A stretch of 49,278 bases of DNA, the filler included, from Porpidia crustulata (lineage: Eukaryota): NCBI GenBank assembly GCA_964255105.1. It is 2 parts of 2 records of this genome, joined end to end, with 100 filler letters (N's around TTAATTAATTAA, not from the genome) between each part and the next. Parts side by side here need not be neighbours in the genome. Positions count along the whole stretch, not along the records: positions 24,771 to 49,278 come from CAXUWE010000056.1; 1 more part is not named here. The stretch is one strand, 5' to 3'. Below, piece by piece: positions 1-49,278 of the stretch (its first letter is position 1; each line of letters begins with the position of its first letter). Made by a program: the position numbers and the translations under genes. The notes under the pieces were generated by a model that ran no database searches, had not been told where the DNA came from, and saw only the letters and a list, made by a program, of their open reading frames with translations.

Positions 1-439
1 CTATTACTCTCTCTGTTTATATCTTGTGTTGTTAAAGGGACAACCGTTACATTGGAAATATGCGGTATCTGCTTATGTCTATATGCTCGTATGATTAGGG
101 TTGACTGCAGTGAACTTGTGATGGATGATTCAGACTAGTGAACGATAGCGGATGCGCTAGCAGAGTTTTCCTTAAGAAGCTCTGCCGCTCCCCTTTCTGC
201 CTTCTTCATCCTTTAGAAAATCAATCTATCGGTTCCACCAAAGCCTTTGTTCAACATAAAATATCGAACGATGTGTTTTAAAAAGTTTGTGATTTTACAA
301 GTATTAAGTTTAACGGCTGTAATTTTATTTAAATCGATCAGAAATTCGTTAATTAAAACGACGTTATAAAAACAAAAATAAAATATTTAACCAATAAACA
401 CGATCTTTCATTAAGTCGCACTTCTCGTTAAAATTCTTT

Positions 440-642
440 TGTTAGGGGCCTCCTAACTACCTACCTATGGGGGTAAATCAACGAAGAAATAAATGCTAAG
501 GAAGAAAGGAAATCCGGATGCAGAGCGGTATTTGGGGTGATGGGAAATTAGCAATGCTAGAGCGTCGCTAGGCCTCATTAGGCTCGGCACCACCTTGATC
601 CGGTGGGCTGCTGGGGATGTTGGGGAAGGTCTGATCGTAACA
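440..642. mobile_element. Solo LTR (203 bp) of an LTR retrotransposon
   Basis: Begins TGTTA and ends TAACA. Flanked by a 5-bp direct repeat TCTTT (435-439 and 643-647). Its first 52 bp recur almost identically at 49227-49278. Confidence 0.85.
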
Positions 643-835
643 TCTTTAAGCGATTATAAAATCGCAATCAGAGTTGTATGTGAAGAGAACTTTCGTCTCG
701 TGTGATTTCGATCTGTCAATACTGCATCTCTCGTGTATTTCTTGAAATGCTTTCTCGGCGGGAGCGGTGTTGTTGCTCCGTCGAAATGCATTATAAGATT
801 CGTGAACGCAAGAGACGATGATACGACAAAGTATT

Positions 836-3130
836 CTATTGTTCAACCCCGTTCGGTGAGCTCAATGGTTCCCCAAGCGCTCCACTCATAGTATAATCAT
901 CACCCAATTCATGTGGGCCATTCGATGATATCATGGAGTCGGCGAACTCCTCGGCTCCTTGCAACGCTGCTGCCTCGAAGGTTGGGAGTGCGCCGTTGTT
1001 ACTAAGAAACTCGACATCAGCCTGGCCAATCGCATGGCTGGCGGCATCCGTAAGACTGAAAGGCTCTAGCTCGATGCCAATGTCATCTTGGTCGAGCCTT
1101 TGTCGTCTCCGGAGGTTCAGTCTGCGTCGCTGAAATCGGTAAGCTTTTGAGGTATCGTACCGCTGGAGGATCAACTTACCCCCTCTTGTTGCACGAGTTG
1201 CCAGCACACGGAAATGAAGGCACCGACTCCGATGATCAAAGGCACATTTTGCCCGGTCGATGTAAGAGAATAGATACCGACGACCTTATTCCATTTCAAG
1301 GTTGCTTCGATAGCCACTATGGAAAAAACGCAAGATACCACACCAAGTGTAGCGCAGCGAATACGATAGCTCCTTGATGGATATTAGAATTCGCATGAGT
1401 CCAGATTCCTCCTGTCAACTTACCGTCGATCCTTTATATCAATCGGGGTGATTAAGCGAATCCCGCTTCTACCATTCGCCGGCAGAGAAAACTCCTCTCT
1501 AATCGAGCCGTAAAACTTTCTGAGTCCACGATATTGCCTCTTGAGTCTTTGCATTATCCGCGACCGTAGTGAAAGCAGTACAGGCGGCTGTGACGCATTC
1601 TCCTCTAATTGCTCGTTTGTTCCTGGGAAGATGATTTGATATGTGGCAGATCCTTGAACAGAGTTCTTGATCTCTGAGGTGAGAAGGAGACCCGTGAATG
1701 GAACGATGAGTAGCAATGAAAAAGCAAGCGGAAAGATGAGTTGAGTCAAGAAGTCTCTAACGAACCAAAAGCTGGGGCTCGGGTCCAGGAGAGGCGCGAA
1801 GTAAAAGTGATAGGTGCCACAAGGCATCCGGGCGAAAACCTGGTCATAGGCGTACCAGATGAACCAAACACCGTGGTAGGTCATCAGCGCGTGTGTTGTA
1901 AATTGGATCGCCGTAAGAATGTCCAGACCGATCCATTTGACGCCAGATCCAAGTCGACTTGAGCTTGGAGATGTAGCAAAGACGCATAGGAACCCCCCCC
2001 AATACATTCAACAAAGAACCACAACATCAATACTGAATACGCAAGTAACAGCAACACTTGAGATAATGGTCGCAATGCAGACTGCCAGAGAGAAAACCAG
2101 ACAGACCTTTTGAAGTTCCTTGCGCCTCTCTGGTAGCAGATTATTTGCAAGTAAGCACGTCATCCACTGTAAGTAAATGCCAGTCCTGATACCCATGCCA
2201 TACAAGTCGGCGTTCCCGTCAAAGCCATGCGCGCAAAGCGTTTTATCAGTCTGAATGCTCCTAGAGAGTTTCATATTAAAGTCAGGATGTGTTGTGTGTC
2301 CATCAGCGTCGACGATGATAAGTCTAGCAAATTGCGTGCTGTATGTAGCTTCCTCAAATAACATTGATTGCTGTGGCTCGACACCGGGGCCGCATCCACG
2401 GAATGACTGGGGCATCGAACCTGCCCCCCAAGCATAGAAGGCTCCAATTTCATTGAGCACGAGTACATAGTATAGCCATATCGAGAGTCCAACAAGCACT
2501 GGGCCGAACGTGATAGCAATCCAAAAAATTCTTTTCTGGATCTGATTTCTTTTTAAGAAAATTGCACATATACCGAGGATTAGTGATAGGTTGGCAACGC
2601 CAGTGATGAAGTTCATAGCATTAAATACGAACCGTATCATGGCTCCAGGTAGACCCACTAATTGACCCCCAGTCTCGACTTTTGCGCCGACCAACATGTA
2701 GATTATGAACAAAAGCATTCCAAGCGGACCGGATAGTATCGTCGAGCCAAAAGTCAACGTGAGTATGAACCTATAGATACGAGGAAGTATCCCGACACGA
2801 CACCCATCTACATTCCACGGAACGTTTTGCTCGGGAGTATATATCGATGCAGCTCCATCTACTTCTTCATGCGTTTTCAATGGCATATCAGGCTCTAGCT
2901 TCGGATCTGATGCATCACGTGAATCTCTCGCGGTTGATTCCTCATGGTTTGCTGCTTTTGGAGTATCATGGCTGCGCTCTCGAATTGTTTGTGTGCTTTC
3001 GTCTAAATGGGCAAGTTCGTTTTCCAAATGAGCCCGTTTTGGTCTTGAAATGCGAGACTTTTGGCGCACAGAATTTCTGCTCGAATGTTGTAAATCACGA
3101 ACGATGAGTGCCGCAGGGACAGCTCCGTCG
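836..3130 (-). pseudogene. Multi-pass membrane protein of a fungal hypothetical family (GNADLYGMGIRTGIYLQW motif), with one in-frame TGA
   Basis: ORFs 2008-3393 and 1420-2007 are in the same frame, separated only by TGA at 2008-2010 (VVLC*MYWGG). GTAAGT..AG introns near 1423-1374 and 1178-1130 link to further hydrophobic exons and a stop at 836. The 5' start is uncertain. Confidence 0.6.
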
Positions 3131-4648
3131 ATCTGGTCGCATTGATCATTGTTTATAGTTAGGGACAGATTCTCAACTGATAAACTGTCTCCCAGGTGTA
3201 ACAGTTGTTCTAATAACAACACAAGATATAAACAGAGATAGACTAGAGTAACGAACTCCTTGCTACTATAGACTGAGGTCTGCAAATAGCTCAGACAATA
3301 GAACTGATCGCATTGACTATTACATGAGTTAAGCACGAAGCTCCTATCTAAGGAAACGACCATCATTATATAGACATAGGAGAATCGTGCCAAGAGCCTA
3401 TGCTCTTGATGCTCGCGATGCTCGCTCCATGATCCAGTCGATCATAGCGAGCATCCCTGAGGGTACGCTCCTCCGGCGTATATCTGATACCTTTAGTAAG
3501 CTGGTGCTAACACCAGGGTGTCGCGACCGCTGATGTTCTTTTGCGAAGCACAGATCAACAAGATTCGGGTGTCTCTTCAGACATCTGGTAGTCTCTTGAC
3601 ATGCAGCGCAGTATATGTACATAATGAAAGGCTGATTGATCACTCTAGTTGTTCTTGTCGCCTGATGTAGACATTCGTCGAGGCTGAATATCCCCCGCAC
3701 TGCCACGCTTTCGACATCCAATGGAAATCGATGAGGGTTTTAGTAATAATCAAATTAGGTTCGGTTCCTATGACGCTTATATATTGATGTTATGATGTTC
3801 TTTTCTGTTAAACGTCATTAATTATAGATATCCTATGAAATAGCTTTGTTCTTATGAGTAAGAAATAGAAATCTTACTGTAGATAATGGAAGAGCGACGG
3901 ATGATTATCACAAGTAGTGGTTAGGGGTATTTTCTGTATTCTGTTAATTCTGTAGAACTTTCTTGACGATTCGATGGTGGATACATCTGCGGAAGTGCAG
4001 TTCTCGGCCATATATTATTTGGAGGTCTGTCCGTGACGGTCTTTCTTTATAGCGTAGAAGTTCAAAAGGGGTCGGGATTGCTCGACACTGAGCAAATGTT
4101 TGCATCATCACACTTATTTTTAGCTCTGTATAGCCTCGACATCTATCATTCTATCTTAGTCAGAGTTACTGCTGCAATTTGCCAGCGAGATCCACTGTAA
4201 TCGATCGTATTACGATATGTACGTAAAATAAATCCCTCCAGATATATAAAACTATCGATATTTTCTACGTCTAGATCACTAGAAATCTAGTAATTTTGCT
4301 GTGCATACTTTCCTTCAATTATGGTTGCATTCATCACCGCCTCTCGTTCATCAACGCGATACCCTCGCACCCCAGGGTACTCTTGACCTGGCTCGCAAAT
4401 CCGCTTATGCAGGCTCAATGAGTGCGAACGCCGAAGAGCTGAGGAATGACAAGCGGTCGAAGGGGCATGAAATTTTGACGGTATTGCATCATCACGACCC
4501 GCCACAATTTCGTTTGCCACCTTCAAGGCGGTTTCGACGACTCCTTCTAAGTCCAGTCACCAATCGAGAAAGTTCGTTGACGAACTACACCCTCGCTTCT
4601 AGACCCGAACTATTATTGCCATCTTACGCCTCAATATATTTCTCTGAT

Positions 4649-5748
4649 TCAGCCGGCGTGCCATTCTGTTGATGAACTAGCAAAGGCAGCGGCTACGTGG
4701 CGATCAGCCTCCGCACACTGTGCGTGAGCTTGTGCTGCAGCTTCTAACAGGCTGGCCAAAGCTTGAGCTTGCGGACTTTTCACTCTTTGTTGTTCGTTGG
4801 CCGGCTCGCGCTCGTGAACAATCTCCTGCTGGTATGTGGTGGAAAAAAGCTGCGGTGTTGTTCCGGATGGCTCCAACGAGGCCTCTGTATGTGGAGACGA
4901 CCCGTTGAGCCTAGAGAACCGCGAACGTAGTGTGCTCTCAATGTCCTTTGCGGAGAAAGTCATCAGGAAAAATCCAGTACACAATCCAGTCCCCACCACG
5001 AGAGCAATGAAGCTGTCCCTACTATCGCCTGGCGCTGTGTTGTTGTCTAAATTCTTCGTGAAGATAAAACCTTGGTATATAGCAAGTCCAATCAGGAAAG
5101 AAAAGATACAGACCTTGACCATGGCAAACGGGGCAGATAGAATGAAGATTGCGGCCAGAGACCCACCCTGCACCCCACGAGTGCCTTCTTCGGTGCCTGT
5201 TTCGGGACCCGGCACCATGAGCCATTCTTTGATTTGCTCGGCGTTGTAGAGCTTTCCCACTATGCGTTGCAATACACATGCATAATACACAGAGAGACAG
5301 CCCGACGTGATTGCAATGAGGAAGCACGCACGCGCTATCCAATGTGCATTGCTGAGGAACGGTAGACTGAGTGCCGTGATTGCGACTTGAGCAATGATAG
5401 CTCCCTTGGGCCCTTGTCAGAACCATGCTTCACATACATCAGACGATATATTGCCGCTTGCGGAGCGAGACTTACAGCAACGGCAGTCATATTACATTCG
5501 TTTGTGATGGCCTGTCGGAAACTCATCGCCTCCTCCTTGCTGCCCCGTAAGATGTAATAATGGACTAGTTCATACTGCCGGGCAGTCTCAGGCGACAGCC
5601 AGGCGACCACAGAGGCATAGAACGCTCCGTAATTACGCGCTAAGAGCTCATGCTGCTGATGACTTGCTAGCTGCCGTGTCGCGCGATAGACGTTGAAGCT
5701 TACGTCGACGAGAGTTAAGAGACTAACTGCGACGCCGATAAAGTCCAT
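4649..5748 (-). CDS. Hypothetical membrane protein, 2 exons
   Basis: ATG at 5748. A GTAAGT..CTGAC..AAG intron (~5476-5406) joins ECNMTAVA to GAIIAQVAITALSL. Several hydrophobic segments follow, with a stop at 4649. Confidence 0.75.
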
Positions 5749-5908
5749 GATTCAAGATCTAGATCCCGTCGAGAATCACTACTCCTGGCACGAGGCCGCC
5801 GAGTACAGGACGCTTAACAGCCTTTCTTTGGTGGTGGCTACAGTGAGATCGACTTTGATGAGACGGTACCTATTCAGCCTCGTTGTTCGGCTTCAAATCA
5901 ATCACGTG

Positions 5909-5974
5909 ACCCTAACCCTTAGTACGATGACCGAACTAGGGGTGTGACAAACTACGTAGGGGTGTGTATGAGTA
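5909..5974. repeat. Possible degenerate half-copy (single TIR) related to the MITE at 38342-38468
   Basis: CCCTAACC followed by two AGGGGTGT units and ending GAGTA. This resembles one end of the 38342-38468 element. No partner TIR was seen. Confidence 0.3.
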
Positions 5975-6547
5975 AGCTATTTCTAGCTAGTTAGTTACCT
6001 TACATGCATGTAGATTTAGATCGGTATAACACGTGGGAACCTACAGAAAATATTGATTACTCCGATCGAAAGTAGAAGCCTGCCAACTGATCCTGAAGGA
6101 TACCGGAACCCTACCTTTGATTAATATCATCTAGAGTAGGTATGATCTCTGCTACGAAGAGGCGGTCCTGACCCAAGAATTGGGCAACGACTCTGCCGAG
6201 TATGCCCTACTCTAGGCCATATGGGAAGATCCAGACGAGGAACTGGAAATCCGAGTCTCCGACGAAATTGGGCTGTGTTTTGATTTTAGTAAGAGCAAAG
6301 TCCGCTAACAACCCCTAGTCTAAATATCTCATGCCTCGCATCAGTGCTCGACTTGCCCAGAAGCGGTGTGTGACGCTCCAAATGAGTCTCGCATCATTGC
6401 AGTCGTCCCGCGCACCAGAGCAGTATAACGTTCATTCGCTTGCCCTACTGTCGCATACAAAGATACAAAAGAAGACGGAATATTGGAACATCGTGACCAT
6501 TCGTTACTTTGAGATCTTTTGAATGAGTGGAACACTTTGCTGCCATT

Positions 6548-8506
6548 TCAAACATGAACTCTTTCGATGTCATTGGGTGAAGCCAAAGGGAGGCGTGGGT
6601 TCTCATGATGAGCTGCAGTCGGGGATGTCTCTCCAGCTGTGGTCGTCGACGTTGGTTTTTTCGTAACTCTCTTCAAGCCCGCGCGGACTGTGTCACGCGG
6701 AAATGACCGAGCTGTTATGGTCTTTCGCCTCTTGTTCCGTGACCCCTGGCTAATGGGGCTTTCGGAAAATGGATTGTCCCGCGATGAAAGTGCATTAGAG
6801 TTGAGAGCGCTGCTCCCACCGTCGCTGGTTGCACGGATTCTTGAACTTGCCTCGAATAACTCTTGAATTTGCTTATGTATATGTGAGGCTATGAAGCCCT
6901 CTTGCCGATAGACACTTCGAATGATTTCCAAGAACCTGCCATAAACCTCGGGTCTTTGCTCGAATCCTTCATTCTAGGAGATATCAGCAGCGTTCTTCTT
7001 GCATTCATCTGTGAGGTTTCTTGACTAGTGGGATACTCACTCTAAAATATCTCAAGTAAACAATGGCATCGTTGAGTTCCTGGAGCCGCTGTTCTCGAGA
7101 TCTCCCAGGCTCGCGCGTGTGCTGAGAAACGATGCGTACGCGTTTGAAAGAAGTAGCGTCCTGGTCACGGTTGAAGGTCAATCTCCGTTTCTGCGATGTC
7201 TTAAAGACTGGGAAAGGTGAAGGGCGGGACGAATCATTGCTCTTGGAGTAGGATTTAGCCCAAGGCTTCTGGATTTCGCATGGGTCCGGTTTTCGCCGAT
7301 ACCACATCCCACATCCAGTACTTCCCGATTCAAATTAGTCTTACGACATTAATGTGGCATCCGGCTAACTCACCATCTGATTTCAGCATCATATGGGACT
7401 GGTGAGTCGAGAAAGCAATGGGGACAACATATGAACTCAATGTAGTCAACGATAATCATGCACATCACAATCTTCTGGCCCGGTAGAAATGCAAGCTCCC
7501 AAGGACGGCCCAGCTCGATATCTCTGTTCGCGGCAGCCTCGTGGAGGACATAGCCTCTGTCTCGGACCAGCCGATGGCCGTGCAAGCCGCGAAATTGCAC
7601 CTCGAGCCAGGCGTGAAACGCATCCCACGAGTCAATACAGTCCATATAAATCGGCTTGATTCGCCCATGCGAGTCTTCCAGTATGAATGGCTCCTGGTAT
7701 AGGCATCTCTCCAGGTGGCTTGGGAGGCGCTCTCGACTGTCGCGAAGCATTTGGTAAGTTAAGAAAGGCGTAACGAAGATGCTTTGCATGGCTTTCTTGA
7801 ATTCCAGACCAAGATGTTGAACCCACTCCAGGCGTAGGCTTTCCATAATTCTGGCCGTGATCGTGTTGCCAGCACGAACAAGGCGATTATTCTCATGTAA
7901 TTGATCTTTGATATCTTTTAAGAGACATCGTTGCTCATCCATTGAGTCAAGGACATCCTCATTGACGCATTCAAGTCGCGCGTGGAGCTTTTCCTCATTC
8001 CGTTCTAGCAGATGTCTTTCGCCAATTAGCCTAGGACCATGATGGACTCATCTGCTCAACATTGTTACTCACCTGCTCACAGATGATACGTGTAAACTCA
8101 AAATGGAACAATAACATCCAATCTCCGTTGTGATTTTGGCCAACTCATCAGAGCGCAATATTTGCCATTGAGCTTTCCTCAGAGTATCCCGCACACGGTT
8201 TCCCGATCCGCCCTTGCTTAGACTCGGTCCAAATTTCCTGATACCGTTGAGAAAATTCTCAATCGATCCCTTGCACTGGTTGACAACACAAAGCAATGTC
8301 TCATGGTATGCGTTCAACTCAATCGTGGTTCTGTCTGATTTGCAGATTGCCTCTACTTCCCCTACAACGCGGTTGAGAGCCCACAGCTTCCTAGTGCAGT
8401 CTTGGAATTCTGCAGACGAACCTCTGCTCTCCTCCAGCGCCTTTATCAGATCCTTTATGAGGATACTAAGAGCGATGATGTCTCCTAGAGATGGCGCGAA
8501 TGGCAT
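6548..8506 (-). CDS. Protein with a fungal STAND-type N-terminal helical domain and a fungal ubiquitin-like domain, multi-exon
   Basis: N-terminus MPFAPSLGDIIALSILIKDLIKALEESRGSSAEFQ. Middle exon FILEDSHGR..IDSWDAFHAWLEVQFR..AFLPGQKIVM followed by CPHC. GT-AG introns link ORFs 8069-8551, 7370-7942, 7005-7307 and 6548-6931. Confidence 0.75.
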
Positions 8507-10120
8507 AATGGCCGGAACAAAGTAGGCTAACAAATTGACCAGTGGAGACAAATGAAAACGCTTGGGAAACGTATCAAATTAATTCGCTTCAGAATGCATT
8601 GTCAACACTGACGAACAGAAAGAAGATCTTATGATAAGCCAAATCTCTACAACGTAAACATCAGGCTGAGGAAGACTAGTCGTTATCGTCGTAATGGAAA
8701 AGATAGAGCCAGCGAAGGTAATAGAACTACCATTTAACCATTGCTCGACCTAGACATATCAAGTTATACTGGTTATTCTCATGACTCAAGAAGGCCTGAA
8801 AACGATACCAAGGAAGTCTCAAAGTTGAAATTCGCAGATGATGGTGCACTGCCATTTTGCTCGAACTCCCGCTGGCCATGAGTCATACTCGTTCCCACCC
8901 CTCAACGGTCCACCATCCTCAACAGTCCGCCCTGTTCAAAACTATTCGATATCACCCTCACCCTAAATGTGGCGAACCGTTGGAAGGTGGGAACGAGTAT
9001 CTACAATTCAGCGCCGAAACAGCCCTAATTAGACGAGCTTCGCGAGATAGCCCAGCCACATAGGTTGTCTGCATTGGCCCAAGTCGCCACCAGGCACAGG
9101 TCACCACCAATGTCTACTCCTAGGCAAGAGAACTCTTTCTGTTCCCAACGCGTTTGAAAGAAGCTCGTTACCAGCTGCCAAATCAAGGTGGTCGATTCCT
9201 AGATCAAAGTGCATAGCTATGAGATATTTCTAGAATTTTCGCCTTCAGTCTCGGCTCCCTCACTGCTCTTTCACTCTTCCCTCTACTCTTCCATGCTCCT
9301 CCTCTGCTGCCTCGTACTTCCCAATGCTCTTCTTGCGCTCCCTTGGGCTCCCTCTCAGCCACTTCCTTCTCGCTACTTGTTCGCTCCCGCGCTGCTCTTC
9401 TGTGCTCCCTTACCGCTCCCTCACCGCTTTAGAGGGGAGCAGTGAACTCTGGTTCCTCGTACTACAGCGGAGCCTGGATTGACTACCTTGTGGATTGGCT
9501 ATACTGAGATGGAGTTCATACCGAAGTGCTTAGGAGAGGCTTCGGTGACGAATACATCCGACCCTTGGTGGGATCTAGTGTGACAGAACAGCAACGACGC
9601 CTCAAGGCAGCCATCAACAAAACCTGCATGTAGATCTAACCAACTATCCGGCTTTGTCTGCCGTAGAATTTATAGCGCTTCCAACCTTCGTCACATCTCT
9701 TTCTGTTTTCGTCCAGGCCAGTAGGTACTGGGCTAGGGGTGAGTAATACAGGCTGGCCTCTTCGAACTTCCCCAGTGGACGAACAATTGGGCCGCGTATT
9801 GAGATTCGGGATGGTCGAGGGAGGAGGATACGGCGCGAGTAAGACCTGGATAATATGACATTTTTGGAGTAAGGTTATGTGTCAATATGGCAGACAGCCA
9901 TATCTAATACTCTACGTACATAGGGCTGAAGGGCGTATTATCAGCATGTGCGAAGGTATTTCTTGGTGTTAGACTGGATGGATGGCCATAGTCCACATCT
10001 ACACACGCTCTTACGCTCCTCGTATAGCATTGGGCTTTGCACACCGTGTACCATCGCTCGACCCCTTAATTCATCAAATGTCAAAGCGCCAGGCACGACT
10101 CTTCTGGTCCTGACTTTCCA

Positions 10121-11302
10121 CTATGACTCCTCATACTGCCATTTCGCCACGTGTGCCGCGTAATCTACTAGCGTGGTCTTTTCGTAATGTGCCTTGTCGT
10201 TGGTACTAATACATGAGGCTTGGGGGGACACGACAGCATCATCGTCTGGCAACACAAAGTATGGTATCGAGTATCTCGCAAATGTCATCTGATCTTTTCC
10301 CTGCCGCAGGCCTTGCGGGAACGTCACCCTGTGAGTTGCTGACGGGAAGTAGTCTATACATGTCAATCATGATGGGCCACAAAACCTAAACAGTGAGAGT
10401 CTCTAACCATTGGAAAGTCGCATCAGCATATCCCCAACATTGAGATACAGTTTATCTCCATCTGGTATAGCCGGTAAGAATTCACCATCCTTGATCCGGT
10501 CTTCAAATTCAAGACCGCCAGCAGTGTCCTGAAAGAGAAGAGTAAAGGTGCTGTTGGCATTCATCAGAAAGCGAACTCCTTTATCGCTTTGATACGTACC
10601 TCCAGTCCGTATGGGATGGTAAACGTGTCAAGATCTCCTGGTCGAGCTTTTCGATGGATATCGCTGGGTAATGGGAAAAACGAAGCTGATTCCCATGACC
10701 GGAATGAAGAGACCTCACGGAATCGCCTTCCTTTTCACTGAGACCAAGGGCCATTATCATAGCGTCTAAGATTCTCATACTTGTCTTGTGAAGTTCCCAG
10801 TAAAGATCGGTTGAAAACGTACGAAAGCCAGGTAGCACATCTTCCGGAAGCCAAATATTGTATTGGACCTTGTTTTCTTCACTACCAACCTCATATGTTT
10901 CCTGAGATGGGTAAGCACGCGACAAGTCTTCGACATTGCCTGTGAGGCTCGCACTTTGAAATCCACAATCCGTCTCAGTGCGTCTCGATGATCTTCATCT
11001 TGTTTCAAGTCTTCTTTTGTATACGCTTTCTCCATCCCAGGCGCCGAGTAACCCCGGTGAGGCACTGCACCTTTGGGATGCGGTGCTAACATTTTCTGGC
11101 TCGTGGGCAGACTAAAAAGCTTTTTGGCTGTCGCGAACCCCTGCTCGAGAAGCTCGTGAGGCACTCCATGTCCTACGATACCCACACATCCATTTGAATG
11201 GCATGCTTGAGCGAGCTGCAGGGCAGCCGCCTGACGAGCTGGAAGACTAGAACTCGTACTGAAAGATGAGAGATCTACTGTTGGGATAGTACGAGAACCC
11301 AT
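10121..11302 (-). CDS. 2-oxoglutarate/Fe(II)-dependent oxygenase (IPNS/DIOX family), about 4 exons
   Basis: IPTVDLS start, HRGYS, HxD motif (HTDW), TLLFQD..GGLE, LNVGDMLMRLSN, THRV and the RYS(IPYF) 2OG-binding motif. Confidence 0.92.
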
Positions 11303-11795
11303 AATGTCCTTTGGAGACTATGAACAATGCCGTTCTCAATGACAAAGATTTCAACAAGCCGTAGATGGGCGGTGGACATGAAGGCTATAAATCTGGTACC
11401 CTTATCGAGGCACGACTTCGTCAAAACCCCCCCCCCAACGCCATCATTAGCCGCATGATGCAGGGCTGCAGCCTACTATCTATATGTCTCAATGATTGGG
11501 CACTTGGAACCAAAGCCGGTGGAGCCTTACGAATTTCAACTCTCGATCGTTATCCTTCTCTAGTTACTATACTATCTCTAAAAATTTGGAACAATGACGT
11601 AGAGCCGTCGCTCTTTCATCTGTTTTAACGAAACGAAATTACCTGATTATATCGCGAGGAGGCCTGCAGTGCCTCCAAACTCCCCTTTAGTGTGGTTTTC
11701 GCTGCTTCTGGCCGGCTATTGTCACCCTTTCTGTACCGTCTACGCGGTCCAGCTTTCGATGAAATGCACTCTACAGCTCTACTCTATGGGATCCG

Positions 11796-13312
11796 TCAGA
11801 CCACTCGTCCCGCCACGTCGATCTCTTGAGTTACTCGGATGCCACGACTCGGCATCATCGCATAAGACTCATTGGATTTCTCGCTTCGTTTAGGCTCTGT
11901 CGACTGTTTTCGTAGAATGTGCTGCGAGTCAGATTCCGAACCACTCGAATGGAGCCTTCCAAGTTTGTTCTCCGAGTGCGGAGGACTTGAGATCTCTTCA
12001 CGAGAGATGCTCCGGATAGAGAAGATCGATTGGAAGCCGTCAATGAGAGTCTGTGCACCCTTGTTTGCCATGAAACCATATACGGTCGGGAGATTTATTG
12101 CGCAGAGGCCTAAGCCTGCTTCGATGATCATAGTGTAAATTGCGGCAGTAGTGAGCACTGTCCACCTTGGTCAGTGGTGTGCATTCAATGGCGAACAGCC
12201 GACCTCTCCCATTCTATGGCTACACTCACAGTCTTCGTCCGGGGGGTTCGGTGAGAATTCCGCTAATCCAGAGTTAGTAAAATGGGTTATTCGATACTCG
12301 TCATGGTCCGTACCTTTCGTCGCTTGCAGATATATAACCATTCTCAGAATAGAGGCTGCAACTGCCCTTTGGCATGCATGAGTTTTATTTATTGGGAATG
12401 AGGCCGTCATTTTGACTTACAGGGCTCCCAATACCAGGATACATGTGACAGCTAGCTTGCGGCCGGCCGACATCTGCAATCGCCAAATCTAGAGCCGTCA
12501 GCTCCCTTGATCCCATCGTATTAGAGAGGATCCATACTAATGGTATCGGGAATAGTAACACGAAAAAATCTGTAATGACATCCGAGATCGCGAAGCCTTG
12601 TTGTAACATCATTGTTTTCGCGCACTTGGCTTCGTTGGCAAGTGACGTCCACAGGTAATTGAAATGTGTGCCGCACATAAAGGTGAAGGCGAAGAAGAAT
12701 GAAATCGCCCAGAGGACGATTATAACCACGACACCAACCATTGCGGCATCGAATATCTTGTTACTGCCAACTCTGAATATTCGGCGGTAGAAGAACATGC
12801 AACTCAATTTAATGAAGGTCAAGGCAAGCACTTGCATCAATTCTGTCGCCCAGAAGATCTGATCAGACTTAGCCAAGGTCAACGCTGCTCATGCCACTCA
12901 TACCATCTTACCTGCCTTGTTACAGTTTGCTCGCGAGAACTTGTCGTCATAGCCAACTCCACACTGGCTGCTTGTGGTGTTGGGTAACCTACCGCTTTTA
13001 CAGCGACGCCTAGTCAAAGTGAGTCGGTCTTGCCTCTGCGTGGTGGTCTTGCAGCACCTCTTACCTCGCAGAATTGCAGCAGAGATCCCTATCACCAATG
13101 CCTGTGCATCGCTTTAGCGAGATTGTTGTTACCAATAGGAGAAAGTGGTTCAGACTCACGAGAGCTGGCAATACAAGCCAATCGTCTATTCGCAAAGGCG
13201 CGCGGGTCACGGTTCTTGCAACGAAGCGCAGCGCGACCAACCCAGCACATAGTGGGGGCCACACTGCGCCAGCTGCGATGACCAACGGAGGAGTCAAGTG
13301 GATTGAAGCCAT
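11796..13312 (-). CDS. Pth11-like integral membrane protein (fungal rhodopsin-domain family), multi-exon
   Basis: VALRFVAR..DDWL, KLSCMFFYRRIF, DVITDFFVLLFPIP and IEAGLGLCAINLP motifs. ATG at 13312, stop at 11796. Confidence 0.88.
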
Positions 13313-14607
13313 TGCTAGATTCAAACCACTCTTGGAGTTGAGGAAACAGTTTTCAGGCGGAAGTCGTAACGTTTTCCGAGTACTGCTTGTGCGTGCGAAT
13401 GAAGTGGAATAATATAGCGAACCTCCAGGCTTGCCGACATATTTCAATCCCGTGGCATGTAAGTCGATTTGGAACATGGGATGGTCATCCCATGTCGGGC
13501 AATCCAATGTGATTGCATCAAGCCATTGATTCGCCAGCTTGTTGCGATAAACCTTGATCATTTCATTCGCCCAGATGTTATCATGTATCACGTATCACAA
13601 ACTCCACCTCAGGAAAGCGCGATGGATGCAGCGTGCCGTACCTCGGGAGACCCCATGAACGTAATTCTGCTAGGATATTGACGGACAAGGGTTTATATCC
13701 AATCATCATGGGAAGCATCGACTCGAAGTGTGTATTGCGATAGTCCCTGTCTAACATCGCGCCCTTATTCGGCGGTTGACATTGGAGTTATAGAATCACT
13801 GAAAGATGTTCAAAGTATGGGCTACGGAACTTCAGGCAAGTCCACTCATGTCCATGAACATCACCCACTCCAACTCGCGTCAACAAAGCAAAGATCCTTC
13901 AGTTCCTTTCCATCTCTGAAAGACGTGAGCCTTTTCAAAAGCCATATCCTACACTCTATCAGTTCTATTGAATGGTCTCTGACTTCTATGAAGGTACATG
14001 GGCGCACTTACACACCTCTGGTCAAGGCAAGGCTCCCTCAATGGTCGGCTTTACAAGCTCCTCCTCCGGGGGTAAATCACCTTGAAACTTTGAATATCGT
14101 CATTTTTAAGCTGAATTGGGCCATCGTACTCAGCTTCAGAGGTATAGCCACAGCAAAGACAGCTAGCTGCACTATTGAGATGATCCAAAATGTACTGATC
14201 TGCATCTTGTGATTAAACGGATAGTAAGCGTTTTGGTAGGATCTCTGTGGATTTGGCTGAAGGGAGGATTTATTGTATCAAAGGTGTCTTCTGGATTATT
14301 TCCATGAATGGGGGACTCCTACTGTCATATGTTGCCTCTACATGGCGGCCAGGCCGTGTCTCGCAAAGAAAGAAGAAAACAGACCGAATGACCGAATTTG
14401 ACTGGTAGTGAAACCGAGGCATCAATAACAAGGCAAACGATCTTGCATGAGTGTCGGCGATCTTTCAGCGGAACACATTACCTATGTGCCACGGCAAACG
14501 CCATTAGGAAGGTGTAACTAGGCAACATGTACTGGGCATCGATCTCCGCACCCTGCTATAAGCTGATGTATGTCAATACCAATTCGCAGTATCTCAGTCG
14601 AAACACT

Positions 14608-15657
14608 ATGGACATCGAGACCAAAACATTGATGGAGCTCAAGGATGAAAACAACGTCTATGGGCAATCTCGCTGCACTACACGCCGCCAGCAATGGATT
14701 GAAAGCCTTCGCACACCGCGATCATGGATTGTAGCCCTTACAGTTCATGTCTGCATGCTAGGGCTCACAGCTTTCTTGCTTTCTCTGATTTCGAGACAAT
14801 CCTCACAGAGTCACCATTCTCTCGCCGCTCCAGTCACCAAAATTCCAAACTCGTACAGTCAGTTCGACAAACATCATCACCATGTCATGACTTACTCGTC
14901 ATAGATCCTGCAAGCGGCTATGTGAGATACAAGATCGATCTACCGCCAGCCGATTATTGGGAGAATATGGTATACATGGGCGAGCCGACATATACGGGCG
15001 ACTATATGTGGAATGACTTGATGGACTGTCAGTGAAAGAAGTAAAGCGACTCGTTGCAGACGACTGACCAAAACCCTTAGATCAGGGTCTCCGGCTTGAA
15101 AAGGAGGAAGGCGAACGATTAAACATATCAGCGGCACCTTTGCCTGATGGTGGATTTGCAACGATGTTCGGTGTTTACCACAACCTGCACTGTCTGGTAA
15201 GGCTTTTTGCTTTATGATGCGAATACTTTCGATCCTATGAAGACTAGGATGATCTGGCTGAAGTTTTTATAGCGACGCATCCGCCAGCATCTTTTCGAAG
15301 ACTATTATTATGTCAATCGGACGGCGGAGGAGCGCAATGAGGATATTCAACATAATTGTACCTCAACTCACCAGTCCACCATCGACTTTAAGCGTTGAGG
15401 AGTTGGCTTATGCTTCCATAGATCACTGTCTCGAGGCCGTCCGCACGTCAATCATGTGCCATCCAGATCTGACACCACATCCGCTCCAATGGGCGGAGAA
15501 TATGCCTAACCATCCTTTGGTAGCCAATCCAAACGTCGTACGAGAATGCGTCGATTGGGACTATCTGCATGAATTTATGAAGACAAGGAAGTATCATCTC
15601 CCGCAGGTTCTGGAAGGCATGAGAGAGACAGGGCAGAAGATGCCGGGCTCTGATTAG
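14608..15657 (+). CDS. DUF3328 / UstYa-like oxidase, about 5 exons
   Basis: N-terminal TM segment. After splicing there are two HxxHC motifs: VYHNLHCL (ending at 15196) and HNYHCLEAVRTSIMCHPD, which spans the intron at ~15358-15421. C-terminal RECVDWD. Confidence 0.92.
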
Positions 15658-16658
15658 ACGGGAGTTTGCTAGCACCATATCATATTCGACCCAATGAGCG
15701 AGAGAAGGGGGGAGATGGAAGCACTTGGAGTAAAATCTATGGTTCGCGATGGGAATGGTAAAAGGTATATGAATGCGCAGGGAAAGCACTTTTTTTTTTT
15801 GGCAACAATTCAGTCATCGAAACCTCGATGGAATTCTTACCATCTTGGGGACTCATTTTCCCCCACCGCTCAGGAACGATTCCTCCGATCATTGATGAAT
15901 TCTCAGGAACGGAGCCTTCTCTGAGACGTATGGATCCAAAAACATACCAATTTTTTGCAACAGAAAAATACCCCTACAGAAGAAGTTTCAGCGTTCAAGA
16001 TCCATCATCCACCTAACCAGAATTCGTAAATAGAGGACGCTGGGCGGGATCGATAGCGCTGAACCCCTCAGAACGTGGCGTCTAAAACATGTCACGTTGA
16101 CGCTCATCATCGCTCCATCGCCCCATCGCCAACTTTCTCCCGATTAGCTGCGTTTAGCCCGTACTCTTCACGGGTGCGTCGAGAGTAGAATGATTGTGAT
16201 GGAGGGAAATTGTGATATCACCCCTAAATCTCATGCAGCACCCACCTACACACGCCACTTACGCCACCATACCTTACCCGCCAATCCTTTCGCTTAACGA
16301 AACCTCCCCATTGGCCACGGAGCCACCGGATCAGACATGCCGGCGGCAGGGGGGGGATCTGTGCCTTCTCCCCGGCCTGGGGCATGCTTCCTGTCAACCC
16401 GGGACGAATGGACGAATGGGTGCGCACAACCAAGTGGGTTTGATCAGGCTTCTACCCGAGGGAAGATCGAGAGAGGATCAACGATCGGAAAGGAGATGCG
16501 GCATTTGGCTGTAGTGGAACATGAGGGACTGGCATTGGTGACTACGCTACATATGCCCCGGTTATCTTGGCTGTTTTACAGCCTCCACTGGATTTACCTG
16601 CCATCTTATCTGAACATGGACATGGTTCTGTATATGTCTCACTCCGAAGAAATGTTGG

Positions 16659-18594
16659 ATGGCTCCAAGGATCGCTGCTCAACCTACAGCCAGCCACGAC
16701 GACGCTATAGATCAATACCACTCACTCACGATGGTAGCATCGAATGAGATGGCCGATCCAAAATTGGATGCCAAAGAAGTCGCTGAAACGGATGCTGTAC
16801 TTCCATGTCTTGAACCGGCGGCGGGCATTCAACCTCGTCGTCAAGGCAGCGAAAAAGGCGACGTTGCATCTGCGGTGCTTGAACCGCCAAACGATGATGT
16901 TTTCGCAATCAGTTGGAGCGATCCCCTTACAGATCCTCGAAACCCTCTCAACTGGTCACTTCTCCGGCAATGGACGACGATAGCCTTGGTCACTGGCGTC
17001 ACACTCATTCCGTATGTGGCACGAATACTGCGAATGTTCTTACACTCTGAAGCAATGCTACTACGACCGCAGTGACTTCTTACGTTTCCATACTGACGAG
17101 TAGGGGCGTCCCAACTTGCAGTGCTCTCACGTCGACGGCCTTCGCCCCTGCAGAACCAGCAGTAATGCACGATTTGCATTCAGACAACGCGGCCTTGACT
17201 TCATTCACCGTCTCCGTCTATATCCTGGGCTATGTCATCGGGCCTCCCCTGGTTGCTCCGATGAGCGAGATTTATGGCCGGGCTGTGATATTACACATTG
17301 GGAATGTCGCTTTCGTCATCACTACAGTAGTCTGCGCGGTGGCTAGGAGCCTGGGTGTCTTCATCGTCTTTCGGTTGCTCATGGGCTTTGCTGGCTGTGT
17401 CTCTGTGACTTTGGGAGGAGGTATAATAGCGGATCTGATGCCGCCAGAGAAGAGAGGCGTGGCTATGAGCGTCTGGTCTGCGGGTCCAATACTGGTACAT
17501 TCCCTTTGATTTCTCTTAATACACTCCATTCGTCGTGGTATCGATATGCTCATTCAATCCGTTTCGCCGAAGGGACCGACAGTAGGTAAGTAAAGAAAAC
17601 TTAAAGTCTATTCAGCGAACATAGAATAATGCTGGTGCAGGGCCAGCAATTGGCGGATACCTTGCGCAAAATGCTGGCTGGAGATGGGTCTTCTGGCTGG
17701 CCACCATCGCTGTAGGCTTTAGGAATAGCTCTCCATCAGCATTTCTGACTGATGTTTCAGCTCGGTGCTTTGACATGCATATGCTTCCTCTTCTTGAAGG
17801 AAACATACGGCCCACGGATTCTTGAGAAGATCGCCGCCCGCAAGCGAAAGCAGACTGGCGACTCCAGATATCACTCCACATTCTACAAAGCCCAGTCCAG
17901 AGGGCAACTCCTCAGAACCGCCTTGGTCCGCCCTACCAAAATGCTCATCAGATCCCCAATCGTCGCTCTTCTGGCCCTCTACACTTCCATCATCAATGCC
18001 TACTGCACCATCCTCTTCGCCACGATCGGCACCGTCTACGAAACCTCCTACGGCTTCACCGTCGGCCAAGGCGGTCTCGCGTATTTCGGCCTGACTGCCG
18101 GTTTCCTCATCGGCCAAGTCACCATCGGCATCTTCTCGGACCGCTACCTCAAATACATGAAAGCCAAGCGCGAAGACGGAGCCATGAAGCCCGAGTACCG
18201 TCTGCCGCCGCTCATCCTTGGGTCCATACTGCTACCGACCGGCTTTCTCTGGTACGGCTGGGCGACGCAGGCGCATACACATTGGATCGTGCCTGTCCTG
18301 GGTACTTCGCTCGTCGGCATTGCCGCCATGTTCTCGTATCTACCCGTGCAGCTGTATCTGGTAGACACGTATACGGTCTTTGCCGCGAGCGCCATCGCGT
18401 CGAATTCGGTTGTGAGATCTGTCTGTGCAGCATTGATCCCGCTAGGAACAGATCCGTTGTACGCCAGGTTGGGGTATGGATGGGGCAATAGCGTGTTGGC
18501 TTTCATCGCGTTGGGGTTTGTGCCAGTGGCCGTGCTTTTGGTCATGTTTGGAGAGCGACTGAGGACGAATGTACGATTTCAGCCTAAGCTGTAA
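16659..18594 (+). CDS. MFS transporter, DHA1 drug:H+ antiporter type, multi-exon
   Basis: [45 protein letters not shown] and LGYGWGNS motifs. Confidence 0.93.
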
Positions 18595-18997
18595 GAAATG
18601 AATTGAGGTCTTTGTACTGTAAGGACAGCATAGAATTTTCCTGTTGGTAGACGTCCATTGTATTAAAGTGGCGTCTTTGTTGAAATAAATGGTGAAGAGC
18701 GCTATGCTCGAGGGTAATAATACCGTTTTGTAGATGTCTATGAGAAGATCCTCAGGAGGAATATATATGAGTCAATAATCTTAGATTAACAAGAAAAAAA
18801 CTTTGAATAAAGACGACAGAGGAGTTCTGGGTGAAGTTCAAAAGTGAACCTGAAGATATCGCTCGAAGATTTGGCCATCGACCTAATCCTCTGCTCTGAT
18901 ACCCACCACCAAATAACTTGTTCATAAGCCACGCTAGCTTTGCAACCCACTGCTATCACAATCCCAAACGCGCTGAACTTGAATACTTGCTGTGAAC

Positions 18998-20797
18998 ATG
19001 ATGGACTCCAAATTAGCAGCGCTAGTATTCAACACCACTATGATTCGATTGCATACCTTCGTCCCCAAACGAAACGCATCTGACTCGAGCTTGTTCACTC
19101 ACACAAAGATGCTAATATTCCTTTTATTCGATGGCTTCTACTTCTACAGAATGAAGCGTTCAGCAATGTCTCCTGATGTGGATCAACACCAAAAGAAGTA
19201 TATATGGTTTGGGATATATGCTTCGCTGTGCAATATATGTATATACGCCTGGAGGATTACCAGTACTCACTTTGCCTACACGACCGCTTATTTACAACCA
19301 CCTGATCCATGGTTCAGGAATTATTCGGAAGCCACCGAAGAAAGATACCTTGTTCCTGTGTATAGAGTGTCATATATGATGACTCCAATACGAAAAGTGC
19401 TCGAGCGGGTTTTGCGTCTTCGAAAGTCGCTAACGACTTCGTTTCAACGCTGTACGGACTCGTACGTATCCTGGAGCCGTCGACAGCACTACAGAAGATT
19501 GCATTCAAACTTCTTGCATTACTTATATCGTATCTTCCAATTTTCGTTTAATTCGCTGCATCCTAGATTACCGGCACTTACAGTTGGTGGTTTATGGGCA
19601 TTTGTGTCTGTAATAATCTTACTATTCGATGGTCCGCACGGAGATTACAAGTACAAGATTGTGATGCCGATAAACTTAATCTTCTGCCAACAGCTAAACT
19701 ACAAGAGTTTCTGGACGTTTTTCCAGTCACTCGTTCATCATGACGCACTACAAGTACGTGGCACAATATATGAAGTGCGACGACATGACCCAAAAAACCC
19801 TTGGCCAGTGAAACTTGAATTAAAAACTACAAATGTTGCAAAATCAGATATATACAATCATGATCATACGAGAGAACCCTTGGGCTACACCTTCTACAAC
19901 GACGACGAAATCAAGGCAAAAGGTAAGGTATATCAATTTCGAGACTGTCTTTTGCCCACTAACATTTATCAAGCTTGTCATCTCGTCAGAGTTATGCCTA
20001 GCTACGATCATTTAACCTACAATTGTCAGGCATTCGTACAGAATCTATTTCGGCGCATTGTAGCCCACGAATTCCATTCAAAAAGACTTACCCGTCAACC
20101 TCGACATCGTACACTACATGGCTATCAAAATCAGCGGAGTAATGCTCTGATCCTGTTGGTAGTGTACTTCACGCTCGTCGAAGAACAAATGTTAATATAT
20201 TCACTGCATCTAATTTGCATGCCAATATTAGTATTACTTCGTCTCAACTATTATTACAAATGGTCGGTCTTCGCTACCTGTACTTGGCATGGTAAACCAG
20301 CCAGCAATAGAGTTGCCTGTACGCAACTATTAACAGCTTGTGTGGTTTTATACATGCTGGATATTAATCTGGTTGCTGTCCTTCTGAACCCCCGTTCCAC
20401 GTCCACAGAGGAAGATATGCTTGCGACGTATCATCGGATGGCGACAGAGATCGAGTGTGGATTAATGTCATGTATTTTGGTCATGTCAATGATCAATCTT
20501 CTGGTCAAGGTGTTCAACAGAGACTCACATTTCGATCTAGTGTATCCAAGGCTGGTTCGGCACAATAAAATGGATTTTGCCAGCGAAGGTAAGAAAGTTG
20601 ACGTTAAATATTGGAAGCCAAATTCGAATCAGCCTGTCAAGAGTTACAAAGTCACTAATCAAGGCCTTATACCTGTTGTTGATGAGGAGGTAGCGGTCAC
20701 CGTTGATGTGAATATAATGGCTCATGAAGCGAGTAACGATTTCGGTCTTGACAAAATTGCGGCTTCGAGAATAAGGAGGGAATTTGCAAAAAATTGA
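18998..20797 (+). CDS. Intronless membrane-associated protein with a permuted papain-like (PPPDE/LRAT-like) H...NC motif
   Basis: Uninterrupted ORF of about 600 aa. HHDALQVRGTIYEV ... YDHLTYNCQAFVQNL is flanked by hydrophobic segments. Confidence 0.65.
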   Translation: MMDSKLAALVFNTTMIRLHTFVPKRNASDSSLFTHTKMLIFLLFDGFYFYRMKRSAMSPDVDQHQKKYIWFGIYASLCNICIYAWRITSTHFAYTTAYLQPPDPWFRNYSEATEERYLVPVYRVSYMMTPIRKVLERVLRLRKSLTTSFQRCTDSYVSWSRRQHYRRLHSNFLHYLYRIFQFSFNSLHPRLPALTVGGLWAFVSVIILLFDGPHGDYKYKIVMPINLIFCQQLNYKSFWTFFQSLVHHDALQVRGTIYEVRRHDPKNPWPVKLELKTTNVAKSDIYNHDHTREPLGYTFYNDDEIKAKGKVYQFRDCLLPTNIYQACHLVRVMPSYDHLTYNCQAFVQNLFRRIVAHEFHSKRLTRQPRHRTLHGYQNQRSNALILLVVYFTLVEEQMLIYSLHLICMPILVLLRLNYYYKWSVFATCTWHGKPASNRVACTQLLTACVVLYMLDINLVAVLLNPRSTSTEEDMLATYHRMATEIECGLMSCILVMSMINLLVKVFNRDSHFDLVYPRLVRHNKMDFASEGKKVDVKYWKPNSNQPVKSYKVTNQGLIPVVDEEVAVTVDVNIMAHEASNDFGLDKIAASRIRREFAKN

Positions 20798-21078
20798 AGG
20801 AAGTTTGTCTCTTTGGGAACAATACTTCAAATTACAGATCCAGATACAACTGAGGTCATTAAGTCTACTTTGATATAACACTATGTAGATAGGTGCACTC
20901 GTAATAATTGGCAGGATCAGTACGAGTTATAGGTGTAATGTACGCCATTCGCGGCTAGTCCGATAATGCAATGCAACCTTTGATTATATCGCCGTAGAAC
21001 TATAACTGTTTGATCACTCACGGCTGAAAATTGGAAACCATAGAGTAGCATTATAGCTAAGAACAATATATCCTTACA

Positions 21079-22146
21079 ATGTCGCATGGCATCGGAACAA
21101 GCAACCTGAAGCTTTTACCCTCTTCAAATCCGCGCTCCGTTCCGTTCGCCGAAACAGCGTCTCCTTATGCCAAAACCACTGACGTAGACAGCCCAGAGGC
21201 AACTCGATTCCATCTACCCGCAGCTTTCCGTCGAAAACGCAATCATCGAGAATGTCTTCAAAAGCTAGACCTTTCGAACGAAGAGACTGTTCGCGCTTTT
21301 CTTGGATTGGAACTGGATGTTTCTCGACTAACTGACGTCTTGAAACATTTGTGGGTGGCTGGCCTACCACGAATCGCCAGACCACTGCACCAACAGATTG
21401 CAAAAGGTCGAACAATAGTCATCGCAGAGCAAGCGGACTGTCACTTGACACTGACGGAGCACACGATCTTGCTGAAACCTCTTCCGCGATTTCTCATGCA
21501 TCATGGAATCTGGGAAGACCATCTTTGTCAGGACGCCGGATTGTTCAAAGATGCCAATGGTTTCCTCATGTCGTATACTTGGCTCATTTGCTATGAAAGT
21601 GATTTTCAAATAGCACGAGAATACGGTTTAATACCACATGATCTGTGCTGGCATGCTTGGACGACGTGGGTCGGATCCATCCTCGAGCGAACTTCACATG
21701 ACCAGTACAAGGATGTGAATCCTCGATATATCTACGGTGAGCTTCGCATCGGTCGCTTGAATCTCATTTACCGACTCTGTCGGAAAACGAGATCGGAAAA
21801 CTTCATGCGTGGGTACAACTACGAATACACCACCTACGCTTCGTTTGTCCGAAAGAACACGACATGGTTCTTGGGCGTCGCCGTATACATTACCATCGTT
21901 CTCGCCGCGATGCAGGTGGGTCTTGGCACCGAACAGCTACATCAGGACAATGTGTTCAACAGAGCTTCGTATGGGTTCACGGTGTTCGCTATTGTCGCAC
22001 CGATTGCACTAGTTGCTGTGATTGCACCGGTTCTGATCGTGATGGCGTTGGATAATCTCAACTTCACATTGGATCAGAATGAGAAAATTGCAAAGGAATT
22101 TCTAGAGGTAGCGAATGCCACGTCGTTGCCGGAATATCAACATTAA
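21079..22146 (+). CDS. DUF6601-type conserved fungal membrane protein
   Basis: HLWVAG..RPLHQQ..GR.IVIAEQ, LLKPLPRFL, YGELRIGRLNLIY and IVLAAMQVGL motifs. Single exon. Confidence 0.85.
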   Translation: MSHGIGTSNLKLLPSSNPRSVPFAETASPYAKTTDVDSPEATRFHLPAAFRRKRNHRECLQKLDLSNEETVRAFLGLELDVSRLTDVLKHLWVAGLPRIARPLHQQIAKGRTIVIAEQADCHLTLTEHTILLKPLPRFLMHHGIWEDHLCQDAGLFKDANGFLMSYTWLICYESDFQIAREYGLIPHDLCWHAWTTWVGSILERTSHDQYKDVNPRYIYGELRIGRLNLIYRLCRKTRSENFMRGYNYEYTTYASFVRKNTTWFLGVAVYITIVLAAMQVGLGTEQLHQDNVFNRASYGFTVFAIVAPIALVAVIAPVLIVMALDNLNFTLDQNEKIAKEFLEVANATSLPEYQH

Positions 22147-24266
22147 CACTATGATGTGATACTGAAACATGTCAGGCCTGAACAGGGGGACTGTACACAG
22201 TCGCTGGAAGGCGGGAAAGTGTCGATCCGAGTCAGCCATGACTCTTTCCTTAGTTTGTTTGGACGGCGGGAGATAGACCAAGGAATTCGGTGTTGCTGTA
22301 TGATTTGGTTCAAGGGAGATGAAATACCAAATAGACACTTCTGGGAATATGGCCGCGAAGTGGCGCAAAGCCACCGTCTGCAGACCTTGAGGAGCGGCGA
22401 AACCGCTGGTAAAGCCACGACCCGGAGATGCGGATATTAGAGAAGATCAGATGGTGAAGGGATGATTGTAGTAGCAGCGTTACCCAAGCTCTCACTATGT
22501 TTAGAGGAAAGCTTTGTTGTTAAAATATTCTCGACCACGCTTCTAGTGTTGGCTGGTCTACCCCAATGAATACATGTTCAGTCATGATAAGATGTCTAAT
22601 CGACAAACACCGGCCAGTCGCGCCACTGACATTTGGATGTTTTGTTAAGTGGAAAAACTACTCAGGTGAATGGGTTCAGATCGTCCAACTCTCAACGTTC
22701 ATAAGTGGACAATTCGTAACATCATCAGACAGTATTGCGTTCAAAAACGATGCGATGGGGAGTTCGGATTGATTCAGTTGCTGGTGGCTGAGCTCATGTG
22801 TCTGGTATCTGGTCAATCTGGGGTCGGGAGTGGCGTTGCGTGCTTTGTAGAACCATTCAAAACCGGCGATATCAAATGAGTACAACCTCTTCTCAGTAGG
22901 AGCAAGAGGCTGCTACGTCATTTACTTGCTCTTTGGGTTACACATTCGCCTTCCCCAGGATTTGTTTCATGGTCTTTACAGGTTGCATTATGGAGACCCT
23001 TGATAATGATTGCGCAAAAAGCGGAAAGAAAGGACACATTTAAACGCAATAGAGTTATTCCGATCGAGCAAGAATCCCCAAGACAGCACAAACGTAATAG
23101 ATCGAGATTTAGTCAACACCAGAGAGGGTATCTGTACGTCCTCGTGGAGATCAAAATAGCCTGGCCGTTCCCAACAGCTTCAGATCCGTGTATCGCGTGT
23201 TTCCCTAAGGCGGAGTGCAACTCGATTAGACGCATCATCTTTATTCTTGGCTCGCCGAAGGATGCGACTTGAACAAGTTTCTCTTTTACTCGGTCCAGTA
23301 CAGCCATTGCGTAATAACAACAATGGCGTTGTTTATCTGCTATCGATAGACTGATGGCCCCTTATAGAACGCTAGCGGGGGTGGCTGAGTAACGCGAGAA
23401 AGAATTCTGATACACTTCTGGTACAACAGATGGAACAGGTGGAACAACCCTCCATGCTCTCATACTCTCTTCCTTGATTCTTTATTTATTCTCCATCGAT
23501 TGATCTGTTATTCTCAGGCCAATGAAGTCATGGCGAATATGATTCCCAAACACATCGAGCAGAAACATCGCCAGAGACGGTCTGTTTCATCCTGACACTT
23601 GACATGCGCACCCACAGAGAATGTCTTGCAGCTCGAGTCGCATTGGTCTCGGGAGTCAGCTTGGGACTACCTTAGTTGCCATGCGATCCCGCTGCAGTTT
23701 CTACTTACGTTTCTTTCTTGCATCTCAATCCCCACATGCCATGCAGTACGCCTCTGGCCGTGACTGGCCTCGCTCTTGGGGCTACGTCAGAGTATCCGGG
23801 GCGAGATGTGGAGGAAGTGAACGAACAGGCATCTCTCCATTCCTGTCGGCTCTCCGCTGTATCAGTGATATCGTGTATCACTGTATCACGCACTCAATCA
23901 CTAGAGGGTTATTCCATTCTTCCATCAACATACTATCACAAGCAGGGTTCCCTTCACTCTGTGGACCCTCCCTCCAACATCTATAAGATGTCTCTGCCTC
24001 ATCCTTCCCTTGCGCTTTGCCTACCAACACCTTTTCAAACATTGTTATCCTTCTGTTATCCATCTCAAACACCCAAAATTGATGGTGTGAGGGTTATGGG
24101 AGGCTTTGATATCTAAATCTATCTGTGACGTACCCAAACGTGTTCATTGTTTCTTCTACTTATACACCTACCCAACCGGTCTCACCTGCGTTGCATACCT
24201 CCTACCATTATATCAGACCCTTATCCGACCTCATTTCCCAGCGCTAAGACCTCCCAACCCTCCACA

Positions 24267-24670
24267 ATGCCTTCTTACCAGCGTCAAGTCGACTTTGCCC
24301 CCGCCCCCGCGTACTCGCGCTTACCACGAGACGACGAGGTCTACGTCATGAAAGCCTTTGCCCGCCACGCCTCCCACTGCCCCACCGGCGCCCACCCCTA
24401 CGACGTCCACCGCCGCGGCGGCACCCTCTGCTCCAAAGGTCACCAGCGCGCCATCGACGTCGCCCAATACCTCTACAACCGCGCCGGCCAAGCCCACTCC
24501 CTCGTCGACCACGAGGGAAACCAGCGCATGCAGGTCGAAATCCCCCTCGGCTGCGAATCCGTCCGCGACCTCCTCAAAGCCATCGAGCGCGGCCTCCGCC
24601 TCCGTCGGAAAGCCCCCATCCTCAGCTACGACCAAACCTACCACGTCCCCGCCCGCCACAGCATGCACAT
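24267..24670 (+). CDS. Conserved-looking hypothetical protein, 3' end lost in the gap
   Basis: Good ATG context (CACAATG) and strong C-ending codon bias. His/Cys pattern FARHASHC..LCSKGH. The ORF runs into the Ns. Confidence 0.75.
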
Positions 24671-24770
24671 NNNNNNNNNNNNNNNNNNNNNNNNNNNNNN
24701 NNNNNNNNNNNNNNTTAATTAATTAANNNNNNNNNNNNNNNNNNNNNNNNNNNNNNNNNNNNNNNNNNNN
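24671..24770. other. Assembly gap with artificial TTAATTAATTAA six-frame stop linker
   Basis: 100-bp spacer made of Ns with TTAATTAATTAA centred at 24715-24726. Confidence 0.95.
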
Positions 24771-25255
24771 GAGGCAGAGCGCGGGGCTCTGCTGTCGGCC
24801 GGCGCCGGTGGAGTGCTTGCATACGAAGGATCAGGGGGTGCCGTTTTGTTATGTCAGTCTCCCTCCTATTCTTCGTCTTCTTCTTCTTCTCTCTTCTTTC
24901 AAGTAAACAAACCTAACCAACCAACCACGGCAAACAGACCCCAGCCACTACCCGCCTGTACTTCGCCGACAACTCCTACGGCTTCGTCGCAAACGGCACC
25001 TACTACGGCGCCGACGGCTCCTTTGTCAACTACAAAACGGGCCAGTATACCCTCGCTAATGGTACCGCTGGCACTTTCACGCCCGTCGGCGATGGATCAT
25101 CGACAACGACTTCTGCTTCGTCGTCGGCGGCTACGGGCTTGGTGTCCTCCACTCCGAGCGCCAAGAGTCTTGCCGCGCGACGGGAAATGGAAACGCTGCT
25201 GTGCGGATCAGTCGTGATGGCGATGCTTGGCACGGTCTTTGCTGCGCTGATCTAG
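24771..25255 (+). CDS. 3' part of a probable GPI-anchored/cell-surface protein (not in the ORF track)
   Basis: RQSAGLCCRPAPVECLHTKDQGVPFCY, then intron 24853-24937 (GTCAGT..CTAAC..CAG), then TPATTRLYFADNSYG. A Ser/Thr-rich stretch and a hydrophobic C-terminus (VVMAMLGTVFAALI*) follow. Confidence 0.75.
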
Positions 25256-26775
25256 GTATAAGTATTGTTTAGGATGAAACGCAAAGGCCGATTTATGGCG
25301 GCCGTGGGCTGCTGAAGCTCAGGGAATTCGATGTAATCTACGGGGTTTCTGTTGAGGATTTGCTTTCTAGGCGCGTAATACTATGGGTATGTCGACGATA
25401 ATGATAATACAGTGTTTGGTCACTATAGTTTAGAAGTAGGGATTGGGGTTCCAGGAATGATTCGATTTTTGTGCATCGTCAACATATCCCTATCACAAGA
25501 ATCCTGAACCAACCAACATATCCAAATGCCTCATCAGCATCCACGCTGACCTCTCACCATCTTCCGCCGGCCCTTTTTACTTTACCCCCTCTGCCCCTAA
25601 TTCATCTCTCTCTCCTCTCTCCCTTCCTCTTCGATTTCCCGCGCATCCGCCCCATCAACAGATCACCGTTCACCATAAACCGCGCACGACAAATCCACCA
25701 TGATAATATTATCAAATCTCTAAATTCGAGACTCACAAGGATTTTGCAATCTCGAAAACGGTAAGAGAGAGGGTTTGCGTCATTTGTAGGAACCAAACTA
25801 ACTATCTACGTACGGGTCATCGCATTATCCGCATCGAAAATTCTGAACGTATCGGTTCAGCTGCAGCATATCTTCATCTTTCTTCGAAGCGCAATCGATC
25901 CGAACAATCTGCACGACCCTTTCGCTCCACCGCTCCACCCCCCCCAAGACATCGATTCCTTCGTTCTCGTTCTACCGGCGGTCTGCTTCGTACCTAAGAA
26001 AACGTTAGAAGGATCATCGGTGTCGCTGCCGTTCGTTTGCAGCTATCTACCATGGATGGTCAATGACGTTCATCGTTTTATCGTCTTGAAAAAAAACCCC
26101 GATCGGATATAACCCCCTGTTTTCCTTCCTTTTACGCGCCCGTTTCTGGCCCTCTCTATTGAGGACCCCGGGGGGGTGGAGGGGTGGGGCAGCACGTCAC
26201 GGCTTCGCTCTCTTGATGCTTTTGTGCTTTCTGCACGGGGAAGAGATGAAGTGGCTGCTAACCTTGGAGTGGATACCGGATGGTTTACATGTGCGTGGGT
26301 GATGCGGTTATATGCGTGAACCTCGTCTGTCTGCTGGAGGTTGAGATATCAGGAAACTAGCTGAAAGTACGAAAAAAGTTGCGATTGAAAATATCTCTAT
26401 ATTTGTGACAGGAGACTTTGGAGAGTAGACTTCTTACATAGATGAATTTCTATAGATATTCGTGTTCGGTTCGTAATTTAGGTGCTACCATACACCGGGG
26501 TTGGGGTCCGTGAACGATTGCCTAGCGTAGATCGCTCTTCGCCCATTTCCTCTCGCGTTCTTCAAAAGACAATTGTTCAATCCAGATTATATATCCCTGA
26601 TGCTCTTCAGCTCGACATTGTTCTCAAGAATCGTGATTGCAGCTTCACCCCAAGAGCATCATTGATCTGTATATCCAGACGATCAGATTCCATTCTTGTT
26701 GTTTTACACGACGATCAAAAACCATGGTAGATGAGTCCAAGTTCAATCAGTCTAGGTGCATGTTGTCTTAACCCG

Positions 26776-28596
26776 CTATACATGATCAGATCGGGATATT
26801 GGACATGTCTCAGATTGATTCGTAGAGTCTTTGTTTGTAGAACGAAAGAGGCTCATGATATCCCAATACCCGCGTCGAGACGGTGGTTCACCAGCGGTAG
26901 CTGTCACTGGATCATCTAATTTGTGCACGGAAGATTGAGATAACTCGTTGAAAGGCGCCTTTTCAGAGATAACGTCGAGCTCGCTCTCTTGATGAGAGAG
27001 TTTTCTCGTCTCGTAGTAATCACGCCTTGTTGAGCCAGAACTGTCAATAAGTGACTCAATCCCTGTATGTGCAGTAGGGGTCTGGGTGCCGTAGATTTCT
27101 GAGAACCTTCCGGACTTGAGAAATTCTCCCTCTCTACCCGACTTAGCAAATTCCTGATATGTACAGAAATAGGGCAGTCTAAAAATCGAAGGATTATAGA
27201 AGGAATTTTTCTTACCCTTGGATTGAGCCCAGAATCTCTGTCTCAACTTGGAGCTTCTGCGATGATATCTTCTTCAACGCAGAAGTTCTGACATCATGTG
27301 GCTGATTTTTCTGATGTCTTTTCGATCTACTCCTGTGATTGGAGCGTAAGTGGCGGGTAATACGGGAGAACTCAGGAGAATAACGGCGGAAGAATGCCGG
27401 AAGATGCGGTGCTGAGCCGCAGATGACACCAACCGTTGCTTCTACGACACTTGGATCAAATGTATTAGCTTTGGACGATACTTTATAAATTCAATCGTCC
27501 AAAGGATATGGAAAAGCTGAAATCTCTTACGCTAACCCGGCGGCCGGAGCGTCATTCCAAGTCGTATCCGAGCTATTCGACTCGAGAACACGAAAGTACA
27601 GACCAACCGAGCTAGCGGCAATAGCACTAGAGATTTCCGTTATTATATGCTGTTGTGCAGAGTCGTCGATTCCCTCCCTGAATCACTAAGATTAGGGGAT
27701 AAAAGTCCTTACATCAAACCTGTAAGAAACACCGCAGTGATTCCTAACTTCTTCTTGAGCGACATCTGTAGCCTGAATAGAACTGGAAGTGGCAGAATGA
27801 AGATATAGAGATCCGATACCAAGCCAAAGATGCCCTGAATGTCGCCCATCGCTACTGAATGGTGACATCGTGTTGCGAATGTCATTGATGTCCAGCTCTC
27901 ACTTCGCCTAGGAACGCAAAGGACGATAATGCCAATGCACGAAGCGAGATAGAAGAGTCCATTGAGAGTTATACCGAGATAGATAGCGATTCTTGTGCGG
28001 CGACTGAGAGCAAATATCCGGTGGTAGAAAAGGAACAGGGCTAGCTTTGCAAAGAACATAACAAGAGAGTAGAGGATTACCCCTGATCCTACCATAAGCA
28101 CCTTTAACGGCTTCCAGTCAGACAAATCTCCTCAGTCACTAAAAGAACTAACCTTCGCTACATGGGGTGTAAGCAACATGGCTCGTACGTCCCACTGATG
28201 CCGCCCAAAAATCTTGTCATTTATGGACCATATCAAGGCCGCCGCGAAAGCTGTTGCGCCTACCTGGCGAAGTCAAAATTGCTTCTGGCAATGATTCAGA
28301 GGACATGGTATATACTGCAGCAAACATGGCGGAGGCTATGCTAATATGTAAGTAAGATCATGGCCAGTAGAATTCCAGACTCTTACCATCATCCCACCAA
28401 AATTTACGAATGACCCACAATTTGGTATAAAGCCTCAATATAAATAATGGCCACATGATGCCTATGAACACGCAACAGAGGAGATAATAATGGCGGGCCC
28501 TCGTGTTTCGGGGTCAGTAAAGTTTGACGTTTGCCCAGCCGGAGGAGCTTGAAGAGGATAATTTTCGAAAGCAGCTATTTCTGCTGGGGAAGTCAT
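26776..28596 (-). pseudogene. Second Pth11-like rhodopsin-domain membrane protein with a frameshift in exon 1
   Basis: APPAGQTSNFTDP, RLYTKLW..WWDD, GRHQWD, KLALFLFYHRIF, DLYIFILPLP and EATVGVICGS motifs. The frame breaks at ~28478-28486. Confidence 0.75.
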
Positions 28597-31434
28597 TTCT
28601 TCTGTTCTGAAAAGAGTTTTTGATGATTTTTGCGAGGGGTTGAATAATTTCCAAAGCAGAGTGAAATCGCAAGCTCTTAAAGAGCATTTCAAGTATTATT
28701 GTGAGCAACTTCAGACGACAGTTGACGAATGCAATATCAGCATCCTGCACGCCTCGTGTGGTCTTACGACTTCTGTTGTACTAATACTAAAGCTTCATTG
28801 ATTTACGGTTCAGCCTCCAATCGCAAACCTTTGGGCAGCAGGCAGTGAGCCTATTGCAACCTTGAACCTGTTACATCGGCCTGCGGGGGACGTCGTCAAT
28901 GCAAAATTGAAACTTCATTTGCGAGTTTCTCCCGGTTTGTGCGACTCATTATTGGAGGTGCCGCGTGAGACTATTCAATTGAAGCATGCACCAAGTTTAG
29001 CGAAGGCGCAGCAATCTGTAGTCTGACTCGCGGATGAAAGAAAAAATGGAATTGGGTTCGCTCTTCATTGCTGCAGAAAAGCCCCTCCATTTTTTTACGA
29101 CCGCGAGTCTGAGTCTGAATAAGACCTAGCTTGAGTCAGTGAGACGGATGACACAATTTCATACGCATTCCCGCGAGCATCAATTCTTTGGAAATAGAAA
29201 TATTGTACTACTTACTAGTAAGTCCAGAGAGGGAGCAGAAGCTATTTTCTGACGATACGTCGATGATTGGCGCTGTTCAGCTCTGTCGCGGACCCAGCAA
29301 GTCGAAAGGAGTAGGTATGCTTCTCACATCCAATCGTCACACAGTCACTCAGATGAAAGGCCAATGATCAATGACGAACCTCTACTAATTGGCGACTATT
29401 GTGATACTCGACGTAGCAACCACCAGAACCGTGCCGTGTCAGTGGTGAGTAGACTACCTGGGCGCAAAGACAAGACGGTGATGAGTGAAACTGAGCTTTA
29501 CAGGGTGCATCCCCACTAGTTGGTGCTCCAGCTAGCTTCATTTTTTTGCCTTCTTCTCCCTTCCTTGTAAAGTGCATGGAATAGCAGTAAGACGATGCTT
29601 GACCGAGCCTGTTGATGCGAGTGAAAGGCACGAAGTCTTGGCTTGTCAGAAGTGTCTGAAGTACGACTATCGACAGTAGCGTTCCGGCCCATGAGTGGGA
29701 TGTGGGGTTCCTGAGCAGTTTGTGCATTGCTGTCAAAATGGATCATGCAACTTTGACAACTACCGTGAGCTCAAGCGGCGTGACAGTGACGAACGATGGC
29801 GGTGCATGCCATGCAATATGTGGAAGCTGCCCGAATGCTTGCGTTCAAAGATCGACATTGGCTCGGATGATAGAATAAAGTACCTCTAGGGCTTCGTCGC
29901 TAGAGCACGCGCCGTGCCGATACTACTCTAGCGCCGTCGCCTGATTAGCACTTACCTTATCTTAGGTACTTAGTGGAATTTTAACTCTATCAGTTGTGAA
30001 GCACATGTGTCCAAGTGGCAATACACGCATTGAAATGTCAGCTCCAAAAGCCCGTTTCAGGAGTTCTGTTTACGCTAAAGTATGGCTACTCTGATACGGT
30101 CGCTTGAAATGTTACCGATTCAATATGTCAATACGCGCTCACCACCGCTTCAATACAAGAAGTAATTAAACAGCGCAAGATGGATACCTGTATCCAACCC
30201 CACCGAAACATTATGACAGACGACTCTCAGATTCTTCTTTATAATCTATTCTCTTATTGCCGCCCACATTGAGCTCAACCTTGAACTTGGTTCAAAAGAT
30301 TCTACCTCCCCTAAATTTAATGATCTAGATACCAAGCATGTACTTCGAGACTGGACTGGGAAGCTTTCGTCACCTTCAGCAAGCATTGCTTGTTGCATTC
30401 CTTAGTTTACTAATCATTTTTGTGGTTGAGCTCTACAATACTCGCGCCAGATACGTTAAATTAAACCAAGATTTAATGAGTATTTAGCCCTAGACTTCAA
30501 CATACGATTCAAAGATTGGACCGTACACTTAGAAGCGTAATCGATGTGACTGTACTATTCAGTCTTTGATCATCTACTTCTGACCAACAACGTCCTCTCC
30601 AAACTATCTCCATACATATGTTACTCATACCTGGCCGGCCTGATAAGACGAGCTCTCCCTGATGTCGATCATGTCTTCTGTCTCGGCATGTGGCCATTCA
30701 ATCGTCCTATCCTTGTTGTATCTTCACTCTGCGTAGCACATCATTTCATCCAAAAGCGTCCGCTGCGCAAATCGCTAGAAGTTCACAGCTGGATAAAGCC
30801 ATTGTCTAATAAACAAAATTTAGTGAATTTATAATGCCATAGATAGAAAAATTAGTGTAATGTCCACAATCTAGGATTCAGCGGAAGACATTTCATTCTC
30901 ATATCCCTAGTATCTCAAATAGCGAAAGAAGTCTGAGTATTCTGCGATATCAGGAAAGGACGAGCGCAATCAGGAGCTATTATTCCACTGGAAGACGCCA
31001 CCGTGAATTTGACAATGGATATAATCGGATAGGTTGTATTGTTATTTTATACTTAATTGTTGTATTCAATTTCTAATGGTATAGAGATATCCCTTTTGAC
31101 GCTCAGGTAAAGTATGGGCTTCAGCGACCGGCAGCATTGTTGAGGGTCAAGTCGAAGACGAAGCGATATGTAGACGGATCGCTCGCCCGCAAGCGTCTTG
31201 AAGAGGGATAACTTTGGGGCCAAGAACAAACCATCTTGTGACTTGATGAGCGCATGGCGGTGCGCTCCGCCAAAGTGTTCTCGAACCTCGCGCCTGAAGC
31301 TCTGTAAAACTGCACGGCCGCCCCGCTGTTATCCGGCATATGCCGAGAATTCTCCGCCGCTACGAGAGACTTTCCGCGCCGGAGATCTGTCGCTTCCACT
31401 CCCCGTACAGACTTGCTAATTCCGTACACTCCTA

Positions 31435-31704
31435 ATGGCTGAAGCAGTTGGACTAGCTCTGACCGTAGCCGCTTACAAGACGAGCAAATCCTTACACGAA
31501 GCTGTGTCCATCTTCAAAAGTCAGCGGAAACCCATCAAAGATATTCAGGCTGACCTGAAGTTTCTTATTACCGTGCTCGAAAACCCCAGGAACTTACTCA
31601 AAGTTCATCCGACATCAAGAAACTGTTTGAGAAGTTGTGACTGGGTCTTATATCTTGCTGAGCTTCCCATACTCCTCTTTACGAAGACCAACCCAGCCCG
31701 TTAA
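31435..31704 (+). pseudogene. Truncated fragment of a fungal STAND-type N-terminal domain gene
   Basis: MAEAVGLA..AAYKTSKSLHEAVSIFKSQRKPIKDIQADLKFLITVLE resembles this N-terminal family. The similarity ends after about 50 aa. Confidence 0.5.
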
Positions 31705-31903
31705 GGTAATAGACTAACTGATCTGATACTAGACATTAGTTTAATCCAATGTCCATAAAAAACGACGAAAGTACGGGAATTATGTTTTAGACCGGCTAAG
31801 CTTTAGACTCCTTCATTCGGACGGTGAGATAAATAGACTTTGTTATGATTAGCCTTGCAGATGCTTTAGAAATTCCTCGATCATCCGTTAATCCTACCAA
31901 GCC

Positions 31904-33200
31904 ATGACGGGAATAGAAGTTCCAGCTTTCGTTGTCAGTCTCAGCAGCCTTGCGGCGGTATTTGATAAGGCTTGCGTCTTATGGCATACGATCGCGCAAG
32001 CCCGAGAGTACGGTGAGAATGTGGCACAATCGAGGTCGAAGATTGAGATTAAGTTTCTCAGATTCCAAGCCTGATCGACAGTCATGGAGACTATTGCTGC
32101 GGGTCCAAACATTCAAGCCAGAAACACTCCGTCCCTACTACATTCCACAATGATTGTACAGTTGCAAACTAACGTGAAGAATCTTTAAGTCGTAGCAGCT
32201 AGCGTAACTGCCTTGCTCGACGAGCTTGAAAAGATCCTTGTAAAAAATGGGGTACTGGAGATTGCAGACTAAGGATAACCCAGCTCCGGCAGCCGTTGTT
32301 TCCACCCATTCCGGGACGAAGCTTGCTGGCAAGGCCGATGATTATCGAACGCAGCAGAAGAGATCCACCAAAGATTTTCTGAAAACTACGTTTTGGTTTG
32401 CCTGTATGAAATACGATGCTGCTCGTTAAAAGTGAGCAACCGAGAAAGCCTAGATCCAATGTGTGCACGGCGACTTCAAATGTTAGATCGATAACCTCTA
32501 CAAAATTCTCCTCACAATATTCGTGAAAGTGTCCTTCAGCAGAATATCGCGAGATATACTTTCGAAAAGAAAGAAGATGCTTTTAGTTTGTCAAAGAGCA
32601 AACCAAATAGGCAATTTTACAGCGTTGTGGTGTTCGAATATGCCAGGTTGCTTGAATTTAGACGTGAGACAAGACTCGCAAGTCCAAACAACTCAGATTT
32701 AATGGAGAATATTTCTATAGATTGAGATTGTTATCTTCGCAAATGCAAGTTGTGCCGACTGATTATAATGTCAAAAAGCTTCTCTCTAACCTTGTTAATA
32801 TAGACCGGCGAACTCGTGAATTTTTGCTCTTCATTTGTTATATGTTTGCTTATGATTGAGGGGCAGTACTGGATATCAAAATCCTCGTAGAATGGTACGC
32901 TTACCTCCCGTCGAAAGGGGAATTGGATACTTGGAAATCCAAGGAGTAGCGGATTGCAAGACTTTTCATCTTTTGAAGGAAGCAAATCGGTCAAAACCCC
33001 TGCATGACTTTGAAAGTATTGGCTTTGTGGATCAATCTGGCGCTCATGGCTTCAGGATAGTCTCAAGACTTCCTAGGTGGTCTTCTGACTCCGTTCAACT
33101 TGTGACTTTGCACCAGCGCCTTTCCCGAGATCAACCGAGCCCTCTTCCAAGCCTCGAGAAGCGGTACGAGCTCGCAGCAGTGCTTGCCAAATGGAAATTA
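31904..33200 (+). pseudogene. Degraded HeLo-like domain + kinase-like gene
   Basis: MTGIEVPAFVVSLSSLAAVFDKAC..KIEIKFLRFQA* has TGA at 32072, where W is expected. More stops lie at ~32427-32470. The downstream segment IGFVDQ..VTLHQRL..PSLEKRYELAAVLA is typical of fungal HeLo-kinase proteins. Confidence 0.65.
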
Positions 33201-34092
33201 TTTGAAGCGAAGGAAGGACAAAACAACGAGCGCCTCCGATCTTCTCATCTTGAGGCAATTGACTAAACAGTCCGTACATCCCCACTACATCTCCGTGCGC
33301 ATGTTTTGGCGATGAGCTGCTCCTTACCGCGGATACGTTCAATGAGCGCATCGATATGGATCCACTCTCGGCCAAGAATCTGGGACAAAGGCTCCATATG
33401 CCAAGTGATTGAATGCAGGCAATGGCGAGGTTACTGACGAGCACTAACACGGAAGTGACAAGACGTTCATCCTTTGGATCCCAGACAGTCAATGTCGATT
33501 TGCTAGATTGGCTGGTTGGGATGCAAGTCTCTGTGTTGCAGCTCTTATAGAGTCACTTAGTGTATGTGTATATCCAATACCACAACATAGCTCCTCGCGA
33601 TTTGAGAGGCTGATCCGACGAGAAGGTAGTTCAGGATGCGATTTTCTGGCTCAAGAAAATGTAAGCTTTCTAGGCTCCGATCTAATCGTACACGAATCGG
33701 GTATCGGTGCTATTCGTTCGAAAAAGCTGGTGATTCACATCACCGGAATTGGTCGGGGCCGTTAATCTTGTAATCCTCATTAGCCTCTGATGATTTGAAA
33801 AAAAAAAAACATACTCGTATACGTCAAGATCTCTCAACGGGCACGCTAAAATACCCCGTTCCAAGATTTAAACTCCGCACTTCTCGGAGCTCCTCGTAGA
33901 TTTCCTAATTGGCCTTTAATGGTTCAGAATGAAGCGTGCTCATACATGTCAGCATTTCTCAGTAGGTACGCTCGAGGATCTCGCTCAAGCATTTAAACTC
34001 CCTTCCTCCCGGAGCTTCTAGAGAACTCTTTAATTATTCGAATTATAATCATTTATCGCAACCCAGCAATAGCATACTTTATCGACATCAAG

Positions 34093-34741
34093 ATGAAACT
34101 AGCATGTTTTTCGATCGCTGGTATCCTACTTCCGGTAGTTACGTCAATCCCAGTTCTGAATGTGGACGTCCACATCACCGACGATAGTCATGTTAGCAAT
34201 TCTCCGGTAAGATCTCGTGTATCTATCATCTTCAAGTGTTAAGAAGAATAGGCTACGTCGCCCCACCTCCAGCATGTTCTCAATCCGACGCTGGATACAT
34301 CTCTAGCAACCATAGTAAATCTGCCGTGATCTTATGGCAATCACTTAGGCTAACAGTATTGATCTGACAAAGTCCGAAACTGTACCTGGATGGGCTTTCA
34401 TTAATGGAGACAGAATACAGGCACGCGTCCACAGTAATTCTTTCTGGAATATCAAGGGGAAACTTGACGAGAGATTCCCAATCGACGAGATCCTATCTGA
34501 TCCTCTTATTTTTACCTTGAACGTCCCGGACGACTTTGCGGGTAAATTTAATGGAACAATGGAAAGGGGTCAAATCTCTCTATTGTGGGAGAAGTCGGGT
34601 GCTACTATCACTGGCAGAAGTGGTGTTGGTGATTTCGTAGTCAAGGGAGAGTCTATGTGGACTACTCTCCATGAAATATTGATTCTTCCGAGGCAATTTG
34701 CTCTGGGCGAGGAAAATGACGATATACTCATCGATAAGTAA
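34093..34741 (+). CDS. Small secreted protein, 3 exons
   Basis: Signal-peptide-like MKLACFSIAGILLPVVTSIP. Introns 34207-34251 and 34315-34372 give an open frame into ORF 34517-34741. Confidence 0.7.
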
Positions 34742-35375
34742 AGTGCTTAGGCGAAGCTATGGTAGATAACCCCCATTAAGGATAGAAAGTCTGGGTTAAA
34801 TAGCAAATATATTCACTTTGGTAGACTGGTTCGGATCGTTCGTATATACGTAGTATTCTAGAGGATAATAATGACAAGCCAGTCCCTACCCACCCAGTTT
34901 CCCTACTCACCCGGGCCGTAAGCAGGGAAAGCCAGAGGGTGAAAAAAGCCACAGGGAAAAGGGAACCCACAGGGTGAAGGGAAGCCGTAGGGTAGAGAAA
35001 GCCGTAGCGGGAAACAAAGCCGTAGGAGCAACAGAAATTTTAGGGAAGAGGATTCTGTGGGGAAGAAGACTCTGCGGGGAATTTAGGCAGATGAGACGTT
35101 GGAGATCTCGGTGCGTAAGTGGTGCTGGGGCCGAATAGCCCTACACCCTCAAAGGCCCTTGGTAACGAAGAGGGCGTAGGGCTAGAGAGTCCCTAGCCCC
35201 CTTAATAATAGCGGGAAATGAACATTGAAAGTAAACGTCTATACAACCGGTAAGAGGAAAAGAAGCTACTCGAAAGTTGACGTTCGGAGATCAACATTAG
35301 CTCGGATGGGAATTCAGCACTGATAAGATAATAGTGGAGTACTTTAGGGCTTGGATCCGATACAACGCTAGTGTA

Positions 35376-35698
35376 CTATGGTATCCGGGGTATCAATTGT
35401 TAGTACGCTCGGTTAGCCCCCCTGCTAGCGTCTGATTTTCAATGCCAGAATACTCGGCCCCCTAATTCAGCAAATTTTCACCTGTTTGATCAACTACTCA
35501 ATTATCTGCTCAAGCACCTACTCAAGCATCTGCTCAAGCATCTGCTCAAGCACAGACGAGCTGACTAACATCATGCATGCTCGTTTTTAGGCCGGGACAA
35601 TATACTAAATTTTAGGGTAGATATACTGGCCACAAACGATGTCAAATTAGGTATAGCCAAATGCCACGTACAAACAACTGATACCCCGGATACCATAG
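35376..35698. mobile_element. MITE, Tc1/mariner-type (323 bp)
   Basis: 32-bp TIRs CTATGGTATCCGGGGTATCA(A/G)TTGTT(A/T)GTACG with 30/32 match. TA on both sides (35374-35375 and 35699-35700). No ORF. Confidence 0.88.
35494..35553. repeat. 12-bp tandem repeat, about 5 copies, inside the MITE
   Basis: ctactcaattat ctgctcaagcac ctactcaagcat ctgctcaagcat ctgctcaagcac. Confidence 0.85.
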
Positions 35699-36039
35699 TA
35701 GCACTCTTGGCACGGAAGGAGCCGTGACACTAACCACACTTTGCTCCACTGTCACTTCCCATCATGTACAATCAGATTGACTCATAATTCAACATCTCAA
35801 AGTGTGTTGAAAGAATTAAATCCCAAGGCAGATAAGTGCCTATCAATAGCTTGGTCGGTCATCATCAAATGTAACCAGGTGAGGCATAACACAATTTGCT
35901 TTGTTGGTGGGGCTTGGCCCGACACTTTGCCCAATGCGCTCAGTTTATCCCTCAGCCAATCCGTCTCTTCACTTAACATCTGGTCGAACTACAATACGGG
36001 ACCAATCTCCAATGCAGCTGAACGGCCTTCCACCACAAA

Positions 36040-37166
36040 ATGCCTGTAAAGAGAAAGAGAGACAAGGTTCCAAAAAGTCGTCACCATCCTTCACAGTCAT
36101 CTGTCGACGTGCCACTGCTAATCAAAAAGGACGTCAGAAGAGTACAAAACAACAGATGCTGGCTGTGTGATTGTAAAGCGCACAAAAAGTCGCGACCCTT
36201 GGAAATCTGCCACATCTACCCGCAAGCAACATCGAGGCGTTATCATGTAAGGTTAACGTTCTACCCCCTCCGACATGGCGGCTTACAAAACCGTAGTTCG
36301 TGACACATCATCAACTTGGCCGCATACAAGTTCATAATATCCATGATGGAGGCAATCTAGTCGCCCTATGCTCGATTTGTCACTTCGCCTTTGACAACGA
36401 TGAATGGACGTTTATCCCCGAAGATACTAAGAATTGGATAGAAAGAATTGAAGCGGCTCCTCAGATAATCCGGGAGTACAATTCTCAACGAAGTATTGTG
36501 TTCCGGCGTTTGTTGCTTGCTCCCGACCCCGATTCCAAGGCTTTTCAAGACACTCACTACAAGTCAGCCTTCACCGACAATCCCACAAAGACATGGCCCG
36601 GTGAGCCCGGGGTAGTCATCGTGCGCCCTCCAACTGCTCCTCCTCCACGACCTACCGCAGAGCTCCGAGATACTTTAAACAACTTTGGAGCGCTACAACA
36701 GATTTGGCTCGCCTACGAAAGGCCATGTTCCGATGAAAACTGTCCCATTTGTCAAAGTAAGAGTAAATGGGAGCAAGGAATAGAAGATGATAAGGACGAT
36801 AAAGATGATGAAGGTAGTGAAGAAGATGAGGATGAGGATGATAACGGGGATGAAGAAGACAGTGAAGAGGACAACGAAGGTAATGAGGATATCAGCAGTA
36901 GTAGGAAGAGCAGGAAAAGGACATCCAAGAACCAGCCGGATAGCACTGATCAACAATCTCCTCTTCAGGACGTCGACGTCAAGAAGTCAACTCAAGCCAG
37001 CAAGCGCCGCAAAACTTTGAAGAATACGGAGAGAGACTGGATGACTTCGGCTCCTTACGACGAGTCGGTTCCATACAGCCACCGTTATGGTTACACTTGG
37101 GCAGGCACAACGTCGAACGATTTAATGAAGTTGTGGCAGGTGTACCGGAAAGTAGAGGATGACTAG
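36040..37166 (+). CDS. HNH endonuclease-domain protein (HNH_2-like) with an acidic tract, 2 exons
   Basis: CWLC..LEICHIYP in exon 1, an intron at ~36247-36296, and NLVALCSICHFAFD in exon 2. A D/E-rich stretch and basic NLS-like clusters follow. Confidence 0.85.
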
Positions 37167-38341
37167 TCGGCCACACCGAAAGGCTTTAATGCGCAAGAAC
37201 ATGCATTTGCATACTTGCAAATCTTCACTTCGCCGTTAGTACTAGACCTGAATATAATTTGGCCGTTAGCGCATGGTGGACCTGCTCCGCCTCTCACAAC
37301 TTTCACCTAATTTGAATTTCGACGGACCCCACTGGCAGATCTTGGTGATACTAACATGAACTCTCATCTCGCCAGTTCCCTCGAGGCATATAATCTCACC
37401 GAAGAATGACTAAAAGGATTTTTGCGCAGTGAGTCTCCCTAAGGGATTAGGCGTAAATTAGCTGGTCTAAACCATGCCCCATAGATGTGCGCTAGGTTCG
37501 GGCTTTGGACCTTATCAAGCTTCTACTCCCAAAAAAGAATAACTCATGTTTTAGTGCCCCCCTGGGTAAGGACGATCAATCTATGTGGCGAATGACTGGT
37601 ATGAGGTTATGATTTTAATGGTGATCCGATGAATAACTTTCCAAATTTCAGTGATAAGCTAACTCATGCCATCCGCGAAGAACAGGAAAGCATTCGTATT
37701 AAATCCTTATCACTTGCTACGCTGGGCCGCTAGCCTCCCCCCTTTCCCCTTGCTTGGGGGTTGGCTAGGTGCTAAGGTTGATTATATTCTATTGGGACAT
37801 GGACAGCTTGATATGGCTTGAGACAAGGCTGAGTGCGGTAAAATACTACGTACACGTACATGTTTAAGAATATAGATTGATTACAGCTCAAAAATCTTTA
37901 CACATTCGGTGCGGGGTTTAGTAGACATTCAAATTAGAGAGACGCTTTAACCGAAAACTCATTCTTTAAAAATTAATGTCATTGGTGAAGTCGGAAACTG
38001 CCTCATCGGACCACCACCATTACAGTCGTAACCTCGAAGGAGCAGAAACGAGTTGGGGGGGGAGTAGAGAGCGAGCAAGTGGTAGCTGGGGTGCGCGAGC
38101 ACGGAGGATCACTTATTGCTGAGTTTTAAATATTACTATATATATAGTAGTATCTTCGAGTTCCAAACATATGACACCGCCGGCCAAGGCCCATTTCGTG
38201 CTTTTGCCTCCCCCTCTGCTCTCATATGCTCCCCCGTGCTTCCGGATGCTTCCTCGATGCTCCCCCTGAAAGAAGCCTTGCTCCCTTTCCTCGATTAACA
38301 AAAAAAAGCAAAAGACAACCTGATTTCGGGGTACATATGTA

Positions 38342-38468
38342 ATCGTGTACACCCCTCAATCGAATACACCCCTCGACCAAACAGCATGCCTAAGGTTAGG
38401 GTTATTTCTACTAGTGTGAACCTAGTTGTTCCATTGAGGGGTGTGTTCCGTTGAGGGGTGAACACGAG
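38342..38468. mobile_element. Short MITE-like element with imperfect TIRs (pogo/Fot1-like architecture)
   Basis: Imperfect inverted repeats of about 44 bp, each holding two CACCCCTC units. TA at 38340-38341 and 38469-38470. Confidence 0.7.
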
Positions 38469-38934
38469 TAAGCCATGTGTCACTGCAGCACTTAGTTTTG
38501 ATGCCAAGACGGAGCGGAAAAACTATCTTTACCCCTGCCGCCAAGACCTCATCTTTCAATCAAGACAAGGGATACATCAAGTTTGACTGGCGCTTCAGGC
38601 AAGCTTCGATCAATTCTTGAGATGCTGAACAGACCAAAGATTACTGCGGGGGACCGCTGAGACTGTTCATCGCGTGGAACCCCGTGATAAGCCTTCAATG
38701 CTCGATGTCCCTTTTTCCTACGAATGCACCCTGCCTTATCCTTGCACCGGCATGTTGGCTGTGCCGCCCAAGCCTCGATGCATCACAGCAAGTCTAGAAG
38801 TGTCGACTGTCCGATGAGGCTGAAGGATAGCGGGGCCATCGTGTGTGGATATTCCATAATTGCGTTCCTTCCACTGTTTCCACCGTCCCCCTTGATTTCT
38901 ATGCCGTGTCACACGTCTCCTCTTCGAATACAAC

Positions 38935-41060
38935 ATGAATAATCATGAGACTTCCACCACAGATCCCTCTCGTCTGACAGATTCGCCAGGTGTAGTAGAG
39001 ATAGCGCAGACTTGCACAACGCCTCTCCCACAAAATGATCAGAGGCAGCCTGATGTGGAGACTTTAGGTGGACAGCAGTCATCACAAGAGCCAGAGTCCG
39101 AGATACAACCCGACGTTAGCCTCCTGACCGCATCCTCCGTCTCGTCCGACATCATAGCGAGTACGGCGCTCAAGGCGGAGGACGAGGAGTCAAAAGTGAT
39201 TCGATCAAAACCCCAGAAGAGACGGGTGAAAAAGCCAGCCGGCTGGTTCTGGGAGGTTGTGACATGGCTACTCGGGACAGTGTCAATCCTGGCCATCGTT
39301 CTAGTGCTGGCCCTTTTCAATCACAAGAATATCGAGCAGTGGAAGATTTCCATCAGGATCAATACAATTGTCTCTATTCTTTCCCAGGCAGCAGTTTCTG
39401 TTCTCATGGTATCGGTGTCCGCTTGTGTTGGACAGATGAAATGGGTGTGGTATCAGGCCGAGAGGAGCTTGTTTGACATTGACAGGTTCGATTTCGCGAG
39501 CCGAGGGCCGCAAGGAAGCGTGATGTTCCTCTGTAGCAAACGCCGTGTGCTGTGAGCTAATTTGTCCTTGCGTCATGCTGCCTGGCTTACGCGAAGGTAG
39601 GCATTTTGCGGCCTTGGGGGCTCTCACTACCATTCTCATGCTCGGCTTTCAACCCTTCGTACAGCAGACTGTCAACGTCAATGGTGTGCGCTGGATGCGA
39701 CTGCCTATCGAACCGAGGATTAGCCGCGCTACAATGTTCCAAGATACCCTCCTTGAAACGACCTCAATCTTTAGTAGGTTTCCCCTTTCTGCAGAACTCC
39801 TATGCGGCAAAGTACACAGTCCTCCTGACCGCTCTTATTTACAATTAGATCAGTCTGTTAACATGTCACTGCCGATACTCTCCATCCAAAACGCAGCCGG
39901 CGCCGGGCTCCTGCGGAATGACAGCGATCCGTCTCAGGTCTCCGGGTTCTGCCCCACGGCTAATTGCACTTGGGAACCTTATGATTCCCTCGCTCTTTGC
40001 TCAACGGTCGAAGATGTTACTTCTGCTATAATATTAGAATGTCACAACCACACTTCGCTTCCGGACAACTCGCTTTTAAATTCAGAAACTTGCAACATCT
40101 CAACAACGGCATTGAAAGCAGCAGGCTCCCCAGACATAGAGATGCATATAGGGTCACATCCAGATCCTTTTTTTGCGGTTTCAAATATTGACGGCTATGT
40201 GACCTCTAATGGTTCGACAATCTGGCTCGATGTATTCGTTTTCTACTCCTTTCAAGACAACATGTCTCCCTTAAAGATCCAATTGGGAAAAACCTTATTC
40301 GCTCTTAAAAGCCGACTCAGTCCATGCCTCCAAAAGCTCCAGACGAACATGAATAACGGCGTAACAAACACCATTGTCCGCGATAGTCAAGACCTTCCAA
40401 AGCTTGAGGCAGGATTCTATGGACCAGATGGCAACTATTCCGGCTTTGAATCTTTCTTCAATTGGATAGGTGTCAAAATGTTCAACGTCACTTTCAACGT
40501 GGTTCCAGGTCCCTTGGCTTCTCCCTACGGAGAGACCCCCAATCCATTTGCAGAAGCCTTGTTCGGCCCCAACGCCAATACTTTCGATCCAAAACTATCA
40601 GAACAAGGGTTAAGAGACAGAATGAGTAATTTCACTACCATCATAAGTAATGCGTAAGTGCTTGAACGATAAAAGCGTTCCCAGTTAACCATGTTTAATT
40701 GACCTCACGTCTAGTATGAGACTCAATCCTGAAGTGGGAGATAACATGACGGCGACAGGCGTCGCCTGGGCTTCGGAAACTATCATTCAAGTAGAATTTC
40801 TATGGCTCATCGGCCCCGTCGCGTTATGGCTTCTTGCAACAATTTTTCTGTTCACCACTATGCTAATGAGCAAGAAGCGGAACATTCCATTGTGGAAATC
40901 GTCTGTGCTGGCACTGTTACGGTCGCAGAATGAAGAGGGTGCTTCTGGTTCCGTGGAAGACATGAAAAGCGACGCAAAGAAGAATACAGTCCAATTAGCG
41001 CACAGCCGCGATGCTTGGTGGCTGGCTAGCGTGGAGCAGACATATTTAGAGGAGGATTGA
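38935..41060 (+). CDS. DUF3176-type membrane glycoprotein, multi-exon
   Basis: WFWEV, INTIVSILS, GQMKWVWY, FDFASRGPQGS, PFVQQTV, CPTANCTWEPYDSLALCS and PLWKSSVLALL motifs. Confidence 0.88.
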
Positions 41061-43030
41061 GCTTGGCCTACATATCGCAATGTTCTCTTAGAACTTCTAG
41101 CCTAGGCAGATCTGGTTCAGAATAATGGGTGGGTCTATAGTCGAGACTGTTGGCTTTGCTGTCTTGATTCGGCTCTGTACACTGGCAAGATATCGCTGAT
41201 TGGGGAATGATGGGACTAGCGGATGCTGATCAGTCTTATCATTCATGCTTTCACGTCTCATTCATGAAGATTCTCTGAGCATCATTCGATCGAGAGGTTT
41301 GCAGTTGAGAAGCTTCGATAGGTTGTTAATGAGTCCGCGACAGAAAACGAATTCTTAGACTTACTTTAAGGGCATACCGTGTTTTGTCTCATTTCGCGCC
41401 GACATCGTCTCGCAGGCACGGGGCATGCGTCTTCGATTCGAGATTCTTCACGTGATTCATGGAATGAACCATCGACTTAATCTCTTTCTCATTATTCTGT
41501 TGTCTTGGGAATTAGGAGCAGGGTATCTGAAGACTACACGTCGCTATGATGGACGTGTCTCGCTTGTTTTTAATGCTTTCGCATGAATGCAAGAGAATCT
41601 CGACTCATATTCAGAACTTGTATAATGTTTAATAGGGGGATTCACTTTTTTTTGACACGATCATAATCAAGTCATCTGCTAGATTACGCATGCAATTGTC
41701 ACGGGACTGGACTGGGGCAAAGACTGTATTCTAGTAACTAGGGTTTTAGATACAAGACGTTGCACGAAGAAGAAAGGAAAGCAAGAAACAAGCAAGAAAC
41801 AGGCCGTTAAGTAGGTGCGCCAAGCCCAACTCCGGTGTTGATCCCCCAAGTGATAGGAAATCAATGAACCGTACCGTGCCCAAAGTCCTAACACCAACTT
41901 TTTCTAACACCGGATTTTACCTTTATCCGATGTCACGTGCCAACCGCGACAGCAATATCCGTTCAAGGAGACTCAGGAAAACGAAACTTACATGAGTTAA
42001 TGATCGTTGAAGAGAAATTCTTCGATCGTGAAAGTTAAGACGAAGTCTGATGAATGCCCTCGTCCAGATTGCTTGCGCGATCGGAAGCAGTATATAGGTA
42101 AACCAAGAGTAATCTTCAGCGATATTCATAAAGCTCGTATATTTCTCTTGGTAATTTAATCTCATTCTCTGTGATTTATATATTTTATGCATATCTCGAA
42201 CTCGAAATTTGAAAATCGCCGTTTCCGTTCCAGGAAAAGGAAGTACGGCCGCTTTGAAGGGAGCAGTAAAGAAAGCAGGGGTGTGAGAGCACCGAGGGAA
42301 GCAGTGAAGGGAGCATAGGGAGCGCAGCAGTCGTGGGAATGGAGCCTGGACCTGACCGGATTGAAGCCGGCTTCAGTTGGCCACAGCCAGGTCCATGTTT
42401 GTTCCCACATTTTACGCGATATAAATTCCGCAATGATCCTATTTCGTCGAGATAACTTCGTACACAAGTCAGGGAAGAGATAGAGGAAACTGTTACGCTA
42501 GGGTAGAAGCTGCTGCTCGGCGAAGCATATGGCTCAATTTTGCTTAGGTGGCGAAAAGGGACTAGGGATCGTCTGCGTTCTGCGTTCTTGGGAGATTCGT
42601 TGGTTGACCTCGTATAATTTGATTTAGTTAGCAATCGCTGCGCATCTTTTGATGGTCGTTCTTCGCTAGCTACGAAGAGAGATTTAATGTCTTTAACATA
42701 CTTGCTGAATTCGATGCATGCTGATAGTTAAACTTTCTTCATTGTTATCATCAGGTGTAGACGACAAAGGCTGGCATGGAGACATATCTAGACGAATGCT
42801 GGTACAGAAGGATTACACGATCTGTATATCTTTTCATCTACTCGTCGACACAAGTAAACAATCCTAATCCCCCCTTTCGTGAACATCGATAAGCTTGTCG
42901 TCTCCAGGCCCCCCGTAGGTATATTCCACAAACGGAGAAAGCGGATTTGATCCTCGTTTTCTCAATGCCATTCCAAACCCATATGGTGACCCCTTTCCAT
43001 AGCAGACAGGGCAGCAGCCTTTCACCTATG

Positions 43031-44911
43031 TCAGGGGGCGAAAGGATCCATATCGGCATCCGTAAGAGGGCTATTTGTACCTTCCTCTAGTTTGAGCGTA
43101 AGTTGATGGGCTGTGGGGTTGGCTTGGTCGGGTGGTGGTTTTTTGCTTTCTGTTTTGTTTGGTCGCGCCTTCAGGCGGTAGACCGGGGTGCGTGTCTCTG
43201 ACTGTTCAATCTGAACACACCTCTTTTTCTTGTTGCGTTCTTCCCGTTTGGGTTTGCTAAGAGAGTCCATGACTCGACTCGGGGTTTCTTGATAGTCTTG
43301 CATTGGTCGCTGTGCTGCAGCACAGATGGTAGAATCCGGACTTCCTTTTGCGCTTGTATCTTGGGTCTTCAATAATTCCAAGGGATCGAAGTTCGGATGT
43401 TGGAGATATGGTCTAAATTATGGCTTACCTACCCTACTTATTCCGACCATGACAGCATTGTAAGTAACATGTTTGATGTTTGGATTCAGGGGTTTTGTCC
43501 GCTGTGTGCCGCAGTTCCCGCAGCGTTGTTTCTTGGCGATATAACAGCCATTTTGTTTATGCCATTTTGGGTCGTTGTCTATGTTAGGCCTGCAGCACTT
43601 TTTGCAAAGAACTTCAATATGGGACGGCTTGCGAGGGTCTCGGGTGATCGTTTCATTTATTTTGGGTTTACTTGAACTTTCGGCTCCTGGACTGTGATTA
43701 ACCCTAAAATCTTAGCAAATAAAGGTATCAATTTACTAATTACCTTTGTCGCTTTTAAGCATCTTGGAGGAATACGATTCTCCAAGCTGCTTCCTTTCTT
43801 TCGGGCTAGTTGCTGTAGAGTTTGCAAGATCAATATATACTTGAGTATTCTCGGTGAGATTAATAGCTCTCGCCCCGGTGGAATTATCAAGTGTTCTATG
43901 TTCAGAGGCACCAGAAGATTGTGGGTCCAAATCCTGAGGGCAGGCGTCTAGAAAGGACTTGTTATCGCTGTCAAGTAAGATCCTCTTCATAGCACGGTTC
44001 GAATTCCAGGTGCTGGGTTTACGAAGGATTTCCTTCTCCAGTGGCATCTTAATTGAGACTATACCTGACCCCTTCGCAGCCTGGACTGCTTTGAAAGCAT
44101 CTCGAGCCAGTCCTTGTAGTTGAGTATAATGACAAAGCTTTGGAAATCGGTTGACGAAAGACCAATGCAAGTTTTGATAGAATTGGTTATTGTAAGTGAG
44201 TCCCGCGAGGTGATGAGCAACACATATCCTATGATCTTGCTCCTTTGCGAACTTTTTTCCCCAAGGGAAAAGAAGGTTTTGTGAGTGCATAACAAAAATA
44301 AAAAGGCGAGCCAATTTTGCCGGACTTTCAGGATCGCCTGACATCCATTCCAAGTATATTTCAATACCGCTGTGTCTGCTCCAGAGGGGCAGCCGTTCGA
44401 GATTGCATATACTGAGCATTCTTCCTTGAATAGGCCTGCCGTAGAGAATCTCAACCTTTGCCAGCATATTCCTTCGTAATTTAAACAACCATGCTTCATG
44501 ACAGCGTAACATATGTTCAGGATAGTTGACTAAACCATCCACAACTTCACGACGCGCAAGGTGGTCGTAGATCAATGTTTTGCCTTTGACAAACGTGTTG
44601 GCCATGACTAACCCAATACAAGGGTCTGTTGGATCTGCAGTCTCTCCATTGTGTGGATTCTCAGTGGTAAAACTGGGGTTATGCAAATGATGAGCGATTG
44701 ACCAGTCGAAGTCTCCAGATGGCGGCACAAGTTCATCTTGACGCCTAGGTGAATTCCACAAGAGAGACTCGGTTTCTTGAAATTGGGCAAACTCATCGCT
44801 AGCATTAAACGGTCTTCGTTTCGAGTCTGACTGCACTGGAAGGGTTTGAAAGCACTCTTGATTCTGGGTGGACTGGTGGTTTACCTTGCTGGTACTGAAG
44901 CTCCAAGTCAC
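43031..44911 (-). CDS. Hypothetical protein, multi-exon, with a CxxC..CxxC zinc-ribbon exon; both ends uncertain
   Basis: The 391-aa ORF continues across a GTAATT..GCTAAG..TTTTAG intron (~43744-43705) into EVLCKKC..DPKW..KQRCGNC. Confidence 0.55.
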
Positions 44912-45639
44912 GAATGTGTGGCTCGACTTCTCTTAATCGATTCAGAGCTTCTTGGCTCAGGTGTTCCTCAGGCTCTTCTAGCCAGAAGTCGCCGAAAAGC
45001 CGGTAGCCTGAAGGACAATTGCCATCGATTGTATCTCTCGGTTTTTAATTTTTGACTGATAGCGCCATATCCAAGGCCAGTTCGCACGAGCCAGGCAATT
45101 CACATTTTTAGAAAGCAAACATGAGATTCGTTCTAGTTGCTATAGGAAAGGCTAGGTAATAAGATTGAATTTTCAGTACCCCAGGTCTAGTGCTGTGGAA
45201 GGGATTTATTCCAGGATCTCCGGCGATGAGCAAAACTGCGACGCAAGTTTGGCTCATGCCTGTTGGTGTTAATAGAGGATTAATGAAAGTTTTTGCTGCT
45301 TTTCTAATTCTTCATTTTCGTACGAACGTTCCGCAATACTTCGAAATGACGTAAAAAGGATTTGTGTTAGCGTCGACCAACCTTCAGTCACGCGGATGGA
45401 CAAATTGATCCCCCATTAATGTCTTCAAGTATATCACTGAAGTTCTGTACATAACAACATAAGATTGAGCCTTAAGCAATATAATACATTAAAAACTGTT
45501 AAAAGTTGAAGTATAATCGATTTTCGTGAGCGAATGACTTCGAAAATTCAGTAGTAAAATTTGAGGCTGTGGGCGAGAAATCAATTTGTGCGTCCGGCTT
45601 TTTCGCGTACCCGTGTGTAGTAAAGATTATCAAAAAATG

Positions 45640-45652
45640 AAAAAACAAAAAA
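45640..45652 (-). terminator. Pol III terminator of the tRNA gene
   Basis: T6-G-T6 on the minus strand, starting 3 nt after the discriminator base. Confidence 0.8.
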
Positions 45653-45690
45653 TGTAGTCAGTATGGGGGTCGAACCCATGACTTTCGCGT

Positions 45691-45700
45691 GACAATGAAT
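45691..45700 (-). other. Canonical tRNA intron at 37/38 (ATTCATTGTC)
   Basis: Lies one base 3' of the anticodon. Its antepenultimate G can pair with C32, forming the anticodon-intron pair. Confidence 0.88.
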
Positions 45701-45711
45701 TATTAGCACGA

Positions 45712-45764
45712 CTAGACAAGGTTAGGGCGGCTTAGTTTCGTACGTAGACAGGTTTTACACTGAC
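45712..45764 (-). other. 53-nt spliceosomal-type intron inside the tRNA gene (position 26/27)
   Basis: GTCAGT donor, CTAAC branch site (45725-45721) and CTTGTCTAG acceptor. Exact removal restores the cloverleaf. Confidence 0.82.
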
Positions 45765-47197
45765 CACTCTAACCAACTGAGTTAACCGACTAATCGTGAA
45801 ATACTGGCACAATTTACAATATATCAATCGTTCTATAAGTATCTATCTATTTACTAATAAGAAACGAGCACGATAATACCTCAAAACCGAGAACAGTTGT
45901 CATTACGGTCTCCAGATCATTTACGTTCTGCAGAAATCCTGTGCACAGATACACCCCTCCGGTCAAACCCTTTCTCTGCTCACCGTACCAAGTGTAAGGG
46001 CCATAGTATCGATTTCAAGCAACAATGACCGAACGAGGGATGAATACTAGTAATTGCACGTATAATCAAATGTGTAGATACGTTCTATATATTCTAATTT
46101 TTAACCCTGGCTCTAGAGCATCTTCTTTTGCTATGTAGAAACCAACTTTCCTAGGATTATGATCAGGGTGATTTCCGGTAGAGGGGTTGTTCTAGGATCT
46201 ATTATTCAACAGCCTTTCAACGCACACGTAAAGATGACAGGGGTGGAGATTTCCTACTCTACAGGGCTAGCCCTACAGCCAGAGTTTTCACCCTCTAGCG
46301 ATTCCACTCTTCTTAGATCGAACACTTACAATCACCATGCTTGATGCTCAGCCATTTGCCCCCCAATTGACCGTGATATTCCAAAACTCTGCTCCCACTT
46401 AACTTCCCCCTCGTGCTCCTTTGACGCTTCTCCTTACTCTACTATCCCCACACCTGTCAAATCTGCGAACGCCAAGCCACTAAATTTTTTCAAGAAACCT
46501 CCCGGGCAAGTGCCAAGGGGATCCCTCCAGGATTGTTAGGGTGTAAGCCCCCGAAGCCCATACCCTACAGGGTCTTAAGCGGGTATCTCCGGGAGAGGTA
46601 TTTAGCTCTAGCCCTAGTTTCCAGATCCGACAGGCGAGGGGATACCCCTTGACTGCTCTCACTTTCCTTTATCGCTCTTTATTTACTCCCTCTATACCTC
46701 CTGTAAAGTAGCCCCGCTCTCGCTCTTGGATGTGTTGGCGGATCAGGTATTGAATTGATTGCATTGATATTTGATGTTGTTATTAGGAAGTTATCTAGGG
46801 GGTGGAACAGGAAATAGGAAACTTTCTACTAGCGTCCCCAGTCCCATGTGGCAGAGATTGCCAATTAACTCCAAATACCAACAGGATGAAAGTACTCACT
46901 GTCCTCGTGCTTGTCTCGCATTGCATCCGTATTTTTCCTTCATCGATTGCATCTTGCGTTGTAATGGAAGCTTGACATTGAAACACGCGTCGAAGAGATG
47001 GCTACTTTATTTGGAGCTATGTCGACAACAGGAAATGGTATGTTGTTCGATTGTTAATGTTAGGTTATTCTCGACCGTATGACGGTTGCAAAGGTATTAA
47101 TTTGATTCATGTTGAAATTTCGTCTGATCCTAACAGTCTCTCTAGGGTTCGTATTTTTTCGGTATAGAACGCCCTTCTCATTGACAGCGGCCAACCC

Positions 47198-49075
47198 TCA
47201 CATCCGCTGCTTGCGGAATACATGTTCAAACATGAAGGCCGCAAGCATTCCCAATATACCGACAATGAGATAGATCAGTATATCTAATCTTCTCAACTGG
47301 AATTTTGGGTCCCCTGGTCCTTCTCCTGGTACGACCTCAAACAGATATATGTTTATGTCCTGCCAATTTTGCTGCGCTTGCTCAGATGGGTTATCATTAG
47401 GAATTATGGCTCCCTCAGCTATTTCGGCCATCGGATTTTCGGCTGGTGGCGTGGCATTAGCCGCCTGATTGGGAGGTAATTCTGGAGGCTCCATGAGTCC
47501 TCCACTCGAATGAATTCTCTCTGTGTTATCTCCAAAGACCACAGCTCCTTGGTTATATTTGGAACCCTTGATAGGGCGGAGCTCACCGCGTCGACGGAGC
47601 GTGTGCACATGCCTAAAGCATCTTTGGCCCATTTCTGGATCGCAAGAGAATGAATCCTCCTTTGGCCACTCGAGCGGCCCGTTGAAGCACATCTTGAAGT
47701 CCGAGATGGAAGCAAATGAAGACCCGAGTAAATCTTGAAGTTGTACGACCGACTCGATACAAGCGACCAGCAAGTCTTCGCCCGTAGGTATCGAATTCCA
47801 GACGCTGCATATTGGGGTCTTGGCTTTAATAATCTCACCAAAGCCAATACCATGGAAGACTACGATGCCAGATTCGTTGATCAAATCTTTCCAATTCCCT
47901 TGAAACTTTCGTCTGGTCTCTTTTCGCTCACCACAAGCGGTTCCCCTGGCCGCTACATTGAAAAAGTCCCAACCAACCAAGCCAGCACGCTTAAGAGGTT
48001 TTTCGCTAACAATGTCGAACCTCATAGCATCTATAGTAGCCCAAAGCTCAGTAATCCATGCAGACAGATGTACAGCTTCTTGCCCTCTCGAAGATACATA
48101 GAGTTTGGGGTCTTTGAAGTCTTTTCTAATCGCTTGAAGAGCGGCTTTACTTGCAGTATGCTCATTTCCATTGACCGCGAATGGAATTGGGTTTTCGAGG
48201 GTTGGAATTACCTCTTGCTTCGCCCAGTATAAGGCTCTGACATGGATCATTTGCAATATAACACAGATAGTGGGAACTAGCCATCCCCGACAGTCATTCA
48301 CGTCGTACATTACTGACGGTTGGTCCATGATTTCTGAGAGGATAGCCTCATATGAGACTTTGCTGGCCTCTCTGATCTCTGCGGCCTTAGACTTGTTGAT
48401 AAGCCAATTCGCATTTAGTCCGCCCCCAACAAAATGAGAACCGTTGATGTTAGCCGATATTCCACTGAGCACGAGTCGACTTCTCTGTGCTCCTAGCGAC
48501 GGACCATGAGGACGCAATGATTGGCCGTAATCAGAATCCTGGGTCCCAAGGCGTACATGTACTTCGGAACTGTAGCCAAGAAATGTTCTACATGAAGACA
48601 AGGTTTCAAACTCGTCAAGGTCCGACGATTTCAGCCGGGGTAGGTTTCTCAGCGATTCTAATGAGATTGACGTTCTTTCGTTGCTTGCATAAAGCGCGTG
48701 CCATTGGACAGAATCCGGTGGATATTTCACACGGGGCTGAGTTACCGGGTAAATTATGCTCGAAAAACCTCGGAGAACATATCCACCGTCGCTCAAAACT
48801 GGGTGTATCACACTGCCTAAGCTGGTCATGACGTTAAAAGGAAGCTCAACACCGATCTCATTCTGTCGTGGAGGGATTGGGAAGCCATAGGCCAGGCTCA
48901 ATCCAGTAAAAAGCTGATACCAACAGATGTCGGAGCTTCTTCCCACAACTTGAGCTGGAGAGTATTTCAAGTCGAATTGCAATAGACTTGACTGCCGCAA
49001 GGTGAAGTCGGAGTGCGATAGCTCCCCCGGAATAGGTAACCGAAATACTAGGCCAAGCCAAGCTACTTGATGCAC
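47198..49075 (-). CDS. Fungal hypothetical protein, apparently 5'-truncated (no ATG), with a C-terminal TM segment
   Basis: 625-codon ORF with QVAWLG..FR, CWYQLF..AYGFPIP.R..GVELPF..M, RTFLG, YD..D.RGWLV and LVGWDF motifs of a widespread ascomycete family. An in-frame stop lies about 10 codons upstream with no ATG in between. Confidence 0.7.
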   Translation of the reverse strand: MHQVAWLGLVFRLPIPGELSHSDFTLRQSSLLQFDLKYSPAQVVGRSSDICWYQLFTGLSLAYGFPIPPRQNEIGVELPFNVMTSLGSVIHPVLSDGGYVLRGFSSIIYPVTQPRVKYPPDSVQWHALYASNERTSISLESLRNLPRLKSSDLDEFETLSSCRTFLGYSSEVHVRLGTQDSDYGQSLRPHGPSLGAQRSRLVLSGISANINGSHFVGGGLNANWLINKSKAAEIREASKVSYEAILSEIMDQPSVMYDVNDCRGWLVPTICVILQMIHVRALYWAKQEVIPTLENPIPFAVNGNEHTASKAALQAIRKDFKDPKLYVSSRGQEAVHLSAWITELWATIDAMRFDIVSEKPLKRAGLVGWDFFNVAARGTACGERKETRRKFQGNWKDLINESGIVVFHGIGFGEIIKAKTPICSVWNSIPTGEDLLVACIESVVQLQDLLGSSFASISDFKMCFNGPLEWPKEDSFSCDPEMGQRCFRHVHTLRRRGELRPIKGSKYNQGAVVFGDNTERIHSSGGLMEPPELPPNQAANATPPAENPMAEIAEGAIIPNDNPSEQAQQNWQDINIYLFEVVPGEGPGDPKFQLRRLDILIYLIVGILGMLAAFMFEHVFRKQRM

Positions 49076-49226
49076 GATTGTAGTTAGGAGGTTCCTAACA
49101 TTTTATACCTTAGACGCTTTGAAAATTTTAGTCAGTGCGTTAGTAGAGGGTATCCCGTTCACTTAGCCATATTTTGTCTAGTAGTATCGATTTCAAAAAT
49201 CATATTCAATTTATCGTTTCACAACG

Positions 49227-49278
49227 TGTTAGGGGCCTCCTAACTACCTAGCTATGGGGGTAAATCAACGAAGAAATA
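49227..49278. mobile_element. Start of a second copy of the LTR, cut by the window end
   Basis: Matches 440-491 except for one C/G difference. Preceded by CAACG rather than TCTTT. Confidence 0.85.

Follow-up and report, generated by a model that had tools for sequence, protein, structure and literature searches.

A tRNA-Ile(AAT) gene of Porpidia crustulata with a canonical tRNA intron and a probable spliceosomal-type intron that recurs in related loci

The window analyzed here is a stretch of 49,278 nucleotides, filler included, from Porpidia crustulata (GCA_964255105.1). At 45655-45791 it holds a tRNA-Ile(AAT) gene that is interrupted twice, by a 53-nt insert at the D-stem/anticodon-stem hinge and by a 10-nt intron at position 37/38. 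This arrangement had been put forward in an initial annotation of the same DNA, and the 53 nt read exactly as quoted there. The features of the locus are as follows.

45655-45791, minus strand: whole 137-nt tRNA-Ile(AAT) gene, made up of three exons split by two inserts (ARAGORN after removal of 45712-45764; the cloverleaf pairs)
45765-45791, minus strand: exon 1, 27 nt, tRNA positions 1-26 plus 20a (acceptor 5' strand, D arm, G26)
45784-45773, minus strand: A-box-like element TAACTCAGTTGG in exon 1, A10 replacing G10
45712-45764, minus strand: 53-nt spliceosomal-type insert between G26 and U27
45759-45764, minus strand: donor GTCAGT, first 6 nt of the 53-nt insert, unchanged in X2
45721-45725, minus strand: branch-site motif CTAAC, followed by 9 nt; its A at 45722, 10 nt short of the final base of the insert, is the candidate branch point
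45712-45714, minus strand: acceptor TAG, end of the 53-nt insert, unchanged in X2
45701-45711, minus strand: exon 2, positions 27-37 (5' strand of the anticodon stem, then the loop as far as A37, with AAT as the anticodon)
45691-45700, minus strand: canonical 10-nt tRNA intron at 37/38 (ARAGORN i(39,10))
45655-45690, minus strand: exon 3, positions 38-73 (A38, anticodon stem 3' strand, variable loop, T arm, acceptor 3' strand, A73)
45676-45666, minus strand: B box GGTTCGACCCC in exon 3
45632-45652, minus strand: three T6 runs (45652-45647, 45645-40 and 45637-32), starting 3 nt past the gene and resembling Pol III terminators
45818-45823, minus strand: TATATT, 27-32 nt upstream of tRNA position 1, read from the sequence

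After in silico removal of 45712-45764, ARAGORN reported a tRNA-Ile(aat) with the 10-nt intron, and once both inserts are taken out all 21 stem pairs of the gene are standard, in line with the fully paired cloverleaf of the initial annotation. The A box, the B box and the T6 terminator announced along with it were also recovered, the two boxes being judged against their consensus sequences. By analogy with fission-yeast and plant tRNA genes, TATATT may act as a TATA-like element. In the window's gene A10 pairs with U25 where an A box usually has G10, a point against the main reading given below.

The 53-nt insert carries a GTCAGT donor, CTAAC 9 nt before its end and a TAG acceptor, all found within 45764-45712 as initially described. 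On its own it is unstructured (-1.8 kcal/mol; 194 of 200 shuffles fold at least as well), and the whole precursor folds no better than its shuffles (z -0.79). Three candidate readings of the insert were discarded: an extra structured arm retained in the tRNA, because the insert is unstructured and its body unconserved; an Ire1/HAC1-type site, because the 5' junction GTG/GTC, judged by eye, lacks the CNG/NNGN loop pattern of such sites; and a transposon fragment or repeat, because the window contains no other copy of the gene or of the insert and, in the contig run X1, the source-like contig alone covers it. Of the four contig runs compared, X1 and X2 aligned to the window and X3 and X4 did not. 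Neither X1 nor X2 contained an intron-less joint across 45712-45764, for which the 11-nt exon 2 would in any case be too short an anchor.

Two mRNA introns of the window had been said to share the donor of the insert. For 15028-15080 this is plausible, although not proven: the candidate intron is 53 nt long, begins with GTCAGT and joins two open frames in phase, and its downstream exon gives a weak match to positions 98-140 of the UstYa profile (E 0.006). For 24853-24937 we could establish frame compatibility only. The Pfam families found were UstYa, DUF6601, ULD_2 and MFS_1, whose range we take to point to a fungus.

A syntenic 23-kb contig of a related organism (X2) spans 45661-45791 and keeps the insert. 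Between X2 and the window, the exons are nearly unchanged, whereas both introns and the flanks have diverged heavily. The 53-nt insert differs by 15 substitutions and 4 indels, with none in +1 to +6 and none in -3 to -1; one of these 19 changes turns the branch motif CTAAC into CTAAT. The chance that at most 1 of 19 events falls on the 14 signal positions is 0.008. The 10-nt intron differs by 4 substitutions and 1 indel. In the exons, the single listed change is C28 to G, with the qualification that differences at 45765-45770 would have escaped listing; this position is also G in most of the metagenomic loci described below, with a changed partner. One further, unlisted change is confined to 45684-45690, the segment that holds G42, the partner of position 28, and the 21 letters of exon 1 at 45771-45791 are unchanged.

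We then scanned metagenomes for the flanking exon letters separated by a 35-65-nt gap, imposing neither GT nor AG. The scan returned 15 loci, 14 of which were tRNA-Ile(AAT) genes interrupted at the hinge by a GT..AG insert of 43-65 nt (9 in register, 5 after a one-letter slide). The remaining locus (L004) was an ordinary tRNA with a chance downstream match, and so was the single match (L016) in 596 Gb of prokaryote genomes. Each of the 14 hinge inserts combined a GTNAGT-like donor, a YTRAY branch motif and a YAG acceptor with an otherwise unrelated body; the bodies could not be aligned. In all 13 distinct hinge inserts, the branch A of YTRAY lay 10-12 nt from the end. The initial annotation had proposed to see whether donor, branch and acceptor alone are conserved, and these are what X2 and the 14 metagenomic genes keep.

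In two of these loci (L005 and L007) a second GT..AG insert, of 53 and 52 nt, respectively, was found in the T-loop, and its removal restored TTCGACC exactly. The T-loop inserts lie at 54/55 and 57/58. Signal counts were made on 15 distinct inserts (13 hinge and 2 T-loop). At the 5' end we found G1 in 15/15, T2 in 15/15, A4 in 13/15, G5 in 15/15 and T6 in 14/15, and at the 3' end Y-3, A-2 and G-1 each in 15/15. Only 675 of 300,000 shuffled inserts (0.2%) passed the signal test that the observed inserts passed in 15 of 15 cases. Because L006, L008 and L009 are near-identical orthologues, the number of independent introns is about 11 rather than 15. The flanks of the window's gene match those of L001, L002/L012 and L006-L010; these are therefore orthologous loci whose intron bodies have diverged beyond recognition. 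The 37/38 intron of the other loci measures 0-25 nt and is of unrelated sequence. Some genes have the hinge insert at 26/27 and others have it at 25/26, a difference that needs sliding or separate gains and speaks against the main reading. Taken as sequence comparisons, these data show that the same intron position recurs in many relatives and that the three splice signals are selectively conserved.

The cloverleaf formed by the split exons was examined in the window's gene and 8 loci, that is, in nine genes with 21 pairs each. All 189 cells pair, and 8 of the 21 pairs change on both sides. None of 500 shuffles reached the observed values, and slid controls paired at 33-50%. These comparisons show purifying and compensatory selection on the split exons.

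We conclude that the locus is probably a functional nuclear tRNA-Ile(AAU) gene of a filamentous-ascomycete-like fungus, holding both a genuine 53-nt spliceosomal intron of the U2 GT-AG type and an ordinary tRNA intron of 10 nt. Pol III would transcribe the 137-nt gene, starting from the A and B boxes inside it, and stop at the T6 runs. The spliceosome would then take out the 53 nt as a lariat by means of GUCAGU, the branch A of CUAAC and UAG; U6 RNA splicing in fission yeast, which also concerns a Pol III transcript, serves as a precedent for this step. Finally, the tRNA body would fold, and the tRNA splicing endonuclease and ligase would presumably remove the 10-nt intron last. The same interruption in relatives suggests that some tRNAs may need the mRNA splicing machine.

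A different view is that the gene is dead or dying, the 53 nt having inactivated one of several copies while uninterrupted copies supply the tRNA, with GT..AG incidental or a relic. Among the 12 distinct metagenomic loci, 3 indeed hold damaged copies: L001 has lost some 12 nt from its T arm, L002/L012 has a 6-nt T-loop, and L011 stops after the 5' strand of the T stem. The D stem of L007 is also poor, with two mismatches, next to one mismatch in its acceptor stem. Since L001 and L002 are orthologous to the window's locus and yet damaged, some species can do without this gene, and further tRNA-Ile genes are probably present. In X2, at least one further gene shares exon 3, as judged from contig breaks and doubled depth at 45654-45690. 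According to passages of a 2014 review, a eukaryotic tRNA gene with an insertion in its D or T arm is usually regarded as a pseudogene (PMC4090602). A dead gene is nevertheless difficult to reconcile with exons that stayed nearly unchanged between the window and X2 while introns and flanks diverged, with full pairing and eight compensatory pairs over nine genes, or with splice signals that every insert carries and hardly any shuffle does. The degenerate donor GTCCGT occurs only in L001, where it coincides with the deleted T arm, and in X1 the source-like contig alone covers 45624-45812, insert included. In the window's gene itself, we saw neither the decayed stems of a pseudogene nor the dispersed, insert-bearing copies of a SINE. 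We thus consider this explanation unlikely.

It is likewise improbable, in our judgment, that the intron is spliceosomal but resides in a transcript made by Pol II across the 2.2-kb intergenic region, from which, once spliced, RNase P and RNase Z would release the tRNA, Pol III transcripts being dead ends. The spliceosome normally acts on Pol II transcripts, and the neighboring long open frames (47198-49102 and 43736-44932) both lie on the strand of the tRNA. However, the gene has an A box, a B box and, at -27 to -32, a TATA-like element, and both in the window and in 9 of the 12 distinct metagenomic genes T runs lie between a few bases and some 40 nt past the gene end. This last count is limited by L009, where none was seen in the 6 nt of trailer past A73, and by L011, which ends early; L001 has no run of four T in the 140 nt downstream. 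The inserts, for their part, contain no run of five or more T, the longest in any of them being 4 as a raw count, and the U6 precedent shows that splicing of Pol III transcripts is possible.

Removal of the 53 nt without a spliceosome, either by the tRNA endonuclease acting on a relaxed bulge-helix-bulge-like fold or by another nuclease and a ligase, appears least probable. Sections of the 2014 review describe non-canonical tRNA introns of red algae and nucleomorphs that are removed without a spliceosome (PMC4090602). In the genes with the insert at 26/27, the exon letters AGAG are indeed complementary, at 3-4 of the 4 central positions, to the pyrimidine-rich end of the insert, and outside this central helix three G-U pairs are possible. 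For the window's gene this gives a central helix of 3/4 and an outer helix of 2/3 pairs, but an inner helix of 0/3, and the 53 nt lie at 26/27 and not at 37/38. Across genes, the inner helix is absent (0-2/3 pairs), the central helix of the 25/26 genes reaches only 0-2/4 pairs, and the mismatch shifts from gene to gene, indicating that pyrimidine richness is kept rather than a helix. A bulge-helix-bulge model for the hinge insert was rejected, as no motif is conserved across genes. Moreover, GTNAGT and a branch motif at a fixed 10-12 nt are conserved although such a model needs neither, and the two T-loop inserts carry the same signals at different sites.

A spliceosomal intron in this gene would be a departure from what is described for tRNAs. 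Canonical eukaryotic tRNA introns lie at 37/38 and are removed by TSEN and tRNA ligase, as set out in the relevant parts of two reviews (PMC10275265, PMC12530127), both of which there place spliceosomal introns outside tRNAs. The 10-nt insert (45700-45691) is of this canonical kind, and the 53-nt insert at 26/27 is not. In the sections of current reviews that deal with intron classes, the three eukaryotic types are kept separate, and spliceosomal introns are assigned to Pol II transcripts, with a small number of snRNA and rRNA genes besides (PMC12530127, PMC5855946, PMC10275265). The initial annotation had called for a search for precedents; in the open-access papers and bioRxiv preprints searched, we found no tRNA gene described as carrying a spliceosomal intron.

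The closest parallel is provided by U6 snRNA. Besides the Schizosaccharomyces pombe U6 intron, the first of its kind to be found, fungal U6 genes with up to four introns are described in parts of one study, with canonical signals and otherwise unconserved sequence (PMC5855946). The tRNA-Ile genes resemble them in having a Pol III-type gene, a short intron, canonical signals and an unconserved body, in that several introns are possible in one small RNA gene, and in positions that are partly lineage specific. Unlike U6, the host is not part of the spliceosome and also needs a second, protein-only splicing system, and the present case is known from sequence. Since a tRNA is not part of the spliceosome, the origin proposed for the U6 introns, reverse splicing into an active-site RNA, does not apply directly. 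Spliceosomal introns have reportedly been described in ascomycete rDNA as well (by Bhattacharya et al. in 2000, as cited in PMC5855946). These, too, are GT-AG introns in a highly structured and abundant non-Pol II RNA, but in Pol I rRNA rather than in a tRNA of roughly 75 nt. Introns of fungal U3 snoRNA are common in Pezizomycotina, with experimental proof for two species, according to portions of a further paper (PMC5832005). They are recognized in the same way, by splice-site and branch motifs, and occupy a few characteristic positions in a structured small RNA, and differ in the class of RNA; ours are read from the DNA. Finally, tRNA introns of Cyanidioschyzon merolae and of cryptophyte and chlorarachniophyte nucleomorphs are, in the pertinent passages, 3-24 nt long or belong to the bulge-helix-bulge type, and their removal is attributed to the tRNA endonuclease (PMC4090602). 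As here, they interrupt nuclear-type genes in the D arm, T arm or anticodon stem, with up to three introns per gene in the cases covered there; the inserts described here instead measure 43-65 nt, follow GTNAGT..CTAAC..YAG and share no conserved bulge-helix-bulge motif.

If our reading is correct, tRNA would join the substrates of the spliceosome, this would be a second natural case, after U6, of splicing of a Pol III transcript, and one tRNA would require both splicing systems for its maturation. It would also offer a clean system for intron gain in non-coding RNAs outside the spliceosome. More tentatively, and with less than even confidence, we hypothesize an old class of spliceosome-dependent tRNA genes in ascomycete-like fungi, transcribed by Pol III and bearing one or two spliceosomal introns (hinge and T-loop) together with a TSEN intron, so that one tRNA would need three removals by two unrelated machines. 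In some species these could be the only tRNA-Ile(IAU) genes, tying AUU/AUC decoding to the spliceosome. The introns might have arisen by reverse splicing into an abundant nuclear tRNA followed by reverse transcription, possibly helped by base pairs between the CUAAC branch region and GGUUAG of the D-loop, and standard tRNA finders would under-count such genes.

That standard finders may miss or mis-call the gene had been foreseen, and this was borne out. Default ARAGORN reported no tRNA on the whole window, Rfam gave nothing at gathering score, relaxing the threshold to E<=10 on 45550-45900 yielded no tRNA match either, and ARAGORN with introns allowed mistook the uncut gene for a tRNA-Asp(atc) bearing a 44-nt intron. 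As ARAGORN and Rfam miss or mis-call such interrupted genes, tRNA genes may be lacking from the gene sets of such fungi, and some "pseudogenes" that have an insertion in the D or T arm may be worth re-examination. On the 14 metagenomic loci, ARAGORN run after insert removal called Ile in 7, mis-called 2 and made no call in 5. RF00005 reached the gathering score on L003, L013, L014 and L015 (35.9-41.1 bits), with ends that equal the manual gene ends; these matches skip 70-86 central nt and so do not place the insert. As a control, every GT..YTRAY..AG stretch of 38-90 nt was removed from the window and from the 15 loci, on either strand, which came to 3681 removals. Within the window, tRNA calls spanning the cut appeared only at the tRNA-Ile(AAT) locus.

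The tRNA-Ile(AAT) gene reads on the minus strand as three exons interrupted by two inserts, one at the hinge between the D stem and the anticodon stem and one at 37/38:

45791 down to 45655, minus strand: tRNA-Ile(AAT) gene, by sequence reading
27 nt from 45791, minus strand: exon 1, with acceptor 5' strand AGTCGGT, U8 and A9, D stem ACTC/GAGT, D loop AGTTGGTTA and G26
45764-45712, minus strand: hinge insert, 53 nt, identical to the sequence quoted in the initial annotation
45711-45701, minus strand: exon 2, TCGTG followed by the loop letters CTAATA, with anticodon AAT
45700-45691, minus strand: 37/38 intron, a 10-nt insert
45690-45655, minus strand: exon 3, with A38, CGCGA, AAGTC, T arm ATGGG-TTCGACC-CCCAT, ACTGACT and A73
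First run 3 nt 3' of A73, minus strand: three T6 runs, by sequence reading
27-32 nt upstream of the gene, minus strand: TATATT, by sequence reading

The gene lies in 2.2 kb without long open frames, flanked by two minus-strand frames. The window has a G+C content of 45-49% and encodes UstYa, DUF6601, ULD_2 and MFS_1 proteins, a set that presumably points to a filamentous ascomycete host.

The initial annotation had proposed this layout and had warned that standard finders may miss or mis-call such a gene. Indeed, default ARAGORN found no tRNA in the window, and Rfam found none in the window at the gathering score and none at E<=10 on 45550-45900, while ARAGORN with introns allowed mistook the intact locus for a tRNA-Asp(atc) gene containing a 44-nt intron. 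Once 45712-45764 had been removed in silico, the same program called tRNA-Ile(aat) with a 10-nt intron, which, together with the minus-strand reading, bore out every detail of the layout. As a specificity control, 3681 removals were made, one for each GT..YTRAY..AG stretch of 38-90 nt on either strand of the window and the retrieved loci; within the window, the tRNA-Ile(AAT) locus alone gave tRNA calls spanning the cut.

We then compared the window with two contig sets at 80% likeness: X1, which covers the whole window and may be its source, and X2, from a related organism. In X1, 45624-45812 was covered solely by the source-like contig, and no other contig matched any part of the tRNA gene at this threshold; the hinge insert is therefore not repeated in the X1 genome. 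In X2, a 23-kb contig matched 45661-45791 and patches in both flanks, and is thus syntenic with the window locus. The hinge insert, 49 nt long in X2, differed by 15 substitutions and 4 indels and the 10-nt intron by 4 substitutions and 1 indel, and the exons showed a single listed change, C28 to G. None of the 19 changes in the insert fell in GTCAGT or TAG, and one gave CTAAT in place of CTAAC, a motif that still fits the branch consensus; at most one of 19 events would hit the 14 signal positions with a probability of 0.008. This is in good agreement with the expectation that relatives would conserve the splice signals alone. One more, unlisted X2 change is confined to 45684-45690, because contigs over 45654-45683 showed 0 differences and the 37-mer 45654-45690 showed 1. 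Since this interval includes G42, the pairing partner of position 28, the change is likely compensatory for C28 to G, as judged from the interval rather than seen directly. Furthermore, X2 contigs over 45654-45690 are interrupted within exon 3, and the depth of the shared 37-mer is about doubled (25 versus 11-12), indicating that X2 carries at least one additional gene with the same exon 3, differing from the 37/38 intron onward.

Metagenome contigs were scanned for the exon letters flanking the insert around a free gap of 35-65 nt, with GT/AG not required. The scan yielded 15 loci (L001-L015), of which L004 was rejected as an ordinary tRNA-His with a chance match downstream; the same pattern gave 1 match in 596 Gb of prokaryote genomes, which also proved to be a normal tRNA matched by chance. 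Each of the remaining 14 loci is a tRNA-Ile(AAT) gene whose hinge insert measures 43-65 nt; 12 of these genes are distinct, since L002 and L012 are identical, as are L008 and L010. All 14 inserts run from GT to AG, directly at 26/27 in nine loci and, after a one-letter slide, at 25/26 in the remaining five. Their donors were GTCAGT, GTTAGT, GTGAGT, GTAAGT, GTAAGC and GTCCGT, the last, the only degenerate donor, being confined to L001. Every hinge insert contained YTRAY, mostly CTAAC, with the branch A 10-12 nt before the end, and ended in YAG, and the insert bodies were not alignable across loci. The splice signals were present in all 15 distinct inserts (13 at the hinge and 2 in T-loops), compared to 675 of 300,000 shuffles (0.2%), although the near-identity of L006, L008 and L009 leaves about 11 independent inserts. 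The flanks of L001, L002/L012 and L006-L010 match those of the window, and these are therefore orthologous loci in related fungi, with intron bodies too diverged to be recognized as homologous. L003, L007, L013, L014 and L015 have the 25/26 register; the window gene and the nine other loci have 26/27. This split, unrelated to exon type (A1-U72/A10-U25 versus G1-C72/G10-C25), would be explained by one-base intron sliding or by separate gains.

With the GT..AG inserts removed, intron-aware ARAGORN called tRNA-Ile(aat) in 7/14 loci, mis-called 2/14 (Ser for L005, Asp for L014; both are Ile cloverleaves on manual parsing) and made no call in 5/14. Four loci (L003, L013, L014 and L015) reached the gathering threshold of the Rfam tRNA model, which passed over 70-86 nt in the middle and gave the same ends as the manual reading. 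In L015 the hinge insert occurs in the absence of a 37/38 intron, and two genes carry three inserts each, the third having been spotted by eye in the T-loop:

L005, 504-686, minus strand: hinge, 37/38 and T-loop inserts, the last 53 nt at 54/55 (GTAAGT..TTAAT..TAG)
L007, 588-781, plus strand: 194-nt gene with hinge, 37/38 and T-loop inserts, the last 52 nt at 57/58 (GTTGGT..CTAAT..CAG)

Excision of either T-loop insert in silico restored exactly TTCGACC. The T-loop fixes the borders in L005, and those in L007 are certain within one letter, a slide to GG..CA restoring the T-loop equally.

The exons of the window and eight loci were aligned on the cloverleaf, leaving out L001 (T-arm deletion), L011 (truncated), L005 and L007 (T-loop inserts), the duplicates L010 and L012, and L004. 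Pairing was intact in 189/189 cells, with two-sided changes in 8/21 pairs, values biased toward the window row, whose own sequence supplied the structure string, and free of this bias for the other eight. None of 500 shuffles reached them, and slid controls paired 33-50% of cells. This pattern shows the split exons to be under selection as tRNA. Three distinct loci are damaged:

L001, 588-710: T arm lacking about 12 nt, hinge insert kept
L002 (identical to L012), 588-718: 1-nt deletion giving a 6-nt T-loop, hinge insert kept
L011, from 588: ends after the 5' strand of the T stem, hinge insert kept

In addition, three stem pairs of L007 are mismatched, two in the D stem and one in the acceptor stem. 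Because the damaged L001 and L002 are orthologous to the window locus, this gene can be lost, and these fungi probably have other tRNA-Ile genes. The damage and degenerate donor of L001 fit signals that are maintained only during tRNA use.

Taken together, the X2 and metagenome comparisons support the spliceosomal-type reading of the initial annotation, and we consider it likely that the hinge insert is an intron of the spliceosomal kind within a small RNA gene of the Pol III type, in this case a tRNA gene. Maturation would begin with Pol III transcription of the 137-nt gene region, in which the two inserts together widen the A box-to-B box spacing of about 45 nt to about 108 nt; TFIIIC tolerates such stretching. 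The spliceosome would then excise the 53 nt as a lariat, after which the tRNA body would fold and the tRNA splicing endonuclease (TSEN) and tRNA ligase would take out the 10 nt. What the sequences show is the anatomy and the conservation pattern; the polymerase, the splicing machinery and the order of the steps in this most likely pathway are inferred. The spliced precursor may instead be a Pol II transcript, but the A and B boxes favor Pol III, as do the T runs found after the window gene and 9/12 distinct metagenomic genes, a count in which L009 was judged on 6 nt past its end and L011 is incomplete; no run of at least four T was found in the 140 nt after L001. Cleavage of the hinge insert by the tRNA endonuclease at a bulge-helix-bulge site is not supported: in the 26/27 group, AGAG at the end of the exon, which is rich in purines, could form 3-4 of 4 pairs with the pyrimidine-rich end of the insert beside three G-U pairs, but the mismatch position shifts between genes, the inner helix is absent, and the 25/26 group forms only 0-2 of 4 central pairs. 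A structured arm retained in the tRNA was rejected, the insert alone being unstructured (-1.8 kcal/mol, with 194/200 shuffles folding at least as well), as was a repeat, no second copy being found in the window.

In the minimum-energy fold, GCCGCCCUAACC of the insert (45720-45731) pairs with GGUUAGAGUGGU of the exon 1 D arm (45765-45776) on the minus strand; the GCCGC portion of this pairing is absent from X2. The branch site of every such intron can pair with the D loop, since CUAAC is complementary to GUUAG.

Searches of full-text open-access papers and bioRxiv yielded no description of a tRNA gene with a spliceosomal intron. Spliceosomal introns in non-mRNA genes are given, in a review on U6, as those of U1, U2, U5 and U6 snRNA and rRNA only (PMC5855946). 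The same review describes a precedent in fission yeast, whose U6 RNA is made by Pol III and spliced by the spliceosome, and fungal U6 genes with up to four introns that have canonical signals and are otherwise unconserved in sequence (PMC5855946). These introns and the hinge insert both lie in Pol III-type small RNA genes, whereas the host RNA here is a tRNA. Excerpts of a 2014 tRNA-intron review do not use the word "spliceosome" and regard eukaryotic D- and T-arm insertions as probable pseudogenes, except in red algae and nucleomorphs (PMC4090602). Excerpts of a 2023 tRNA review place eukaryotic tRNA introns at 37/38 (PMC10275265), and those of a 2025 paper deem the three intron types unrelated (PMC12530127).

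A dispersed repeat (45393-45604) is located about 50 nt 3' of the tRNA gene. At least seven other X1 contigs match it, carrying 10-31 differences in 88-181 nt and stopping sharply at 45604; no second copy of it was found in the window. N runs (24671-24714 and 24727-24770) lie just upstream of 24853-24937, one of the two mRNA introns to which the initial annotation had likened the insert. The other lies in the UstYa-family (mycotoxin biosynthesis) gene at 14730-15657 on the plus strand, which has a likely 53-nt intron at 15028-15080 (GTCAGT..CTGAC..TAG), equal to the tRNA insert in length and donor.
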